Source: a virus | Taxonomy: Duplodnaviria > Caudoviricetes | DNA length: 64,000 nt | Direction: 5' to 3' (one strand) | IMG/VR virus record: IMGVR_UViG_3300032295_003840 | Coordinates: 1 to 64,000 of that record | Part shown: piece after piece, positions 1 through 64,000 of the stretch | How the letters are laid out: each line of letters opens with the position of its first letter | Position numbering within the stretch: the first letter of the stretch is position 1 | Program-made: the position numbers and the translations under genes | The notes under the pieces: model-generated | Databases searched by the model: none | The model's input: the letters and a program-made list of their open reading frames with translations, nothing else | Told to the model about the DNA's origin: nothing

Positions 1-452
1 ATCAGTTCTTCGGCACGAGTCAGATCAATGTTCAGTGTGTCTAGCTCGATGTCCAGGAACACTGGAGTGAATCCACTCTGCAGTATGGGGTTTAGTGTGG
101 TGGGGAATCCAGCCACAGGAGTCAGCACCTTGGTGCCAGCTGGAAAATTGTAGCCGCGTTTGCTGGTCAGAGTCTTCATCATCAGCAGATTAGCACTGCT
201 GCCTGAATTGGTCAGGATACCATGCTGGCGATTAAACTGTCGGGGAAATACGGTCTCGAACCGCAGGCAATCATTGCCCATGACCAACCAACCCTTGAGC
301 AGGGTTTCTACCGCGGCCTGAATCTCCTGATGATCAAAGTATGGTCCAGCATAGTGCACCATGTCTTTGCCTGGTGTCCAGGTCTTGGCAGCATCACGAG
401 CCTTGATGATATGCTCGACATTCATCATAATGTCCATCACTTCTTCCGTCAT
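1..452 (-). CDS. DegT/DnrJ-family PLP enzyme, RfbH/DdhC-like sugar dehydratase/aminotransferase (partial, runs off window start)
   Basis: Not in ORF track; my translation from ATG 452: MTEEVMDIM...YAGPYFD...LLKGWLVMG...GILTNSGSSANLL...VLTPVAGFPTTLNPILQSGFTPVFLDI, typical RfbH motifs. Confidence 0.85.
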   Translation of the reverse strand, partial: MTEEVMDIMMNVEHIIKARDAAKTWTPGKDMVHYAGPYFDHQEIQAAVETLLKGWLVMGNDCLRFETVFPRQFNRQHGILTNSGSSANLLMMKTLTSKRGYNFPAGTKVLTPVAGFPTTLNPILQSGFTPVFLDIELDTLNIDLTRAEEL

Positions 453-463
453 AGTAACCTCAA

Positions 464-1144
464 TTAGTAAATAATTTTTTCCCGATATTCCTTGAGCAAC
501 TCCATGCGTTCTGAATATTGAGTACCAGGCCAGTGCACCAACCAATCGCCTTCACGCCATTGACCGTCATTGCCCTTGACGTCTTTGTGGTCCTGATACA
601 TCCAGGGTTGTACTCGATACATCTCATACTCATAGCTGTTCATGAACCGCTGTGGCATGAGTTTGATGATCTCAGAATACTGGTCATAGGTATCTATCAT
701 GAAGCCCTGCTCAGAATAGCGATGGTTTACAAAATCTGGCATGCTGTCCATGAGGTAGCTAAAATAGGTTCTGCTGTTTTCTGAGTTACGAATCAGCATG
801 CTATCATTGTTGATGATTTCATTGAAGTCGCCGCTGACAATGATGTCATATTTACCGTCAGGATCGGCCTCGGCAATTTTGTCTTCAATCTTGATGGTAT
901 GATTCATGATCATGCTATCTGTGCCAGTCCACCAGATCCATTCACAGTCTTCATAGGTCTCCAGCAAATCTAGAATGAACTGCATGCGTTCCCAGCCCAT
1001 GAAGCGCGGCTCAAACACCCAGTCATCGGTCTTGGCACATACGGAATATCCATGTCGTTCAGCATAGGGCACTTTGTTGTTGTCCCAGGTAGCCGCGGAT
1101 AACTCGGCATAGTTAGTTGTATGGCAGGTTGCTAGTATGATCAT
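464..1144 (-). CDS. Glycosyltransferase, GT34 (GMA12/MNN10)-like
   Basis: NKVPYAERHGY, WIWWTGTDSMIMN, INNDSMLIRN, EQ, QRFMNSY, GDWLVHWPG motifs. Confidence 0.8.
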   Translation of the reverse strand: MIILATCHTTNYAELSAATWDNNKVPYAERHGYSVCAKTDDWVFEPRFMGWERMQFILDLLETYEDCEWIWWTGTDSMIMNHTIKIEDKIAEADPDGKYDIIVSGDFNEIINNDSMLIRNSENSRTYFSYLMDSMPDFVNHRYSEQGFMIDTYDQYSEIIKLMPQRFMNSYEYEMYRVQPWMYQDHKDVKGNDGQWREGDWLVHWPGTQYSERMELLKEYREKIIY

Positions 1145-2007
1145 GCTATCTGTTCCTTTAACAATTCAATTTTCTCAACAAGTTTTACTCCAAATTTGTC
1201 CCATAGCAGACTATCTTCTTCGTCATTGAAATCATTCATGGTCCACCAGGCATCACCAATGGTGCCACCAGCAGCCTCGGGCGGACGATCGCCAGGACCG
1301 CGTCGTTGTTTGACATCTTTGAAGTATTGCCAGCTACGACACTGATAATGATTGATGCGCATTATTTCATGCAGAGCAGTACCAGGGCATCCATTTTCCT
1401 GACGATTCAATCCACAGTGTGGAGGAATAATTCTGCCAAGAAGATCAACAGTGCCCAGTTCCGTTGTATACACGTGCGGGTTGGTTACTTGAATGCTGCC
1501 CGCATGACGTCCTTTGACTATGGGTTTCATGTGATGATTGACTGGCTCGGTAAATTGACTGCGGCGAGTAAATCCCTGTGTAATAAGTTCTGGTTCTGTC
1601 TGATGTCCATTGCTACCAAAGTTTACCCAATAGACGCCCAGGGCGCTGATGGGGGCGTCATTGTACATCTCCAGAGTATTGCGTATGGTGGGCTGCACCA
1701 AGGGAAGATGAAACTCATCACCATCGGCCCAGATTAACCAATCCAGATCCTGTCTGGGACCATCCATGATAGCCTGCTGCACTGCTGGATAGGTATTATA
1801 CCCTGAACAGTCAGCTCTGTCAATATCGTAGTGCTGAGAAAGACGTTCCAACCAACCCACTACTGGGTCAGTTGGATCGCCTGGCATGCTATGATTGCGT
1901 ATGATAAAACGGTCCACACCATTGATCAGATAATAGGCAAACCATTCTAAAAAGCTATGATGGTCCAGACGCTGTACGCTGGCCACTCCAATTTTCATTT
2001 CATTCAT
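1141..2007 (-). CDS. Glycosyltransferase, GT92/GT2-like
   Basis: FLEWFAYYLINGVDRFII, WLIWADGDEF, YWVNFGSNGH, K-x-IV, RINHYQCRS. Confidence 0.75.
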   Translation of the reverse strand: MNEMKIGVASVQRLDHHSFLEWFAYYLINGVDRFIIRNHSMPGDPTDPVVGWLERLSQHYDIDRADCSGYNTYPAVQQAIMDGPRQDLDWLIWADGDEFHLPLVQPTIRNTLEMYNDAPISALGVYWVNFGSNGHQTEPELITQGFTRRSQFTEPVNHHMKPIVKGRHAGSIQVTNPHVYTTELGTVDLLGRIIPPHCGLNRQENGCPGTALHEIMRINHYQCRSWQYFKDVKQRRGPGDRPPEAAGGTIGDAWWTMNDFNDEEDSLLWDKFGVKLVEKIELLKEQIA

Positions 2008-2017
2008 AATTTTATTT

Positions 2018-3004
2018 CTAGGCCCAGACCTCTTCCCAGTTTCCTGTCAATGCTCCTTTGGCGTAGTCTGTGGCACGGTTTTCAAAGAAGTTTGTATGTG
2101 TAGGAGCATTGATCATTTCCTCGACCCAGGGCAGTGGATTCTTTTTACGTTTAAAGATTCCCTTGAGCCCCAGTGCAATGAGTCTACGATCTGCGATATA
2201 ACGTATATATTCCTTGACTTCTTCGGCTGTAAGGTTTTCTACCCCGCCCAGGCCAAAAGATAGATCAATGAATCTGTCTTCGAGCTCCACCATCTTTTCT
2301 GCAATTGTATAAATTTTTGCTTTAAGGTCGTCATTCCAGATCTCCGGATTTTCATTGATATAGGTACGGAACAACTTGATCATGCTTTCACAGTGCTGAG
2401 TTTCGTCTACAATGCTCCAGGTCACAATCTGTCCCATGCCCTTCATTTTACCGGTGCGTGGGAAGTTAAGTAGCATGATAAAGGAACTGAATAGCTGCAT
2501 GCCTTCGGTGAAAGCACTGAATACTGCAATATGAGTAGCAGTACTAGCAGCATCGCCATTCTGTGAGCTAATATCAAGAATGTAATCGTGCTTGTCACGC
2601 ATTTCTGCATATTCCAGGAACTCATTGTAGGTGCTCTCCGGCATGCCCAGTGTTTCGATTAAGTGACTATAGGCTGCAACATGCAGGGCTTCGCGGGCAG
2701 CAAATCCCAGCAACATCATTCTTACCTCGGGCTGACGGAAATAGGGCAGGTAGTTTTTAACATAACCACCGGCCACATCGATGTCGCCCTGAGTAAAGAA
2801 ACGAAAGATGTTGGTCAGGAAATTCTTCTCAGCAGCACTGAGCTTGGTTTTCCAATCCTTGACATCTTCCAGCATGGGCACTTCGGTATGCAGCCAATGG
2901 CTTTGTTCGTGCTTGAGCCAGGCATCATAGGCCCAGGGGAAATGAAACGGCTTGAAGCTGTTTCGGTCGTCGACCAGACGTAGTTTTTCTTTTTTAGGAG
3001 CCAT
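2018..3004 (-). CDS. nrdB: Ribonucleotide reductase class I beta subunit
   Basis: FFTQGD, REALHVAAYS, FTEGMQLFSSF, VDETQH di-iron ligands; NFFENRATDY tail. Confidence 0.97.
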   Translation of the reverse strand: MAPKKEKLRLVDDRNSFKPFHFPWAYDAWLKHEQSHWLHTEVPMLEDVKDWKTKLSAAEKNFLTNIFRFFTQGDIDVAGGYVKNYLPYFRQPEVRMMLLGFAAREALHVAAYSHLIETLGMPESTYNEFLEYAEMRDKHDYILDISSQNGDAASTATHIAVFSAFTEGMQLFSSFIMLLNFPRTGKMKGMGQIVTWSIVDETQHCESMIKLFRTYINENPEIWNDDLKAKIYTIAEKMVELEDRFIDLSFGLGGVENLTAEEVKEYIRYIADRRLIALGLKGIFKRKKNPLPWVEEMINAPTHTNFFENRATDYAKGALTGNWEEVWA

Positions 3005-3006
3005 GT

Positions 3007-3426
3007 TTATTCACACCAACTTTTCTTAGCTTCTCCATTGTAAGGCCGTGCGAGCTTGTTGTCAATAAGCATTTTACTTAAACTTTGACCATCGATGATT
3101 ACATCGCCCAGCACACGTCCACCGAATTTGTCCCAGTCTTTGATTTCGATTTGAATCTTTTTAGCCTCGGCTATCTTTTTCTTGGTAAAGTCTGTGGCTG
3201 CCTGTCCACCCTTGGCTTCTTTTTCACACTTGGCGCGGGGTGCCTTCTCTGGTGTGTCTACACCCAAGACACGCAGACTCAGCAACGGTTTGAGGGGTGC
3301 AGGTAACCATTTGGCTTCGAACTCTACGGTGTCGCCATCCTTGACTCTGGTAATTTTCCAGTCATAGACCTCGGCCTGTGCTACAGTACTGATCATTAAT
3401 GTCAGTGCCAGTAAAATTTTCTTCAT
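3007..3426 (-). CDS. Thermonuclease (SNase-like) with signal peptide
   Basis: RVKDGDTV, LRVLGVDTPEK, DKFGGRVLG; MKKILLAL..AQA signal. Confidence 0.9.
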   Translation of the reverse strand: MKKILLALTLMISTVAQAEVYDWKITRVKDGDTVEFEAKWLPAPLKPLLSLRVLGVDTPEKAPRAKCEKEAKGGQAATDFTKKKIAEAKKIQIEIKDWDKFGGRVLGDVIIDGQSLSKMLIDNKLARPYNGEAKKSWCE

Positions 3427-3582
3427 TTTTTTCTCCTTAGTTATTTTCCATGTCTTCAATGAACATCATCATGATTAGAAATCCTGCCAGACTCAGCAGC
3501 ATGCCAACTGCATCGGCCCGACTTATACACCAGGTCAACAATACCCAGAATGATGCAAAGTTCGTGGCCTGCATGGCTGCTC

Positions 3583-4218
3583 CTATTCGTACATTACTGT
3601 GTCGCTGTCGCCCAAACTCCATTTAGGATTTTGTTCCACGACATATTTTTTAGTACAGACTTTAAAGTCAGGAAACTTCATCTGCTTTGGATTGCTGGCA
3701 GCATCCAAGAACAGACAACGATTGTTGGGTTGTGCTGCATACTGACCATTGTCTAGTTCGATGAAATTGAAACTCTTGTGATCCTCGGGCCATTCAGCAT
3801 AGCTGGTGTCTATGATGTTCAGATCTGGTGCACTGTGGTCAACAGTGAACATATAGTTGCCAGCATAGAACTGCTTGTCCTTGGCATAAAATTTTGCTGT
3901 GAGATTGCGCAGAAATGCCTTCTGTATAACCGTGAAGTCATAGCTAAAGCAATCCCAGATTTGCAACGTATCTAAAGGTAAAAACTTCTTAGAGTCAAGA
4001 TTCTCTGCGCGTGATACGAACGCATGCAGAGGTAGTTTGTCATAAAGTGCTCCATAGTTGGGTAAGTATGCCTCTATTCTAAATGCCTGTCCACGTATGC
4101 TCTTCAGGCTAACCCAGATACAGGGTTCGTATTCTCCATGACCTTTTTCAAAGTCATAGAGAAATTCCCGACGAACATAGCCGTGTACCGGCGGTATGTT
4201 AGATACCAAATGCGCCAT
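3583..4218 (-). CDS. Conserved hypothetical phage protein
   Basis: 211-aa ORF between nrdA and SNase; WDCFSY and GQYAAQPNNR motifs; no function recognised. Confidence 0.75.
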   Translation of the reverse strand: MAHLVSNIPPVHGYVRREFLYDFEKGHGEYEPCIWVSLKSIRGQAFRIEAYLPNYGALYDKLPLHAFVSRAENLDSKKFLPLDTLQIWDCFSYDFTVIQKAFLRNLTAKFYAKDKQFYAGNYMFTVDHSAPDLNIIDTSYAEWPEDHKSFNFIELDNGQYAAQPNNRCLFLDAASNPKQMKFPDFKVCTKKYVVEQNPKWSLGDSDTVMYE

Positions 4219-4284
4219 GTGTGTACATCCAAAATAATAAAGCGATTAAACAAATTGCGATGAGCCAGTCTATGATGTCCATGT

Positions 4285-6084
4285 TTATCCTTCGCAGGCC
4301 AGGCACTCATTGCCTTCGGCCAGAGCTTTAAGATCAATTTCCTGAATTACTTGTCGCTCGATCTTCTTTGCGACCTTGTCTGCTTTGCCAATCTTTTCGC
4401 TTCGGCAGTAGTAGAGCGTCTTGAGTCCGGACTTCCAGGCCTGGAAATGTACTGCGTGAATGTATTTAACATTTGCGTCGGGTCTGAAGAACAAATTGAG
4501 GCTCTGAGCTTGATCGATGTATTGCTGGCGGTCACTGGCATGCTGTACAAGCCATCGCTGATCGATCTCCATGCTGGTCTTGAAGACTTCTCGAGTCCAG
4601 TCGTCCAGTACGTCGGTAAGGTGCTGCACGCTGCCGTCATTGGCAATGATGCTGCTCCATACTTCATTGTAATCGAGCTTGGCGTCGGCTTCACAGCGTA
4701 GTCTGATGATGGCATCCAGGTATCGGTTCTTGTTGAGAGTACTTCCTGAAAGCGTATCTTGTCGGTAAGCATTAGCACGATAAGGCTCAATGCTAGGGCT
4801 AGTATTACCCATAAGGATGCTGCTGCTGGCGTTGGGAGCAATAGCCATGAGATGACTAAAACGCCGCCCAGTGCCAGCAGCATCTGGAGCCTCGCCTCTT
4901 TCTTTTCCAAGTTCTTGGTTTGCATGATCTAGTCCTGTCTTGATGTGTTTGAAGATTTGATGGTTACGTCCCACAGCCATAGCACTTTCCCACGGGAGGC
5001 TGTTACGCTGAAGATAAGCATGCCAACCAAGAGCGCCAATACCAATGCTGCGCTCACGGGCAGCTGAAAACTTAGCCCGGCTGATAGTGTCAGGAGCATT
5101 GTCAATGAAATACTGCAGAACATTATCCAGCATCTCAGCAACATCTTTAAGAAATGTAGCATCTTTTTTCCATTCGTCGTAGTACTCTAGGTTTACTGAG
5201 CTTAGGCAGCAGACCGCAGTACGTTGCTTGTCTGTGGGCAGTATGATTTCGCTGCACAGATTGCTTTGGCGTATGCTTAATCCCAGTTTCTTCTGGAAGT
5301 CAGGCATGGCACGATTACTGGTATCTATGAAGTGCAGATAGGGCTCACCAGTCTGCATGCGCATTTCCAGAATACGCTGCCAGAGATCTCGGGCACTGAC
5401 TCGGTCCTTGACTTCCTTGCTATGCGGATCCTTCAACTCCCAGGTATCGTCAGCTGTCTTGTCCAGCATGCAGCGTTCAATGAGCTGCATGAAGTCATCG
5501 GTGATGTTGATGCCATGATGCAGGTTCAGGGCTCTCATGTTGGGATCGCCCGTGGGTTTACGCATTTCTAGGAATATAAGAATATCAGGATGACTGATAT
5601 CAAGGTAAGCAGCGTAAGAGCCACGGCGAGTTCTGCCCTGTCTATAAGCCAAAGAAGATGCATCGTAGGTACGCAAGTGAGGCATAATGCCAACCGATTT
5701 ATCATCTGCCGAACGAATACCCAGACCAATTCCAACTCCTCCTCCTAGCATGGAAAGCCAGTTGACTTCCGACAGAGTGTCGACCAGACCTTCCGCACTA
5801 TCGTCCAGATAAGGTAGAAAACAGCTGATAGGCAAACCGCGCTTACTGCGCCCAAAACTAAGGATAGGAGTGCTATAAGATAACCAATGACGACTACTGT
5901 ACTCATAAAGCCGTTGAGCGTGATCCGGGTCAGATCCAAAGCGCGAACTAACATAGGCGAACCTTTCTTGTGGTGATGTTTCGTCTTCTCTCATGTAGCT
6001 TTCGCGCAGTCTTTTAATGCCTAGCTCGTCAAACAGATTGTCGCGAGAATAGTCTACCGTTATGCCATGTACTTTTACCGACAT
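4285..6084 (-). CDS. nrdA: Ribonucleotide reductase class I alpha subunit (no ATP cone)
   Basis: PISCF, GGGVG, QSNLCSEI, VCCLSS, AIAPNASSS, KTLYYCRS, C-terminal CLACEG. Confidence 0.97.
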   Translation of the reverse strand: MSVKVHGITVDYSRDNLFDELGIKRLRESYMREDETSPQERFAYVSSRFGSDPDHAQRLYEYSSRHWLSYSTPILSFGRSKRGLPISCFLPYLDDSAEGLVDTLSEVNWLSMLGGGVGIGLGIRSADDKSVGIMPHLRTYDASSLAYRQGRTRRGSYAAYLDISHPDILIFLEMRKPTGDPNMRALNLHHGINITDDFMQLIERCMLDKTADDTWELKDPHSKEVKDRVSARDLWQRILEMRMQTGEPYLHFIDTSNRAMPDFQKKLGLSIRQSNLCSEIILPTDKQRTAVCCLSSVNLEYYDEWKKDATFLKDVAEMLDNVLQYFIDNAPDTISRAKFSAARERSIGIGALGWHAYLQRNSLPWESAMAVGRNHQIFKHIKTGLDHANQELGKERGEAPDAAGTGRRFSHLMAIAPNASSSILMGNTSPSIEPYRANAYRQDTLSGSTLNKNRYLDAIIRLRCEADAKLDYNEVWSSIIANDGSVQHLTDVLDDWTREVFKTSMEIDQRWLVQHASDRQQYIDQAQSLNLFFRPDANVKYIHAVHFQAWKSGLKTLYYCRSEKIGKADKVAKKIERQVIQEIDLKALAEGNECLACEG

Positions 6085-6104
6085 TTATTTTACTCCAAAA
6101 ATTA

Positions 6105-6371
6105 TTATTTGATTTCTTCGAATATCTTCTTTTGATCCCTGTACCATTCGTTCCAGGCATCTACTTTTACAGCACATTCATGATACAGTGTATAGTTATT
6201 CACTACGGTGGTGTGTAGGTCAACTATGGAAACCGTGTCTGGTTTTAATGTCTGTAGTGTGGGGCAGGGCTGAGTCAGTGTTGGAGGAGCCTTGGGAAAT
6301 TTAACTGTGACTGGCACAGTTGTGCTGCAGCCAGTCAACAGCAGTAAAAATATCAATGCAATTCTTTTCAT
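6105..6371 (-). CDS. Outer-membrane spanin (Rz1-like lipoprotein)
   Basis: Lipobox LLTGC, Pro-rich PKAPPTLTQPC, YHEC; follows i-spanin. Confidence 0.75.
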   Translation of the reverse strand: MKRIALIFLLLLTGCSTTVPVTVKFPKAPPTLTQPCPTLQTLKPDTVSIVDLHTTVVNNYTLYHECAVKVDAWNEWYRDQKKIFEEIK

Positions 6372-6895
6372 TTGTTTTCAGTAGCTCGGTTATGTTCTTC
6401 GATGATGATGCGTGGCACAGGACAATTTTTTATTGCATCCTGTAACTCTTTTTGCTTGGCCAAAAATGCTGCACGTTCAGTTTCACTCATGTCTTTGATG
6501 ATCTCAACGGTGTCGCCTTTGACCAGACGATTGACATACTCAATCTGAATCTTGGCCTTTTCACGCACAACCTTGGTCTTTTCCACTACACGTGTTTCTA
6601 TCTGTGTATTGGTCTGCTCTGACTTAGCCTCGGCAGCCTTGACCTTGGCTTCCATGTCAGCCACACGAGCACGCCAGGCTCGCTCATTGCTCATGCCGCC
6701 TTGGAAATATACACCAGTGACCAGCAATACTGTGCCCAGTACTCGAGCCAGGGTTGCATACTGATCAATGATGGGAATGCGTCTCAGCAAGGATCCAGCC
6801 AGCACAGCAGCCAGGCCTGTAAACGTAATGGCATGCACCACTGCAGTCAACCAGGCGTCGGGTATTAGGCTCAGCATCCACATAATTTGATCCAT
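6368..6895 (-). CDS. Inner-membrane spanin (Rz-like)
   Basis: N-terminal TM helices, coiled coil, C-terminal CPVP..HN; overlaps lipoprotein gene. Confidence 0.7.
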   Translation of the reverse strand: MDQIMWMLSLIPDAWLTAVVHAITFTGLAAVLAGSLLRRIPIIDQYATLARVLGTVLLVTGVYFQGGMSNERAWRARVADMEAKVKAAEAKSEQTNTQIETRVVEKTKVVREKAKIQIEYVNRLVKGDTVEIIKDMSETERAAFLAKQKELQDAIKNCPVPRIIIEEHNRATENK

Positions 6896-6911
6896 GAACG
6901 TCGTCTCCTAT

Positions 6912-7604
6912 TTATGTATTTTCCGTTTTGATCATGGGTACAATCTTGGCCAACTCACGAGCGCAGTCCTGGGCAATGCGCTGATGTTCCAGCTGCGTGC
7001 CATTGGCACTGCGCAGTTCTATGTAGTGGATCCAGCTTCGCACCGTGCCTGCCATGTAGAGCCGGCTCTGTGTCAGTCCCTCGGGCAAGATGGCTCGTGC
7101 CTGTTCCTTGGCAATGCCATTATCCAGGGCCCAGGTATAGGTATTATCAACCCACTCAATGAGTTCTTTCTGCTTGCGTTCCCATTGCAGGGCAATATAC
7201 CGGTTCTCAATGTCCTGCTCTTCAATGGGTATGCTGTTCTGACGATTGGTTGTATCCTGCAGACGAGCTTCGCGTATGGCAAATTCCAGACCCGATCCAA
7301 TGTCTGTGACACTGGCATAGCGTTGACTAAACTCCTGAAAACTAAAACTGCGATGACGCAGAATCTGTCGGGCAATGTCGCGAGTGGTAACAATCTCCAT
7401 GGTCACTGATGCCATCTCAAAAGGACTCCAGTGTTGATTGCGTATCAGATATTTGATTAGTTTAGCGTTGGTTTCTGTGTTGTGCTGATTGCTGGGATTG
7501 CTGACACGGGCACAATAGGCCACCATGTCCTCGACATCGCCAATGACTTCGGCGTCGGGAAAGTCTGGATGTGGTTGAGAATAGCTTACTAGTTTGACTG
7601 ACAT
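6912..7604 (-). CDS. thyX: Flavin-dependent thymidylate synthase
   Basis: HWSPFE, RQILRHRSFSFQEFSQRY signature, EQARAILP. Confidence 0.97.
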   Translation of the reverse strand: MSVKLVSYSQPHPDFPDAEVIGDVEDMVAYCARVSNPSNQHNTETNAKLIKYLIRNQHWSPFEMASVTMEIVTTRDIARQILRHRSFSFQEFSQRYASVTDIGSGLEFAIREARLQDTTNRQNSIPIEEQDIENRYIALQWERKQKELIEWVDNTYTWALDNGIAKEQARAILPEGLTQSRLYMAGTVRSWIHYIELRSANGTQLEHQRIAQDCARELAKIVPMIKTENT

Positions 7605-7605
7605 G

Positions 7606-8649
7606 TTACACCTTTTTCCAATTATTAAATTCCACTGTGGCACGCAGTCCACTGTAGGTACGATTGTCTATGATCTGTGCCAGTGTTCGGGCATCCAGAC
7701 CTGGATTCTCCAGAACATAGTCATTGAGATCTTTACTGTCTGTATCGGGCCAGATGAACACATTGTATCCAGCCTCAATGATCTTTTTATATACAGCCAC
7801 TACCTCACGGTTACGGGGCTGATTATCTATCACCACAGTTAACCGGCGCTGTTCAATTCCAAGATCAGCAATCCTATGAAAGCCAGTGCCACCAACAGCA
7901 ATAGCGTTAGGAAGAAATAGACTATCAATTGGTCCCTCCACGGCATAGACTGTGGTCAGTGGATTGACTTCGTCTAGACCAAACACCTGTGGTGCATCTT
8001 CATCGATGCGGACCATTATATATCGTAACGCCTCACCTCGCAGAGCTCTGCAGGTCATGCCCAGCAATTTACCGCTGCCATCGCGAAACGGAATCACCAG
8101 TCTGGGTTCTGCAGTACGAATCTTGTCCTTCATCTTGGGACTGATCTGACCAATCTTGCGCATGTTGTCAACAAAGTACAGACGGCTTAACTGGTAGTCT
8201 GGAATGCGTCTTTCAGCACAGAACTTTCTGACTTCATGATCAGCAGGCAGCTGATCCACCCGATCCAGCAGTTGGTCCAGCAGACTGGGTGCTGGCAGTA
8301 TGTCTTCGGCAGATGTAAAGTTAAACTGCTGCTTTAATTCAGCTTCGGGGTTGGCATGTGCCTTGCGGTTCTCACCATTGGCATAGCGTTCCAGACGATA
8401 CTCACGATACAGGTTGGCATCGAAGTCTTTCAAGAAGGTACCAAAGTGCTGACTGGCGTCACAGTTATGACACTTGTAGTAGAGATCATTCTTGGCACGA
8501 TAGAAATAACCGCGTGCCTTGTTCTTCTTGGTGGAACTGTCGCCACAGATAACACAACGACAATTATAGATGTACTGACCCTTCTTTTTAAACAGGGGCA
8601 GCTTGTTGGCAATCTGGTTAAGGTATTTTACATCGATGAATAGACTCAT
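7606..8649 (-). CDS. DNA primase (T4 gp61-like)
   Basis: CRCVICGDS...KCHNC zinc finger; VEGPIDSLF and IDNQPRN TOPRIM; KDLND. Confidence 0.95.
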   Translation of the reverse strand: MSLFIDVKYLNQIANKLPLFKKKGQYIYNCRCVICGDSSTKKNKARGYFYRAKNDLYYKCHNCDASQHFGTFLKDFDANLYREYRLERYANGENRKAHANPEAELKQQFNFTSAEDILPAPSLLDQLLDRVDQLPADHEVRKFCAERRIPDYQLSRLYFVDNMRKIGQISPKMKDKIRTAEPRLVIPFRDGSGKLLGMTCRALRGEALRYIMVRIDEDAPQVFGLDEVNPLTTVYAVEGPIDSLFLPNAIAVGGTGFHRIADLGIEQRRLTVVIDNQPRNREVVAVYKKIIEAGYNVFIWPDTDSKDLNDYVLENPGLDARTLAQIIDNRTYSGLRATVEFNNWKKV

Positions 8650-8675
8650 AGAAAAGGCTCCATTGCAGAGCCTTC

Positions 8676-8704
8676 ATTGTATATGAACTTGTATGCAGAG
8701 TCAA
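8676..8704 (-). promoter_or_regulatory. sigma70-type promoter for primase
   Basis: TTGACT-17 bp-TACAAT on minus strand. Confidence 0.65.
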
Positions 8705-8706
8705 TA

Positions 8707-9192
8707 TTATTTTACAGCAATATCTAACATTCCTATGATTTTGTTCATTAGATAGCCGCCGACAATGCCAGCGCCTACCAGCATGTAGCGCCATTTTTCT
8801 AAAGTTTCGATGCGTTTTTCTAAGTCTGTCTGCTTTTGGTTATGATATTTTTGGTCTTCTTTGAGTTCGCGTTTAAGATCGTCTATGCCTTCGATGACAC
8901 ATTTTTGTACTTCGTTTATCTCAGCGCTGAGCTCGCGGGTCGTAGTGGTAATTCGGCTGTGTAGTTCTTTGATATCTTCGTTCATTTCCTGTCTGCGTCG
9001 TTCCAGAAGGTCAAATACATCGGCTGTGGCCTTCTCTCCACGTTCCAATCGTTGGTCGTGTACAGCTAGGATCTTACCAATATCGGCTGTTACATCAGTG
9101 AGTTTATCTATGGCTCGTTCCAGGCGTGTAACCACAGCACTAGATTGGTCCAGTTCTTGTTCTATGACGGCAAGTTGAGTTTCTACGCTCAT
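8707..9192 (-). CDS. Coiled-coil protein with C-terminal TM helix
   Basis: Heptad pattern then WRYMLVGAGIVGGYLM; late-promoter-like CATAAATA upstream. Confidence 0.7.
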   Translation of the reverse strand: MSVETQLAVIEQELDQSSAVVTRLERAIDKLTDVTADIGKILAVHDQRLERGEKATADVFDLLERRRQEMNEDIKELHSRITTTTRELSAEINEVQKCVIEGIDDLKRELKEDQKYHNQKQTDLEKRIETLEKWRYMLVGAGIVGGYLMNKIIGMLDIAVK

Positions 9193-9209
9193 GGTCTTAT
9201 ATTTATGGT

Positions 9210-10463
9210 TTAATAGACTTCACGCCATTGAATACCCACCCCAACTGTGGCAGTATTTGATCCCCGATTTGTAACCATTACAACATACGCTTCGCTGGTG
9301 GTGGCGCTGATGTTCTGTGTAATATAGTTCTTCTTGGCTGTGCTTGGTGCATTGGGTGTTGGGCCAGACGCTGTGGTGGGATTATTACCCTGTCCTGTAG
9401 TAGCACTGATCCAACCATTGTCCATTTCATCAACAGTACCAACCAATGTTGTGGCACTGGTGTTGTAGATGGCTGCGCTGTCTCCTGCAGCTCCCTGATC
9501 GGCACCAACCCAGGTGCCGTTGAGTTGGGCAATACTGCTGACCTTGAGCAATCGCCAGCTGCAGTTTTCACCCGTGGCAAATACATTGATGTTGCCCATG
9601 CGCAGAGTCACGCGATTTTCATAGCCGCGGAAGGTGGGAGCCACACCCAGCGCCATGACCGGTGTGCTGCTGCCTGCGGCCAGTGAGCGCAGGCTGGGAC
9701 TGATTACTGCCCAGTCCACACCATTTTCTATGTAACCGCCTTCGCTCACCACGGTTGAACAGATCTGATCGAAGTAGGCACCGGTGGTGGAACTAGAATT
9801 CAAAAGTTCGCATCTAATGGGCAGATTGGGTGTACTCATGTATACCACGGGCTTGTTGTTGCTGCCGTCAAAGGTATGAGCCACAATGTTTTTACCGTCA
9901 TGAGCAAATCCTACTCGAACTCGACCCACACCCAGCCATTGAAAATCCATGAAGGCTAGCTGAGTCATGTCTATGTCCAGATTAAATTCACTGTCACCGG
10001 TGCCATCACAGCGGTCAACATTCCAGCTACTCTGGGCTATGCGTTCTTCCTGCACCGATCCTGCGGTATAGGTTCGCAGCACCCAGTATAATTGACCGTT
10101 GGCTGCCTGTTCAAAATAGATTCCGTTGCGGTCATCAAAGTAACCAGTGCGTTTTACTATGCCAGACGTGGCAGTATAAAAATTAAAGCTGCTTAATATT
10201 AGCTGACTTTTGCCGGGCATGTAGTGATGATACATCTTGCTCTGATGCACTACACGACTGCTGGTGCTGCTGGTCACAGTAAGACGGGCACAGGCCTGAT
10301 TGGCCTGAAATGTTACGGTGCCGCTGCTCCATACTGCATTGTGAAAATTTGGATCCAGACCATAGAGATGCTTGTAGTCACCCAGAGTAAAGGGATGACT
10401 GGTTCGTTGCCGACCAAAGGCATCGATGTCCACTACCTGAGGGTTTTGAAATAAATAGGTCAT
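9210..10463 (-). CDS. Hypothetical, probable virion beta-rich structural protein
   Basis: DAFGRQRTS start, DFQWLGVGRVRVGF motif, S/T-rich. Confidence 0.6.
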   Translation of the reverse strand: MTYLFQNPQVVDIDAFGRQRTSHPFTLGDYKHLYGLDPNFHNAVWSSGTVTFQANQACARLTVTSSTSSRVVHQSKMYHHYMPGKSQLILSSFNFYTATSGIVKRTGYFDDRNGIYFEQAANGQLYWVLRTYTAGSVQEERIAQSSWNVDRCDGTGDSEFNLDIDMTQLAFMDFQWLGVGRVRVGFAHDGKNIVAHTFDGSNNKPVVYMSTPNLPIRCELLNSSSTTGAYFDQICSTVVSEGGYIENGVDWAVISPSLRSLAAGSSTPVMALGVAPTFRGYENRVTLRMGNINVFATGENCSWRLLKVSSIAQLNGTWVGADQGAAGDSAAIYNTSATTLVGTVDEMDNGWISATTGQGNNPTTASGPTPNAPSTAKKNYITQNISATTSEAYVVMVTNRGSNTATVGVGIQWREVY

Positions 10464-11284
10464 ATGATTCTCCAGCCCTGTCGGTAAATTAAATGCAGGG
10501 CTCCGTTGTCTATGGCTAGGATTGCACCGCTGGTATCATTGTCAATGGTGCCGGCAATGGTGATGTTGTTTATAGAACAGCGGCCGCTCTCATCTTTGAT
10601 GATGATGGTTCGACCAGACGTTGTTGACACTGGCATGCTGATTGTAACACTGGTGCTGGTATTTACTCCAACATAGTAATCTTGCGTGGAAATGGTGTAA
10701 CTGCCAGTGGTTACTGCAGTTGTGGCATTGACGGTCTGACCTGCAGGAACAGCCTCAAAGGTAAATAATCGAGTGCTGGGTTCATAGGTTAAAAACTTAC
10801 CGGTGGCTATGCTGGATCTGTCGATGTCATCCAGATATCGCAGATTGACTTCACCGCCGCCTGGACCGGTGGCAGCTATTCTGCTGACCCATTCGCGCAG
10901 GTATTTTATTTCACGTTCCAGATCCTTCTGTGGCTGAGCCAGTACTGGATCTGGAGCAACCACGCCTTGCTCAGTAATTACTCGGGCGACTTTGTCGGCA
11001 ATAGATTCGGTGACGGTGGTCTGGACTGGCTGGGGCTCGGGTTCGCTGGGCTGCTCGGTGGGCTCGGGTGGCGACTCGGGTGGTGGTTGAACCAACTCAT
11101 GATGTTCTCCCCAGATTTGTTGTAGGTCGGCTGCCAGCCGACTTCGTATTTCATCTTCACGAAGGCGCGCACAGCGTTGTTCTTCTTCAAGTCGTTGAAT
11201 CTCTTCAACCAGGCCTGGTGCAGGGGGTTGTCCAAAACGCTGGGCCAGCGCCAGCAAGGCGCGTTTCTCCTGCAGACGATTCAT
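10460..11284 (-). CDS. Hypothetical virion protein (GGGEVNLRYLDD motif)
   Basis: GPGGGEVNLRYLDDID and C-terminal IIIKDESG beta module seen in T4-like structural proteins. Confidence 0.6.
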   Translation of the reverse strand: MNRLQEKRALLALAQRFGQPPAPGLVEEIQRLEEEQRCARLREDEIRSRLAADLQQIWGEHHELVQPPPESPPEPTEQPSEPEPQPVQTTVTESIADKVARVITEQGVVAPDPVLAQPQKDLEREIKYLREWVSRIAATGPGGGEVNLRYLDDIDRSSIATGKFLTYEPSTRLFTFEAVPAGQTVNATTAVTTGSYTISTQDYYVGVNTSTSVTISMPVSTTSGRTIIIKDESGRCSINNITIAGTIDNDTSGAILAIDNGALHLIYRQGWRII

Positions 11285-11478
11285 TTTTTAGTCTTGGTGG
11301 CACGGGGCTTCTTTTTAGCAGCTACCTTGGTGGTAACAGCCTTGGCAATCTGTTCAGCCTGAGCACTGGGTGCTTCTTGGGCGACACGATCGGGCTGAGG
11401 CATGCTGTCCACCTTCTTGGCCAACAGACTATCTTCTACGGGCTTGATGCGAAATAGGTCAATAATTGCTTTAAACAT
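11281..11478 (-). CDS. Small basic hypothetical protein
   Basis: ORF with Lys-rich tail, tightly packed with neighbours. Confidence 0.55.
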   Translation of the reverse strand: MFKAIIDLFRIKPVEDSLLAKKVDSMPQPDRVAQEAPSAQAEQIAKAVTTKVAAKKKPRATKTKK

Positions 11479-12022
11479 TGGGCTTCTTCCTTCTGGCAAG
11501 TTTTTTATTCAACATGATGTCGCGTCCAGCCAGGTTGGGATTGGGATCAGGTACACCCTGAGCACTGAATCCTCCGCCTACACTGTTCGCCACAGTAAAA
11601 TCCTCCAGATGCATCTTGAACGACTTGAGCTGCGTTCTGGAGAAAAACTCTTCTACTTCCTGCATTTCAGTACTGTACTCGGCCTGTTCTCGCAGACTAT
11701 GAAATCTTAGTTCGAATTCTGACGGCAAAGGCTCGACGTCACGGTCCAGATGTTCTTTGACCAGTGCCAGAGCCGTGGCAAAGCTGGCCAGCTTGCTGTT
11801 TTCAAAGGGTACTCGTTCTATGATGCGCTTCATGCGCCAGACCAGACGGTCCAGCAGGGTATAGGCATCACGCTCGTCAGGTGAGTTTAAGGTGTTGAAC
11901 TTGCGCAGTATCTTGCCCTTTTCGTCGATGATGCCCAGACGAAAAGCTTCGGTTTCATTGAAGGGAGTTGCCAGCTTGCGCAGTATGCGGTAGACTATGA
12001 TGGCATCGACAAATCTTGACAT
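11471..12022 (-). CDS. Conserved T4-like hypothetical protein
   Basis: YRILRKLATPF..AFRLGIIDEKGK..AYTLLDRLV motif. Confidence 0.75.
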   Translation of the reverse strand: MSRFVDAIIVYRILRKLATPFNETEAFRLGIIDEKGKILRKFNTLNSPDERDAYTLLDRLVWRMKRIIERVPFENSKLASFATALALVKEHLDRDVEPLPSEFELRFHSLREQAEYSTEMQEVEEFFSRTQLKSFKMHLEDFTVANSVGGGFSAQGVPDPNPNLAGRDIMLNKKLARRKKPNV

Positions 12023-12435
12023 TAAATTTTCCTTAGCAGATCCACCAGATGTGCATCCAGAGGTATTTCACTTTCTGGCATGTGCATACCATTGCTGACT
12101 ATTACAGTTCTGGGCATGTAGTTCAAGAACACCAGGAAAGTTTTTAGCTCGGGCCAGAGACTTTCCTGTATCTTGAAGAACAACATGCTGGTGGCAGCGT
12201 CAACACCGAACACATTGTAGAACACTATGAGATGATTCAATATCAGACGTTCTTTGATTTCACCGGTCTGACGATATCGCCCCAGCAACCTTTTAATGTA
12301 ACGCAGACGTTTTAAATCGTCTTGAAAATCCCTCAAACCACGACAACCAGGATTGTCGTAGTTCTTTATGGCATACATCAAAAAAGTATCATTAGTCAAT
12401 TGAATCATGTCATCAAATACTGAACAGTTTCGCAC
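12022..12435 (-). CDS. Conserved T4-like hypothetical protein
   Basis: FLMYAIKNYDNP..DLKRLRYIKRLL..ERLILNHLIVFYNVFG; real start probably a few codons downstream. Confidence 0.75.
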   Translation of the reverse strand: MRNCSVFDDMIQLTNDTFLMYAIKNYDNPGCRGLRDFQDDLKRLRYIKRLLGRYRQTGEIKERLILNHLIVFYNVFGVDAATSMLFFKIQESLWPELKTFLVFLNYMPRTVIVSNGMHMPESEIPLDAHLVDLLRKI

Positions 12436-12904
12436 TCCAGCGTAGGTGCACCGTGGTTCCAGTATCCTGAGCCCGTGTCATACCAATGCGCACTGTAGTG
12501 CCCGATCCTGTGGTGGCAGCAAATCCAATGATGTTGGTGCCAGCCTGTGTCAGGGTAGCAGTATGTAGTCCTACAACATTGCTGGTTACCCAATGCAGCT
12601 GCATCTGTCCTATGCTGTAGTTACCCAGGCCAACAATGTCCTCGGCAACAATGTCAATGATGGCACTCTGATGCTGAGTACGATCTATGGCAAAGAACGG
12701 ATCGCTCACACCCTGAACACTGACGACGTTGGAACTACCACTGACAGTAGTAACAACGCCACCCTGAGTCATGGGTGCTGAAATGCTGCTGAGCAGACTA
12801 CTCCAGGTTATGCGACGGCTAACACCACCACTCACCACATACAGCAGGTCTGTGGGACCTACTGCAGTGGTGGCGGCGAGTTCGCTGAGTTTCTGATCAG
12901 CCAT
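12413..12904 (-). CDS. Hypothetical structural protein
   Basis: MADQKLSEL start typical of tail/fibre-type modules. Confidence 0.6.
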   Translation of the reverse strand: MADQKLSELAATTAVGPTDLLYVVSGGVSRRITWSSLLSSISAPMTQGGVVTTVSGSSNVVSVQGVSDPFFAIDRTQHQSAIIDIVAEDIVGLGNYSIGQMQLHWVTSNVVGLHTATLTQAGTNIIGFAATTGSGTTVRIGMTRAQDTGTTVHLRWSAKLFSI

Positions 12905-12914
12905 GTCTCAGTCC

Positions 12915-13853
12915 TTAGGCTGTGGTTACAACGCTGGTTGATCCACCATCGCCAGCTGCGCCTGCGACGTCTACCAGAGCAATGGTCAGATCCGCTGTGG
13001 TTGCGGTAGTATCGGCATTGATGATACCCATGCTGATGGTCTGACTTGTGATGCTCAGGGTTACGCCAGTTGTGGCTGGTGCTGTGAAGCGGAAGGTTAC
13101 GCTGGAACCAGCGGCTGGACCAAATCGTGTAGCTGTCAGTGCAACGTCCGATGTTACGGTAGAACGCATTACTGTCATGGTACCAGTTGTAGTCGCTGTA
13201 ACATCCTGATCCCAGATCACAACAACTGCTGCAGCGGTGTTACCAGTGCTGAAGCTATTGGCTGTGAAATATACAAACTGGATCTGTGCTGCGGCATTGG
13301 TAGTTGTTACCAGGGTGCTGGTGCCATTCTGAATATTGGCAACAGCGCCAACATCGCCACTGGCAATGGTTACATCGGAAGTGATGTCAGTGCTGCCAAA
13401 GTCGTTGATGCCCTGTGTAATGGTCTGTGCCTGTACGGCCAGAGCAGCTGGCGATACTGGAGCACGGAAACGGTAATCCAGATAGTTCGGTCCAGGTGCG
13501 CCGAATCGTGTAGCAGTAATGTCGGCGCTGTTGGTAAGGTCCCGCACCACCAGTGTACCAGTTGTGGTTGGTGTGATGCGCTCGTTCCAGACAACACGAA
13601 CAGTGCTCAGTGTATCGGCTTCCACGGCAGCAGTGGTAAAGAATACCTGGCTGATGGTGGCTGCTTCCAGTTTAACACTGGTGCCAGTTGTAACACCGCC
13701 GGATAGATTTCTGATTGCAACCAGCACTTCATCAGTGCCATCTGCGCGGCGAATTTCCCAGCCGCGCGTAGTCGCGAAAGTGCGACTCTTTTCTTCAGCG
13801 GTCAAGTTCTTAGGCTTGCTTTCATCGCTGGTATTTGCGCCCCATAGTGGCAT
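12915..13853 (-). CDS. Virion structural protein with two Ig-like repeats
   Basis: MPLWG start; internal duplication (VVWNERITPTTTGTL..TATRFG..FRAP / VIWDQDVTATTTGTM..TATRFG..FTAP). Confidence 0.65.
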   Translation of the reverse strand: MPLWGANTSDESKPKNLTAEEKSRTFATTRGWEIRRADGTDEVLVAIRNLSGGVTTGTSVKLEAATISQVFFTTAAVEADTLSTVRVVWNERITPTTTGTLVVRDLTNSADITATRFGAPGPNYLDYRFRAPVSPAALAVQAQTITQGINDFGSTDITSDVTIASGDVGAVANIQNGTSTLVTTTNAAAQIQFVYFTANSFSTGNTAAAVVVIWDQDVTATTTGTMTVMRSTVTSDVALTATRFGPAAGSSVTFRFTAPATTGVTLSITSQTISMGIINADTTATTADLTIALVDVAGAAGDGGSTSVVTTA

Positions 13854-13886
13854 AATAGTTCTCCTTGTTATAGGCTTTGGTTAAAT

Positions 13887-14951
13887 TTATTTATCGTCCA
13901 GATCCTGCTCAGCACTTTCTTTGCTGCGTGGTGCAGGACTCATGGTCTCAACCTTTTTTGTGCTGCCATGATAGATGTGACGAGTGCGCTTGCCGCTGGG
14001 CTGAGTCACCACAAAACTGTGATGTGCCTGGCCAGCCTTGCTGCCCGAAGTCTCGTTGCTGATCTTGTTGCCAGCCTTTTTATGTGCATCCTTGATCTTC
14101 TGCAGATCGCTGGCCATCATGGCTTCCAGGAATACCTCTTCATTCTTGGCCTTGTAGCTGGCGTCGACTTTGTTGAAGAAGGCTTTCTTTTTTTCTGGTG
14201 TGTCCAGTTCGCCAGGATGCTTGACACCGTGCTTGGTCATCATGGCACGGAAGTGCGCATCATAGCCCGATGACTTCTTGGCTTCGGTGATGTCGTATTC
14301 TTTGACGGCAGTGATGATGGTCTCATCTACTGGCTCTGGCAGACTCTGGTCGTGATCCTGCATGATAGGAAAATTAATGTCCTCATCCATGACCTTTTTC
14401 TTGCCCTTCATGGGTTTGTCATCATCTTCCATGTCGTCATCATCTTCTTTTTCGTTCTTGTCGTCCTTGTCGTCATCCTCCATGTCGGCCTTGGACTTTT
14501 TCCGGTCCATGCTCAGATCCTCGGCTTCGGACATTTTCTTGGCCTTCTTGGTTGCGTGACCATGGCTCTCGCTCTGCAGAATGCTGAGTTCGGTGACAGG
14601 CATACCCCGCTCAATGCCATGTTCGAACATCACATCATACCAGGCAATGTTGCCATATCGATCTGGATCGGCATGCTCTTCGGCAATGGTTTTGCCCTTG
14701 CCATATTGTGCGTGCTCGACATGCTTGGCGCAGTTATGTACCACCTCGCCAGAATTTTTCATCATGGTAGCCTCACCCACCGAACCTGCAGGCTGTCCCA
14801 TGGCTTTGCGTTTATCCTTGGGCATGGTGCTGGTACCAGCAGGAGCCTTGGCACCGGTTTTTACACCGGATGCAGGAAACGCCTTGGCAACCTCGGGTTT
14901 GACTGGCGCCGATGCGTACATCTGACGAACTGTTTCGATTAGATCCTTCAT
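13887..14951 (-). CDS. Acidic/basic low-complexity protein, probable head internal/core protein
   Basis: HNCAKHVEH..WYDVMFEHGIE, EKKKAFFNKVD; D/K-rich tract; many x-E-A sites. Confidence 0.6.
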   Translation of the reverse strand: MKDLIETVRQMYASAPVKPEVAKAFPASGVKTGAKAPAGTSTMPKDKRKAMGQPAGSVGEATMMKNSGEVVHNCAKHVEHAQYGKGKTIAEEHADPDRYGNIAWYDVMFEHGIERGMPVTELSILQSESHGHATKKAKKMSEAEDLSMDRKKSKADMEDDDKDDKNEKEDDDDMEDDDKPMKGKKKVMDEDINFPIMQDHDQSLPEPVDETIITAVKEYDITEAKKSSGYDAHFRAMMTKHGVKHPGELDTPEKKKAFFNKVDASYKAKNEEVFLEAMMASDLQKIKDAHKKAGNKISNETSGSKAGQAHHSFVVTQPSGKRTRHIYHGSTKKVETMSPAPRSKESAEQDLDDK

Positions 14952-14967
14952 TTTGGTTTATCTCCTA

Positions 14968-14996
14968 TTGACATCTATTGACAATCTTGTTATACT
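14968..14996 (+). promoter_or_regulatory. sigma70-type promoter on + strand, antisense to ADP-ribosyltransferase gene
   Basis: TTGACA(14968)-17 bp-TATACT(14991). Confidence 0.55.
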
Positions 14997-15016
14997 GACT
15001 GTGTACCCGCTTCAGG

Positions 15017-15970
15017 TTATTTCTTGTTGTGATGAAAGTTAAGCAACCAATGCGCTAACTGCTTCTTGCGTGGACTAGCTGAATCACTGCTGCGAATGCT
15101 TCTGAGTTCAGCAGCTGACTTGCCCTTGAGTCCATGTCGTGCACTGTCGCCCTTGTCCTGCGGGTTACGACCGTCTTTAAAATTTTCCTGTACCTTGCGA
15201 TATTCGCTCTCATCAGCTCCGGCCTGGCCCTGAAACTTCTTGGTTATTTCCTGTGGCGCGTGGCCTGCTATTCTGCCTTTCCATACATGGTAGGTCTTGC
15301 CGCCGTGCACTATTTTTTCTGGTGTGGGATCTATGGCAATATGATGTCCGCGATGTAACAACATTTCGTGTTCGTTGTCAAATTCCTTGGGGCCAGTGCT
15401 GGACTTTATATGATTCATCGACGCTGCTTTGGTGCCCTTGGGCATATCTATCTGTAGTATGTGACCTTCGTCGCCACCTTGCATGTCGGTGAAATGTGCA
15501 GCAATATCTCTATCTAAAGAAGTAGACACGTAGTGCGGCATGTGTGCCACACCCTGGGCATTGGTTTTAGGTTTGGTTCTCAGACCTGTGAATACTGTCA
15601 TGTCTCTGTCGGTAGATGCACTATTTAATGCGTTGTCCAGTCCCTGCACCATCTGTCGGCCCTGTGGTCCATGAGTACCATAGAAGGAACCGTTGTATTT
15701 GTCGTCATAGTGCCTTTTCAGCATGCCGTTGACGAATCTAGACTCATCGAATTCCTGCCCTGGTACCTGCCCAGGCACAACTCCAAACTTATAGCGTTTA
15801 GCAAACTGAGTATGTTCTTTGCCCAGTCGATTATTTTTATGTATGTCTTTAAACTCTTTTTCCGCGGCATCAACTGCTTCTTGTATTCTGATCTGCTTGG
15901 CCAAACCAGTGTCCAGCATGGGCAACCCAGCATGACGTATGGTTTCACGCAGTTCAGCAAAAGACTTCAT
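15017..15970 (-). CDS. ADP-ribosyltransferase (Alt/VIP2-like), probable internal protein
   Basis: VFTG, YVSTSLD, ILQIDMPKG, EHEMLLHRG (STS and ExE); MKSFAELRE N-terminus. Confidence 0.8.
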   Translation of the reverse strand: MKSFAELRETIRHAGLPMLDTGLAKQIRIQEAVDAAEKEFKDIHKNNRLGKEHTQFAKRYKFGVVPGQVPGQEFDESRFVNGMLKRHYDDKYNGSFYGTHGPQGRQMVQGLDNALNSASTDRDMTVFTGLRTKPKTNAQGVAHMPHYVSTSLDRDIAAHFTDMQGGDEGHILQIDMPKGTKAASMNHIKSSTGPKEFDNEHEMLLHRGHHIAIDPTPEKIVHGGKTYHVWKGRIAGHAPQEITKKFQGQAGADESEYRKVQENFKDGRNPQDKGDSARHGLKGKSAAELRSIRSSDSASPRKKQLAHWLLNFHHNKK

Positions 15971-16557
15971 TAGCAGTTCCATTTACGCAGAGCCAGAGCC
16001 TTGCGTGTAGGCTCGCCATTGGGCTTCTTCATGGGACCATCATTGCCACTCATGCGAGCGCAGAAACTGCGACGGCGACCCGCAGCCTTGCTATCTGGAT
16101 CCAGCTTGCTGGGCGGTGTAGTCACTGGCGCCTGCAGATTACCACCGGTCTTGCGGTTATAATAGTCCCGACCCTTCTGAGTCAATCCACCCGTGGGGTT
16201 TTTATGGCCTTTGGCATCCTCAGATAGGGCGGCCTTGGCTGCATCCAGGGTAGTGTAGAAGGTCTGTTTCTGACCATTGCGGTACACGGCATAGCTGTTG
16301 TCGCCATATTTTTCAATGTGGCCGTTGGCATTTTTGAATATTTTATCGCCACCGCTTTCCACGACAGTCTCTTCATTGCGAGCTGCCCAGATGTTGTCCA
16401 CCATGTTGGGATAGGGACGGCCTGCTGATCGCGCACGTGCGCGTGCCTTGGCTTTCTGCGCAGGGCTTAGCTTTTCACTCTGACCTCGTTCAGCCTTGGG
16501 GTTGGGTTTGTCCCAGACTTCCTTGGCTTCGGTGCGTAGTTGTTGAAATGTCTTCAT
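15970..16557 (-). CDS. Probable internal head protein (DUF6321-like C-terminus)
   Basis: MKTFQQLRTEA; KNPTGGLTQKGR..RRRSFCARMSG..ALRKWNC. Confidence 0.65.
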   Translation of the reverse strand: MKTFQQLRTEAKEVWDKPNPKAERGQSEKLSPAQKAKARARARSAGRPYPNMVDNIWAARNEETVVESGGDKIFKNANGHIEKYGDNSYAVYRNGQKQTFYTTLDAAKAALSEDAKGHKNPTGGLTQKGRDYYNRKTGGNLQAPVTTPPSKLDPDSKAAGRRRSFCARMSGNDGPMKKPNGEPTRKALALRKWNC

Positions 16558-18032
16558 GCTTTTTCCTTGGCCATGTGGTCATAGTATTTAAGGTCAGCCT
16601 TGACGCGGCTAGGCGATTTGCTGACTTTGAGTTTACCAGCCTGGCGTTTTTCTTTCTCCAGAGCCTTTTTAATCTTTTCTAAATCCGATGGCTTCTTCTG
16701 TCCCCAGTAGCCTGCGGCTTCGCGCAGACGATTGCGTGCAGCATTGAAGGTCTTTTCAGCACCCTTGGCTGCCTCGGGTGCAGGTGTGACACTCTGCTGC
16801 TTGGCCATCATTTTATGCACAGCATAGGCGTTGTTGAACATACCCTTGCCCTTGGGAGCCTCGACATGCTGCATGTGTGCAGGTACTGGTAGCTCTTTGC
16901 CACCACGCACAACCTTGTTCACACGAATGTGATAGGTGTGTGCATTGTCTGCTACAACATGACCTTCAATATAATGATCGTCGTGCATGCCTGGAAAGTC
17001 ATAGCTGCGAACCTTGTCGCCTACCTTGACACCACGCTGTGGATTGCGATTGCCCTGTGTCCAGGCTTCGTGGATTTCAACTTCTTCTTTTTTCAGTTTA
17101 TTGGCGACGTTTTGTTGTATTTTTGCTCGGGACCTGTCAATGCCAACTTCGCGATTATCGCGTTTGTTCAATAATTTGCTGGCAGTTTCTCGATCATCGT
17201 TGTCTATGGCTTGACTGGCCTGACCAGTGAGCTTGTGTGCGCTGGCATGAGCTTTGGTGTTGTAGCGCATCAGAGTTGAGGTTTTTAATTCGTCGACCTG
17301 TTCAATATCTTCATTGACTCCACCAACATATTCCGCACCATGCACTTTATAGCCCTGTTTCTTATAGTGCTGTTGAGCGCGAGCAACCGCACCTTCTTTA
17401 TCTCCGCTGACTCGCACAAATTTTTGTTGGTGTTCTTTGCGCTTAGTAACCATGGGATGATCGGGTTCTGACACAGTAACCGATACCCGATGCTTGGCTT
17501 CGTCAAGTTCAACTTCTTCTTTGACTTCACTCTGCATGTAGTCAGCAACTGTGCTGATATAATCAGCAGCCAGGGTAATTTTATTCTGTACCCATTCTGC
17601 CATGTTGGTGTTGTCGTCCAGCATATCATGCGCCTGCTGAGCATTGGCTATGATGCTGCGCAGCTGGCTCTTGGCCATGTCGCCTTCGTAGTCATATTCT
17701 CTGGGGTCTTTGCTGGTTTCTTCTTTGCGCATGCGCAGTTTGTTCATCTGCGTTTTAATCATGCCCATCTTGCTCTGATGTACTTTGACGGCTTCGTGAT
17801 CACCGGCCTTGTTGGCGGCTATGGCCTTCTCAGAATGACGGTCATGTGCTGCCTGCAGATTGGCCATCTTGTCCCGACCCCAGGCTGCTTCATTGACCTT
17901 GTTGGCTATGGCCAGAGCCAGATCCATTTTTCGTTTCTTCTGAGGATCGACGTCGCTCACCACAGACTTGATGTTGCGGCTATCGCCACCGGTGTCGGGT
18001 AGTTCGTCTACGTAAGTTGATTTGTTTTTCAT
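16554..18032 (-). CDS. Modular probable internal head protein
   Basis: EYDYEGDMAKSQL..EWVQNKITLAADY module; segments separated by VNEA/LDEA/IHEA sites. Confidence 0.6.
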   Translation of the reverse strand: MKNKSTYVDELPDTGGDSRNIKSVVSDVDPQKKRKMDLALAIANKVNEAAWGRDKMANLQAAHDRHSEKAIAANKAGDHEAVKVHQSKMGMIKTQMNKLRMRKEETSKDPREYDYEGDMAKSQLRSIIANAQQAHDMLDDNTNMAEWVQNKITLAADYISTVADYMQSEVKEEVELDEAKHRVSVTVSEPDHPMVTKRKEHQQKFVRVSGDKEGAVARAQQHYKKQGYKVHGAEYVGGVNEDIEQVDELKTSTLMRYNTKAHASAHKLTGQASQAIDNDDRETASKLLNKRDNREVGIDRSRAKIQQNVANKLKKEEVEIHEAWTQGNRNPQRGVKVGDKVRSYDFPGMHDDHYIEGHVVADNAHTYHIRVNKVVRGGKELPVPAHMQHVEAPKGKGMFNNAYAVHKMMAKQQSVTPAPEAAKGAEKTFNAARNRLREAAGYWGQKKPSDLEKIKKALEKEKRQAGKLKVSKSPSRVKADLKYYDHMAKEKA

Positions 18033-18256
18033 ACCAGTCCCAGTGCTATTTTTCCTGCGCTGGCTACCCAGCGCACTGTTACCTCGTTGTCGGCGTGGCC
18101 CGCTTCTTCGTAGATCTTGACCACATCGGCAACCAGTTCGTTTTTCTCTTCCAGGCTAAGCTGCCCTGCACGATAATCGTTGATGATGCTGATCAGCTCA
18201 CGAGCCAGATCGCCACGCACGCCAACATCGTCCTTGTGTTTAACTATGTCTTCCAT
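18029..18256 (-). CDS. Hypothetical protein
   Basis: 75-aa ORF coupled to both neighbours. Confidence 0.55.
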   Translation of the reverse strand: MEDIVKHKDDVGVRGDLARELISIINDYRAGQLSLEEKNELVADVVKIYEEAGHADNEVTVRWVASAGKIALGLV

Positions 18257-18591
18257 TATCTTCCACTCCAGGCAGATTTTAGTACATCCAGTCTGTTACG
18301 AGCCAGCGTCAGGTTATGTTCACAGACACGCTGATTGGTGGCTGTGTGCGCCTTGGCTATGTTTTCCTGCACACCTACTGCTGTCTTGACCTGATTGTCG
18401 GCTCTGAATTCCGCATAGCCACGCAGGAAGTCAGCACTGCGTTGCAGCTCGGACCAATTGGTTCGATCAGCACAGTTCACACGCTGCAGGTCCTGACTGG
18501 TCTGAACCCAGGCAGTGACCAGAGCAGGATCGTGCGGCGTGGGCAGCAGACTACAGCCAGTCAACAGTATGCTTAGTATGACGTATTTCAT
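18256..18591 (-). CDS. Lipoprotein
   Basis: Lipobox LLTGC. Confidence 0.65.
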   Translation of the reverse strand: MKYVILSILLTGCSLLPTPHDPALVTAWVQTSQDLQRVNCADRTNWSELQRSADFLRGYAEFRADNQVKTAVGVQENIAKAHTATNQRVCEHNLTLARNRLDVLKSAWSGR

Positions 18592-18611
18592 GATATTATT
18601 TATCGTTTTTG

Positions 18612-19040
18612 TTATTTGGTCAGACTGCGCAGCATCCAGGCATGTTTCTTATGCACATCCACACGCTGAGTCAGGAAGTCGGCTACACCGATTTCGCCAG
18701 CGGCTTCGGCACTCATGAAGGCCTGCACCAGTCCTTCCATGACCGTTTCGTTGTCAGTCAACAGACGACGCATCATTTCCACGGCAGCGGGTATGGTGTT
18801 GTCGTCCTGAATGCGAGTCAGATCCATGAGCATGCGATGTGCGCCCGGCGCATAGCTGTCCAGAGCGCGTACTTCTTCGGCTATGACATCCACGGCATCG
18901 TGCAGCTCTTCGTAGAGTTTGCCCAGAAAGTCGTGATACTGTACAAAGTCTGGACCTTCGACATTCCAGTGATAGTAGTGCGCCTTGGCATAGAGTGCAA
19001 ATGTATCGGCCTGCACACGTTTTAGATCATCCGTCAACAT
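18612..19040 (-). CDS. dps: Dps family DNA-protection/ferritin-like protein
   Basis: KAHYYHWNVEGPDF..HDFLGKLYEE..DVIAEEVRAL, HKKHAWML. Confidence 0.92.
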   Translation of the reverse strand: MLTDDLKRVQADTFALYAKAHYYHWNVEGPDFVQYHDFLGKLYEELHDAVDVIAEEVRALDSYAPGAHRMLMDLTRIQDDNTIPAAVEMMRRLLTDNETVMEGLVQAFMSAEAAGEIGVADFLTQRVDVHKKHAWMLRSLTK

Positions 19041-19041
19041 A

Positions 19042-20925
19042 TTAATCCTCCATCTTTCTGAAATGTTTCAATCGTTTCATGGTCTCACGGGGTTTGACAC
19101 CCTCGCCAGGATGTGCCACCATGGTGTTGCCGCCCAGATGTGCCTTGACATAACTTAAGGTTTCGTTGCCCGCAGTATCGGTGTCATGCTTCATGGTGGT
19201 CTCATAGCTATGTTCCTCACCATCATAGACCAGATCCGTGGCCTGATTGGGTCTGGACTCTTCCTTGACATGACGCAGGCGCTGGATTTCCATCTGACGT
19301 AGCTTGGGCATGAGACGGTTGCTGATGCGCACCACCGCTGCCTTGGCATTGCGCACAATCTTTTCTACTCGGTCTTTTTCTGCGGCGCTGAGCTGATCTT
19401 TTTTGCGTCCCTGCAGCAGACGACTCATGATTAAATTACGTGCATGAGTAATGCTGCGCTTCTTCAGACGACCCGATGTGCTGACTCTGTGCCGAGCCAC
19501 CTGAGCAGCAATCTCACGCTTGCTCTTGGTTTTAAGGAACTCAAAGCGTTTCTTGATGCGCTGTGCAGCAGTCAGGCCTTCGATCAAATCGCCTTCGGGC
19601 TCCCAGCTTTCTTCTTCGGCCTCTTGGTGATCCTGATCCTTGTAGAGATATTCGATGTCTTTCCATTCCAGTGCATCGATGTGCTTTTCTATGCTCTTCA
19701 GATCATCGTCGCTGATGTCCTGATGTTGCTGTACATCCAGGTCTTTGCGTTGTTCGTTCATGCCATCCTCCGCGGGTTGGTTCATCAGCGCCATCATGTC
19801 ATGTGCATGCTGCTCCATGTAGCTGCGATGCTGTGCCAGCACACCCAGGGTGCTTAGCAACTGTGCGGCATGACGCAGATGTTCATTGAACTGAGTCAGA
19901 CCATGATCGTCTACACTGCCTGGAATTTCCGCGGCACGTTTCTCTATGGCCAGATAATGTGCCGTGGCATCTATGGCCTCCAGCACCAGACTCTGATCAT
20001 AGCCGCTGTTGCCCAGCATGGGTTGAAATGCTGTCATGGCACGTGGACAGTAGTTTAAACTGCCCAGCAGATTCTTGGCAATGTCATCGGGTACCTGGTA
20101 TTCTCGGAAGCTGGTAATGTCGGGCAGATCGTCGGCTTCGCTCAGACTGTCTACATCGTCGATCCAGCGTTTGAAACTTAGGTTCTCGTCAATCTGTACT
20201 GTGACATAGGTTGGGCCACGATACACAATGCGACCTTCCAGGCCAGTAAAGCTGTCAATGACCTGTTCGTTGAGTCGCAGACGCTGACCTGTGACATAGT
20301 CTTCACGACTTTCTTCGTGAACACCCATGCCATGGCGTACGTCATTGTACATTTCCTGACTGTGCTTTTCGTTCTTGGCAATACGGCTGGGCAGGCCTGC
20401 ACGGAACTTGTCAAAGTGACCGCCGGCTGCGTGTTTGCGCATGTCAGTACCGCTCACACCTTCTCGGCGTTCGCCAGTGTTCTCGATGCTGATTTTATTG
20501 AACTTGTAGTAGCCATGTGCCTTGCCTTCCACACCGTTGTAGTCGTGCAGCAACTTATGATAGCCTGCAGCACGATCGCCACCGCCGGCTATGACCAGAT
20601 GTTTGACACCCGCGGCATGAGCCTGAGCAGCATGATGCAGTATAGTGGGTGCTTCTTTGCTGCTGGTCTTGAGTTCGGTGTTGGTAAGATGTCCAAAGGC
20701 CCGCTTCATGTGCTTGACCTTCTGTGCGGCGCTCAGTGGATTCTTCTTCTCATCATGACTATGGCTGGCAATGACGTGCAGATCTGCACCGTGTTTTTGT
20801 GCTATGTCGTGCGCAGCCTGTACATTCTCTTCGTGTCCCTTGGTTATGGGATTCATTCTACCAAACAGTATGACCCTGGATTTAGGCTTGGCTGCTTCCA
20901 GGACTACGCTGCGAAAAGTTTTCAT
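19042..20925 (-). CDS. HxGH nucleotidyltransferase (cytidyltransferase-like) with long C-terminal extension
   Basis: FGRMNPITKGH, KNPLS, AGGGDR, VSGTDMR; MKTFRSVVLEA N-terminus. Confidence 0.8.
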   Translation of the reverse strand: MKTFRSVVLEAAKPKSRVILFGRMNPITKGHEENVQAAHDIAQKHGADLHVIASHSHDEKKNPLSAAQKVKHMKRAFGHLTNTELKTSSKEAPTILHHAAQAHAAGVKHLVIAGGGDRAAGYHKLLHDYNGVEGKAHGYYKFNKISIENTGERREGVSGTDMRKHAAGGHFDKFRAGLPSRIAKNEKHSQEMYNDVRHGMGVHEESREDYVTGQRLRLNEQVIDSFTGLEGRIVYRGPTYVTVQIDENLSFKRWIDDVDSLSEADDLPDITSFREYQVPDDIAKNLLGSLNYCPRAMTAFQPMLGNSGYDQSLVLEAIDATAHYLAIEKRAAEIPGSVDDHGLTQFNEHLRHAAQLLSTLGVLAQHRSYMEQHAHDMMALMNQPAEDGMNEQRKDLDVQQHQDISDDDLKSIEKHIDALEWKDIEYLYKDQDHQEAEEESWEPEGDLIEGLTAAQRIKKRFEFLKTKSKREIAAQVARHRVSTSGRLKKRSITHARNLIMSRLLQGRKKDQLSAAEKDRVEKIVRNAKAAVVRISNRLMPKLRQMEIQRLRHVKEESRPNQATDLVYDGEEHSYETTMKHDTDTAGNETLSYVKAHLGGNTMVAHPGEGVKPRETMKRLKHFRKMED

Positions 20926-21572
20926 TGTTTTTCTCCGTGGTATTTCTTGAGCGAGCCATTGGGCTGCGCATGCCAGGCATGGAAGTTGGTGTTGGGATAT
21001 TCCTGCCTGAGCTTTAGAAAATGATGCAAATTGGTGCGGCTGTCGTCATACATGTGCACACTGCCATAGGGATGCTTGTCCAGGTATCGACGCAACACGG
21101 CATTCTTCTTTATGGCGGGCAGATCGTCGCCAGGCTCATTGCCAGCGCGATGTGCGTGTATGGGTTTGTGCTGATGATCCACAGCCACACCATGCTGACG
21201 AAAGGTGTCTAGAAACCGTTCTTTGTCGTCAAAGTCAGCGCGAGCCGTATTCATGATCACACGACTGTTGGGTACATTGACCACGTGTCGGTGTATGGCC
21301 TTCATTTTGTTCAACATGGGCTGTATGGGGCGACTGGTTGTCTGAAACTTCTTGGCATCGCGGAATTCGGAAAAGTCATAGCTATGACCACGTGGCAGCT
21401 GATGATCGTTGAACTCGCTGTTGCTGAGCCGCTGTACTACTCGGCCCGTAGGATCCTTGACATGGATCTTGGCGTGAGTATGGAACAGTGTATCGTCGAT
21501 GTCAAAGACGTGCAGGCTGCTCTTCTTGGCCGCCTCGTCCAGAGTCTCGATGTGTTCTAGTAAACTTTTCAT
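20922..21572 (-). CDS. HAD-superfamily phosphatase
   Basis: VFDIDDTLF, NTAR, K, YDDSRTNL. Confidence 0.8.
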   Translation of the reverse strand: MKSLLEHIETLDEAAKKSSLHVFDIDDTLFHTHAKIHVKDPTGRVVQRLSNSEFNDHQLPRGHSYDFSEFRDAKKFQTTSRPIQPMLNKMKAIHRHVVNVPNSRVIMNTARADFDDKERFLDTFRQHGVAVDHQHKPIHAHRAGNEPGDDLPAIKKNAVLRRYLDKHPYGSVHMYDDSRTNLHHFLKLRQEYPNTNFHAWHAQPNGSLKKYHGEKQ

Positions 21573-21928
21573 TTTTTATAGTGCGCGTGTACTTCGCGTC
21601 CATGAAATTCTACATAGTCGGCATGCTTGACTGGCGTGTTATCATCTTTATGCACAAATGGATGCTCGGCGTTGCCAGGCTGAAACTTGATGGGTCTTTT
21701 GTTGTGACCCGCAGGTACAGACTTGGCTGGTGTGCCATGCATATAAGCATAGACTCGTTTGCCAGCTTCGTGCGCATCGTGATCCACGTGCGGACGAGCG
21801 CCTTTTAAAATGACATGCGGATGCTCGCCCTTGAGTCCATGACCTTCACTGTCGTGACGCAGCTGCCAGTGTTGATTTGTGTGGTTATAGTTAACCATGT
21901 CTTCACTAAACTGACGAAATGTCTTCAT
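21569..21928 (-). CDS. Probable internal head protein
   Basis: MKTFRQFSED N-terminus; KRVYAY. Confidence 0.6.
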   Translation of the reverse strand: MKTFRQFSEDMVNYNHTNQHWQLRHDSEGHGLKGEHPHVILKGARPHVDHDAHEAGKRVYAYMHGTPAKSVPAGHNKRPIKFQPGNAEHPFVHKDDNTPVKHADYVEFHGREVHAHYKK

Positions 21929-23163
21929 CGGGTATCCAGCATAGGTAACTTATCGTCACGTTTGAATCCACCCTTCTGCAGGTTGGCCTGACTGAAGCCG
22001 CCTGTGCCACGATTGATTAATTTAGTGGGTCGGTTTTCCCGAGTCACGGCTACTGTGCCCTCGGCCGAGCTGGGCTGACCATTGATTGAATACTTGTAGC
22101 CCGTGGTGTCACCACGAGTCAGAGCAGGCAGCAAAGCGTTCTTGGCATTCTGAATATGCTGATGCATTTGCAGGGCTGCTGCTAGCTGCTTTTTATTTTT
22201 CTTGATGTGAGCTAGGTCGGCCTGCATCTGTGCAGCCTTCTGTGCCTTGGCTTTGTCGGTCTTTACACTGTCTATGGCCTTCTGATGACGGGCAGTGACG
22301 TGTTGGGTCAAACCTTCCACACTGGGTGCTTCGCCATGAGCCACGCTCTTGTTGATGTGCGTGGTAACGTGTTCCTGATCTATGCCTGCCAAGGCTCCGA
22401 AGATTCCGTGACGATCCGAGCCAGTCAGGATCTTGCCTGCGGCATTCATTTCCTTCTTGAATGCCTCGTGTTCCTGGTCGGTATACTTGGCTCGTTTGGC
22501 ATCAAATCCTTCGTGCCAGTGATGCATATGCACATCGTGATGCTGACGAAAGCCCGAGGTGTCGGGTGTATAGTCAGCCTTCATGTTTTCTAAATTGGTG
22601 CCCTTGTAGCCAGTATGCACATAGAAGCCCATCTTGGCTCGGGCTATTTTGGCAGCCTGCGGCGACTTCTTGTCTGCGCTGTACTGTATGAGCTGCGGCT
22701 TGAAGTGATAGTTGCCCTTCTCATCCTGAGTCACATCGCCATCGTCTTTGTTGTAGAGAAAGTCGCCCTGGAATACTCCAGCCTTGGGAGCTACCTTGGG
22801 TAGATGTTTCAGAGCTGCTTTTAATTTGCTGACCAGACCCGGAGCATGACCATGATTGCGTTCGATGTCGGCTTCGGTATAGTTGAGCTTGGGGTCCTTG
22901 TTGAAGGCTGACTTGCTGGCCACGAAAAACTTGCCCGTCTCGGGATGATAGCCAAACACCACGCTGGGCGCGCCATCGTATTTGGTCATGACCCGTGTGC
23001 CAGTATCATGCCCCTGCAGCGATTCTGCCGTGGTCTTCAGGGTATTGAATGCGTGATGGAAGCCTGATTCCCCGCTTTTTACCAGATGGTCTTCGGGGTG
23101 TTCCAGATGCTTGAGCTTGTCTTCGGTGGTTTCTTCCACCAAGAAACTGGTAAATGATCTCAT
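21925..23163 (-). CDS. DUF6267-like protein with ligase-type KxDG motif
   Basis: HLEHPED, TKYDGAPS, FFVASKSAFNK, QGDFLY, EG..V, KLINR; MRSFTSFLVEE. Confidence 0.7.
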   Translation of the reverse strand: MRSFTSFLVEETTEDKLKHLEHPEDHLVKSGESGFHHAFNTLKTTAESLQGHDTGTRVMTKYDGAPSVVFGYHPETGKFFVASKSAFNKDPKLNYTEADIERNHGHAPGLVSKLKAALKHLPKVAPKAGVFQGDFLYNKDDGDVTQDEKGNYHFKPQLIQYSADKKSPQAAKIARAKMGFYVHTGYKGTNLENMKADYTPDTSGFRQHHDVHMHHWHEGFDAKRAKYTDQEHEAFKKEMNAAGKILTGSDRHGIFGALAGIDQEHVTTHINKSVAHGEAPSVEGLTQHVTARHQKAIDSVKTDKAKAQKAAQMQADLAHIKKNKKQLAAALQMHQHIQNAKNALLPALTRGDTTGYKYSINGQPSSAEGTVAVTRENRPTKLINRGTGGFSQANLQKGGFKRDDKLPMLDTR

Positions 23164-23194
23164 GTGTCCCATTGAAATATGATGTGCGACCCTA

Positions 23195-23202
23195 TATTTA
23201 TA
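23195..23202 (-). promoter_or_regulatory. T4-type late promoter
   Basis: TATAAATA upstream of 23163 gene. Confidence 0.7.
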
Positions 23203-23207
23203 TCGAA

Positions 23208-24362
23208 TTAGATTTGTATGCCCAGCTTTTCCCCAGAGTTTTTGCCTTTGCTTCTAAGCCAGGGACGCGCACCCGTGGCAGCTTTCTTGATATCAGCAGC
23301 AACTATGGTTTCAAACTTGCCCACGCCCGTGGCATCCAGCTCAAATTTTACATAGACTACATTGCCCTTGATGGCATCGGCAAACAGATTGGTATAATCT
23401 AGACTGCCTGTCTTGCTCTGAGCCTGTATGTATTTTTCGCATTCATAGGCTAAGTCGGCATCGGTATATTTCTTCAGGGCTTTCAGGGTAACGTTAGAAG
23501 AGACCCAACTATTAAATTTTTTGCCCAACAACATCTGCATGACATATATGGATCCAGTTTTTGCTGGGTGTGTATTGAGTATGGCCAGGACCTCATATTC
23601 CTTGGTGTTCACGTATTTACGATTCACAGCAGGTCTCTTGAGCAGCAGGTTTAGAATATCTATGGGTTTGACTGTGTTGGTGGTCTTGCCGCTCTTGGCG
23701 CTGATCACCACCGGACCCACCTTGTAGTCCATCAACGGTTCATTGGGTCGGGCTGGAATATAGATTCCGCTGGTGGCATTGATGTCTTTTTCAAATCCCG
23801 TACCAGCCAGTACGTTGTGCTTCAGCACAGCCAGAGGGCCCAGCACTTCGCCAAAGTCTTTGTTGATGTCGCCAATGGGAATGTCGTTGGCAATGTGACC
23901 ATAGAGTTTGGCGGCTCGGCCCTTGGCAGCATTGTCGCCGCTCCAGTAATGCACAAGCTCGGTCAGGTATCCTTTGAGCGGCCCATCCAGATCAGTACGC
24001 TCTTCCAAGGCAGCCAGCAACCTTGTCTTGTATTCCGTGAGCTGTATGGGGTTAGAAGTAATGACGTTGAAAGCCTGTGGCTTAAGGCTAGACGCAGCGC
24101 TGGCCTTGTTGCCAGGCTTGGTGATGTCGCCGATTTTATATCGGACCTGTTTGACCTGACCACCAACCTCGACTCGAATCAAAGGTTTGCTGTCATAGGC
24201 AGTCATTTTAAGCACCACGCACGGTGTGCCAACTGCCAATATCAGTGGCAAGGCCTTGCCCTCGGCATCATAGGCATTGCCTGCTTTTTTAATGGTTGTT
24301 GCTTGTTCTCCCTTGCCCTGATAATACTTGGCCCAGAGAGCGGCGCCTGTGCTTCCTGCCAT
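23208..24362 (-). CDS. Hypothetical protein, possible PD-(D/E)xK nuclease
   Basis: KDFGEVLGP...NEPLMDY..VISAKSG. Confidence 0.5.
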   Translation of the reverse strand: MAGSTGAALWAKYYQGKGEQATTIKKAGNAYDAEGKALPLILAVGTPCVVLKMTAYDSKPLIRVEVGGQVKQVRYKIGDITKPGNKASAASSLKPQAFNVITSNPIQLTEYKTRLLAALEERTDLDGPLKGYLTELVHYWSGDNAAKGRAAKLYGHIANDIPIGDINKDFGEVLGPLAVLKHNVLAGTGFEKDINATSGIYIPARPNEPLMDYKVGPVVISAKSGKTTNTVKPIDILNLLLKRPAVNRKYVNTKEYEVLAILNTHPAKTGSIYVMQMLLGKKFNSWVSSNVTLKALKKYTDADLAYECEKYIQAQSKTGSLDYTNLFADAIKGNVVYVKFELDATGVGKFETIVAADIKKAATGARPWLRSKGKNSGEKLGIQI

Positions 24363-24386
24363 GCTGACTCCTAATTGATATAGGAG

Positions 24387-24394
24387 TATTTATA
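24387..24394 (-). promoter_or_regulatory. T4-type late promoter
   Basis: TATAAATA. Confidence 0.7.
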
Positions 24395-24395
24395 G

Positions 24396-25067
24396 TTATT
24401 CGGCCCAGGGCTGTTCGCTGTAGTGTTCGTAGATGTTGCTCCACAGCATGCGCACCAGCTCTTCGCCCAGAGCATGCTGTTCGGCAACGTCAATCTTGTT
24501 GCTCAACAGGTTGCCCATGGGGCGATCTCTGACACCGCAGATGGTGGTGCCAGCATAGACATCCAGATCCACGCAAAGATTTAGACTGGCCTTGACTACT
24601 ATCCAGCCAGTATGACGTGCGTCGGCACCAAAGCTCAGTATCTTTTCTCGATTGCGACGATAGATGCCAGGGTCGCCTGGATTGCTCACCAGTGTTTCGT
24701 TGAACCGATCGTTCAAAATATTACGGAAAAGCTGCAACAGTATGTTAAAACTAAAGGGGTCATGATGGAATGCATCGTAGAGTCTGCGTAGACGACGATA
24801 ATTGATTAGCCAGCCCCAGCTGATCTGACCAGGCCCATGATAGGTAATGGCACCAGAACGATCCATGGGCTGCAGAACTATGCCATTGATGTGGCTGGGC
24901 GCCAGAGCTTCATCGACTTCCTGGGTGCCGTAGGTGAACAGTTGATCAACATGAGTCATGATCCAGTAGCGATCTGGCGCATCCTGATCATGTCTCTGAA
25001 TTATTTCATCGCATTGTTGATTGAGATTGTTGTTGAAGGTTCTATGACAAAGTTGTACAGGAATCAT
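24396..25067 (-). CDS. LipB-like octanoyltransferase paralog 2 (divergent)
   Basis: FTYG, DRSGAITYHGPGQ, PGIY, KILSFG, SLNL, ICGV. Confidence 0.75.
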   Translation of the reverse strand: MIPVQLCHRTFNNNLNQQCDEIIQRHDQDAPDRYWIMTHVDQLFTYGTQEVDEALAPSHINGIVLQPMDRSGAITYHGPGQISWGWLINYRRLRRLYDAFHHDPFSFNILLQLFRNILNDRFNETLVSNPGDPGIYRRNREKILSFGADARHTGWIVVKASLNLCVDLDVYAGTTICGVRDRPMGNLLSNKIDVAEQHALGEELVRMLWSNIYEHYSEQPWAE

Positions 25068-25069
25068 GT

Positions 25070-25753
25070 TTATTCAGTCCAGGACGTTAGCTGATATTCT
25101 TCGTAGACCAGATCCAGAAAGCGCTGTGTTATGTTGGTGGCCAACTGTTGCTGGGTATTCAGGTCGGGCAGGCTCTGCAGCAGATTGCCCATGGGTCGAT
25201 TGTCTACTCCACAGATGGTGGTGTTGGCATAGACATCTAGATTGACATACAGGTTCAGGCTGAGCTTCAGAGCAAACCAGCTGATGCCTGGCATGTCTAT
25301 GCCGTAGCTTGCTATCTTTTCGCCCGTGGGTCGATACAGTCCAGGATCTGTAGGATGTGATTCCAGAGTTTCGTTGAACTCAGCATTGACAGCGTCTCGG
25401 AAATATCTCAGCACAGCGTCGATGCTTAACACTTCGGTGCGGGCGATGCGACGCAGACGACGATAGTTCATGATGCCAACCCAGCTTAGCTGTCCTGGTC
25501 CATGATAGGTTATGCCACCGGTGCGTATCTGCGGCACCACGTTCAGACCGTTGAGCTGCGCAGGTATTGCAGCACTGTCATGCTCATTCTTGGTACCATA
25601 GGTGAACAGATGCTGATCAGCATTGGTCATGATCCAGAAACGATCGGGCCGATCAACGTTGGTGTCATCGGCAACAATGTGCAGCAGACGACTGCAGTCA
25701 TTGTTGACGATTTCGTTGCTGTACTGCGCGTGTTTAAGTTGAATGTTGATCAT
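25070..25753 (-). CDS. LipB-like octanoyltransferase paralog 1 (divergent)
   Basis: FTYG, RTGGITYHGPGQL, PGLY, KIASYG, SLNL, ICGV. Confidence 0.8.
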   Translation of the reverse strand: MINIQLKHAQYSNEIVNNDCSRLLHIVADDTNVDRPDRFWIMTNADQHLFTYGTKNEHDSAAIPAQLNGLNVVPQIRTGGITYHGPGQLSWVGIMNYRRLRRIARTEVLSIDAVLRYFRDAVNAEFNETLESHPTDPGLYRPTGEKIASYGIDMPGISWFALKLSLNLYVNLDVYANTTICGVDNRPMGNLLQSLPDLNTQQQLATNITQRFLDLVYEEYQLTSWTE

Positions 25754-25777
25754 GACACCACCAGATAGTTTATCTGG

Positions 25778-26113
25778 TTATTTATCGTAGTCAATGTCGT
25801 GTATCATGCCCAGCTTCTTGGCATTGTCCCAGCTGTTCAGATAGTCGTTGTCGGCATCGAACAACTTGAGATATTCGGCCTCGCTGACTTCCCGCACATG
25901 ATTGTGTACTTCGTCCAGATGCTGCTGACTCAGCTCGTTGACCTCTTGCATGACTACAGTGTCTGCAGCATGCTCGGCCGAGCGAGCTCGCACAGCATAG
26001 CGCATACGGAACATGCTTATGGTCTCGACAATGTAGATTGCAGTATCGGGTTCTTTGGGTGCCTCATCCTGAGTCCAGGTCAGAGGCGCATAGATTGGTC
26101 GGTCCTGATTCAT
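25778..26113 (-). CDS. Hypothetical protein
   Basis: YIVETISMFRMRYAV motif. Confidence 0.65.
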   Translation of the reverse strand: MNQDRPIYAPLTWTQDEAPKEPDTAIYIVETISMFRMRYAVRARSAEHAADTVVMQEVNELSQQHLDEVHNHVREVSEAEYLKLFDADNDYLNSWDNAKKLGMIHDIDYDK

Positions 26114-26115
26114 AA

Positions 26116-26982
26116 TTAGATCTCCACACTCTTCAATTTAAAACGATCTGCACGTTCCTCGTAGCCATCATAGCCACGGGGGTTACAGAACACTCGGGTA
26201 CTGCCCACCATGTAGTCAAAGTCTTCATGTGTATGTCCATGAGTCCAGAGTTTGATGTTGGGATTGTTCAACATGAACTCGGTCAGATCCGAACTATAGG
26301 CCGTGTTCATCAGAGTTTCATGTCGATAGCGAGGATGAGTACTGGCCTTGCTGGGCGCATGATGTCCAACCACAACAACCTTCATGCCAGCGGGCGTGTC
26401 GTCCAACACAGCCTGCAGTTTAGACATGAACTGCAGATGATCCTCATAACCATCTTCAGGACAGAAGGCAGCAGTGCGCTCGTGAAATTTACCGTCAGCG
26501 TCTTTGAAGCTGACCTGACGGCCACTGTGCCGGACACCACGATAATCGTTCATCATACCTGCAACAGTACGCATGGCCATATGATCGCCAGGCCCGTTGC
26601 CCAGGTCAAAGTCAGTCCACAGAGTGCCACCAAAGAAGCGCACACCTTCGATGTCTCTGACTTCCTTGTCCAGGAAATAGACATTGGCCCAGGGCTCGGT
26701 AAACTTGCGAATTATGTCGGCGCTGCGCGCATAGTCGCCATGATAGTGCTCATGGTTGCCCATGATTAAGATCACGTGTTTGAAGTTTTTGCTGGCGCTG
26801 TCCAGCAGCTCAGTGAGCCGTTCACTATGCCGTGTGTTCATGATGTTGTAGGGATCGGGCTCGCGCAGATCTGCGGCCACGCAGACATCGCCGCCTAGGA
26901 TCAGAACGTCGGCACCGTCCTCATTGGTCAGCGTCAGTGGACCAAACTCTAGATGCACATCACTGGTTACTGCTATTTTCAT
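26116..26982 (-). CDS. Calcineurin-like metallophosphoesterase
   Basis: SDVHLE, GGDV, MGNHEHY, HHAP, HGHTH, CNPRGY. Confidence 0.92.
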   Translation of the reverse strand: MKIAVTSDVHLEFGPLTLTNEDGADVLILGGDVCVAADLREPDPYNIMNTRHSERLTELLDSASKNFKHVILIMGNHEHYHGDYARSADIIRKFTEPWANVYFLDKEVRDIEGVRFFGGTLWTDFDLGNGPGDHMAMRTVAGMMNDYRGVRHSGRQVSFKDADGKFHERTAAFCPEDGYEDHLQFMSKLQAVLDDTPAGMKVVVVGHHAPSKASTHPRYRHETLMNTAYSSDLTEFMLNNPNIKLWTHGHTHEDFDYMVGSTRVFCNPRGYDGYEERADRFKLKSVEI

Positions 26983-26992
26983 TTAAGTTCTT

Positions 26993-27817
26993 TCAAGTCC
27001 ATAGTGAGTCACGAATTTTGATCAATCGAATCATCATGTCTTCGTCTTCCTGACGATACTGCTGTTCAATTTTATCGCAAAGATCCAGAGCCGCATGTCG
27101 TTCCTTGCGCCCTTCGTCATCGTCATCGTCGACGTCGAAGAAGTCTCCACCGTCTGTGCGTCGTCGTTCACAGATTGCGCTCCAGCCGCTGGCTTCGTAG
27201 GGGTCAGGGCGGTTGGGATAGACTTCGGTCCACCAGGTGTACAGTGCTAGAATTTCTCGGGCACGCTCGGCCTGTGGACTGCTCTGATTACGGTCGGGAT
27301 GATCATCGGACAGGTAGTCATTGACCAGCGTCATTTGCCAGTCCAGATTGTCTAACCCTGCCTGCGGACAGCGCCAGGTGCGCCAGCGGAACCAACCAGT
27401 AGCCCAGAAGGGTGCATCATACTTGTCGCGCACACTCTTGCCTTCCCAGGCTATGTGCCACCAAGCCAGCTCCACTTCAACAAAGTCTCTAAGTTCATTA
27501 AAAAGACATGGCAGAAAGCGGCTGCCAACATCACGCCACTCACCGCGAGGAATGTCGCTTGCATGAGCAGTAAGAGCGTGGGTACGAGTAACCCAACGAT
27601 TGTTGACGTAATATTTGACATCATAGATCTTTCTTACAGGCCAGGTTATGGTGTCCTGAATCCAATCCAGGGCTTCTTCGGCTAACCAGTAACGCACAGG
27701 GTGAGCCAGCTTGGCATCCTGCCTCCAGTTTCGCCATCCCTTGGATGTTTCAGCATGAGGCTTAGACGTGCCGCGCAACCAATTAGCGAACCTACTGCAA
27801 CTCCAATAATTACGCAC
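26993..27817 (-). CDS. Conserved Trp-rich phage protein
   Basis: NYWSCS..WLRG, EILALYTWW..RPDP, MMIRLIKIRDSLWT. Confidence 0.7.
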   Translation of the reverse strand: MRNYWSCSRFANWLRGTSKPHAETSKGWRNWRQDAKLAHPVRYWLAEEALDWIQDTITWPVRKIYDVKYYVNNRWVTRTHALTAHASDIPRGEWRDVGSRFLPCLFNELRDFVEVELAWWHIAWEGKSVRDKYDAPFWATGWFRWRTWRCPQAGLDNLDWQMTLVNDYLSDDHPDRNQSSPQAERAREILALYTWWTEVYPNRPDPYEASGWSAICERRRTDGGDFFDVDDDDDEGRKERHAALDLCDKIEQQYRQEDEDMMIRLIKIRDSLWT

Positions 27818-27907
27818 ACTCTACTCCTTTTAAATAAGTGCTGGTTACGGTTCCAGCGTTGCCGCATGTGTTATGTTGTATAACGTGGCACAACCGGTTT
27901 CACGGTC

Positions 27908-28162
27908 TTACTGACCGAAAGCAGTGCTACCCATGCTGGCGTAGGCTGCGGCGACCATGGCACGGCTGGGGGTACCCAGACGATAGAAGGTCTTGCCATC
28001 GCTAGAACGTGTATTGGCATACACGGCGTGGCCTTCACTGCGCAAGTCGCTTACGCGTGCGCGGATGCTGGCTTTGGTTGTGGAAACCAGACCAGCCAAT
28101 TGTCCAGCTGTATAAGCCTGGCCAGACTTCAGGACTTTCAGGATACGCTCACTTTGAGTCAT
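27908..28162 (-). CDS. Winged-helix DNA-binding protein
   Basis: RILKVLKSG..SIRARVSDLRSEG..YRLGTPSR. Confidence 0.7.
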   Translation of the reverse strand: MTQSERILKVLKSGQAYTAGQLAGLVSTTKASIRARVSDLRSEGHAVYANTRSSDGKTFYRLGTPSRAMVAAAYASMGSTAFGQ

Positions 28163-28189
28163 GTATCTATCTCCATACTCCTCTTCAAG

Positions 28190-28225
28190 AAAAAATGATC
28201 TGGGTCCGAGGGCCGACCCAGATCA
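28190..28225 (-). terminator. Intrinsic terminator
   Basis: TGATCTGGGTC-GGCCCTCG-GACCCAGATCA followed by TTTTTT on minus strand. Confidence 0.8.
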
Positions 28226-28247
28226 ACTACACCCATTGCGGGTATAA

Positions 28248-28580
28248 TCATGCAGCCTTGCGTGCTGCAGCTGTCACAGCAGGCTTGCTGGTAATTTTAG
28301 TCTTGGCTACCTTGGCCTTGGGCACCTTGGGAGCCTTCTTGGCAACGGTTGCCTCCAGTACTGCCTTGTAGTCAGCATTGCCGCTAAACTCAGGCAGGGT
28401 CAGCAGATATGCTGGCAACTCATCCCGATCCATGGGGCGGGGCAGAGCAACATAGAAGTTATGCTCATTGCCAGCCTTGACCTGGCGCACCATGGTATCT
28501 TCGATGCTCAGAGTCGAGTAACGAACCTTGAAGGTGCCTTTGCTGTTCTGGCTAACGCCACCGGTTACAAACTTAGTCAT
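28248..28580 (-). CDS. Hypothetical early protein with basic tail
   Basis: ORF downstream of a consensus promoter with AAGGAG RBS. Confidence 0.7.
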   Translation of the reverse strand: MTKFVTGGVSQNSKGTFKVRYSTLSIEDTMVRQVKAGNEHNFYVALPRPMDRDELPAYLLTLPEFSGNADYKAVLEATVAKKAPKVPKAKVAKTKITSKPAVTAAARKAA

Positions 28581-28626
28581 ATTTCACTCCTTGTGTGATG
28601 TGTGTGATAACGATACTACAACTTCC

Positions 28627-28655
28627 ATTATAGAGCCTTTCGGCTCTGCTGTCAA
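28627..28655 (-). promoter_or_regulatory. Early promoter
   Basis: TTGACA-17-TATAAT, perfect consensus. Confidence 0.85.
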
Positions 28656-28873
28656 GCACTCAATTCACCGTTTTGGAGAATCAAGTCGCCGTTCAGATAC
28701 TCTCGTTCTGCCATCTCTAGCTTGAAGAGATTTTCTGAATCCCTGTCGATAAGCTCGAAACCAATTCGATCCATGAGCTTCTGAAGCTCGGCGCTGGATA
28801 CAACGTCTAGATGATCTAGAATGGTCTGCATGCTATCCTGAATATCTGTATTCATTTGTTTCACCTTGCCCAT
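28652..28873 (-). CDS. Hypothetical protein
   Basis: MGKVK start with AAGGAG RBS. Confidence 0.6.
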   Translation of the reverse strand: MGKVKQMNTDIQDSMQTILDHLDVVSSAELQKLMDRIGFELIDRDSENLFKLEMAEREYLNGDLILQNGELSA

Positions 28874-28882
28874 GATATCTCC

Positions 28883-29017
28883 TTACTTGGAATAATCAAT
28901 CCAACCGCCCAGACGATGCAGGTCGCGACCCGCGCCCGATACTGCGCCACCCATGGTACCGCAGGCTGTGACCAGACTCAGCAAAGTTACTACGGTCAAA
29001 ATCTTAATCATCTTCAT
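28883..29017 (-). CDS. Entericidin EcnA/B-like small lipoprotein
   Basis: Not in ORF track: MKMIKILTVVTLLSLVTACGTMGGAVSGAGRDLHRLGGWIDYSK; lipobox VTAC then G-x-G-x-D. Confidence 0.65.
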   Translation of the reverse strand: MKMIKILTVVTLLSLVTACGTMGGAVSGAGRDLHRLGGWIDYSK

Positions 29018-29256
29018 ACTGCCTCCATTGCCATTTGATAAGCCTTGCGGCTCAGTTGTTCACGAATTTCCTCACGTCGTGCCTTGGGCAACTCCATGAG
29101 CATGTCTACCACCAGACTCTCAAGATAGCCCGAACTGTAGCTATGACCGCCGAACCTCTTGTATGATACATCTACAAACTCTCTGAGCAGGGATCGTGTG
29201 CCGTGGCACTCGTTCCTGAACAAATCCAATTTTTCTGCTGCTGTCAACCTAGCCAT
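29014..29256 (-). CDS. Hypothetical early protein
   Basis: ORF coupled to neighbours; SYSSGYLES. Confidence 0.6.
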   Translation of the reverse strand: MARLTAAEKLDLFRNECHGTRSLLREFVDVSYKRFGGHSYSSGYLESLVVDMLMELPKARREEIREQLSRKAYQMAMEAV

Positions 29257-29537
29257 TATGCAATCTCCTTACCATCAGAACTAACCAAAACCATTTCTTC
29301 GCTTTCACGTCGATCCATCATCTCTGACAAAATAAACTTGGCAATGTTCATCTGCTTACGGACGCTCTCACGAACGGTCTCTTTGTCACCAGCCATTGCC
29401 AGCAGTTCTTGGCAATCACTCATGATACTCATCACCACCATTTCTAGACCGCTGAATCTTGCTGTAAGCGACTCCATATACACAGCCCGAATATTGTCTT
29501 GGGTCATACCATAGCAGTTCTTTTCGAATTCAGTCAT
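29256..29537 (-). CDS. Hypothetical early protein
   Basis: MTEFEKNCYG..MSIMSDCQE..RKQMNIAKF; GAAAGGA RBS. Confidence 0.7.
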   Translation of the reverse strand: MTEFEKNCYGMTQDNIRAVYMESLTARFSGLEMVVMSIMSDCQELLAMAGDKETVRESVRKQMNIAKFILSEMMDRRESEEMVLVSSDGKEIA

Positions 29538-29567
29538 TTCATTTCCTTTCTCATTCATCATACTACC

Positions 29568-29595
29568 ATTATAGCATCACGATTCGAATTGTCAA
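29568..29595 (-). promoter_or_regulatory. Early promoter
   Basis: TTGACA-16-TATAAT. Confidence 0.8.
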
Positions 29596-29646
29596 GCACT
29601 TTCAGCACCATTAGCATTTTAATAATTAATTAGCATTTTGCTAACC

Positions 29647-29883
29647 CTAGATCTGCTGCATTTCTGAGGCGCCCCGATCCTGCAGCAGCCTGCCCCCGCG
29701 CTCGGCCCGACACTTGAGTACGTGTATCATGCCGTCGGGCAAGCCCTGTTTGATGCGATCGAACAGGGCATCCACTGTGGTGCCCTGACCCAGGAATTGA
29801 TTGGTTTCTTCTTCCCAGGCATAGAGCCCGCCCTGTATTTCTTCTACATAGATGCGGACAACGTTGATGTCTGGCTCTCTCAA
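29647..29883 (-). CDS. Hypothetical protein
   Basis: LYAWEEETNQFLGQG. Confidence 0.55.
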   Translation of the reverse strand: MREPDINVVRIYVEEIQGGLYAWEEETNQFLGQGTTVDALFDRIKQGLPDGMIHVLKCRAERGGRLLQDRGASEMQQI

Positions 29884-30183
29884 TTACATGCTCCAATAGG
29901 TTTCTGAGGATGGGCTGCAGAAGTGCGGAGTGTCATAGCGCTCGGCATATTCTTGACCACTGATCATGTTTTTCTTAACGACCCAGGTCTCGAACACCTG
30001 AGTAATAAATCCAGCTTCCTGCAAGCTCTGGGCCACGGTGCTGATGTGATCCCGAGTAGTAGGAGCAAAGTCTCGGACCTCTACGAAGCGCAGGCCTTTT
30101 TTATTCTTGCCATAGCGTTCGTCTTTCTTGATACGCTTGTCGGCTTTGTAGATTTCGACGGTGAAGTGATTGAGCTTTGACAT
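29884..30183 (-). CDS. Hypothetical early protein
   Basis: EIYKADKR..ERYDTPHFCSPSSETYWSM. Confidence 0.7.
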   Translation of the reverse strand: MSKLNHFTVEIYKADKRIKKDERYGKNKKGLRFVEVRDFAPTTRDHISTVAQSLQEAGFITQVFETWVVKKNMISGQEYAERYDTPHFCSPSSETYWSM

Positions 30184-30214
30184 TTCGGTTTCCTTTCTCA
30201 TTTAACGTACCACC

Positions 30215-30243
30215 ATTATAGCACCATTTCAACCGTTTGTCAA
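30215..30243 (-). promoter_or_regulatory. Early promoter
   Basis: TTGACA-17-TATAAT. Confidence 0.85.
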
Positions 30244-30392
30244 GCCCCGAAAAACTTCAATGAAATCAATGACTTAGCGTCACGTTTCTTGTTGGGAACC
30301 ACACGCTGACGGTATTTCGGAGTCAGCAGATCGCGTGCAACGGGGTCGCGACGTCTGGGCTTTTTATCTATTATTTTTTTGCTAACCTTCAT
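30240..30392 (-). CDS. Small basic protein (RDPVARDLLTPKYRQRVV; ArfA-reminiscent)
   Basis: 50-aa K/R-rich ORF. Confidence 0.5.
   Translation of the reverse strand: MKVSKKIIDKKPRRRDPVARDLLTPKYRQRVVPNKKRDAKSLISLKFFGA
30243..30277. repeat. 35-bp dispersed repeat copy 1 containing IHF-consensus site
   Basis: AGCCCCGAAAAACTTCAATGAAATCAATGACTTAG; 32/35 identical to reverse complement of 57322-57356. Confidence 0.8.
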
Positions 30393-30396
30393 GATC

Positions 30397-30615
30397 TTAG
30401 ACGAACTGATTGGTTTCTGCAGCCAGCATTTTAATGGCACGACTTGCAGCCTCTTGGCTGTTGGTGAAGGCGTAGTCGTCGCTCAGACTATTGAAGCCTG
30501 CATAGCGTTCCCAGACACCGTCGCGCATGACTTCCACGACAATGTCTGCAGCATGGTCAAAAGGACTGCCCATGTTCACAATGCGCACCTTACCCAAATC
30601 CTTTGTTACTCTCAT
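30397..30615 (-). CDS. Hypothetical early protein
   Basis: AAGGAG RBS; FNSLSDDYAFT. Confidence 0.65.
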   Translation of the reverse strand: MRVTKDLGKVRIVNMGSPFDHAADIVVEVMRDGVWERYAGFNSLSDDYAFTNSQEAASRAIKMLAAETNQFV

Positions 30616-30625
30616 ATTATTCTCC

Positions 30626-30814
30626 TTAGTTAGACTGATAAAATTCATCTTCGGCATAGGCCAGAATTTCTTCTACCTGGCTGTGAAGTTCTTTTTCCTC
30701 AGAATCGTAATAGGAAAAAGTTGGATCTGGATTATTCTCATAATACTCCCAGAGAACACCCCGAAGAAGATCTATTTGTTTGGCGGTTAATGAAATATTA
30801 ACAGTTTTAGACAT
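30626..30814 (-). CDS. Hypothetical acidic early protein
   Basis: ORF after promoter cassette. Confidence 0.6.
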   Translation of the reverse strand: MSKTVNISLTAKQIDLLRGVLWEYYENNPDPTFSYYDSEEKELHSQVEEILAYAEDEFYQSN

Positions 30815-30845
30815 TTCGGTTCCTTTCTCATTCATCATAACAGCC

Positions 30846-30873
30846 ATTATAGACGAACGATCCAAAATGTCAA
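30846..30873 (-). promoter_or_regulatory. Early promoter
   Basis: TTGACA-16-TATAAT. Confidence 0.8.
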
Positions 30874-30892
30874 GCCCCTGCTAAGTCATTGA

Positions 30893-31558
30893 TTATATTG
30901 AAGTTTTCGTCTGAACCAAGGGGATCCACTGGTAGGTTTTCTTGAGCAGACGATGACGAACGTCGCTCCAGTCTTCGCTGTACTTGAAGGCGTCGCGGTA
31001 GTGGTTCCAGCTCCAGAGTTTACGGCGACGATTGATGGTGCGCAGGACCTGGTAGGGGTCTGTGGTGGGATAGTGATGCAGTATTTCCAGAGCTATGTCA
31101 TGAGCATAGGCTTCGATCTCATCCAGCTCGGCCAGATAGTCCATGTGCTCTTTGTCAGACTTCTCACCAGCCTTGATGTCATAGTACAAAGTGGACCCAC
31201 CATTCTCTATGGCCTGACGATGACTGTACTGGCATTTATGTATGAGCTCGTGCTGCACAACCTGGCTCAGCAGGAAGCTAAAGTTGCGCCAGTTCTTCTT
31301 GGTAAAATTGAAGCAACGATTGCCTTCATTGAAGTGCAGCACAATGTCTATGGGCTGACGCTTCTTCTGAAAGTCGTAGAGACCGCTGCAGATGAAGTCT
31401 GGACGAGTCAGGGTTTCGTCGGGTATGAGATAGACTCTGATGCCAAAGGGTTTGAGTGCTGACTGCACCAATTCCAGTACCTGCTCCAGGGGAACACTGC
31501 CCCGCAGCTCGTCCCGCAGGGCAGCAATTCTTCGGTTGATACGCGGTGCCAAATACAT
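30893..31558 (-). CDS. HExxH zincin-like protein
   Basis: VVQHELIHKCQY...EIEAYA; late promoter TATAAATA at 31576-31583. Confidence 0.65.
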   Translation of the reverse strand: MYLAPRINRRIAALRDELRGSVPLEQVLELVQSALKPFGIRVYLIPDETLTRPDFICSGLYDFQKKRQPIDIVLHFNEGNRCFNFTKKNWRNFSFLLSQVVQHELIHKCQYSHRQAIENGGSTLYYDIKAGEKSDKEHMDYLAELDEIEAYAHDIALEILHHYPTTDPYQVLRTINRRRKLWSWNHYRDAFKYSEDWSDVRHRLLKKTYQWIPLVQTKTSI

Positions 31559-31578
31559 ATCGTCCCCCTTTGTACTAT

Positions 31579-32958
31579 TTATATTTTGATAGAGCTGAAG
31601 TCTCGGTTAAGTTTACGATTGTTGATCTTGTAGTCTTCGTCGGGTTCCTGTCCGCTTTCGCTGATGTCACGCTGAGCCCGGGCTTCTACATCATAGAGCT
31701 TCATTTTAGCTCGATCAATGCCTATGACAAACTTACGATTCGATGTGGGGTCATTGTAGCGATTCTTCAACTGTTTCACCAGTATTTGATTCAGGCTTTC
31801 CAGCTCTTCGGTGCTGATCAGAGCAAACATCAAATCTGCTGTGGCTGGCAAACCAAAACTCTCTGATGTGTCGGTAAGTTCGACATCGGTATTACCATAG
31901 CCGCTGCGGGTAGTCTGAGTAGCAGTCAGAATAGGAACTGCATGCTCCACGGCCAGTCCACGCAACTCTTCGGCTATGGCCTTGATGTACATGTAGCTGT
32001 TGGCCGCCTGGGCATTTTTAAATCTGCTGCTGGCACAGATGTTCAGATAGTCAATCATGATGATGTCAGGACGGAAGGTCTGCTTCAGGGACAGCTCATT
32101 GAGCAGACTCTTGAAGTGACCAGCATGAGCCGATGCAGTTGGATACTCCTTGATGATAAGTCTACCCTCGGTCTTGTCCTTGATTCTCTGTATGCGATTG
32201 TCGAACATCTGGCGCGGCAAGTCGGCCAGCTGATCTATGGGAATATTCATCAGGTTGGCATCAATACGTTCAGCGATGCGTTCCTCGGCCATCTCCATGG
32301 TAATGTATAAGACATTCTTGCCCTGACTCAGACAGCTGGCTGCCACATGACACATGAACAAACTCTTGCCCACACCAGTGCCAGCCAAGGCCACATTCAG
32401 AGTCTTGTTGGGCAACCCGCCGTTGGTAATCTTGTTGAACATTTCTAAATCAAAGGCAATGCGATGTTCTACCTTGTGATAGAATTCATAGCGATCCGCA
32501 AAGTCGCCCAGATAGTCATGGCCAATGCTGTTGTCGAACGCCACGGCCAGAGCATCCTGCAGCAAACTGGGCAGGGCATCGGCACTGTGATTTTTATCAC
32601 GTCCATCGATGATTTCAATGCTCTTCAGGATGGCATTGTAGATAGCTCGATCACGACACCACTTTTCAGTTTCGTTTCTGAGCCAGTCCAGATTGGCATC
32701 CTCGGGCACCAGGTCACGCACAATTTCTGCAGCCTCGCGAAAACTTTCTTCTTTGAGATTGGTCTTCTGCAGGGCTATGTCCAGAGCCTCGGTGCTGGGA
32801 CAGACATTATACTCGTCGATGAACTTCTTGATGCAGTCAAAGATAGTGCGCTCAGCGGCCGAACTGAAGTATTCAGTCTTTAAAAAAGGAAAAACCTGTC
32901 GCATGTATTGCTCGTCATGCACCAGGTTTCTCAATATGGTCTTTTCAATTCTATTCAT
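31579..32958 (-). CDS. Replicative DnaB-like helicase (T4 gp41)
   Basis: LAGTGVGKS, ITMEMAEE, IDYLNIC, SESFGLPATAD, KQLKNRY. Confidence 0.97.
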   Translation of the reverse strand: MNRIEKTILRNLVHDEQYMRQVFPFLKTEYFSSAAERTIFDCIKKFIDEYNVCPSTEALDIALQKTNLKEESFREAAEIVRDLVPEDANLDWLRNETEKWCRDRAIYNAILKSIEIIDGRDKNHSADALPSLLQDALAVAFDNSIGHDYLGDFADRYEFYHKVEHRIAFDLEMFNKITNGGLPNKTLNVALAGTGVGKSLFMCHVAASCLSQGKNVLYITMEMAEERIAERIDANLMNIPIDQLADLPRQMFDNRIQRIKDKTEGRLIIKEYPTASAHAGHFKSLLNELSLKQTFRPDIIMIDYLNICASSRFKNAQAANSYMYIKAIAEELRGLAVEHAVPILTATQTTRSGYGNTDVELTDTSESFGLPATADLMFALISTEELESLNQILVKQLKNRYNDPTSNRKFVIGIDRAKMKLYDVEARAQRDISESGQEPDEDYKINNRKLNRDFSSIKI

Positions 32959-33296
32959 TCAATTTCCAGATATTCTTTGATTACAGCTACGATTATAGTT
33001 TTACTTTCCTCGGAAGTCAATTCCTCCACAGCGATGTCTCCGGTGTGTATGAGGTCATAGTTAAACTCCAGTCTGACGCTGTCGTCACTGGTGGGAATAA
33101 CGCCCAACTGTGTAGGGCGGAACACCACACCACACAGAGGGCCTTCTAGAATTTCCAGATTGCGATCACCGAAGTCGGTAATGAGCTCGCACCAACTAGG
33201 CGCCTGCGGCTTCGTACTCGTCTTGGATATCGTCCATGGCCAGATCCTGGTTAAGGTTGCTAGAACTGATTCGATAAGATTCTTCAATGTATTCAC
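32955..33296 (-). CDS. Hypothetical protein at T4 gp40 position
   Basis: ORF between uvsX and helicase; start uncertain because it overlaps uvsX. Confidence 0.5.
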   Translation of the reverse strand: MNTLKNLIESVLATLTRIWPWTISKTSTKPQAPSWCELITDFGDRNLEILEGPLCGVVFRPTQLGVIPTSDDSVRLEFNYDLIHTGDIAVEELTSEESKTIIVAVIKEYLEIE

Positions 33297-34254
33297 GGAA
33301 CTCCTTGCTACTTAGGATTGGCAACCAGAACTCTTTGCTATAAGTATCCTTGAGACGGTATTTCTTTTCTTCGCCCTTGTGGCTGTACCATCCGTTGCTG
33401 GGTTTGACAACAAAGCCGCCTGCCTGGGCAACGTCAAGCAAACCGCTCCATTTACTGATACCTCCATCGAAGGTGACTTCAACAGGTATGCGACTTTTTT
33501 CTCGAACATAGCGACTCTTCTCCACATTGATGATGAAATTATAGCCTACCAGTTCTTGTCCTTCTTTTTCTTGCTGGCGTCCAATGATGTAGATGTTGTC
33601 GGCTGAATAGTAGATACCAGTGCCGCCACTGACCACATCTTTAGGAAATAGTCCTACTTCTTTGTAGGTATGATTCACAACAATCATGGGAATGTCTTTG
33701 ATGGTCAGATGCGGCGTAACCATGCGGAACAGACTCTTGAGCTGCTTGGCTCGAGTCATGTCGGCTACACTCTTGCCTTCCAGAGCATCTTCTACCTCTT
33801 TCTTACTGGCCAGGTTGCCCACACTGTCCACAATGACAATGACATGATCGCCGCGTTCAATGTTGGCCAACTGTGCCATGCTGTCATGCTTCAGCTGTTC
33901 TATGTCAGTGATAGGGGTGTGAAGTACTCGGCTGGTATCGATCCCGAAACTATCAAAATAAGACTGAGGACTGCCAAACTCACTATCATAAAAAAGTACA
34001 ACAGCGTCTTCATATTTGTCCATGTAACTCTTGGCCAGCATCAGAGCAAAGGCCGTTTTAAAATGCTTACTGGGTCCAGCGAACACAGTAAGGCCAGGTG
34101 CCAGACCACCGTCCAGACGACCACTCAGCGCCACATTGATCATGGGCACGGGAGTCTGGATCAGATCCTTGGCATTGAAAAATTTACTTTCCTGCAGTAT
34201 TGCAGTGTCTTTGATGGTACTGTTCTTCTGTAGCTTATTTAATAGATTACTCAT
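33196..34254 (-). CDS. uvsX: RecA-like recombinase
   Basis: AGPSKHFKT, YDSEFG, DSVGNLASKKE, SGGTGIYYSAD. Confidence 0.97.
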   Translation of the reverse strand: MSNLLNKLQKNSTIKDTAILQESKFFNAKDLIQTPVPMINVALSGRLDGGLAPGLTVFAGPSKHFKTAFALMLAKSYMDKYEDAVVLFYDSEFGSPQSYFDSFGIDTSRVLHTPITDIEQLKHDSMAQLANIERGDHVIVIVDSVGNLASKKEVEDALEGKSVADMTRAKQLKSLFRMVTPHLTIKDIPMIVVNHTYKEVGLFPKDVVSGGTGIYYSADNIYIIGRQQEKEGQELVGYNFIINVEKSRYVREKSRIPVEVTFDGGISKWSGLLDVAQAGGFVVKPSNGWYSHKGEEKKYRLKDTYSKEFWLPILSSKEFREYIEESYRISSSNLNQDLAMDDIQDEYEAAGA

Positions 34255-34432
34255 CTTCCGCTCCTTTAAATTCAAACCAGGCGCATATCTCATTCATGAC
34301 TGCGTTTTCAATTTCGTGTTCCATTTGTTCTTGAGTTGGAGTATCAGTATGCTTGTATGCTCGATTCATTCCATAACGTACTCCATCGGCAATACATCGA
34401 TCCAACAATTCATAGCTTTTTGGTATTAGCAT
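34247..34432 (-). CDS. Hypothetical protein
   Basis: GVRYGMNRAYKHTDTP..EICAWFEF. Confidence 0.6.
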   Translation of the reverse strand: MLIPKSYELLDRCIADGVRYGMNRAYKHTDTPTQEQMEHEIENAVMNEICAWFEFKGAEDE

Positions 34433-34570
34433 TTTTTGCACTCTTTTCAAGTCGTTCCAAAATTTTATCCTGCTTCTTGTCTTCCCAGGTACGAATATCC
34501 TTGTCGGGCGACATGCTGCCAACCAGACGATGATTCCACCAACTATTGGTCTTATAACTTGTTTTCTTTT

Positions 34571-37033
34571 TCACGAAAACAAATCCTCCAGTGTAGCCTG
34601 TGGCGAACTATTCCATCCCAGACTTTCGATGATACCATTGAGCGGTTCAATAAAACTCTTCTCCCACATTGTATCATAGTCTACATACTTTGTCAATGCC
34701 AATTCGGCTGGCAGGTCACCGATAAAGGCTATGCAGTTTTCTTTGATGGGATTGGGAGTATGCAGGTAAATGAATTTGATCTTCTCACCTTCCTGTATGG
34801 CCTGATAGCGTTGATCCAGACCACGTTCCTTGATATAGTAGTTGTAGAGCAGGGCGCCGCGTACATGCATGGGAGTGCCCTTGGCATAGATGTCGCTGCG
34901 ACTGGTATACTTGGTCAGATTGTTGACACCGCGCGGGAACGCAATTTCTCCAGCCGAGAGTCGTGTATATCTATCTTTCTGTTCGTTAATGTAGGCCTGA
35001 AGACTTTGCTCATCCTTGGTGATGGCAATCTTGACCGCCTCTTTAAGTAGCGAGCGACATACCTCTGGAGTCGATGACCTGACAATTTCGAGCCCCATGA
35101 CTTTAAGTTTTGGTTCGGCATACTGTACTCCCTCATTGTTCAAGACATTGAGTGCATAGCGTTTCTTGGCCACCCAGATGCCACGTGTGGCTATGGCTTC
35201 ACGCTTGAAGAAAATCTTCTGTTCATAGGCTTGGGTATAGTCAGCCAGGTCGCCACAGGCTCTATTGATGGCGGCTGTGATCTTTTCTTCACAGATCTGA
35301 TCCAGGATCTTCACAATCTCATCCTGCGATTTATTGGCATAGAACTTCTTGACCAGGGGATCTAATGTGATATAACAGCTATCAGTATCACTATAAAAAC
35401 TATATTTAAAATCCTTGGTGCCGCAGATCTTGTTCAGGTATTCATCCAGAGCTCTGCCAACTGTGCGAATGATATACTGGCCAGTGAGCGTAATACCCTC
35501 GGCAATGCGGTCGTCAAAGTATCGGAAATAATAGTTGGCCCAGGCACCATACAAACTGTTCAACTGAATCTTACGAGCCATCTGAAAGTTATTGTACTTG
35601 GATATGGCATTGAGATACTTTTTGTCCTTGGTCTCTTCATACTGACGCTGTGCTTCTAGCATGAGCTTTTTATAGTCCTGACGATCCTGAAATAGCTTGG
35701 CCACAATTTCAGGAAACAATCCTTTTTTATCGCTGCGGAAGTAATAGCCATTGGCACTCATGCAATGATCAATGGCCACAGATTTGTCCAACAGACGATC
35801 CACCTTGGCTGGCATATCAGCGCCATGCTCCAGATCATTGGTCTCGGTCATTAGAGTTTCTGGACTCATGTTGTACTGCATGATGATGGATGGATACAGT
35901 GATGTGGCATCAAAGCTCACCACCCAGTCATACTGACCTGGTCGAGGATCCTGCACAAAGGCACCAACAATGCTGCGGTCTGGACGACTATTGTCACGTG
36001 GATGCACTACAATGTTCTGGTCCCACAGATGGTTATAAAGAATGCAATCCCAGATTCGTACTGCACTGAACACGTCGCCAAAATTACACTTGGCATCGAA
36101 TGCCATGGTAATGGCCAGCTCTATAAGCTTCATCTTGTCTTCCAGCTGACTTACACGCTCCACGTCAATGCGGTTATACTCTACAAAGCGCGGCCAGTCA
36201 TTGGTATAGAACTCTTTGAAGGTGTCATAGGGATTGTCCAGTTTACCAACGCCGAGTTCTACTCGACAGATATGATCTAGCTTGTAGCTCTCCTGTGCAT
36301 TGTAGGTAAACTTTTTATACAGGTCCAGATAGTCCAGCTGAGTCACACCAGCTATCTCATAGGCTGGTAGAACTTTGTCGGCCATCTGAATATCGCGACG
36401 GCGTACATTGCGCCAGGGGCTCAGCTGTTTGACCACATCTTGGCCTAGAACACGCTGGATGCGATGCACCAGATAAGGAACGTCAAACAACCCAATATTC
36501 CAGCCAGTGATAACATCTGGACAACGATGTACCCAATCAGTAACAAATTGTCGGAGCATGTCCTGTTCGGAAGCGTAATCGCGGACACTATATGTTGTAA
36601 TATCTTTGGTAGCATAGTTCTGCATACTGATCAGCAGTATGCCTTCGTTGGCAGTTTCGATGTCGGGAAATCCTGACTCGGTTTCAGTCTCAATGTCAAT
36701 GCTGCGAATGTCGATGTTGGTCATATCAAAGTCAACATGACCAACATAGTTTTCTGTGATGTACTGATACTGCCAGTTGGTGTTGCCGTGGATGCGCATA
36801 TTGCTGACACCGTCATAGTTCTTGATGAACTCGCGGGCATCGGCTACGTCACCGAATTCGATGCATTCCAGGGGTTCGTCGAACAGATTGCGATAAGTGG
36901 CTGCGCCGGGCTTCTTGCTGGGAACGAACAAACGGGGCTTGAATGGGACTCGCGATTCGAATCTGCGATCGCCGTTGATGCCGCGGACACATATCGAATT
37001 GCCTACAACTGCAACATTGGTATAAAATTTCAT
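34571..37033 (-). CDS. Family B DNA polymerase (T4 gp43)
   Basis: SIDIET exonuclease, SFDATSLYPSII, KIQLNSLYG, YSDTDS, KKRY. Confidence 0.98.
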   Translation of the reverse strand: MKFYTNVAVVGNSICVRGINGDRRFESRVPFKPRLFVPSKKPGAATYRNLFDEPLECIEFGDVADAREFIKNYDGVSNMRIHGNTNWQYQYITENYVGHVDFDMTNIDIRSIDIETETESGFPDIETANEGILLISMQNYATKDITTYSVRDYASEQDMLRQFVTDWVHRCPDVITGWNIGLFDVPYLVHRIQRVLGQDVVKQLSPWRNVRRRDIQMADKVLPAYEIAGVTQLDYLDLYKKFTYNAQESYKLDHICRVELGVGKLDNPYDTFKEFYTNDWPRFVEYNRIDVERVSQLEDKMKLIELAITMAFDAKCNFGDVFSAVRIWDCILYNHLWDQNIVVHPRDNSRPDRSIVGAFVQDPRPGQYDWVVSFDATSLYPSIIMQYNMSPETLMTETNDLEHGADMPAKVDRLLDKSVAIDHCMSANGYYFRSDKKGLFPEIVAKLFQDRQDYKKLMLEAQRQYEETKDKKYLNAISKYNNFQMARKIQLNSLYGAWANYYFRYFDDRIAEGITLTGQYIIRTVGRALDEYLNKICGTKDFKYSFYSDTDSCYITLDPLVKKFYANKSQDEIVKILDQICEEKITAAINRACGDLADYTQAYEQKIFFKREAIATRGIWVAKKRYALNVLNNEGVQYAEPKLKVMGLEIVRSSTPEVCRSLLKEAVKIAITKDEQSLQAYINEQKDRYTRLSAGEIAFPRGVNNLTKYTSRSDIYAKGTPMHVRGALLYNYYIKERGLDQRYQAIQEGEKIKFIYLHTPNPIKENCIAFIGDLPAELALTKYVDYDTMWEKSFIEPLNGIIESLGWNSSPQATLEDLFS

Positions 37034-37055
37034 GAAATCCTTGAAGAAATACAAT

Positions 37056-37063
37056 GATAAATA
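37056..37063 (+). promoter_or_regulatory. Late-type promoter for + strand island
   Basis: GATAAATA. Confidence 0.5.
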
Positions 37064-37080
37064 TCACGGGGTACGTGTCC

Positions 37081-37109
37081 ATTGTATATTAAGTACCCGT
37101 GAATGTCAA
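37081..37109 (-). promoter_or_regulatory. sigma70-type promoter for DNA polymerase
   Basis: TTGACA-17-TACAAT. Confidence 0.75.
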
Positions 37110-37140
37110 TAACTATAACAAAAGACATCAATCGGACTAA

Positions 37141-37914
37141 ATGGATCCAGTAACACTGTTTGCTCTGGCCAATGGGGCGGTAAAGCTTTGCAAAGAAGGC
37201 TGCAAACTCTACAAAGACATCAAAGGCGCTGCTGGGGATGTCAAGGATGTTCTCAAGGATCTTGACGACCAATTTAATAACAAATTTCGAGACCGCACCC
37301 CATCTGTTGCTGAGAAGAATCAGTATATACAGGAAAAGAATCGAGTCATTGAGCTCAACAAGCGCAATGGCGAGGTGCATAGTATATATCAGGACATAGG
37401 CAATCACCTGGGTACTTACTTCGATAATTATCACAAGTGCTTTGCCGTTTTTGAAGAAGAAGAACGTCGCAGCAAAAATGAAGTCTACACTGGCGAAGAT
37501 AGTCTGGGCAAACGCGCACTACAGCGTGTATTGATGAAGAAGCAGTTGGAACAGATGGGCACCGAACTGCGTGAAATCTTGGTGTACAATAGCCCACCAG
37601 AACTAGGCGCACTGTGGACTGAAGTCAATGACATGATGTTGGTCATGGGCAAGGAACAGAAACTGGCCATGATACGACAAATGCGCCGCCAGGCCGAACA
37701 AGCCAAGATTACGCGCAGAAATCGTAAGAAGTTTCTGTACAAGATTACCTGCTGGAGTCTGGTGAGTATTTTTATAGCAACCATTGTGCTGATGTTTAGT
37801 TTAGTAATACAATATAGAATAGAACGATACCCTGAGCTGGGTAATTGTATACCACCCAAGGGCAGCTGGATGTACAGAAAATGGACCAGTCTGGTCTGGG
37901 CCGAGTGCGAATGA
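37141..37914 (+). CDS. Hypothetical helical protein with C-terminal TM
   Basis: MDPVTLFALAN start; TM near C-terminus. Confidence 0.7.
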   Translation: MDPVTLFALANGAVKLCKEGCKLYKDIKGAAGDVKDVLKDLDDQFNNKFRDRTPSVAEKNQYIQEKNRVIELNKRNGEVHSIYQDIGNHLGTYFDNYHKCFAVFEEEERRSKNEVYTGEDSLGKRALQRVLMKKQLEQMGTELREILVYNSPPELGALWTEVNDMMLVMGKEQKLAMIRQMRRQAEQAKITRRNRKKFLYKITCWSLVSIFIATIVLMFSLVIQYRIERYPELGNCIPPKGSWMYRKWTSLVWAECE

Positions 37915-38555
37915 TTGAAGACATCTGTGTCGAAGAAAATTTTATCACCGAGGATGAGCGGTTAAGTATAAGACAACGTGTGCTGGAGTTGGAACCATGC
38001 TGGACCACGCACAGACCCGAACACTATAGCAACGTAGACTTCAGCACACTGGGCAATGCACTGTACATCATGGAGTCATCGGGTCATGCAGCACAGGACA
38101 TAGATCAGCAGGTTCGAGCATTGCTGTTGGAGAACTTTGACTGGCTGTATCAGAGAATATATAACAAGATTGCCCAACACACTGGACAACCCACCAGACT
38201 ACATGACAATCTTACTGTGCCAGGCTTTCACATTGGTCATGTAGCACAAGACAGCAACATTGACTTCTATCATCAGGATCTGAGCATCCTGCAGTATGAT
38301 GCCGAAGCCAACATGGAAACCAATCGCTCGGTGCTGATAGCCATAGACAAGCCCAGCAGTGGTGCCTATTTAGATTATTTGCACGAAGACAATACACGCA
38401 CACTGGACTATGTTTTAGGTGCCTGGCATCAATGGGACGCCAGAATCAAACACAAGGTTGGTGGATTAAAAATCAACCCAGGTGAGCATCGCATCACTCT
38501 ACAATGCCACTACTACTATAATGCGAGGATGCAATGCAACCTAGTATATTTTTAA
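37911..38555 (+). CDS. 2OG-Fe(II) oxygenase-like protein
   Basis: PGFHI, HQD..H..RITLQ; ATGA coupling to upstream gene. Confidence 0.65.
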   Translation: MIEDICVEENFITEDERLSIRQRVLELEPCWTTHRPEHYSNVDFSTLGNALYIMESSGHAAQDIDQQVRALLLENFDWLYQRIYNKIAQHTGQPTRLHDNLTVPGFHIGHVAQDSNIDFYHQDLSILQYDAEANMETNRSVLIAIDKPSSGAYLDYLHEDNTRTLDYVLGAWHQWDARIKHKVGGLKINPGEHRITLQCHYYYNARMQCNLVYF

Positions 38556-38630
38556 ATGTTCTAGTTGATACATACGTGTACATCTTTTTGGAGATGTATT
38601 TTCTGCCCTTTAAAATTTTAGGAGAAGTCA

Positions 38631-39173
38631 ATGACTCCAGAAAAGAAGCCTCTTAGTAGAAGCGAAAGAGAAGCCCAGATCAAAGACAAAGCTGGATGGG
38701 TTATTACTGTGCTTGCTGCTCTTTTGGCCATTAATACTTATGTTGCTAATAGCAATAGTAGTAAGGTATTGAAGAACACCATCAGTGCCAACAATACCTG
38801 GGCCTTTTATCAGGCCAAGAGCATCAAACAGACACTGGCTGAACAGAGCCTGGACGATGCTTTGAATCGCGGAGATCGGGCAAAAGCCGATCGCCTGCAG
38901 AAAAAGATTGAGCGCTATGAGTCCGATCCCAGCACAGGAGAAGGTAAACGAGAACTCATGGCCAAGGCTCGAGCACTGGAAGCCGAGCGTGATGCCATAG
39001 CCAAAAAAAGTCCTTGGATGACTTTTTCGGGTAGCACATTTCAAATCAGCATCGTCCTACTCACTGCCAGCATCTTGGCAGTCAGCATGCCCCTGTACTG
39101 GGCCAGCATTGGAGTAGGTGTTCTAGCCACCCTGCTGATGTCTCAGGGCATCTGGTTGTGGCTACCATTCTAA
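38631..39173 (+). CDS. DUF4337-like membrane protein
   Basis: ITVLAALLAI, WAFYQAKSIK, FQISIVLLTAS. Confidence 0.75.
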   Translation: MTPEKKPLSRSEREAQIKDKAGWVITVLAALLAINTYVANSNSSKVLKNTISANNTWAFYQAKSIKQTLAEQSLDDALNRGDRAKADRLQKKIERYESDPSTGEGKRELMAKARALEAERDAIAKKSPWMTFSGSTFQISIVLLTASILAVSMPLYWASIGVGVLATLLMSQGIWLWLPF

Positions 39174-39189
39174 CCGTCAAGGAGGTACC

Positions 39190-39489
39190 ATGCGTACCCT
39201 GCTCATAGCTGCACTGCTGTTGATGTCTGGTCTGGCATCAGCTCGCCAATTTGAATTTGAAAAGACCATAATCTGTGACGATACCCGCACCGTGTTTGAG
39301 TATTTCCAAAGCGGCAAGTATCAGGAAAAGCCAGTCTGGATTGGTCGGGATCTGGTAGAAGCCGCAGTAAGTCATGTCATGATGTTGAATAAACAAACCG
39401 GTACCTGGACACTGATTCAGTTCGATGAACAGTATGCCTGTGTGCTGGCCGCTGGCGAGAACTATCAGCTCATGGGCGAAAAAATCTGA
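39190..39489 (+). CDS. Secreted hypothetical protein
   Basis: Signal peptide; TGTWTLIQF..ACVLAAG. Confidence 0.7.
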   Translation: MRTLLIAALLLMSGLASARQFEFEKTIICDDTRTVFEYFQSGKYQEKPVWIGRDLVEAAVSHVMMLNKQTGTWTLIQFDEQYACVLAAGENYQLMGEKI

Positions 39490-40163
39490 TGCGCTGGTTA
39501 GTCGTACTGTGCCTGGTGATGTCCTGCCAGGCACAGGCCCTGACTGCACGCAGCTGGTTGATTACCGATACTGACTTAAATGTGCAGTCTGGTCATAACT
39601 ACCGTGAACTGCGCAGCATTGCCAGTCTGACCAAGCTACTAACTGTCATGGTCTCCATAGACGATGGCACTGCCAGACCCGAGCTGGTTAAACTGGCCAT
39701 GGTGAACAGCAGCAATTCAGCAGCCACGCAGCTCTGTAAAAACTACAGTCGTGGTTATCAGGCCTGCATACGAGCCATGAACGAAAAGGCCATGCGGTTG
39801 GATGCCTGGAATACCTATCTCTATGACTCTACAGGACTGGATCGACGCAACCGCAGCACAGCACAGGACATAGCACGCATTGTACTGGCGGCCAGAAACT
39901 ATGCACAGATAGTTGAGTCTAGTCATATACTCAGAGATCGTAAAAAGAAAATGGTGCTGAAGAATACCAACCCCTTGGTAGGCACCTTCAACACCACGGT
40001 TAGCAAGACAGGCTGGACCATGGCTGCTGGTGGTTGCATAGCAGTGCTCATAGAAAATCGCATCTATGTCCTGCTGGGCAGTCGCAACACCAAGACTCGA
40101 GTCACTGAACTTGCTCAATTGGTACGGGCAGAGGGAGTCGAACCCTCAAAACTCGGATTTTAA
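39489..40163 (+). CDS. D-alanyl-D-alanine carboxypeptidase/endopeptidase (peptidase S11)
   Basis: IASLTKL (SxxK), SSN (SxN), SKTG; signal peptide. Confidence 0.9.
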   Translation: MRWLVVLCLVMSCQAQALTARSWLITDTDLNVQSGHNYRELRSIASLTKLLTVMVSIDDGTARPELVKLAMVNSSNSAATQLCKNYSRGYQACIRAMNEKAMRLDAWNTYLYDSTGLDRRNRSTAQDIARIVLAARNYAQIVESSHILRDRKKKMVLKNTNPLVGTFNTTVSKTGWTMAAGGCIAVLIENRIYVLLGSRNTKTRVTELAQLVRAEGVEPSKLGF

Positions 40164-40195
40164 GTCCGATACGTATACCATTCCGTCATGCCCGC
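40120..40195 (-). tRNA. tRNA-Leu(TAA), short variable loop
   Basis: Cloverleaf, TCGGA-CTTAAAA-TCCGA, CCA encoded. Confidence 0.88.
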
Positions 40196-40199
40196 AATT

Positions 40200-40276
40200 T
40201 GGTCTCCGTAGCAGGGTTCGAACCTGCGACCCCCAGTCCCCCAGACTGGTGCGCTACCGGGCTGCGCTATACGGAG
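40200..40276 (-). tRNA. tRNA-Pro(GGG)
   Basis: CCAGT-CTGGGGG-ACTGG, CCA. Confidence 0.92.
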
Positions 40277-40846
40277 TTAATTCCAGTTGGTCGGAGCGCC
40301 CTGCAGGCCTGGATTGCCTCCCTCGGCGCGACTGCGTTTTAAAACTTCTTCCAGCAGTATAGGGCGGAAGTCGGTCTGTTCAACACAGACGCAGAAGTAA
40401 CGCAGATCAATTTCCTGATTGTCTAGACGCACACGCTTTTCATGCGTGTGTCCATGAATGTTCAGACCAAAGCGACCATGACTTTCAGGATGCAGGGGTA
40501 TGTGACTTAGTATGACACCTGCACCTGTCATGACATGATAGGCTCGGATGTCTCGAAAGTACTTGGTGTAGTCTTCGAGCTTGAAGATGTCGTGGTTGCC
40601 CTTGATCAGCACCTTGTCGCCGTTGAGACGATCCAGCGTGCTGAGTGCCCGACGATTGATCACCACGTCGCCCAGATGATAGACCTTGTCGCCAGGTCGT
40701 ACTGCGTCATTCCAGCGACGCACCATCTCATCATCCATTTCTTCGGGCGTGTCCCAGGGACGAAGCTTGGTACCATCCTGGCGTGTAAAACGGCATACGC
40801 CCAGATGACCAAAATGTGTATCACTTACTAACCATACTGCAGGCAT
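40277..40846 (-). CDS. Metallophosphoesterase
   Basis: SDTHFGH, HLGDV, KGNHD, SHIP, HGHTH. Confidence 0.92.
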   Translation of the reverse strand: MPAVWLVSDTHFGHLGVCRFTRQDGTKLRPWDTPEEMDDEMVRRWNDAVRPGDKVYHLGDVVINRRALSTLDRLNGDKVLIKGNHDIFKLEDYTKYFRDIRAYHVMTGAGVILSHIPLHPESHGRFGLNIHGHTHEKRVRLDNQEIDLRYFCVCVEQTDFRPILLEEVLKRSRAEGGNPGLQGAPTNWN

Positions 40847-40865
40847 TTTATACTCCTGTTGATTG

Positions 40866-41804
40866 TCAAGGTGCTTCGCCGAATCTGGGTCGATCCAGCA
40901 ACAGATCAGTTGTTGGATTCCAGACACCGGATATGTTCCAGTCTGTGCTGACAGCACCAACTGGTAGTCGACCTGTGCTGAGGTTCACCATGGCGCTGGT
41001 CATGGTATCGCGATTAGCAAAGTTTAAATGGAAACTGGCCGGCCCGCGTCGATACTTGGTTATGTCGAATCTCTTGGCCACCCAACGCCCACCAATATAT
41101 TCTCCAAATACTTCAGGTCCCAGTATGACATCGTCCAGCATGACATGATCGGCGACGCGCATGTCGGCATAGGGTGTTGACCCATAGATGCCTATGTAAT
41201 TGGCGAAAGTAGGGTTGTTCATATATCCATTGTTGCCCAGCGTTGGCTGTGTGTTGACGTTTAAATTGGTCTGACGTTCTCCATTGACCCACAGACGTAC
41301 ACGATCAGTAATGGCGGCATTGTTGATGTCCGCAGTTAAATGTACATTGTGCCATTGATTCAGGGGCCAGGCCTTGTTGGTAAGTATTCTCCAACGAAAC
41401 ACCGACGACACATAGGCATAGGCATCAATGGTGCCAGTGGTAGTAAAACCAATGTTGTCATAGTTACCAGATGAATTGTAGGCTGCCATGAAGTAGTTGT
41501 TGCCGACAAAACTCAGTTGCTTGACCCAGACATTGATGGTATAGGTCTGTGCATTGGCACCTGCAGGACACAAACGCACCAGATGCTGACTGGCCCGGGC
41601 CGCTGTGAACTGTATGCTGGTCGGTGGACGATAGCTGGCTTGACCATCAAAGCTGTTGAAACTCACAGGGCTGGTATCGCCAGGTAATCGATCCAGTGTG
41701 TCTAAAACTCTGGGATCACCCAGAGACACAGGTCCAGCACCCAGAGCCAGCTCGTTGCGCAGATCGTCGAAGCTGTACTGCTGTCCAGGTTTATTTAATG
41801 CCAC
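40866..41804 (-). CDS. LamG/concanavalin-A-like lectin, probable adhesin
   Basis: YTINVWVK, WHNVHLT, RLWVNG; adhesin-like N-terminus (YSFDDLRNEL..SFNSFDG); GTG start inferred. Confidence 0.65.
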   Translation of the reverse strand: MALNKPGQQYSFDDLRNELALGAGPVSLGDPRVLDTLDRLPGDTSPVSFNSFDGQASYRPPTSIQFTAARASQHLVRLCPAGANAQTYTINVWVKQLSFVGNNYFMAAYNSSGNYDNIGFTTTGTIDAYAYVSSVFRWRILTNKAWPLNQWHNVHLTADINNAAITDRVRLWVNGERQTNLNVNTQPTLGNNGYMNNPTFANYIGIYGSTPYADMRVADHVMLDDVILGPEVFGEYIGGRWVAKRFDITKYRRGPASFHLNFANRDTMTSAMVNLSTGRLPVGAVSTDWNISGVWNPTTDLLLDRPRFGEAP

Positions 41805-42315
41805 GACGTAACTCCTGCACCTGTTGATCCAGTTCCTGTATGGCAGCAATCAGCAGAGGCACCAGACGTTCGTAGCGCACAGTAAGGTACGCTGGATCCA
41901 CGGGTGCGGGTGCTACTGCCTCGGGCAGTTGTTGCTGCACCTGCTGAGCACTGACACCTACTTCGCGTACTGCAGGATCATAGCCCAGCCCAGCTGCGGT
42001 CTCGTTGGCATGATAGTAAAATGCCGACAGTGCACGCACACGCTGCAGAGCGTCTTCGATGCCGCCTAACTGTGTCTTGAGACGTTCATCAGAATAGTAG
42101 GCTGTGATGTTCTTCGTGGCCAGTATCTCACCAGGCACGCCGATGTGATCAGTACCAACACTCAGACTATTCAGAAACACCTGAGGATCATTGCTGGTGG
42201 GTATGGCAGTGCGCACCTGTTGCTGCTGAATTCTGGGCGCAATGGCCGAACCCGCGGCTGGCACTGTTGACTGATAGCTTGGCTGAAACTGTTTATTGCT
42301 GGTTGTATTGGGCAT
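41791..42315 (-). CDS. Short fibre protein with peptidase S74 chaperone domain
   Basis: ITAYYSDERLK, VGVSAQQV..PEAV, VRYERLVPLLIAAIQEL. Confidence 0.85.
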   Translation of the reverse strand: MPNTTSNKQFQPSYQSTVPAAGSAIAPRIQQQQVRTAIPTSNDPQVFLNSLSVGTDHIGVPGEILATKNITAYYSDERLKTQLGGIEDALQRVRALSAFYYHANETAAGLGYDPAVREVGVSAQQVQQQLPEAVAPAPVDPAYLTVRYERLVPLLIAAIQELDQQVQELRRGIK

Positions 42316-42348
42316 GGCTTACTCCTGACAGATTATCAGGTATTTATC

Positions 42349-42424
42349 TGGCGCGGCTGGCAGGAATCGAACCCACATCGGACGCTTTAGAAGAGCGTTG
42401 CCTTATCCATTAGACCACAGCCGC
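42349..42424 (-). tRNA. tRNA-Arg(TCT)
   Basis: ACGCT-CTTCTAA-AGCGT, CCA. Confidence 0.92.
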
Positions 42425-42429
42425 GTTGT

Positions 42430-42834
42430 TCATCGAGTCAGTTCGCCCAGAGCTCGATATCCCTTGTAGGTGGGATGCACACCGTCGGCACTGATGTTGG
42501 ATTCTGGTCTGAGAATAATGATGTCAGTGAACTCAGTGGCAACCTTGGTCACAGCTTCTACCTGCTTGGGCTTGAGACGAGCGCTGGGCAGAATCCAAAA
42601 AACTCGATCTGCCTTGGCATTGGCTCGAAGTTTCCTAACATTGGCTTCGGTGTCCACACCCAGGTCATTGGCACCCAGACTGATGATCAGAGTACGTGCT
42701 GGTTTCAGTTTGTGCAGATGCAGCTGATTCCAATTTGCAGAGTTGATGCCACTCTTGGCAATGCTCTGACATTCAGTGCGGACCTGACTTACTCCTACGG
42801 CGATGCTATCGCCTACGATTAGACATTCTATCAT
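42430..42834 (-). CDS. SGNH/GDSL hydrolase-like protein
   Basis: GDSIAVG, SLGAND, DGVHP. Confidence 0.85.
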   Translation of the reverse strand: MIECLIVGDSIAVGVSQVRTECQSIAKSGINSANWNQLHLHKLKPARTLIISLGANDLGVDTEANVRKLRANAKADRVFWILPSARLKPKQVEAVTKVATEFTDIIILRPESNISADGVHPTYKGYRALGELTR

Positions 42835-43304
42835 GCTACTCTCAATCCTTTGAATCGATCCGCAGCATAGCTGGCAGCAAATGCTCGGGGTTTAACCATG
42901 GGCACGACGTTGCAGGTGCCGCGAATGTAGCCAACAGCTTCGTTGATTACACAGCTGGAACCATGAAGCTCGTCAGGGTTGATGTCCAGATGTACTTCGA
43001 CCCGACGATCCTCCAGCACGTCATGCAGCTTTTGATACAGTTCAGCAATCTTGTAGACTTCATTCATGAGCCGCATGCGCGGACGAGCCTTTTTCTGATC
43101 CCAGTCACGCTCACGGCTTACTTCGCCAAAAATCTTGCAGCCATTGTTGCCGTTGATGTGCACTACAATGACCATGATGTAGTCTGCGTACCAGTCATTG
43201 CCAATCTTGATGCGCTCACTGTCGCCACCGATGTAGATCTTGGTGTCGGGAGTCTGTGCTTCAATGAAGCCTCGTACTTGTTCAATGTCAATAACTGGTC
43301 GCAT
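42831..43304 (-). CDS. RNase H-like YkuK family protein
   Basis: IYIGGDS, RLMNEV, EVHLDIN, AASYAAD. Confidence 0.85.
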   Translation of the reverse strand: MRPVIDIEQVRGFIEAQTPDTKIYIGGDSERIKIGNDWYADYIMVIVVHINGNNGCKIFGEVSRERDWDQKKARPRMRLMNEVYKIAELYQKLHDVLEDRRVEVHLDINPDELHGSSCVINEAVGYIRGTCNVVPMVKPRAFAASYAADRFKGLRVA

Positions 43305-43320
43305 TTTACCACCTTTAATT

Positions 43321-43394
43321 TGGCATCCCGCTAGGGACTCGAACCCCAACCAACGGTTTTGGAGACCGCTATGCTGCCATTACACCAGCGAGAT
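43321..43394 (-). tRNA. tRNA-Trp(CCA)
   Basis: GCGGT-CTCCAAA-ACCGT, CCA. Confidence 0.92.
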
Positions 43395-43397
43395 ATT

Positions 43398-43601
43398 TTA
43401 CTTGATCAACTGTGTTTCCTCATTGTACCTGGTCTTGCGGTCCTCGGCCTCCAGAGCCGACAACACACAATCTTCAGTGCTGAGTATATCTTGAAAATCT
43501 GCAGGTCTTTTTTTCTTGAAAATGCTGTCCCAGTTATTGCTGAATGTTTCGGCATCTACACTCAGAGGCCTGGGACGACTTCCTTTACCACCATCACTCA
43601 T
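43398..43601 (-). CDS. Hypothetical protein
   Basis: MSDGGKGSRPRPLSV..NWDSIF. Confidence 0.65.
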   Translation of the reverse strand: MSDGGKGSRPRPLSVDAETFSNNWDSIFKKKRPADFQDILSTEDCVLSALEAEDRKTRYNEETQLIK

Positions 43602-43628
43602 TGTATTACCTCCTGACAACAATGTCAA
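43600..43628 (-). promoter_or_regulatory. Promoter within tRNA array
   Basis: TTGACA-17-TACAAT. Confidence 0.65.
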
Positions 43629-43636
43629 GTTATATA

Positions 43637-43712
43637 TGGTGCACCCTCCAGGGATCGAACCTGGTTCATCGGTTCTTCAAACCGCTGCTATGACCACATC
43701 AGCTAAAGGTGC
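43637..43712 (-). tRNA. tRNA-Phe(GAA)
   Basis: loop TTGAAGA, CCA. Confidence 0.9.
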
Positions 43713-43713
43713 C

Positions 43714-43789
43714 TGGGGAGTTGTATGAGGATTGAACTCATACTATCTCGGTCACAGCGAGATGTGCAGACCACTACACTAACAACTCC
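43714..43789 (-). tRNA. tRNA-His(GTG)
   Basis: TCTCG-CTGTGAC-CGAGA, G-1:C73, CCA. Confidence 0.92.
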
Positions 43790-43795
43790 ACGGAC

Positions 43796-43869
43796 TGGTC
43801 TCGGTGGAGGGAATCGAACCCCCGCCGCATGCTCCCAAAGCACGCATGATGCCATTTCACTACACCGAG
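43796..43869 (-). tRNA. tRNA-Pro(TGG)
   Basis: loop TTTGGGA, CCA. Confidence 0.92.
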
Positions 43870-43873
43870 TATC

Positions 43874-43948
43874 TGGAGCGGGTGACAGGGATCGAACCTG
43901 CGACGAACAGCTTGGAAGGCTGACACTCTACCACTGAGTTACACCCGC
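43874..43948 (-). tRNA. tRNA-Gly(TCC)
   Basis: loop CTTCCAA, U73, CCA. Confidence 0.93.
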
Positions 43949-43954
43949 ATTGTT

Positions 43955-44030
43955 TGGTGGGCCCACTAGGATTTGAACCTAGACTCAACGGATTATGAGT
44001 CCGCTGCTTTAACCATTAAGCTATAGGCCC
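43955..44030 (-). tRNA. tRNA-Ile2(CAT), probably lysidine-type
   Basis: GGGCCTA acceptor, loop CTCATAA; Ile2 vs Met is inferred. Confidence 0.75.
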
Positions 44031-44034
44031 TGAC

Positions 44035-44110
44035 TGGTGCTGCCAATGAGATTCGAACTCATGACCTCTGCCTTACCAAGGCAGCGCTCTACCGCTAGAG
44101 CTATGACAGC
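44035..44110 (-). tRNA. tRNA-Thr(GGT)
   Basis: CTGCC-TTGGTAA-GGCAG. Confidence 0.93.
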
Positions 44111-44111
44111 C

Positions 44112-44186
44112 TGGTGCATCGTGAGAGGATTGAACTCCCGACCTTCGCCTTGTAAGGGCGCAGCTCTACCGCTGAGCTAACGATGC
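44112..44186 (-). tRNA. tRNA-Val(TAC)
   Basis: loop CTTACAA. Confidence 0.92.
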
Positions 44187-44191
44187 ATAAC

Positions 44192-44266
44192 TGGTGCCCC
44201 TTGAAGGAATCGAACCCACACACCCGGACTACAAAACCGGACCTCTACCATTAAGGATAAAAGGGC
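44192..44266 (-). tRNA. tRNA-Thr(TGT)
   Basis: CCGGT-TTTGTAG-TCCGG, CCA. Confidence 0.85.
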
Positions 44267-44267
44267 T

Positions 44268-44343
44268 TGGTGGTGATGGAGGGAATCGAGCCCCCGACCC
44301 TCTGCGTATGAAGCAGGTGCTCTACCAACTGAGCTACATCACC
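44268..44343 (-). tRNA. tRNA-Met(CAT) elongator
   Basis: loop TTCATAC, CCA. Confidence 0.85.
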
Positions 44344-44347
44344 TGAT

Positions 44348-44421
44348 TGGTGCGGGCGGAGAGAATCGAACTCTCAACTAAACGTTGGCAACGTCTGATT
44401 TTACCATTAAACTACGCACGC
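44348..44421 (-). tRNA. tRNA-Gly(GCC)
   Basis: loop TTGCCAA; A73. Confidence 0.88.
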
Positions 44422-44426
44422 ATGTC

Positions 44427-44502
44427 TGGCTGCCAAGGTAGGGATCGAACCTACGACCAATTGATTAACAGTCAACTGCTACTACCACTGAGCTACTTGG
44501 CA
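44427..44502 (-). tRNA. tRNA-Asn(GTT)
   Basis: GTTGA-CTGTTAA-TCAAT. Confidence 0.93.
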
Positions 44503-44505
44503 ATA

Positions 44506-44742
44506 TTACTTGTTGGATACACAGATATCGCCTTTGAACAAATAGACATTGCTGTCTACTCTAGCCTGTTCAAAGAGCTGGTTGTCTACGCAGATATAGG
44601 GATCTTTGTAGTTGTTGAACCAATAGTATGCACCAAACCCCAGTCCTGCCAGAATCAGCAGTATGGGTATGTATTTGATATACTGGACAATGACTGGCAT
44701 TGAACCCAGTATCTGTGGCAGGAATTTTAGAAATTCTTTCAT
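44506..44742 (-). CDS. Small membrane protein
   Basis: TM helix; late-promoter-like CATAAATA upstream. Confidence 0.65.
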   Translation of the reverse strand: MKEFLKFLPQILGSMPVIVQYIKYIPILLILAGLGFGAYYWFNNYKDPYICVDNQLFEQARVDSNVYLFKGDICVSNK

Positions 44743-44753
44743 GCCACTATTTA

Positions 44754-44845
44754 TGGCGGTGAAGGTGGGATTCGAACCCACGGATCAACTTTCGTCAATC
44801 GACGGTTTAGCAAACCGCTGCCTTCGGCCACTCAGCCACTTCACC
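44754..44845 (-). tRNA. tRNA-Ser(GCT)
   Basis: loop TTGCTAA, long variable arm, G73. Confidence 0.93.
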
Positions 44846-44851
44846 TATAAT

Positions 44852-44928
44852 TGGTTGCGGTGTCTTGGATTCGAACCAAGGATCTTCGGCTTATGAGGCC
44901 GACGGGATGACCACTTCCCCAACCCGCA
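44852..44928 (-). tRNA. tRNA-Met(CAT), initiator-like
   Basis: TGCGGGT 5' end, TCGGC-CTCATAA-GCCGA, ..CCGCAACCA 3' end. Confidence 0.75.
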
Positions 44929-44930
44929 AT

Positions 44931-45005
44931 TGGTGCACCAGAAAGGAATCGAACCTTAGGTCTATCGATTATCAATCGATTGCTCTACCATTGAGCTACT
45001 GGTGC
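44931..45005 (-). tRNA. tRNA-Ile(GAT)
   Basis: ATCGA-TTGATAA-TCGAT. Confidence 0.93.
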
Positions 45006-45007
45006 CG

Positions 45008-45202
45008 CTAGGCTAACTGATCCACATTCATGCCCTTGGCATGGTCTTTCAGCACACCCTGTGTAGTATATAGTGTTACTGCATAGCTATAACGTTCAAC
45101 CTGAGTAACATCATTGCCTTTGTCATAGTCAAAGGTTGTTCTTTTTTCTATGGTGCGAAGGGCTCCATGCACACCATAATAGGTCGCTGTCTGTATCTCC
45201 AT
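45008..45202 (-). CDS. Hypothetical protein
   Basis: AAGGAG RBS, MEIQTATYYG..KGMNVDQLA. Confidence 0.6.
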   Translation of the reverse strand: MEIQTATYYGVHGALRTIEKRTTFDYDKGNDVTQVERYSYAVTLYTTQGVLKDHAKGMNVDQLA

Positions 45203-45212
45203 GTTTCTCCTT

Positions 45213-45287
45213 TGGCGGTCCCAAGGGGTAACGATCCCCTTCTTACGGCGTGACAGGCCGTCGTGCGTCCATGAACACTTTGGAACC
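45213..45287 (-). tRNA. tRNA-Asp(GTC)
   Basis: ACGGC-CTGTCAC-GCCGT; atypical T-loop ATCGTTA. Confidence 0.88.
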
Positions 45288-45409
45288 TTAGAAGAGTCTT
45301 CTGCACTATTTGCTATGCTCAACGGAGTGTCCTCGAGGTTTTACCGTCTGTGTACATAGTTACTCAGGCATGATCAAGCCCATGGCTTACAAAAGACTCA
45401 TCTAAGGTT
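45284..45409 (-). ncRNA. Candidate structured RNA enclosed by long helix
   Basis: AACCTTAGA-T-GAGTCTTTTG...CAGAAGACTC-T-TCTAAGGTT closing stem; no ORF. Confidence 0.5.
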
Positions 45410-45595
45410 GCTTGGGCTACTTGATTTCCAGTCATAGCCCCCAAGCTGAGTTGTTACCCTGTCCATCATTATATTGGTCATTTCCACGAATAATGAAACG
45501 CTGCTATGTTGTCTGCTTACGTATGCGCTGACGGTGCCATAGCCACCGGGACTTTATCGTTACCACACGCCAATTTCAGGAAATTGGTAACCGGA
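45410..45595 (-). ncRNA. Candidate structured RNA directly after promoter
   Basis: Several stems (GTTACCA/TGGTAAC, CGGTG/CACCG, TCATTA/TAATGA, GCTTGG..GGCTA/TAGCC..CAAGC); no ORF. Confidence 0.5.
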
Positions 45596-45601
45596 TTCTT
45601 C

Positions 45602-45629
45602 ATTGTAGCACCTTGATGCTAGATGTCAA
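45602..45629 (-). promoter_or_regulatory. Promoter within tRNA array
   Basis: TTGACA-16-TACAAT. Confidence 0.7.
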
Positions 45630-45636
45630 GCATTTT

Positions 45637-45711
45637 TGGTGGACCGTCAGAGAATCGAACTCTGACCTCTGCGGTGCAAACGCAGCGTGCTCCCATTATC
45701 ACTAACAGCCC
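45637..45711 (-). tRNA. tRNA-Ala(TGC)
   Basis: CTGCG-TTTGCAC-CGCAG, G3:U70. Confidence 0.93.
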
Positions 45712-45716
45712 AAAAA

Positions 45717-45791
45717 TGGCCGGTCCGGAGAGATTCGAACTCCCGACAGCTGGTTTCGAAGACCAGAACTCTTCCGCTGAGCTACGGACCG
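45717..45791 (-). tRNA. tRNA-Arg(TCG)
   Basis: CTGGT-CTTCGAA-ACCAG. Confidence 0.92.
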
Positions 45792-45796
45792 ATGCT

Positions 45797-45871
45797 TGGC
45801 AGGGGGTATAGGGATCGAACCTATGCATGGCGGGATCAAAACCCGCTGCCTTACCTCTTGGCGAACCCCCA
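45797..45871 (-). tRNA. tRNA-Gln(TTG)
   Basis: GCGGG-TTTTGAT-CCCGC. Confidence 0.92.
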
Positions 45872-45878
45872 ACTAACT

Positions 45879-45954
45879 TGGTGCCCCAGGGGAGATTCGA
45901 ACTCCCAGAATTTGGTTTCTAAGACCAACACGTATACCGTTCCGTCACCAGGGC
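45879..45954 (-). tRNA. tRNA-Leu(TAG), short variable loop
   Basis: TTGGT-CTTAGAA-ACCAA, CCA. Confidence 0.88.
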
Positions 45955-45961
45955 AAAAACT

Positions 45962-46048
45962 TGGTGGGTGCTCTCCGACTCGAACAGAGAAGGCCTAAGA
46001 CAACGGATTTACAGTCCGCCCCCGATACCATTACGGGACTAAGCACCC
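45962..46048 (-). tRNA. tRNA-Tyr(GTA)
   Basis: loop CTGTAAA, variable arm. Confidence 0.9.
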
Positions 46049-46055
46049 TACAACT

Positions 46056-46131
46056 TGGAAGTTGGAGTGAGACTCGAACTCACATTGACGCAGATTTGCA
46101 GTCTGCCGCGTAGCCTTTCCGCCATCCAACC
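46056..46131 (-). tRNA. tRNA-Cys(GCA)
   Basis: GCAGA-CTGCAAA-TCTGC, U73. Confidence 0.92.
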
Positions 46132-46286
46132 ATATAGAAACACACTAATGAACCAGCCTGACGCAGCCGTACGCTTGGCAGATCGTTTCCAATCTGTTTA
46201 TCGCTTTTCTCGGTACTCTGTATGTTCAGGATTCCGCAGTCCTCAGTACAATTGCTTGCAAGGGCAATCAATGTGTTTTTATATGG
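46130..46286 (-). ncRNA. Candidate structured RNA between tRNA-Lys and tRNA-Cys
   Basis: CCATATAAAAACACA...TGTGTTTCTATATGG closing stem with internal hairpins. Confidence 0.5.
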
Positions 46287-46358
46287 TAGGGGTAGTAGGG
46301 ATCGAACCTACGGCCAATGGATTAAAAGTCCACTGCTCTTCCTCTGAGCTATACCCCC
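46284..46358 (-). tRNA. tRNA-Lys(TTT)
   Basis: GTGGA-CTTTTAA-TCCAT. Confidence 0.92.
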
Positions 46359-46360
46359 AA

Positions 46361-46435
46361 TGGTACACCGTAGGAGAATCGAACTCCTCTTTACGCCTTG
46401 AAAGGGCGTCGTCCTAACCGATAGACGAACGGTGC
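46361..46435 (-). tRNA. tRNA-Glu(TTC)
   Basis: ACGCC-CTTTCAA-GGCGT. Confidence 0.93.
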
Positions 46436-46480
46436 GTATAACCTGCAAATTTTTAAAGATCAACTACTACAAGAAACTCT

Positions 46481-46508
46481 ATTGTAGCACCTTGACGCAC
46501 AACGTCAA
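46481..46508 (-). promoter_or_regulatory. Possible promoter within tRNA array
   Basis: TTGACG-16-TACAAT. Confidence 0.6.
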
Positions 46509-46559
46509 GCTTTTTTTCAAATAACCCTACGTCGTGTAAGGTTAATATACTGCTAATCC

Positions 46560-46651
46560 TGGCGGAGGGCGGAGGAGTCGAACCCCATCCACTTTCGCAG
46601 AACCTGGTTTTCAAGGCCAGTCGCAGGACCATCCCCGCTGCATCACCCTCC
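46560..46651 (-). tRNA. tRNA-Ser(TGA), first tRNA of the array
   Basis: loop CTTGAAA, long variable arm, G73, CCA; enlarged D-arm. Confidence 0.88.
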
Positions 46652-46659
46652 AAGTACAT

Positions 46660-46696
46660 AAACAAAAACCCCGAGCCTTTTGGGTCTCGGGGTCTT
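46660..46696 (-). terminator. Intrinsic terminator of putative attenuator
   Basis: ACCCCGAG-ACCCAAAAGG-CTCGGGGT followed by TTTTGTTT, 8 nt before tRNA-Ser. Confidence 0.85.
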
Positions 46697-46736
46697 GGTT
46701 TAGCTACCTGCTCTAGTTACGCTATACCCGACCCCC
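46689..46736 (-). promoter_or_regulatory. Putative antiterminator helix overlapping leader stop codon and terminator 5' arm
   Basis: GGGGTC-G-GGT-A-TAGC pairs with GCTA-A-ACC-AA-GACCCC. Confidence 0.7.
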
Positions 46737-46833
46737 GACTATTATCCCATGCGCCTGTTGCAAAGCGGTACTCTGGCTGCATGGTGCATCCATGAATACT
46801 GGGCTTCAGCGATGAGGATATGAGGTGTTGCAC
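46717..46833 (-). CDS. Putative attenuator leader peptide (38 aa, codon-diverse)
   Basis: AGGAG RBS 5 nt before GTG; MQHLISSSLKPSIHGCTMQPEYRFATGAWDNSRGSGIA*. Confidence 0.7.
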   Translation of the reverse strand: MQHLISSSLKPSIHGCTMQPEYRFATGAWDNSRGSGIA

Positions 46834-46861
46834 AACGACTCCTAGTTGATTAATTACTGCC

Positions 46862-46890
46862 ATGATATAGTATATATCTGTTCTTGTCAA
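46862..46890 (-). promoter_or_regulatory. Promoter for leader peptide/tRNA array
   Basis: TTGACA-17-TATCAT. Confidence 0.7.
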
Positions 46891-46916
46891 GAAAAATCAG
46901 AACTTTTTAAAAAATT

Positions 46917-47135
46917 TTACCTAAATGTATACCAAAAACCAGTCATGTAGATGGCCAGTAACCCAGCATTGACTATGACCAGATTCAATTCACGAATGCG
47001 GATAGCCCAGAGCAGATACAGCAGGCTACCAGCATTGCATAAAAAGATGTTCATGGGGTCGATACGAAAGCTGGTGCATAAAGCTCCAGCAATCGTACAA
47101 ACCAGCGCAGTCCATTTCAGTATATTATTTAGCAT
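46917..47135 (-). CDS. Small multi-TM membrane protein
   Basis: Three hydrophobic segments; ATG 6 nt after the -10 box. Confidence 0.7.
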   Translation of the reverse strand: MLNNILKWTALVCTIAGALCTSFRIDPMNIFLCNAGSLLYLLWAIRIRELNLVIVNAGLLAIYMTGFWYTFR

Positions 47136-47141
47136 ACTACC

Positions 47142-47170
47142 ATTATAGCACCTTGCTAGCCAGCTGTCAA
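47142..47170 (-). promoter_or_regulatory. Early promoter
   Basis: TTGACA-17-TATAAT. Confidence 0.85.
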
Positions 47171-47191
47171 GCACTGTTTTCATCAATGAAA

Positions 47192-47488
47192 TCAAGCAGT
47201 TAGCGTAGTGCTGGGCATGATGATGCCTGCGCCATAGACACGATCGTATTGAGTGCGCAGATCCTCGGCTGGATTGCTGGTCACCACAATCTTGTCATGC
47301 TTGACGGTAAACTCTTTGTCGGCACTGTAGGGAATCCACTGACTCAGGCCCACACTGGGTACTCCAGTTTCTGTGGGGCGAATATAGACAATCAGAGGAT
47401 TGCGAATCTGCACACCAACGTCACCACTGTCCACAATCTCGGCCAGTACATCTTCGCCTGTGACCAGACGCATTAATTTAATTTCCAT
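47192..47488 (-). CDS. Conserved T4-like Sm-like small protein
   Basis: IKLMRLVTGEDVLA..NPL..WIPYS..GIIMP. Confidence 0.75.
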   Translation of the reverse strand: MEIKLMRLVTGEDVLAEIVDSGDVGVQIRNPLIVYIRPTETGVPSVGLSQWIPYSADKEFTVKHDKIVVTSNPAEDLRTQYDRVYGAGIIMPSTTLTA

Positions 47489-47529
47489 GATGACTCCAAG
47501 ATGCGGCGGGTTGCCCCGCCGCGGTTTAA

Positions 47530-48051
47530 TTACAGACTGGTTTCAATCTGTGTTTTTTCATTTTCAGTCAGCAGTTGTTTTTTTCTGCTGCCTTCCTTGA
47601 CTTCGATCTTCTTGGGCTTCTTGTGCTCGGGAATGATGCGTTCCAGAGCAATCTGCAGCATGCCGTTGAACAAGGCTGCATCCTGAATCTCAATCTGATC
47701 GTTGAGTGCGAATGTGCGGGTAAACGCACGATTGGCGATACCTTTGAAGACATAGTCGGCATTGTTGTCTTCTTTGGTGTTGCCACGCACTACGAGCTTG
47801 TCATCCACAAATTCAATCTCAATGTCCTGACGAGCAAAGCCTGCCACGGCCATTTCAATGACATAGGTGTTCTCACCGGTCTTGCGAATATTGTAGGGAG
47901 GATAGTTGGGAATATCCTTGGTCACATCATCGTGTAGCTTGGCCAGACGATTGAACTGTTCTTCAAAACCAACAAAGAATTTGTCAATGCCCTTGAACAT
48001 TTCTTCAGGGTGTATTTCGGTATTAAGTTTAAATGGTCTTGTTGTGATCAT
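47530..48051 (-). CDS. Small heat-shock protein Hsp20
   Basis: NYPPYNI, EMAVAGF, GIANRAFTRTF, NGMLQI, PEHKKPKKI. Confidence 0.95.
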   Translation of the reverse strand: MITTRPFKLNTEIHPEEMFKGIDKFFVGFEEQFNRLAKLHDDVTKDIPNYPPYNIRKTGENTYVIEMAVAGFARQDIEIEFVDDKLVVRGNTKEDNNADYVFKGIANRAFTRTFALNDQIEIQDAALFNGMLQIALERIIPEHKKPKKIEVKEGSRKKQLLTENEKTQIETSL

Positions 48052-48063
48052 GTTGTCCTCCGA

Positions 48064-48288
48064 TTACTTGGTTGCCCAGGCTTTTTTAGCATCAAAATTG
48101 TGCATGGCATGGCCAACTGTGGTCATGAATGAATAGACTTCATGGCCCACGTGCTTGGCAAAGGCTGCCTGTGCATTGATATAGGTATCCAGAGGTTTTT
48201 TGAGTTCGTCGTTGGAAACAAAGTTCTTGACGAAGTTGGATTTGACGTCTCTTACAGAGTCAACCATGGCGTTGTATGCTGATAGCAT
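48064..48288 (-). CDS. Hypothetical helical protein (phasin-reminiscent)
   Basis: VDSVRDVKSNFV..YINAQAAFAK amphipathic pattern. Confidence 0.55.
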   Translation of the reverse strand: MLSAYNAMVDSVRDVKSNFVKNFVSNDELKKPLDTYINAQAAFAKHVGHEVYSFMTTVGHAMHNFDAKKAWATK

Positions 48289-48430
48289 ATAGTTCTCCTT
48301 GTTAAGCGAGTTATAAAATTGCTGCCCTTGCGGCGCAGCGGTTGCCGTGTACGATTACGGCGACAGTCTAACGTTCTGTCCGGTCAGCACTCGGGTAAGA
48401 GTCTGCAGTACGTCCCATCCCGTGGGATTT

Positions 48431-48655
48431 TTATGCGCCAGCGTAGTCGGTTTCGTCGCCTTCTGCAATTTCAGCAAGACGTTGAGCCATGGCATCGCGG
48501 TTATCGTTGCGCTGTTCTTCGGGTACCTGAGGCAGGGCCTGATTACGAATTTTGTCAATCAGTTGTGCTACGGTATCATAGGGCTGTTTAGCCAGGGCAA
48601 ACAGCACTGCGTTGGTTTCGTTAATTGTCAAAGACAAATGAATCTTATCACTCAC
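48431..48655 (-). CDS. Hypothetical protein
   Basis: LTINETNAVLFALAKQPY..LIDKIRNQA. Confidence 0.7.
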   Translation of the reverse strand: MSDKIHLSLTINETNAVLFALAKQPYDTVAQLIDKIRNQALPQVPEEQRNDNRDAMAQRLAEIAEGDETDYAGA

Positions 48656-48657
48656 GG

Positions 48658-49086
48658 TTACTCCTTATATCCACGTTTTTTACCGATGTTATATTTCGCC
48701 TGCAGGTTCCACTGATTCTTCTCATCATAGTTCAGAATCTTGATCTGGCTCAGTGGCGCCTGGTCAGTATATTTATCAGCGTTGATGATGGTCACCAGAC
48801 CCCAATCTGCCAAAAGTTTGGCAATGCTGTTGCGGCGCTGGATATCGTTTTTGCTCAGATCAGCCTGCTTGCCATCGAGTGCAAACAGCTCTTTGAAATG
48901 AACAATGAAATAGTGTCCCTGCTTGTGCAGGATATGACAGCTTTGATACAGTACGTTGCTGCGACGACTGGCTACACCAATACGAGTCAGCGTTTCGCGT
49001 ACCTTGAGGAAATCGTCGGGCTGAGCCAGTTTAACTTCCAAAGGACTATATTCAAAGGGAAGGTCAAGATTGAAAAAATCAGTCAT
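48658..49086 (-). CDS. regA: Translational repressor RegA
   Basis: DDFLKVRETLTRIGVAS, LYQSCHILHKQG.YFIVHFKELF. Confidence 0.97.
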   Translation of the reverse strand: MTDFFNLDLPFEYSPLEVKLAQPDDFLKVRETLTRIGVASRRSNVLYQSCHILHKQGHYFIVHFKELFALDGKQADLSKNDIQRRNSIAKLLADWGLVTIINADKYTDQAPLSQIKILNYDEKNQWNLQAKYNIGKKRGYKE

Positions 49087-49523
49087 TATTTACCGCCTCT
49101 GTTCAGTTTATTCTTCATGTGCTCCAACTGAGAGTCAGACAACAGAGGTAATACCTGGCGGGCTTTGTCTATGCTATAGCCATAGTATTCTTGTACCGTT
49201 GCCAACACGTCAACTGTTTCGGCTTTCAACCACTTGTTGTAACGCTTGCGTGGTCTAACGGTATTTATAAGAAAATCGAACTGAAGACGACGGTCCAGAT
49301 GCGGACGCGCATTCATTTCGTTGGCATAGATTACGGTATCGGCCCCATAGCTCAGGCTTTTGTTGACGATGAAGGCATTGTACTGCTTCTCTGACCATTC
49401 ATCAACAATCAGTGCTTCCTTGCTATGGTTAATGGCATTGGCAAAATCAAAGGGGCTGATCTGAGGCTTTTTATAGACCTCTTCAACCTTTTCAACTACT
49501 TCATAACCAAGTGCATTCTTCAT
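49086..49523 (-). CDS. Clamp loader small subunit (T4 gp62)
   Basis: YNAFIVNKSLS..ANEMN..QFDFLIN..RKRYNKW..EYYGYS. Confidence 0.92.
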   Translation of the reverse strand: MKNALGYEVVEKVEEVYKKPQISPFDFANAINHSKEALIVDEWSEKQYNAFIVNKSLSYGADTVIYANEMNARPHLDRRLQFDFLINTVRPRKRYNKWLKAETVDVLATVQEYYGYSIDKARQVLPLLSDSQLEHMKNKLNRGGK

Positions 49524-49635
49524 TTTATTCTATCAGTCAAATATTCACATAATTTAGCAAATTGCAGTGCTAGCCACATCAGGCTGGCGACTACAACTCC
49601 CAGGCCCACCCAATAAAGTACTATCTGCACAGCAA

Positions 49636-49926
49636 TCATGATACCAACATTCGAATCAATCCCAGTGTATCAATGGCAGTCAGCAGGATGTAGTTAGCCA
49701 GCATGCCAAACGATTTCCTAGTATAAGCAGCCCAAGCATACATGGCACAGCCAGTAATCCACACAGGATAAAGAGCCAATAGGGGAGGATTCGGGACGGT
49801 AAGTGCCATAGTAATGCTGCAACCAATACTGACAGCCCAAGCGAGCACTTCAATAAAAAATCGAAAGGGATGAGTATTGTAGTCATCACGAATCCAATCA
49901 AAGGTAGGTTTAAATAGATCCAGCAA
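49636..49926 (-). CDS. Membrane protein
   Basis: Three TM segments. Confidence 0.7.
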   Translation of the reverse strand: MLDLFKPTFDWIRDDYNTHPFRFFIEVLAWAVSIGCSITMALTVPNPPLLALYPVWITGCAMYAWAAYTRKSFGMLANYILLTAIDTLGLIRMLVS

Positions 49927-50125
49927 GTTGTTGCTCCTTATAGAACTGCATGACCTCGGCGAATTTAATTCGCACTGGCTGAGGGTAGCAGTTCATCTCC
50001 TTCATGTGCCGATGGTTGTCAGACATGATTGTAGCCAGCTCACGCAGTAGTTTTAGTTCGCGTGCTGTACCACGCTCATGTACTTCAAAATCACTCATCA
50101 TAGACTCCAAAGTCTCGGAGCACAA
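49910..50125 (-). CDS. Hypothetical protein
   Basis: DFEVHERGT..E; start uncertain. Confidence 0.55.
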   Translation of the reverse strand: MCSETLESMMSDFEVHERGTARELKLLRELATIMSDNHRHMKEMNCYPQPVRIKFAEVMQFYKEQQLAGSI

Positions 50126-50309
50126 ACTTTACTGCCTTGATCATTTCGTGGCTATGTACAACATCGTCGGCATGTAGCCATGATCCGTTGTGATAGTTTT
50201 CTAGCTGGTGTTCCAGAGTTTCCAGATAGTTCTTCAAGGTAGCCACAGTAATGCGATCCGCAGTTTCCCAATCCAGGGTCAGATCCAATCCCAATCCTTC
50301 TTGTGTCAT
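50091..50309 (-). CDS. Hypothetical protein
   Basis: LDWETADRITVATLK..LHADDV. Confidence 0.65.
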   Translation of the reverse strand: MTQEGLGLDLTLDWETADRITVATLKNYLETLEHQLENYHNGSWLHADDVVHSHEMIKAVKFVLRDFGVYDE

Positions 50310-51250
50310 GATTTAAACTCCACCGCGGCCATGATTTCAGTAAGACAAGCCACCAGGTTAATCTCGGCATCGGCCACGAACGCTGCCTTGTACTGATAGT
50401 CTGCCAACAACAGAACCAGTTGTGGTACCTGCTTGACCTGATCAGTCAGCTGGTCATACAACAATCTAAAAATTGTCTGTGGGTCACTATCTATATTGTT
50501 TACAACCCACTGACGCATTTTCTTGAAGTCTTTTTCCTTCAGTGCCTCCACCAGAGTCTTGATGTTGGCATCCTGCAGATTGGACAGCACACCTTCGTCG
50601 ATGACTCCACTGACACTGTAGCGTTGCAGTTCATTTAAGATACGGCGATAGTCAGGAAAGTGTCGTTCAATCAGCCTTGCCACACTCTTGGCATCGGCCT
50701 CTACATTCTCGTTTTTCAGTATCTCCATGACCCGCTTGAAGAAGCCTGCAGCAATCTTGGGCCGCTCCGCAGCAGCAATCTTGAACTCTACTACTGTGGT
50801 TCTGCTGTGCAGTGGTTGTATGATTCTGTTCTTGAAGTTGCATGTTAGGATAAACCTACAATTTTTGCTGAACTCTTCCATGAAGTTACGAAGAGCCGGC
50901 TGAGTTGAATTGGGATTAAGATAGTCAGCCTCGTCTAGGATAACCACCTTGGGTCGACCTTCAAAGCTAACTGTGCTGGCAAATCCAAAGATCTCATTGC
51001 GCAGCGTATCAATATTGCCATTCATACTACCATTGATGACTATGTAGTCCGATCCTAACTCCTCACATAGAGCTCGGGCCACAGTAGTCTTGCCCATGCC
51101 AGCTCCACCACAGAGCAACATGTTGGGTATTTCACCTTTGGCAACAAACTGTTCAAAAGTCTGTCGCTGATCTGCAGGCAGAATGCAGTCGGCCAGCTGC
51201 CTGGGCCGATACTTTTCTACCCACAGAAATTGATCATCACGAAATTGCAT
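50306..51250 (-). CDS. Clamp loader large subunit (T4 gp44)
   Basis: LWVEKYRP, GGAGMGKTT, LDEADYL, PLHSR. Confidence 0.96.
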   Translation of the reverse strand: MQFRDDQFLWVEKYRPRQLADCILPADQRQTFEQFVAKGEIPNMLLCGGAGMGKTTVARALCEELGSDYIVINGSMNGNIDTLRNEIFGFASTVSFEGRPKVVILDEADYLNPNSTQPALRNFMEEFSKNCRFILTCNFKNRIIQPLHSRTTVVEFKIAAAERPKIAAGFFKRVMEILKNENVEADAKSVARLIERHFPDYRRILNELQRYSVSGVIDEGVLSNLQDANIKTLVEALKEKDFKKMRQWVVNNIDSDPQTIFRLLYDQLTDQVKQVPQLVLLLADYQYKAAFVADAEINLVACLTEIMAAVEFKS

Positions 51251-51251
51251 A

Positions 51252-51521
51252 TCAGTTGGTTCTTTCCATCATGGATTTTTTATACAGGTCTTCTCGGGGG
51301 TCTGCCACCTCATATCCTTCACGCTGTGCTGGTTCAACTAATCCATACTTTGGCTTGACAACCAAACCATGGCCAGTGGCTGTCAGCCAGGTATTGATAT
51401 TGTCCATGAGTGTCTGGAAGTCAGCATTGTCAAAGCTCACATCCAGATCCAGCAAAGTATCATTGCTGTCAGCATCAGTGGCAGTATAGTTGAGTCGTAC
51501 TCGGGTATTGATATTTTTCAT
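51252..51521 (-). CDS. Hypothetical protein
   Basis: 89-aa ORF between gp45 and gp44. Confidence 0.6.
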   Translation of the reverse strand: MKNINTRVRLNYTATDADSNDTLLDLDVSFDNADFQTLMDNINTWLTATGHGLVVKPKYGLVEPAQREGYEVADPREDLYKKSMMERTN

Positions 51522-51523
51522 GA

Positions 51524-52183
51524 TTACACCTGACTGTCGGGTTCCATGGCAAGCCAGTACTCCAAGGGCTTGGTCTCGTGTTTAAAGTGAAAGAACTTCT
51601 TCTTGCTTACTGTGACTGCATAGGCTTCGGGTACTACCTTGAAATTTTCCACAGCCAGGCGGCAATTGAAGTCTGAATCAAAGTCACCAATGGTGCGCTT
51701 GTAGCTGTTGCTGCTGGCAGTCTTGGGATCGCCAACGCTCAGCGTTACCTTGCCCTTGCTGCTGACCACGCTGATGAACTTGGCACCTACAATGGCAGCT
51801 GCTTTGTTCAGCATCTGTACATCGTTGGCAGTCATCTTGAATTGGAAATGATTGTCAACTGCAATGCTCTTGCCTGCCTCGGGTGCAATGATCACACTCT
51901 CATCGGCATAGAAGTATTCAAACTCTCCGCCGTCTTTGCTGATCTTCAAACTGGCATCGCCAAAGTCAATGTCCTGATCTTCCATGAGCGTCAGCAGGCT
52001 CAGCAGACTATTTAGATCATAGATGCAGAAGTCCTTGGGAAAAGTCTCAGCCACGGTTGCCTTGGCAAAGATATTCTTCTGTGGACCAATGGTGCTGATC
52101 TCTGATCCAGGACGGATTCGGATATTGCTGTTGATGGTGGCAAAATTCTGCAACACCTTGATGGTATCAGTACTAATTTTCAT
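51524..52183 (-). CDS. Sliding clamp (T4 gp45)
   Basis: MKIS..TIKVLQNFATINSNI, IYDLNSLL, YWLAMEPDS; promoter TTGACA-17-TATACT at 52210-52238. Confidence 0.95.
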   Translation of the reverse strand: MKISTDTIKVLQNFATINSNIRIRPGSEISTIGPQKNIFAKATVAETFPKDFCIYDLNSLLSLLTLMEDQDIDFGDASLKISKDGGEFEYFYADESVIIAPEAGKSIAVDNHFQFKMTANDVQMLNKAAAIVGAKFISVVSSKGKVTLSVGDPKTASSNSYKRTIGDFDSDFNCRLAVENFKVVPEAYAVTVSKKKFFHFKHETKPLEYWLAMEPDSQV

Positions 52184-52217
52184 TCAGATAACTCCTTGTT
52201 TAAAAATACAGTATAAA

Positions 52218-52847
52218 TTATACTGCAGCATCTGTCAATGCCAGCGTTGCCATCATACCATCAAGACGATCATGTAACCATTCCATGGGACCGCTATTAG
52301 CTACAAGAACATCATAATGACGGTCTAGCCAGGCCCATTCGCTTTGATGTGGAATATGACTGGGCGGTTTGCCAGCTGGAAAACTTAGATAGTCCAGAGC
52401 ATCCTGAACCCAAGCTGGGTCTTTGCCTCGGCTAATTCTAACAATGATACCACCAGCCTTTTTAATTACATCAATCTCGTTAGGAAAACGACAGTCAGTA
52501 ATTACAATATCGTCTGTAGTTTTACGCAGACGATTTTCCAGACTAGCTACCCAGATGTCGGTGTGATAGGCATTGCGCCCAACTTCGGTACCCCAGATTT
52601 GCAGGGTATGGCGTGGAGTAACTTCACGACCTAATCGCTCACTCCACCAAGGATCCGCACACTCTCGCCAGGCTCGACTTTCATTGGTGTGACCTTCTAG
52701 TAACTGTCGATCCCAACCAAAGATGTCTGCCACAGCGTCTTTCAACGGAGCAGCAAAACTGTCACGCCGAAACTTATATTTTTCTACCAGATACTCGGCA
52801 GCAGTATCTTTACCACTGCCGATGAATCCTACAAATCCAATAATCAT
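52218..52847 (-). CDS. Deoxynucleoside monophosphate kinase (T4 gp1-like)
   Basis: GFIGSGKDT, FAAPLKD, TPR..LQ.WGTE, TDCRFPNE. Confidence 0.93.
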   Translation of the reverse strand: MIIGFVGFIGSGKDTAAEYLVEKYKFRRDSFAAPLKDAVADIFGWDRQLLEGHTNESRAWRECADPWWSERLGREVTPRHTLQIWGTEVGRNAYHTDIWVASLENRLRKTTDDIVITDCRFPNEIDVIKKAGGIIVRISRGKDPAWVQDALDYLSFPAGKPPSHIPHQSEWAWLDRHYDVLVANSGPMEWLHDRLDGMMATLALTDAAV

Positions 52848-54043
52848 TAGAAAGGTACCTCTTCAGTTGTGGCTTCAGTCACGATAGGTGCTGGAGCTGG
52901 GTCAGGATTCACAGCTGGTGCATCTACCTTGCTGTACAGGTCCTTGAACGCAGACTTGGTCTCGGCATCGAAGCGATTGGTGCAGAGCTCAATGGCCTTG
53001 GTGCGATCACGGAACATATGGAATGCCTTGACGATGTGCAGCAAGCGTCGAGTGCTGATCAGTTCGTCGATGCCGCCTTCCTGGAATGTCTTACGAATAA
53101 TTTCAGCCCAGGTAACCAGCTTGTCGCCAAACTCTTCGTCCAGGCAACCCAGCTCCTTCATCTTGCCGATGATGATCTTCTTCTCAATCTTGCTATCGGG
53201 AAATTCCTGCTCCACGGTAATGGCAAAGCGTTCCAGGAATGCTTCGTCAATCATCTGTGCACCAGTAAAACGACCGTCTTCGGTACCACGGCCCTTGGTA
53301 TTGGCAGTGGCAATGATGTTGAAGCCAGCAGCAGGATGCACAACCTCGCCTGTCTTCTTGTTCAGGTAGGGCTTGCCTTCCATGATGGCCTGCAGGCACA
53401 TCAGCTTATTGCTACCGCGGTCACATTCGTCGATGAGCAGCAAGGCACCGCGCTTCATGGCCAGCAATACTGGACCTTCACGGTATACAATATTACCATC
53501 CACCAGGGTATTGCCGCCGATGAGATCGTCTTCGTCGGTCTCGATGCTGATGTTTACACGGATACATTCACGACCCAGATCCGCACACACCTGCTCCACC
53601 ATGGTGGTCTTGCCATTGCCTGACAAACCAGTAATGAACACAGGATAGAAGATCTTGCTGCTAATAACCTTCTTCAGGTCCTTGAAGAAGCCAAAAGGAA
53701 CATACAACTCATCGCGGCGTGGCACCAGATTGTCCACCGTAGTCTCCAATTTCTTCTGACGCAGACTTGCCATGGGTACAACCTGTGCTGCCAGAGCCGC
53801 GGCCATTTCAGGTTCTTGCACACTCTGGGCAGGAGCGAACTTCTGGAAGACGCGCATGTCATAGACACCGCGACCAGACTTGGCGTCGGGATTGTCAATA
53901 ATAAACCGAGGATAAGGCAGGCCTTTGCTGCTGGCGGTCTGCTCTACCTGGCGACGGAGTACCAATACGCCATACTCACCGATGAGATCGGCAACGAATT
54001 GGTCTTGCTGTGCTTGTGTCCATTTGCTCATCATTTTCTCCAT
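52847..54043 (-). CDS. MoxR/CobS-like AAA+ ATPase
   Basis: GLSGNGKT, LLIDE, TANTKG, AFLERF, ISTRRL; promoter TTGACA-17-TATAAT at 54072-54100. Confidence 0.92.
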   Translation of the reverse strand: MEKMMSKWTQAQQDQFVADLIGEYGVLVLRRQVEQTASSKGLPYPRFIIDNPDAKSGRGVYDMRVFQKFAPAQSVQEPEMAAALAAQVVPMASLRQKKLETTVDNLVPRRDELYVPFGFFKDLKKVISSKIFYPVFITGLSGNGKTTMVEQVCADLGRECIRVNISIETDEDDLIGGNTLVDGNIVYREGPVLLAMKRGALLLIDECDRGSNKLMCLQAIMEGKPYLNKKTGEVVHPAAGFNIIATANTKGRGTEDGRFTGAQMIDEAFLERFAITVEQEFPDSKIEKKIIIGKMKELGCLDEEFGDKLVTWAEIIRKTFQEGGIDELISTRRLLHIVKAFHMFRDRTKAIELCTNRFDAETKSAFKDLYSKVDAPAVNPDPAPAPIVTEATTEEVPF

Positions 54044-54096
54044 AATATAAAACTACCATCAATGTACTGCTATTATAGCAAAATTGCGTCACGTTG

Positions 54097-56304
54097 TCAA
54101 GCAATCATTTGGATAAAACGGTTCAGAAGGATTCGGCTGGTTGTCTTGTTGTTCTGCATCTCGGCAAACGCCTTGTAGATCTTCTTCTTGTCAGCACCGC
54201 TTTCTACATCCATTTCATCGTCATCGATGTCCAGATCCTGACCACCTGGAATCAAATAGTATTCATTGAAGCCCAGATCCTCGATGACATAGATTCGTTC
54301 TTTCTTGAACTTACGATGTGCTGCTTCTACCTGACTGAACTGTTCAGGAGTCAGCACACGATCGCCTTTGAACATTTTATAAGACATGGCACGTCGTCCC
54401 TGATGTTCCAGGATGTCAAAGCATACAACATTGGCACCAGTTACTTCACGCACCAGACGAATCAAACTGCAGGTTGTGCGTCGATCTATGTCAGCCACCT
54501 TGACACTGACTCGGGTATCTTTATGAGTCAGGATGACGTTGGTATTTTCTGGCGACTTGACATCCGTGGGGCGTACAACGTCTTCACCTGAATAATTTCT
54601 ATAGGTTGTCATGTAGCGCAGTGCTGAGTCTGAATCACCGTCGGTAAGGAAGGCCATGTTTACTACCTCGGCCTTGGTGCGCTCCTTGAACTTTTTAAAG
54701 ATATCCAGGCTCAGCAGCACACTCTGGTTCAGCGGAGTACCGTTCAAGTCTTCGCTTTCTGGAACCTGCATATTGATAAGATCCATCTCTTCGAGTCGTT
54801 CATAACGATTCCAGCGGCGAGCACGACGATGCCAGATGCGGGCCAGCAGCAGGAGATTACCTACCTGGCGTTTATATTCTGCTGGACGCATGGTGTCGAT
54901 AAAATACTGACGCAGACGGAATGCATTGTCGTCGACGTGAGCCTCACCTACAACCTTGGGCTGACGTTGTTCCAGATTTTTAAAGAAAGGATCTTCATAG
55001 TAGTTGCTGGGGTGTGCATTGGTAAAGCCATAGACCTCGAAAGGAATATTGACCTTGCGACAAAACTCCACCAACACCAGCATCTGTTCCAGTGTGGCAC
55101 CCATCTGCTGGCCCATGCTGCCGCTCATGTCAAAGAACATGATCAGTCCATGATTCTTGCCCATGGGCACTGTGGTGATGCGTCGGAACAGATCTTCGTT
55201 ATAACGATAGCTAAAGATCTTCTTGACATCCAGCTCACCACTGCGGCTAGTCTTGGCACGGGCCAACTGTTCGGCATTGCGACGCAGTTCAAATTCCTTG
55301 ACCAGGTAGGCTATGACCTTGTCATTCTTTTTCTTGAATGCTGCCACAGCCTCGGGCATGAGCTCTTCCTGCTCGGGCAAGAACTGCATGCCTTCCATGA
55401 CCTTCTTATACTTCTCGATAAAGGGTTCGGCCTTGATGGTGGGTATGGTTACATACTCGTAGGGGCGGCTAGCAGCATCCAGCAGTTCATCTTCGTGATT
55501 ACGAAAGGCACGATCGGTTTCGGAGCTGGGCTGATCCATGACATTCATTTTGCGTTCTTGGTCAGTCAGACCATCTTCAAACTCTTCCATGGCGTCTGTG
55601 AAGTCATATTCGATTTCATCGAACTCATCCAGATCCAGCTCTTCGGATTCGACATCGTCGCCCATCTCACCAGGGCCAACCTTGATGCGCAGTTTCTTTT
55701 TAATGGCACCCTTCTTTTCTTCTAATTCCTTCTTGCAATAGGCCATGAGGTCACGAGCCAGCTGTTCAACCTCTTCCCAGGTCTCCAACTGTTCGGTGCG
55801 GCGCACAAAGACCTTTTCTTCTTCTGTGAACTGCACTGCCAGGAAGGAGCCTAGCTTGAAGTGCAGGTTGATGCGGTCGATGAGCAGCATGTCGCCAATG
55901 TTCTTGTCGGCTACTTCAAAGAAGTCTTTTTCGTGCAGGCCCTGATAGGCGCGATAGAAGTTGGCGCGCAGACCTGGATACTTGGACTTGATCTTTTTCT
56001 CGATGCGGGCATCCTCCAGTACATTGAGGAAGCCTTTCATGGCCATGTCGGCGTTCTTGATGTCTCCGTCTTCGCCACAGATGGCGTCGTGCCAACCCTT
56101 GGCTGGAGTATACAGTGCATGACCAACTTCATGACCACAGAGCAGGTCATATAAGTCGCCATCCATGTCTTGCCAGATAGGCAGGGTCAGTGTACGGCTC
56201 TTGGTATCGAAGCTGGCAGTCGGCACCTTGGCATGATATACATGGATGTTCTCCTGCGCCAGCAACTTGGCAAATATCGATTTACTTGTCTTGATATCCA
56301 TCAT
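54097..56304 (-). CDS. CobT-like metallopeptidase/vWA protein
   Basis: HEVGH, NVLEDARIE, DMSGSM, GTPLN, LTDGD; promoter TTGACA-17-TATAAT at 56327-56355. Confidence 0.88.
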   Translation of the reverse strand: MMDIKTSKSIFAKLLAQENIHVYHAKVPTASFDTKSRTLTLPIWQDMDGDLYDLLCGHEVGHALYTPAKGWHDAICGEDGDIKNADMAMKGFLNVLEDARIEKKIKSKYPGLRANFYRAYQGLHEKDFFEVADKNIGDMLLIDRINLHFKLGSFLAVQFTEEEKVFVRRTEQLETWEEVEQLARDLMAYCKKELEEKKGAIKKKLRIKVGPGEMGDDVESEELDLDEFDEIEYDFTDAMEEFEDGLTDQERKMNVMDQPSSETDRAFRNHEDELLDAASRPYEYVTIPTIKAEPFIEKYKKVMEGMQFLPEQEELMPEAVAAFKKKNDKVIAYLVKEFELRRNAEQLARAKTSRSGELDVKKIFSYRYNEDLFRRITTVPMGKNHGLIMFFDMSGSMGQQMGATLEQMLVLVEFCRKVNIPFEVYGFTNAHPSNYYEDPFFKNLEQRQPKVVGEAHVDDNAFRLRQYFIDTMRPAEYKRQVGNLLLLARIWHRRARRWNRYERLEEMDLINMQVPESEDLNGTPLNQSVLLSLDIFKKFKERTKAEVVNMAFLTDGDSDSALRYMTTYRNYSGEDVVRPTDVKSPENTNVILTHKDTRVSVKVADIDRRTTCSLIRLVREVTGANVVCFDILEHQGRRAMSYKMFKGDRVLTPEQFSQVEAAHRKFKKERIYVIEDLGFNEYYLIPGGQDLDIDDDEMDVESGADKKKIYKAFAEMQNNKTTSRILLNRFIQMIA

Positions 56305-56365
56305 CACCTCTTCATTATGTATATGGATTATAGCAAAAAACGCACACTCTGTCAAGACCTAGTTA

Positions 56366-57229
56366 TCATTTCATGCAGGTTGCACGAGCCATCTTCATCC
56401 AATCGCCACCCATGCGCATCAAACCAGCCAGCTTGATTACCATGCGCAGGCTCAGTTCACGCAGACGGTCCTGGTTGTCGGTAATGAATGTCATCAGCTC
56501 TTGTTCTTCGCCTTGACTAAAGCCCTGCTCTGCCAACATGCCCTGACCAACCACTTGCTTGAGGCGCACGACATAATCGCGCTTGGTGTGAATGCCAACA
56601 TCCAGATAGTGGCTACGACTAATCAGAGCCTGGAAGTGAGGAGCCAGCTTGTTGCCCTTGTCAATCAGGTTATCAAAATCATAGTTGGTAATGAAGATGA
56701 TGGAGCCTTCAAACTCAAAGGTACGGGGCAGGCGCTCGCCGTCTTCGTCTTCCATCTTGGTCTCTGTCAACCAGCTCAGGCGACGGCTACGAGTCATATC
56801 ACAAGCTGCCTTGAGCAGGTTAAGACACACGTCATCGAGGAACACTGAGTCGGAGTCGTCAAAAACCACTACACAGTCTCGGTGACGGTTCTCATACAGC
56901 ATCTTGTACAAGCCTGTGGGGCGAACATAGCCCTTGACGAAAGTGCAAAGCTTCTCGCCTTCCATCTGATCCATGATCTGGGTTACTGTGTGGCTCTTGC
57001 CAACACCTGCAGGACCTGAGATGATCAGGCTCTTGTTGATACCTTTAAAGGTAGCCAGTGCCATGGTGTTCATAGCATCGAACCGATCATTAAGACGTTC
57101 TGCAATCTCAGCATCGGTCTCGCTTTGGATAACCACTTTAGGTTGTGCTACAGCGCCAACCTGCATTGCAGTTTCCAGACGCTTGCGGGTCATACGAACA
57201 CCCGACTTAGGAACACCTCTAGGCATCAT
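56366..57229 (-). CDS. P-loop ATPase (AAA-like)
   Basis: GPAGVGKS, VFDDSD, IFITN, ALISR. Confidence 0.8.
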   Translation of the reverse strand: MMPRGVPKSGVRMTRKRLETAMQVGAVAQPKVVIQSETDAEIAERLNDRFDAMNTMALATFKGINKSLIISGPAGVGKSHTVTQIMDQMEGEKLCTFVKGYVRPTGLYKMLYENRHRDCVVVFDDSDSVFLDDVCLNLLKAACDMTRSRRLSWLTETKMEDEDGERLPRTFEFEGSIIFITNYDFDNLIDKGNKLAPHFQALISRSHYLDVGIHTKRDYVVRLKQVVGQGMLAEQGFSQGEEQELMTFITDNQDRLRELSLRMVIKLAGLMRMGGDWMKMARATCMK

Positions 57230-57321
57230 TCACTCCTTATCATCATCAACATATCACCATTATGGCAGAACGATGCTAAGAGTCAAGAAGAAGTAGAAAG
57301 ACCAAGTAAAATGGTCGGGTT

Positions 57322-57385
57322 CTAACCCATTGATTTCATTGATGTTTTTCGGGGCTGAAAAAGTGCTTGTAAATCAATGGGTTAG
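57322..57385. repeat. Inverted repeat of IHF-consensus sites; includes copy 2 of 35-bp repeat
   Basis: CTAACCCATTGATTT...AAATCAATGGGTTAG. Confidence 0.75.
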
Positions 57386-57409
57386 CAACGTGGGAATCTT
57401 ATAATTTTA

Positions 57410-57916
57410 TTAAGATTTGCGGGTGCGCGACCACCAGTCTTCCCAGGGGAAGACGACCCACTCAGAGTCTTGATCTTCGCTGATGTGATTGCCCACGAAG
57501 TCAAATTCCTCTTGGCTGCTATACTTTTCTAGTAAGACAGCATAGCGGATCTCACCCAGGTGGATGTCGTCAGCCTCCATGGTGGCAATGATGCTCTTGA
57601 GCTCGGCCAGAGTTCGGCCTGTGTCATTGATGTCATCCACAAACAGTATGGCACCTTCCATGCTGGCTCTGCTCAGACTGTTCATGATCATGGTCTTGGA
57701 GCGAGGATAAGAGTGTGCGTGGTCCCGAGTACTGAGCTCTATGGGAAACAGCGGAACGTCATAGTAATGACTAAGCATGGTGCCTATGCCCAGGCCACCA
57801 CGACTTGGTGCAACTATGGCCGCAGGTTTAAAATCGTGACTGGTTGCTTCACGAATGACATTGGACAACAGAGATCTAACTTCACTATCACTTACATACC
57901 TACGTTTAATCATCAC
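57410..57916 (-). CDS. Type I phosphoribosyltransferase
   Basis: SRGGL, LFVDDINDTGRT, WVVFPWE. Confidence 0.9.
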   Translation of the reverse strand: MMIKRRYVSDSEVRSLLSNVIREATSHDFKPAAIVAPSRGGLGIGTMLSHYYDVPLFPIELSTRDHAHSYPRSKTMIMNSLSRASMEGAILFVDDINDTGRTLAELKSIIATMEADDIHLGEIRYAVLLEKYSSQEEFDFVGNHISEDQDSEWVVFPWEDWWSRTRKS

Positions 57917-58548
57917 AACTCCATCAAGTTATCAACAAATTCCAATAGTAAACGGTTATCTAATCCGCCATGCCAATGTGGCTTTAAATACTTGGGTCGA
58001 TCATACCAGTAGGGCTGGCTTTCAGGATGACATCCAATCAAGCCTATTTTGTTCTGAATAATGGCCATGGGGTAGCCTGTGGCATAGGTGGCATAGACAT
58101 CTTGTTCCCCACCAATAAAAGTACAGCCATCATAAAAATACATACGAGTCAGATTGCCTTGCCAATTTACTGGCATGGCCTTGGGGTGAGGACGACGAGT
58201 GTCTGTACCTGGTTGAGTAATATATTGTTCTACTCTGGTTTCTTTCAGTATGTCAAAATAGTATTGGTCTGCCCAATAGGCTCCCATGCAGATGCCAATA
58301 TAACGACCACCCCTTTGAATGTATTCTTGTATACGCGGCTTGTGAATCTGTGCCACTTTTTCAAATTTATCTGAGTCTCCAATACCACCAGGAAATAAAA
58401 CTGCGTCGACATCGTCGAAGAAGTCATCTTCCATTGCATTTTTGCCAAACAACTTGAAACGATATTTACCTTCTAATGAAGCAATGACACCATTGCTGCA
58501 CTGAGCATCACAGGTAGGCTCGTGCATGTATAGGGCTATGCGTTTCAT
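57913..58548 (-). CDS. Class I glutamine amidotransferase-like protein (BPL_N family)
   Basis: FPGG, GGRYIGICMGAY, HPE. Confidence 0.8.
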   Translation of the reverse strand: MKRIALYMHEPTCDAQCSNGVIASLEGKYRFKLFGKNAMEDDFFDDVDAVLFPGGIGDSDKFEKVAQIHKPRIQEYIQRGGRYIGICMGAYWADQYYFDILKETRVEQYITQPGTDTRRPHPKAMPVNWQGNLTRMYFYDGCTFIGGEQDVYATYATGYPMAIIQNKIGLIGCHPESQPYWYDRPKYLKPHWHGGLDNRLLLEFVDNLMEL

Positions 58549-58781
58549 GATCTGGTTATAACCAATATTCGGTCAATCTGTCGCTGTATTACTGCTTCGC
58601 GATTAGGCCAATGGATATAGGCCTTGTCTGGATTCTTCTGCAGGTTGCGTAACAAGGGCATGATCAAGGACTCAACCTGTTGTAGTTTAGTCTTGGTTTC
58701 ATCTACCTCGGCCTGTACTGCAGTAGGATCGAAATCTACAGCGGTAAAACCAAAATCATCGCCTAGATCTTCGTCTATCAT
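58545..58781 (-). CDS. Conserved T4-like hypothetical protein
   Basis: DFGFTAVD..PLLRNLQKNPDKAYIHWPNR. Confidence 0.75.
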   Translation of the reverse strand: MIDEDLGDDFGFTAVDFDPTAVQAEVDETKTKLQQVESLIMPLLRNLQKNPDKAYIHWPNREAVIQRQIDRILVITRS

Positions 58782-60496
58782 TTTTGTGCTATCCTCGAGA
58801 AATTTTGATATTTTTCAAATTTAATTACTGAACGGAACTTGTCAAACAACTGATCGCCTTTGTGGCTAATGACAAACACATTGGTATCTTCGCCCAGAGT
58901 GTTCAGTACATTCATCAGATAGTCTGTGCCGTTGATGTCCAGACTTGAGTCAAATACTTCATCTAATAGCAGCAGATTGGTGGCTGCTGAGTTCTTCATC
59001 TTGGCTATGGTGCGCCAGGTAAACAGCAGAGCCAGGTCAATACGCTGCTTTTCGCCTTCACTGAAGCTGGCATAGCTAAAGTCATCGCGATGTCTGCTCT
59101 TGATGGTTTCATTGAAGGCTTCGTCTAATTCAAAGCTCACAAAGAAGTCCATGGCATTCAGGTATTTATTCACCAGTTTGTTGATGGCTGGCAAATACTG
59201 ACGTATGACCTTGGTCTTGATGCCAGTGTCTTTGAGCAGATTGCTGGCTATATCCTGATAATACTTCTCTTCACTCAGGCTAGTCTTTTCCTGTGTCAGG
59301 GCTACAACCTCTCGAGCCAGCCCACGAAGCTTGCTCTTCTCTTCATCCAGATTGTCTGTGGTGCCTGTGTGTGTATTGAGTTCAGCCTGCAGTTTCTGAA
59401 TATACTTCTGGTTGGCAATGATGGCATTGTTGTAGGTAATGATTTCCTGATTGTGTTCGGATATCTGTGTGGAGGTGTCGTGTATGATGTCCAGACGTTG
59501 CTGTACAATGTCAATGTTGTTGCTCAGAGCAGTCAGTGCCTGCTGTATTTCTTCCATCTTGGAATTCTGTGCTGCTATGGCCTCGGTCTTCAACTCATGT
59601 GGCAAACCCTGCTGACAAGTAGGACAGTTGTCATTGTCATGATAGAAGGCAATCTCTGTCTGTGCCTTGGCTATCTTTTCAGTCATCTTGCGCTGCAGGT
59701 CTGCCAGTGTGCGCGCCTTGGCAATCTGACTATCCTCATCATTGATCTGAGACCGCAGTGCATGTACCTGTGCCTCTAACTTGATGACTGCTGAGTTGGA
59801 AAAATCAATCTCTGTGGCAGCCTGGTCAATGTTGTTCTGAATTTCCTGGCTGCGGTTCTGATGATCTACTTCCAGAGTCTTGATATATTCGTTCTGTATT
59901 CTGACTCGTTCTTTCTGCACGTCGATGTCAGACTCTAGCTGCCTAAGTGAATCTCTGAGCTGGTTTTGACGATCCTTGAGCAGCTGGTTCATGGCAGTAA
60001 AGATGCGTATGTCCAGCAGGTCCTCGATGATCTCTCGACGATGTGATGGTGGTAACTGCATGAACGGAGTAAAGCTAGCACTGCCCAAGATAACAATCTG
60101 AGTAAAGCTCTTGTAGTTCAGCTTCAGTATATGCTCTTCCAGATAGCGTTGATAGTCTCGGCTATCGGCCTCCTGATTAAGGAAGTTACCGTCGACATAG
60201 ATCTCAAATCTGGATGGCTTGTGTCCACGCACAATGCGATAGTCGCGACGGCCTATGCTGAACTCTACCTCGACCAGAAGATTTTTCTGATTGATGCTGT
60301 TCAATAGCTGTGGCTTGCTGATGTTGCGAAAGGCCTTGTTGAAGAGCGCAAAGCAGATGGCATCCAAGATGGTGCTCTTGCCTGCGCCATTCTCACCAAC
60401 AATCAGAGTAGTGTTGGTACGATCCAGCTGTACCTCTGTGATGGCATTGCCAGTGCTTAAAAAATTACGCCAGCTTATCTTCTTGAATTTTATCAT
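58778..60496 (-). CDS. Recombination ATPase, SbcC/Rad50-like (T4 gp46)
   Basis: GENGAGKST, CPTC hook, FSEGEKQR, LDEVFD. Confidence 0.97.
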   Translation of the reverse strand: MIKFKKISWRNFLSTGNAITEVQLDRTNTTLIVGENGAGKSTILDAICFALFNKAFRNISKPQLLNSINQKNLLVEVEFSIGRRDYRIVRGHKPSRFEIYVDGNFLNQEADSRDYQRYLEEHILKLNYKSFTQIVILGSASFTPFMQLPPSHRREIIEDLLDIRIFTAMNQLLKDRQNQLRDSLRQLESDIDVQKERVRIQNEYIKTLEVDHQNRSQEIQNNIDQAATEIDFSNSAVIKLEAQVHALRSQINDEDSQIAKARTLADLQRKMTEKIAKAQTEIAFYHDNDNCPTCQQGLPHELKTEAIAAQNSKMEEIQQALTALSNNIDIVQQRLDIIHDTSTQISEHNQEIITYNNAIIANQKYIQKLQAELNTHTGTTDNLDEEKSKLRGLAREVVALTQEKTSLSEEKYYQDIASNLLKDTGIKTKVIRQYLPAINKLVNKYLNAMDFFVSFELDEAFNETIKSRHRDDFSYASFSEGEKQRIDLALLFTWRTIAKMKNSAATNLLLLDEVFDSSLDINGTDYLMNVLNTLGEDTNVFVISHKGDQLFDKFRSVIKFEKYQNFSRIAQK

Positions 60497-60624
60497 CAAA
60501 TCCGACCGTCTAAATCTAATTGTTTATGACAACGTTGACAAGCCCAGAATCTGGGAGATCCGACTTTATCGGGACGATATGGTCGATGTCCAAAAATTGC
60601 ACAGAGCAGACGTCTAAGGTACAT
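60496..60624 (-). CDS. Small Cys/His protein (DUF1660-like)
   Basis: Not in ORF track: MYLRRLLCAIFGHRPYRPDKVGSPRFWACQRCHKQLDLDGRI; coupled by TAATG and TGATG overlaps. Confidence 0.6.
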   Translation of the reverse strand: MYLRRLLCAIFGHRPYRPDKVGSPRFWACQRCHKQLDLDGRI

Positions 60625-61679
60625 TACTCCTCCGAATTTTGTGCTTCTACATAGAGCTCACGCATCAGGTTCTTGATTCGAGTTTTATCGGCATCGGTTT
60701 CTGTGCTGTCAACAAAGCTGTTGAGCAGGCTCATGGTATCTTCAATGTTGAGATTTTCATCGTCCAGAGCATCGCTTTCAAACTCTGAAAAGTCTTCAAT
60801 GATTTTTAATTCTAGCAGATTTTGTTTATAAAGTCTATCTACCAGCTGGTCAAACTTATAAAAGTCTGTCTTGTTGGCAACAATGAGCTTGACATTCTTT
60901 TCTGCATACTGTGCTGCATCTATGGTGTCAGGATCGGTTTCTGCATCATCATAGACCAGACGCATAAACATACGATATGGATTTTCTACGAACTGTAGGT
61001 CCAGTGTTTTAGTATCAAAGATATGAAAGCCTCGGGGATCGTCAAAGTCACTCCAGGTTAGCTCATAGGGATTGCCCAGATACTGTATGTTGCCTTTGCG
61101 ACTACGATGATGGAAATGACCACTGCACACCAGATCAAACTTGTCAAAGATCTTTGGATCCATGCCACCTTCGCTCTGCTGTCCTTTGTGCATGACAAAG
61201 CCAGCCAACTCTAGATGCCCAAACAGTACAGGTGCTGTGCTGTTCTTGATGGCATCCATGCACTCAGCATAGTTGTCAGCACAGATCCAGGGCATCATTA
61301 GGATGCTGGTATGATCTAATTGCAGAGTGTCTGGGCTGGCATAGGTAACAATGTTGGTATAGTCATTGAGCAACAGATCAGGACTATTTACATCGTTGGT
61401 ATTTTTAAAATAGGTGTCATGATTACCGGCCATCATGTGAACATTGATGCCGTTGTCTGCCATCCTATTGAAGAAATAGTCTCGGCAGTTTTTTAGAATA
61501 TTGAAATTAATATACTTACGACGGTCAAAACAATCGCCAAGGTGAATGACAGTAGTAATATGTTGCTGTGTAAGTGTTGGAAAAAAGACTTCATCGTAAA
61601 ATTTCCTAAAAAAGTTATCAAAGGGTAGACTATCTGACCTGGCCCCAAAGTGCGTGTCGGTTATCAATGCAATTTTCAT
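60624..61679 (-). CDS. Recombination nuclease, SbcD/Mre11-like (T4 gp47)
   Basis: TDTHFG, LGDCFDRR, GNHD, GHLE, SGHFH. Confidence 0.97.
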   Translation of the reverse strand: MKIALITDTHFGARSDSLPFDNFFRKFYDEVFFPTLTQQHITTVIHLGDCFDRRKYINFNILKNCRDYFFNRMADNGINVHMMAGNHDTYFKNTNDVNSPDLLLNDYTNIVTYASPDTLQLDHTSILMMPWICADNYAECMDAIKNSTAPVLFGHLELAGFVMHKGQQSEGGMDPKIFDKFDLVCSGHFHHRSRKGNIQYLGNPYELTWSDFDDPRGFHIFDTKTLDLQFVENPYRMFMRLVYDDAETDPDTIDAAQYAEKNVKLIVANKTDFYKFDQLVDRLYKQNLLELKIIEDFSEFESDALDDENLNIEDTMSLLNSFVDSTETDADKTRIKNLMRELYVEAQNSEE

Positions 61680-61858
61680 AGTTCATTTCTAAGTTGCTCA
61701 ATTCTATCTTTGATCATCAATTTTTCTTTTTTCATCTTGCCCATGTCGGTATCATTGAGATAGCTGCTGTATCCCCAGGCTATGCTGTATTCCAATTCCT
61801 TGTGACGCTCTTCTAAATGCTTGATAGTCTCTCGCAGACTATGTTCGACCTCTTCCAT
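61676..61858 (-). CDS. DUF465/YdcH-like coiled-coil protein
   Basis: LEERHKELE..KMKKEKLMIKDRI. Confidence 0.7.
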   Translation of the reverse strand: MEEVEHSLRETIKHLEERHKELEYSIAWGYSSYLNDTDMGKMKKEKLMIKDRIEQLRNEL

Positions 61859-61860
61859 GT

Positions 61861-62379
61861 TTACCCCTCATAGGTAGCACTGTTGGCGTTGTGTTCAAAT
61901 ACTTCTACACTGCGTAGTCTTACTCCCTGCCCTACTGGATATCTGGCTTTGAAGACATTGCCGTTGGGGCAGTAATATTCATTGCCATTTTTAAAGATGT
62001 GCAGTATAGTAGCCATTTCTTTATAGGCAAGCTCGGCAAACTTTTCACAACCTACACCTTCGACAATGCGAAGGTCGCAGACGCCGCCCTGATCCTGCAG
62101 ACCCAGACTGGACATCTTCTCAAACATTTCCAGATGTGGATCGTCTTGGGCAATGACCAAGGTATGGTCAAACATATACTCTGACCATTCTTTGAATGCC
62201 TTGAGTCCACCAAAGTCCATGACCCAGTTACGGTCATCCAGAGTTTCGCTTTCAAAGACTAACTTAATGCCAATGCTGTAGCCATGCAGCAGACTGCAAT
62301 GACTGTGACTTGACCGCCACTGACGGAAACAGCAGCTCAGACCGCGGTCATTACCATAAACTTTTGTGCTTAGGTACAT
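61861..62379 (-). CDS. queD: 6-carboxy-tetrahydropterin synthase (QueD/PTPS)
   Basis: HCSLLHGY, WVMDFGGLK, FDHT, GCEKFAE, VFEHNANSA. Confidence 0.88.
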   Translation of the reverse strand: MYLSTKVYGNDRGLSCCFRQWRSSHSHCSLLHGYSIGIKLVFESETLDDRNWVMDFGGLKAFKEWSEYMFDHTLVIAQDDPHLEMFEKMSSLGLQDQGGVCDLRIVEGVGCEKFAELAYKEMATILHIFKNGNEYYCPNGNVFKARYPVGQGVRLRSVEVFEHNANSATYEG

Positions 62380-62391
62380 TTTATCTCCTTA

Positions 62392-62862
62392 CTACTTTAT
62401 ATTATTGTATATTGTCTGTGGTGCAGAGTCAATATTATCCAGACGATTTTTTTCTATGTTGTAGACTCGTTGCCGAAGTTCGGTGGTGGAAAAACTATGC
62501 TTGCGATCATTGAAGTAGAATTCAATACCACGGTTTAAACATTCAGTCTTGCCAGTAAAGTCACGTCCCTGATATTCCACACCCAGAATGCGAATGTCTA
62601 TGGGATAGCTTAGGAAGATGTCAATGAGTTCTTTTTCGGTGCTGTACACCACAATTTCATTGACATACTTGCAGGCATCAATCTGAACAAATCTTTCAAA
62701 TACACTTTGTATGGGTTTGTTCTTTTCTGTGGGGCGATCTATGGTAGGATCGGTCTGCAGACCCACAATTAAATAATCGCATTGGCGCCGTGCTTCTTTG
62801 AGCATGGTGACATGACCTGCATGAAACAGGTCAAAGGTTGAACAAGTAAAACCTACTTTCAT
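62392..62862 (-). CDS. Cytidylyltransferase (TagD-like)
   Basis: STFDLFHAGH, VGLQTDP, RKHSFSTTELR. Confidence 0.9.
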   Translation of the reverse strand: MKVGFTCSTFDLFHAGHVTMLKEARRQCDYLIVGLQTDPTIDRPTEKNKPIQSVFERFVQIDACKYVNEIVVYSTEKELIDIFLSYPIDIRILGVEYQGRDFTGKTECLNRGIEFYFNDRKHSFSTTELRQRVYNIEKNRLDNIDSAPQTIYNNIK

Positions 62863-62863
62863 G

Positions 62864-63925
62864 TTATACCTCTAGGATTTTATCAATCATGATGTTGGCA
62901 TTCATGAAACGATCGATGAGGATTTGCTGCTGTTCCTTCAGCAAAGTCAGGAACTGTTCACGATTGTGTACTCTGTGTGTAATAAAGGATTGGATGTTGT
63001 CGCGATTCTCGACATAATTTTCCCAGCTACTGGTCCAATGACTGGGATACTTGAACTCGGGCAAATACATTTCAGCATAGCTGGCACGATCAGGAACAAC
63101 TGGTATGGCACCTGCCAGGGTTCCTTCCATGACACTGATGCCCAGATTTTCATGCAGAGCACAACTAAAAATAATGGCGGCCTGTCCCAGAGTGGTATAG
63201 TAATCGTCTTTGCTGAGATTCATCTTCTGAGTAATAACCAGATTAAGATGGTTAGACAGATCCTCGGCAATCTCAGGTTGCTTATCTGAGTTATAACGAT
63301 GTGGCCACATTACCACAGGATATTTTTCCGCAGACTGTTGTGCAACCAACATGTTGACGATAAAGTCATGCGGCTGGCCAGAACGATATGCTCGTCGATC
63401 AGTATAACTGATGGCCAGGTTTTCAAGAAACATATCTTTGTGAAAGTCTGTGGCAAAGTAATTATAGTCACAGGCATAGTACCAGGCGCGTTCCTGATTG
63501 GAACTCCAGCCTTTGCCCATCTTCATACCCAGGATGTCAGTTGGGTCATAGGCACCTGCATGCCAGATGCCATGAATCTCTACTGGTATGTCCAGCAGAT
63601 CCGACATATAACGTATGGCAGTAATGACAAAGTTCCAGGCATCGGTAACCAGGAACTTATCGCCAGCTTTAATTTTGCCATGACTGAACAGAGCAGCAAT
63701 TTGTTCAACCTGCGTGGCCTTGTAGATGTTGGTTATGCCGAAGTCTAGGAAGGCACCAGTAGTGGTACCCGTCTTGGGTTGCTTGCCGTCTATGGTGACA
63801 ACATTCCAAGGAACGCATTTCTTGTCGGCAATGCGCTGGTTAATTAACTTGGGGATATTTTCATACCACTGCTTGGTATAACGCTGATCAATGGGCTCAA
63901 TGGGTACAATATAAAGTGTTTTCAT
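62864..63925 (-). CDS. GT-B (GT4-like) glycosyltransferase
   Basis: WHAGAYDP, HRYNSDKQP, HENLGISVMEG, PDRASYAEM. Confidence 0.8.
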   Translation of the reverse strand: MKTLYIVPIEPIDQRYTKQWYENIPKLINQRIADKKCVPWNVVTIDGKQPKTGTTTGAFLDFGITNIYKATQVEQIAALFSHGKIKAGDKFLVTDAWNFVITAIRYMSDLLDIPVEIHGIWHAGAYDPTDILGMKMGKGWSSNQERAWYYACDYNYFATDFHKDMFLENLAISYTDRRAYRSGQPHDFIVNMLVAQQSAEKYPVVMWPHRYNSDKQPEIAEDLSNHLNLVITQKMNLSKDDYYTTLGQAAIIFSCALHENLGISVMEGTLAGAIPVVPDRASYAEMYLPEFKYPSHWTSSWENYVENRDNIQSFITHRVHNREQFLTLLKEQQQILIDRFMNANIMIDKILEV

Positions 63926-64000
63926 AATCTCTCAATATCAGATTCAATGCAACGATCGCCATACTGTATTTCAACTACCTTGAGTGGCTTATCAGTTTCA
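63922..64000 (-). CDS. C-terminus of cupin/mannose-6-phosphate isomerase-like protein (partial)
   Basis: ...PLKVVEIQYGDRCIESDIERL*. Confidence 0.6.
   Translation of the reverse strand, partial: ETDKPLKVVEIQYGDRCIESDIERL

Follow-up and report, generated by a model that had tools for sequence, protein, structure and literature searches.

A putative ribosome-coupled attenuator with a leader of nearly all amino acids ahead of tRNA genes in uncultured T4-like phages

The purpose of the tRNA genes carried by phages is debated, the two positions being the tuning of codon usage and the replacement of tRNAs destroyed by host defences, and how the expression of these genes is controlled is largely unknown. 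The locus described here raises the question of whether such control could be placed directly in front of the tRNA genes, in the form of a short leader ORF followed by an intrinsic terminator. The 64,000-nt stretch of DNA under analysis (hereafter the window) belongs to a 166.9-kb IMG/VR virus record, and an earlier note, made from its sequence alone, had claimed that leader, terminator and antiterminator constitute a coupled switch ahead of the tRNA genes. This claim is supported in silico by about 85 relatives. The reading that we favour as likely, with a probability of roughly 0.7, is that of a three-region, ribosome-coupled attenuator that would report the speed of decoding over nearly all codon families and would feed back on the synthesis of phage tRNAs. 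It rests on inference from sequence; measurements on RNA, ribosomes or reporters are lacking.

The replication module found in the window is of the T4 type, with a gp43-like polymerase, a DnaB-like helicase, an SbcC-like nuclease, a ribonucleotide reductase and an Hsp20 protein. The tRNA array comprises 28 genes (26 called by ARAGORN plus tRNA-Ser(UGA) and tRNA-Tyr(GUA)) that between them carry 26 different anticodons and serve all 20 amino acids, and the leader is placed at the head of this cluster (Table 1). Upstream of the leader cassette lie a promoter of perfect consensus and also an ORF for a 72-residue membrane protein. No second copy of the leader was found in the 167-kb genome of this phage, nor was a leader cassette present in the remaining gaps of the tRNA array. 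A tblastn search with the neighbouring protein P0003 reached only T4-like cyanophages, at about 34% identity.

Table 1. Features of the leader cassette and its surroundings (positions in the window)
Feature	Position	Strand	Basis or remark
Perfect-consensus promoter	47170-47142		Upstream of leader cassette
Leader promoter P2, sigma-70 type	46862..46890	minus	TTGACA 46890-46885, 17-nt spacer, TATCAT 46867-46862; 11/12 consensus positions (promoter scan)
Shine-Dalgarno AGGAG	46839..46843	minus	5 nt ahead of GTG at 46833; direct sequence reading
Leader ORF (protein P0001)	46717..46833	minus	GTG start, 38 sense codons + TAA (46719-46717); translation
Region 2, antiterminator 5' strand	46714..46740, core 46736-46721	minus	Final leader codons and stop; duplex with region 3
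Region 3, shared strand	46683..46709	minus	Flank and terminator 5' arm; partner of region 2 or region 4; duplex with region 2
Intrinsic terminator	46660..46696	minus	Hairpin 46693-46668, A:U pairs extend to 46696; T-tract 46668-46660; fold
tRNA-Ser(UGA), class II	46564..46651	minus	No promoter of its own; 8 nt past T-tract; Rfam match, blastn matches, fold
Internal promoter P3	46481..46508	minus	TTGACG, 16-nt spacer, TACAAT, TG upstream of -10; promoter scan; predicted to serve tRNA-Glu and the genes after it, without involvement of the switch
boxA-like motif	46442..46461	minus	25 nt ahead of tRNA-Glu
tRNA-Tyr(GUA)	46048-45966	minus	Array member beyond the 26 ARAGORN calls

The anatomy of the locus is shown. 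The promoter, the AGGAG, the 38-codon ORF starting with GTG, the terminator and the tRNA-Ser gene 8 nt after it had all been claimed by the earlier note, and each was confirmed at the position listed. The Shine-Dalgarno sequence is retained in four relatives (L008, L009, L042 and L145). The terminator has a fold energy of -16.7 kcal/mol for its core and -20.1 kcal/mol including the flanks, and compensatory changes in it were seen in an alignment of five relatives; the consensus terminator scan skipped this hairpin, whose simple loop exceeds 8 nt. The tRNA-Ser(UGA) gene was not called by ARAGORN. In Rfam it gave 36 bits to the tRNA-Sec model over its whole length, under the threshold of that family, and blastn showed 90% identity to a stretch of Pseudomonas phage PHB09 as well as a match to an annotated mycobacteriophage tRNA-Ser. 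In PHB09 the matching tRNA sits in the middle of an array and the leader is absent. The whole design is small, about 230 nt.

Homologues of two upstream proteins in IMG/VR led to close relatives (L008 and L009) with the same layout; the loci of distant P0002 homologues (L010-L025) showed no tRNA genes or leader in the downstream stretch examined. An exact 16-nt word of the tRNA-Ser gene is present in more than 118 IMG/VR contigs, and iterative nhmmer over the loci fetched with this word gave 45 distinct leaders. Since fishing by means of a tRNA is biased, a second set was collected by an IMG/VR scan with a pattern derived from the leader alone (a block of conserved codons, separated by a gap from the core of region 2) and free of tRNA sequence. 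This pattern yielded 44 leaders, a few of them shared with the homology set, so that together the two sets hold about 85 diverged relatives. An ORF is kept in all members of both sets (45 and 44), with a length of 25-60 codons and an end 20-45 nt ahead of a terminator; in each of the 45 homology-found leaders it has 30-60 codons and the terminator is strong.

The association with tRNA arrays is equally constant. Downstream tRNA genes on the same strand were found for 45/45 homology-found leaders, most of which are followed by tRNA-Gln or tRNA-Glu and not by tRNA-Ser, and in the pattern-found set a tRNA-Gln gene lies within 150 nt in all 39 cases with at least 200 nt of flanking sequence. The locus belongs to a large family that is widespread in big uncultured T4-like phages, whose tRNA arrays are nearly complete. 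Among cultured phages, blastn in its near and distant modes gave no match to the window leader or to three other leaders of the family, the tRNA-Ser gene alone being matched. Several candidates were set aside in the course of the searches: two loci on high-GC contigs (L027 and L029) were chance matches to the leader-core word, four pattern matches lay within long ORFs (L164, L167, L211 and L216), and three others lacked a complete ORF (L176, L191 and L204).

The central element of the proposed switch is the helix formed by the end of the leader ORF (region 2) and the strand that contains the 5' arm of the terminator (region 3). In the window this 2:3 duplex has an energy of -26 kcal/mol (z = -3.7 with respect to shuffles) and consumes all 11 nt of the terminator 5' arm, so the pairing of the last leader codons with this arm, claimed beforehand, held. 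Its conservation in the family is shown, with a mean energy of -21.2 kcal/mol, a mean z of -3.9 and z below -2 in 43/45 leaders. Counting of pairs on a MAFFT alignment of regions 2-4 was abandoned, as the sequences are out of register with one another by one column at GGG/CCC, and alignment-free duplex tests were therefore used. In these, each region 2 paired better with the region 3 of its own locus (-21.2 kcal/mol) than with non-cognate partners (-14.6 ± 4.0 kcal/mol); the cognate partner ranked in the top 5% for 22/45 leaders and was the best of all for the window leader. The paired sequences vary widely among leaders, and this preference for the own partner despite sequence change is covariation measured without an alignment. 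The earlier note had proposed that relatives be inspected for conserved architecture, and the outcome was positive: they keep both the ORF and the antiterminator pairing.

The folding of the nascent transcript was calculated up to the terminator loop, before the 3' arm is made, and the minimum-energy fold contains the 2:3 helix in 40/45 leaders, including that of the window. In 37/45 the 2:3 hairpin surpasses the terminator in stability (mean values of -22.5 and -17.2 kcal/mol), and in the window the corresponding energies are -24.7 and -20.1 kcal/mol. At equilibrium, the full-length leader of the window favours the terminator for almost all placements of a simulated ribosome. The decision of the switch must therefore be kinetic, as in classical attenuators; a polymerase pause site was not identified. 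Folding had been suggested as a check in the earlier note, and it gave these two results side by side, the antiterminator for the nascent RNA and the terminator for the complete leader.

A helix between the 5' part of the ORF and region 2 (1:2) is not conserved across the 45 leaders (mean z = 0, with 2/45 below -2). In the window's own minimum-energy fold codons 3-4 pair with region 2, and this pairing is not conserved. As no conserved 1:2 helix exists, the untranslated RNA is predicted to read through. Measured from the 3' end of region 2, the stop codon of the family leaders falls between -6 and +16 nt, close enough that a terminating ribosome would cover region 2. The transcript as a whole (46856-46652) is strongly structured (z = -4.9). 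An Rfam cmscan of positions 39000-48000 at E <= 1 gave no hits other than those of the tRNA type and those due to chance; 46652-46860 stayed empty, without a match to a T-box specifier loop or T-box sequence.

The leader ORF is shown to be more diverse in composition than expected. In the window, 30 of its first 31 codons are distinct, GCA being the sole repeat (used twice), and 19 of the 20 amino acids occur, with valine only as the GTG start and no internal Val codon; the counts given in the earlier note were thus correct. It uses 33 distinct codons (25.8 ± 2.1 expected, P = 0.0004) and engages 23 of the 26 phage anticodons (16.5 ± 1.8 expected, P = 0.0002), the three left out being Leu(UAA), Val(UAC) and Arg(UCU). 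Segments of 37 residues taken from the proteins of the same phage contain a mean of 15.2 amino-acid types, and 1.9% of them reach 19 or more. Codons decoded by the phage tRNAs are not enriched in the window leader (32/37 against a background of 84%, P = 0.43).

The same trait was observed in the family. The 45 homology-found leaders contain 16-20 amino-acid types each, the start excluded, and all 20 types in 18/45; the sum over these leaders is 854 types for 729 expected, which corresponds to z = 13.9 when calculated with the composition of the proteome and z = 13.1 with the pooled composition of the leaders themselves. These summed statistics overcount independent events because the members are related. 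Diversity above controls, a further check proposed in the earlier note, was therewith confirmed for the window leader and for the family. The 44 pattern-found leaders contain 18-20 types each. Anticodon engagement in 19 relatives with large arrays gave a mean z of 2.3, an example being L004, which engages 21/21. No conserved run of codons for any amino acid was found in the family, the diversity being high instead.

Four leaders lack Asp, Glu or Tyr. Three of them lie inside arrays (L101, L086 and L138) and the fourth (L141) is a related leader heading an array. The tRNA sets downstream of all four are without tRNA-Asp and tRNA-Glu, and those of L101 and L141 also without tRNA-Tyr. For the three leaders located inside arrays, the tRNAs absent downstream are located upstream of the leader; for L141 no upstream tRNA was seen in the available sequence.

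The retention of the ORF is accompanied by drift of the peptide, and both are shown. Over 19 independent pairs 92 synonymous and 181 non-synonymous codon changes were counted (13 and 24 in the closest pairs), and the differences at codon positions 1, 2 and 3 amount to 142, 123 and 201. The frame is retained in the relatives, in which insertions and deletions are in-frame, of 3 nt. Near-neutral drift of the peptide with the frame, the length and the diversity preserved fits a situation in which translation, and not its product, matters. Some peptide motifs recur, namely QPEYR, a Trp, and a C-terminal Gly followed by Phe or Val. They reflect region 2 in part, and a role of the peptide remains possible.

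What the switch would gate depends on the promoters around it. In 33/45 leaders the 110 nt preceding the start codon contain a promoter that matches at least 10 of 12 positions (2.3 expected from shuffles). Between the terminator and the first tRNA no promoter of this quality exists in 26/45, several of whose arrays hold at least 20 genes, and those tRNAs would therefore be made only by bypassing the terminator. A second promoter past the terminator is found in 19 family loci (19/38 relatives), in an arrangement that resembles tandem promoters, and there the switch can do no more than raise a basal level of expression. In the window, near-consensus promoters follow the leader at 46508, 45629 and 43628, so that only tRNA-Ser(UGA) is strictly gated and the rest of the array is at most boosted. 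The claim that the switch turns on the phage tRNA supply thus held in part, strict gating being limited in this phage to a single gene. In L107 the promoter equivalent to P3 is located between the terminator and tRNA-Ser. A boxA-like motif, which we take to be similar to the boxA of E. coli rrn operons, occurs in 23/45 family loci, in most of these 23-35 nt upstream of the first tRNA. It may serve as a NusB/S10 antitermination site.

The proposed mechanism would operate as follows. The host RNA polymerase would initiate at P2 and transcribe the leader, whose 38 codons draw on 23 of the 26 anticodons of the phage. Because region 2 is made first, and because the terminator is no more stable than the 2:3 helix, RNA free of ribosomes in region 2 would be expected to form the antiterminator, and the polymerase would continue into tRNA-Ser(UGA) and beyond. 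A ribosome keeping pace up to the stop codon would cover region 2, allowing region 3 to pair with region 4 and transcription to terminate. A delay at any codon of the leader would favour read-through, whether due to a scarce, cleaved or uncharged tRNA or to a general block of translation. The newly made phage tRNAs would speed up translation of the leader and restore termination, closing a negative feedback loop. Translation of the leader, kinetic coupling of ribosome and polymerase, dependence of read-through on translation and the physiological signal sensed are all inferred, with no experimental data.

Possible triggers are a mismatch in codon usage, host shut-off, starvation and an anticodon nuclease. 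The last two had been put forward in the earlier note and remain an inference, as any cause of slow decoding would act alike. A bolder reading starts from the observation that the leader samples nearly every tRNA species once, and therefore holds that the loss of any single tRNA would delay the ribosome and induce a replacement set of phage tRNAs, the locus being a homeostatic sensor of the whole tRNA pool. We judge that the case for this reading falls slightly short of the case against it. If it were true, the array with its boxA-like site would be a self-regulating unit resembling an rRNA operon, with a built-in sensor for counter-defence, in many uncultured T4-like phages.

The rival explanation that survives best, although it is unlikely, is an independent gene for a small protein. 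In this scenario P2, the ORF and the terminator form a free-standing unit encoding a functional peptide, and the terminator shields an array driven by its own promoters. The strong promoters past the terminator in the window phage and in half of the relatives examined for them (19/38), including the one placed before tRNA-Ser in L107, speak in its favour, as do the recurring peptide motifs and the somewhat more frequent change at third codon positions. However, the change in the close pairs is near neutral (13 synonymous and 24 non-synonymous). Moreover, a small-protein gene leaves unexplained why region 2 is complementary to the terminator 5' arm in 43/45 leaders, and best so to that of its own terminator, why the leaders contain 19-20 amino-acid types, why a promoterless tRNA-Ser gene (or at least 20 tRNA genes in other relatives) should lie behind the terminator, and why the placement ahead of tRNA genes is constant.

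A second rival, which we regard as very unlikely, takes the ORF as incidental and the transcript of about 190 nt as a non-coding RNA, regulatory or stable, that acts as an sRNA or as a switch controlled by a protein or ligand. The strong structure of the transcript and the high nucleotide conservation among the closest relatives are in line with this possibility. The tRNA cluster of T4 is known to carry stable RNAs that are not tRNAs, a further point in its favour. Against it stand the ORF of 25-60 codons, with its stop adjoining region 2 and its in-frame insertions and deletions, in about 85 diverged sequences, the presence of a Shine-Dalgarno sequence, the excess of amino-acid diversity, which would be meaningless in an untranslated RNA, and the lack of any Rfam family at 46652-46860 (E <= 1).

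The weakest rival, a classical serine-specific attenuator in which the UCN codons 6-8 (TCC TCA TCG in the window, L008 and L009) sense Ser-tRNA and control tRNA-Ser(UGA), is compatible with this gene being the only one strictly gated and with the pairing of codons 3-4 with region 2 in the window fold, but it is all but excluded because the Ser run is missing in relatives that retain both the switch and tRNA-Ser (L107, L042 and L145), and also in view of the tRNA-Gln or tRNA-Glu that follows most family members and of the non-conserved 1:2 pairing.

The ribosome-coupled attenuator, which we continue to prefer, shares its layout with the attenuators of amino-acid operons (trpL, hisL, leuL, pheL, ilvGMEDA and thr; for pheL see PMC3082878). 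In both, a short promoter-proximal ORF precedes an intrinsic terminator, an antiterminator shares the 5' arm of the latter, and the position of the ribosome decides (inferred in the case of the phage). The differences lie in the target and in the composition: those attenuators regulate biosynthetic enzymes and contain runs of regulatory codons, whereas the phage leader precedes tRNA genes and contains nearly every amino acid once or twice. Sensing of more than one amino acid is already known from the ilv and thr leaders of enterobacteria. The working of the trp, his and thr type, as claimed in the earlier note, held only in part, since three regions and not the four of trp are present and no 1:2 helix is conserved. 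With region 1 and its anti-antiterminator role not found conserved in the phage family, a loss of translation would lead to read-through and not to super-attenuation.

A second comparison is offered by ribosome-mediated attenuators for general translation stress. They include bmrB-bmrCD of B. subtilis (PMC4191407), the vmlR leader (PMC9226507), the msrD leader (PMC10314930) and the toiL uORF of E. coli (PMC12121999), in which, as proposed here, the slowing or stalling of ribosomes from several causes is registered at a short leader ORF and leads to the induction of genes that relieve the problem. The inducers of these systems are antibiotics and the targets are resistance factors or a toxin-antitoxin pair, some of the systems acting via Rho or translation attenuation, whereas the output of the phage leader would be the supply of tRNA and its composition extends over all amino acids. 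T-box riboswitches resemble it in coupling the status of tRNA to read-through of a terminator through an antiterminator, but they bind one uncharged tRNA directly, are untranslated and regulate synthetase genes and amino-acid genes.

No description of leader attenuators ahead of phage tRNA genes was met with in the literature searched, which left out most subscription journals. By inference, then, the mechanism likely belongs with leader-peptide attenuation, and what appears to be new is the phage tRNA target, the composition of all amino acids and the absence of a conserved region 1. If this holds true, the tRNA genes would themselves be under a demand-driven control exerted by a test gene whose translation probes the tRNA pool as a whole, and such a leader could serve as a reporter of the integrity of that pool. 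Leader-peptide attenuation, known from operons that respond to single amino acids, would then extend to the overall decoding capacity of the cell.

The stretch ahead of tRNA-Glu in the 28-gene tRNA array carries a boxA-like motif, which bears a strong resemblance to the boxA antitermination site of the E. coli rrn operons. Among the family loci (tRNA-associated leaders of T4-like phages) that carry it, most place it 23–35 nt upstream of the first tRNA of the array, and it is also found at loci lacking the second promoter, between leader terminator and first tRNA (L095, L144 and L039). Recruitment of NusB/S10 by this motif is a possibility, and these factors could render the polymerase Rho-resistant over the untranslated tRNA array.

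The promoters of the array share a common sequence block comprising the -10 box and the bases immediately upstream of it. At three of these promoters a short palindrome, of which the -35 hexamer is one arm, extends into the spacer; the palindrome is retained with altered sequence in the close relatives L008 and L009. A dimeric regulator might use this palindrome as an operator; alternatively, it might represent a hybrid early/middle promoter.

Features of the tRNA array and its surroundings
Feature	Window position	Strand	Remark
boxA-like motif	46442-46461	-	also in 23/45 family loci
Array promoters	46481-46510; 45602-45631; 43600-43630; 47142-47170	-	common block at -10 box
tRNA-Ser(UGA)	46564-46651	-	class II
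tRNA-Tyr(GUA)	45966-46048	-	class II
P0002	46917-47135	-	72 residues; probably membrane-spanning
Long spacers inside array	45288-45600; 46132-46283	-	no convincing ORF
Small protein-like ORFs among tRNA genes	43398-43600; 44506-44750; 45008-45205	-	

Neither class II tRNA was called by ARAGORN in the window, and the sole Rfam model scoring them was tRNA-Sec, below threshold. In tRNA-Ser(UGA) the anticodon stem has a mismatched C:A pair at its base, and an exact 16-nt word of this tRNA is common to more than 118 IMG/VR contigs. The same tRNA lies unannotated, and likewise uncalled by ARAGORN, at 3001-3089 of Pseudomonas phage PHB09 (OK040171.1), mid-way in its tRNA array.

P0002, encoded upstream of the leader, has its own promoter of perfect consensus and homologues in 18 IMG/VR contigs; no match was found in the PHROG families.

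None of the small ORFs displays the leader/terminator layout; one lies directly downstream of the promoter at 43628. Spacer 45288-45600 directly follows the promoter at 45629. Both long spacers may contain genes for stable non-tRNA RNAs of the sort encoded in the T4 tRNA cluster.

Follow-up and report, generated by a model that had tools for sequence, protein, structure and literature searches.

In trp and ilv attenuation, the position of a ribosome on a leader sets whether a terminator or an antiterminator forms. The E. coli trpL leader has a 1:2 protector or pause structure, a 2:3 antiterminator and a 3:4 terminator, the last being thermodynamically stronger than the antiterminator, and a ribosome at the stop codon masks segment 2; its two Trp codons lie in segment 1 and its ORF ends before segment 2. 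The ilvGMEDA, ilvBN and thr leaders are likewise short and translated, contain codons for several amino acids and form mutually exclusive antiterminator and terminator structures between which ribosome position decides, but their regulatory codons occur in runs of two to three kinds and the genes controlled encode bacterial biosynthetic enzymes. In the pheST leader (pheM), attenuation is applied to a gene of the translation apparatus and not to a biosynthetic pathway, although what this leader senses via its Phe codons is a single amino acid, and the gene controlled encodes a synthetase instead of tRNAs. T-box riboswitches also couple tRNA status to the choice between terminator and antiterminator upstream of translation-related genes; however, they bind uncharged tRNA directly, do not need translation and are specific for one tRNA. 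A search of the full-text literature yielded no published description of tRNA genes under the control of a leader-peptide attenuator, nor of a leader containing all amino acids.

Here we describe an element at the head of a phage tRNA array that we regard as somewhat more probably than otherwise a ribosome-mediated (leader-peptide) transcription attenuator. It lies in a window of 64,000 nucleotides that opens a phage genome of 166.9 kb on a single contig; the gene content is T4-like (a family-B DNA polymerase, relatives of the clamp loader and RegA, and an Hsp20 protein). The element follows the segment plan of trpL, from which it differs in that its ORF runs through segment 2 and in that its 1:2 pairing is weakly supported. 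It departs from the ilv and thr leaders in using about one codon per amino acid, in the tRNA genes that it would control and in being encoded by a phage. The class of mechanism is textbook; what is new is that the targets are tRNA genes, that phages are the owners and that the sensor has one of everything.

Table 1 Features of the leader region and tRNA array (window coordinates unless a locus is named)
Feature	Position	Strand	Basis or remark
Leader promoter, sigma-70-type: -35 TTGACA (46890-46885), 17-nt spacer, -10 TATCAT (46867-46862)	46862..46890	minus	11/12 consensus matches
Shine-Dalgarno AGGAG, 5 nt before GTG	46839..46843	minus	read from sequence
Leader ORF, 38 codons + TAA	46717..46833	minus	GTG start at 46833, TAA 46719-46717
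Segment 1, candidate protector: start-codon region and codons 1-6, pairs with ORF 3' end	46816..46837	minus	minimum-free-energy fold
Segment 2, antiterminator strand: ORF nt 94-114, part of codon 32 to codon 38	46720..46740	minus	ends just before stop
Segment 3: terminator 5' flank and 5' arm, complementary to segment 2	46683..46705	minus	duplex energy and family covariation
Intrinsic terminator: hairpin 46695-46666 (segments 3 and 4), U tract to 46660	46660..46695	minus	-21 kcal/mol including flank
tRNA-Ser(UGA), CCA encoded	46564..46651	minus	sequence and Rfam tRNA-clan match
Sigma-70-type promoter: TTGACG, 16-nt spacer, TACAAT	46481..46508	minus	precedes tRNA-Glu and remaining array
tRNA array, bulk	40120..46435	minus	26 ARAGORN tRNAs plus Tyr-GUA
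tRNA Tyr-GUA, long-arm	about 45966-46048	minus	absent from ARAGORN list
Array-internal promoters	45629 and 43628	minus	
Two leader-terminator units with complementary amino-acid sets	L051:641-775 and L051:5967-6089		each before a block whose amino acids it contains

The anatomy of the element is complete in the window, where promoter, Shine-Dalgarno sequence, ORF and terminator are followed by a promoterless tRNA-Ser gene (Table 1). The leader promoter, from which transcription would start near 46855, recurs in the close relatives L002 and L007 and in most other members of the family described below, and the AGGAG Shine-Dalgarno sequence is kept in L002, L007, L017 and L092. The terminator hairpin is GC-rich and lies about 21 nt past the leader stop codon. 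The gene for tRNA-Ser(UGA) begins 66 nt past that stop codon and 9 nt past the U tract, and therefore has no promoter of its own. The leader uses 19 of the 20 amino acids, Val alone being absent internally, and represents each by 1-6 scattered codons. Runs of regulatory codons are absent except for Ser-Ser-Ser, which is spelled with three different codons. Codons 1-27 contain no repeat, GCA at codon 28 being the first to recur; the distinct codons number 30 among the first 31, 33 among the 37 internal codons and 34 among the 38 of the whole ORF. No Pfam family matched the leader, and an Rfam cmscan of 39000-48000 (E ≤ 1) returned tRNA-clan and chance matches only, without a leader family and without a T-box (RF00230, with its specifier loop and conserved T-box sequence).

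The array comprises 28 tRNAs covering all 20 amino acids, namely the 26 found by ARAGORN together with Ser-UGA and Tyr-GUA. The latter two have long arms and were overlooked by ARAGORN; in Rfam they give sub-threshold matches to the tRNA-Sec clan of 36 and 31 bits. Several further features of the surroundings were observed. Just upstream of the leader, a 72-aa membrane-like protein is encoded at 46917-47135 (minus strand; weak DUF6552 match below the Pfam cut-off), preceded by a 98-aa protein at 47192-47488 (minus strand; weak DUF6561/Sm-like matches below the Pfam cut-offs), and the Hsp20 gene is located at 47530-48051. Within the tRNA region, genes at 41791-43349 (minus strand) encode an RNaseH-like protein (PF04308), a GDSL-lipase-like fragment and a protein with an endosialidase-chaperone (Peptidase_S74) domain. 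Directly 3' of tRNA-Ser, at 46515-46560 on the minus strand, an 8-bp hairpin (AACCUUAC/GUAGGGUU) is followed by AUUUG and a run of A, an arrangement that is kept in L002. As a weak terminator or as a processing signal, this hairpin could make tRNA-Ser a separate unit before the 46508 promoter.

The terminator has an alternative partner in the end of the leader ORF. In the window, the duplex between segments 2 and 3 reaches -25.6 kcal/mol, compared with -14.2 +/- 2.5 for codon shuffles, none of 300 of which was as good, and the duplex was significant (P ≤ 0.04) in 16 of the 18 members collected in the first round. The helix is formed by sequences that differ widely among members, for example GGGUUUUGUG/CACAAGACCC, GGGGUUCGUGU/ACACGAACCC, AGGGGUACGGUGUAG/CUACACCGACCCC and CAGGGGGUC/GGACCCCCG. 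RNAalifold returned the 2:3 helix as the consensus structure of 15 sequences. In that alignment the helix is 96% paired, against at most 58% in slid controls, and contains compensatory changes (UA>GC in five sequences and UA>CG in two) that give a covariation score above all of 500 shuffles. Covariation was assessed on these 15 sequences; an 18-sequence MAFFT alignment, in which some rows were out of register, was dropped. The distance from the end of segment 2 to the ORF end is always 0-19 nt (3 nt in the window), within which a terminating ribosome would mask the segment.

A long hairpin is predicted for the ORF region (window z = -4.3; family mean z = -1.7), and in 24 of 32 members the minimum-free-energy fold joins the head of the ORF (codons 3-9) to segment 2, the pairing of the candidate protector. 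Since the energy of the 1:2 duplex was not significant against codon shuffles, we rate this predicted pairing as probable only. When the ORF head was masked, the terminator still won in the equilibrium folds of most members. The terminator being the more stable structure at equilibrium, the choice between the two would have to be kinetic, i.e., made co-transcriptionally, as in trp.

Relatives of the leader were examined in about 120 IMG/VR loci collected through a neighboring gene and two DNA patterns. On contigs of uncultured phages, some 30 ORFs that are related or analogous to the leader precede tRNA arrays, and all accommodate 19-20 amino acids within 30-43 residues. A homologous small ORF with an intrinsic terminator occurs in the close relatives L002 and L007, in the increasingly distant L004, L017/L092, L043, L011 and L012, and in the groups L041/L070/L080, L015/L114, L104/L020 and L095/L085; in all 18 first-round members the terminator is found 8-40 nt past the stop codon. 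A sequence-blind scan for all ORFs of 26-44 codons with a terminator behind them gave 140 ORFs in the roughly 120 phage loci. The number of different amino acids in these ORFs is bimodally distributed, with 33 ORFs containing 19 or 20. Sixteen of the 33 had been missed by the peptide profile (L014/L038, L029, L031/L075, L035, L042, L047, L062, L089, L091, L096, L105, L110, L118 and L103), L103 being one likely chance case. A tRNA gene follows on the same strand within 400 nt in 29 of the 33 ORFs with at least 19 amino acids, compared with 14 of 95 with 17 or fewer. The same division is reflected in the pairing of the ORF tail with segment 3, whose mean duplex energy is -18.2 kcal/mol in the former and -8.4 in the latter (P = 3e-12); for the 16 ORFs that fell outside the framing of the hypothesis the mean is -17.7 (P = 4e-7), and a control duplex with the head of the ORF averages -3.7.

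Of 50 arrays captured with their 5' end, at least 22 have an ORF of this kind, which is an undercount because duplicates and cases with 18 residues were excluded. Among cultured phages (50,697 records), neither DNA nor peptide searches found a similar leader: blastn with the leader regions of the window and of L041 gave tRNA-Ser matches only, and tblastn with two leader peptides gave only chance matches with E of 6-9. In Stenotrophomonas phage DLP_6, the nearest named relative, the syntenic place is without a tRNA array. A profile search matched two called proteins in a database of 5.8 billion; such ORFs are rarely called as genes, and the breadth of the family is not measurable via called proteins. 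The frame is open across about 30 loci, through indels in about 20 lineages, although the lineages are non-independent and this openness is partly ascertained, as the family was gathered by ORF-based scans.

The completeness of the amino-acid set is a property of the whole family. Every member ranks within the top 0.3-5% of six-frame ORFs of the same length for this measure. When residues shared with the nearest lineage were held fixed, the variable positions completed the set of 20 beyond chance in seven of ten lineages (P 0.01-0.05). Individual residues shift position between members while the set is kept: in L095 relative to L015, His is lost from an HKP motif and regained by an R>H change in EYR, and Arg is regained elsewhere.

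The initial annotation had gone further, suggesting that the leader codons mirror the isoacceptor pairs encoded in the array. Its inventory is accurate: all of the codon pairs it listed are found (Pro CCC/CCA, Thr ACC/ACA, Gly GGA/GGC, Ile ATA/ATT, Ser TCA/AGT, Gln CAA/CAG and His CAC/CAT), Gly being encoded by GGG and GGT as well, and TTA/TTG, AGA/AGG and an internal Val codon are indeed absent. The codon diversity to which it drew attention is also unusual, the probability of at least 30 distinct codons among 31 being 7e-5 under the codon usage of the genome and 1.3e-3 under uniform codons, and that of at least 33 among the 37 internal codons 5.6e-4. Given the peptide, however, 33 distinct codons have P = 0.015 under genome usage and P = 0.085 under uniform synonymous usage. 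All 18 first-round members exceed the codon diversity expected from the codon usage of their own locus, eight of them at P < 0.05, and under the uniform-synonymous null two of 32 leaders are significant. Selection for synonymous diversity is not claimed on this basis; the diversity of codons is mostly due to the diversity of amino acids.

The mirroring of isoacceptors itself holds as a description of the window but is within chance once the peptide is given: the leader engages 24 of 27 elongator tRNA species, where 22.5 are expected (P = 0.22). Against a random-ORF null, 23 of the 26 species found by ARAGORN are engaged versus 16.3 expected (P < 3e-4). The proposed correlation with the tRNA set of each phage emerged as a weak family trend. 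In 14 near-complete arrays, 302 tRNA species are engaged versus 282 expected, with 12 of the 14 phages above expectation, and 424 of 510 codons are readable by phage tRNAs versus 399 expected. In a separate comparison, the readable fraction of leader codons, 0.89, is barely higher than the gene average of 0.81. Isoacceptors are mirrored in a weak trend at most. It is amino acids that are matched robustly, and what is conserved is a representative of each amino acid, not a codon for each isoacceptor.

This match extends to the content of the array behind the leader. Leaders with 19-20 of the 20 amino acids precede arrays that hold tRNAs for all 20. In L051, which has a split array, the second leader is without Asp and Glu only, two amino acids for which the block that follows it (Y Q F C R I K H M W A) contains no tRNA; the first leader, from which C, K, R, V and W are missing, stands before E, D, P, L, S and M. 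The leaders of L087 and L034 behave alike, their amino-acid sets tracking the tRNA block behind. These split arrays, which represent two independent lineages and correspond to roughly P~0.03, support the general idea that the leader may mirror the tRNAs.

From this arrangement we infer that the ORF is translated, that stalling of the ribosome drives the switch and what signal is sensed. In the proposed mechanism, the strong early-type promoter would drive a 38-codon ORF in which nearly all amino acids are represented by one codon or a few; segment 2, made up of roughly the final seven codons, can pair with either segment 1 or segment 3. A ribosome that reaches the stop codon quickly would cover segment 2, allowing the 3:4 terminator to form and ending transcription before tRNA-Ser(UGA). 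Scarcity of an aminoacyl-tRNA would instead hold the ribosome in the body of the ORF and leave segment 2 free when segment 3 emerges; the 2:3 antiterminator would then form and RNA polymerase would read into the tRNA genes. Slow reading by ribosomes would probably increase the output of phage tRNA and, as every amino acid is sampled by the leader, we propose that a shortage of any tRNA raises phage tRNA synthesis. Such a shortage might arise, for example, from cleavage or decay of host tRNAs in infection, and restored decoding would shut the synthesis down. As the codons are single, the element would be tuned to severe depletion and not to mild starvation; classical leaders use runs, and the scattered codons seen here would give low sensitivity to a mild shortage.

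Control by the attenuator would be partial. Near-consensus sigma-70 promoters with 10-12 of 12 matches are observed on the minus strand at 47170, 46890, 46508, 45629 and 43628. With five promoters punctuating the region, the array is presumably transcribed from several starts and not solely via the attenuator. The promoter at 46508, which is strong, is situated 60 nt beyond tRNA-Ser; the attenuator would on that account strictly gate only tRNA-Ser in this genome and otherwise add to constitutive transcription. A promoter lies between the terminator and the first tRNA in about half of the family.

The same translation-coupled switch could report the general capacity for translation (ribosome availability, initiation, amino-acid starvation or host shut-off), with the leader serving as an 'average' message. 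Single scattered codons would indeed confer weak specificity, the codon-level match to phage tRNAs is weak, and without a ribosome or a firm 1:2 protector RNA polymerase would read through by default, so that any loss of translation would induce. We nevertheless consider this reading unlikely, since an average message needs no Trp, Cys, His and Met each within 30-40 codons and amino-acid completeness is actively maintained. Furthermore, the residues missing from the leaders of split arrays are exactly those with tRNAs in another block, and the element is tied to tRNA genes.

It is also conceivable that the ORF is an independent early gene for a small functional peptide that merely adjoins the tRNA array, its pairing with the terminator being incidental or stabilizing the 3' end. 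It would then be a self-contained unit of promoter, ORF and terminator, in keeping with the separate tRNA promoter of many members, and recurring motifs (KP, EYR, W and GFCV) could be read as those of a peptide. However, the differences between homologs point elsewhere. They are spread evenly over codon positions 1/2/3 (e.g., 6/6/4, 10/7/9 and 12/13/12 in pairwise comparisons), without the third-position excess of a conserved peptide, and nonsynonymous changes dominate over synonymous ones; an alignment of 28 peptides has no invariant column and a mean column identity of 22%. This even spread argues that the peptide is not what is conserved, and here the initial annotation was borne out in holding that selection does not act on the peptide sequence. 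The conserved blocks are instead conserved at the nucleotide level and coincide with RNA helices: the motifs HKP, EYRT, CAD and GFCV are helix strands of the long ORF hairpin, and the recurring motifs covary with their partners. Taken with the lack of a Pfam match and with a tRNA-Ser that has no other promoter in the window, these observations make a peptide gene very improbable. An arrest peptide of the TnaC/SecM type was considered and rejected, as the distances from Trp to the stop codon and to segment 2 vary and no column is invariant.

On the comparisons available, what is conserved is the RNA helices, the open frame and the completeness of the amino-acid set. In eight members (L041, L070, L080, L014, L038, L047, L089 and L096), the leader ATG follows exactly 6 nt after the end of the -10 box, an arrangement that suggests a leaderless mRNA in which the start of the ORF is tied to the start of the transcript; the remaining members have a 5' UTR of 28-48 nt, with AGGAG in the clade of the window. 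Least probable of all is an untranslated structured RNA (a small RNA, or a 5' leader guiding the processing of tRNA precursors) with the ORF as a by-product, for although the ORF region forms a long hairpin, conservation is at the nucleotide level and the T4 tRNA cluster carries stable non-tRNA RNAs, such an RNA matches no Rfam family and would leave unexplained a frame kept open through indels, a Shine-Dalgarno sequence or, at constant spacing from the -10 box, a leaderless ATG, the retention of all 20 amino acids and a stop codon that always follows segment 2 within 0-19 nt.

If the element is a leader-peptide attenuator, it would offer a compact natural 'all-codon-class' translation probe and an annotation signature for phage tRNA operons that gene callers miss, and it would carry textbook attenuation beyond amino-acid operons to tRNA genes. 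Current ideas on the reasons for which phages have tRNAs, and on the timing and dosage of these, include the tuning of codon usage, the replacement of a decaying host pool and the evasion of tRNA-targeting defenses. Tentatively, and with somewhat less confidence than we place in attenuation as such, the 'pangram' leader of phages with complete tRNA arrays may act as surveillance: loss of any one tRNA species, for instance through anticodon nucleases of the host or tRNA decay induced by infection, would stall the ribosome and switch on a replacement set of tRNAs, and restored decoding would switch it off, providing a homeostatic, demand-driven supply of tRNA through what would be the first leader-peptide attenuator known for tRNA genes. 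The phage would then be measuring the state of the tRNA pool, which would favor the replacement and defense-evasion views of why phages carry tRNAs.
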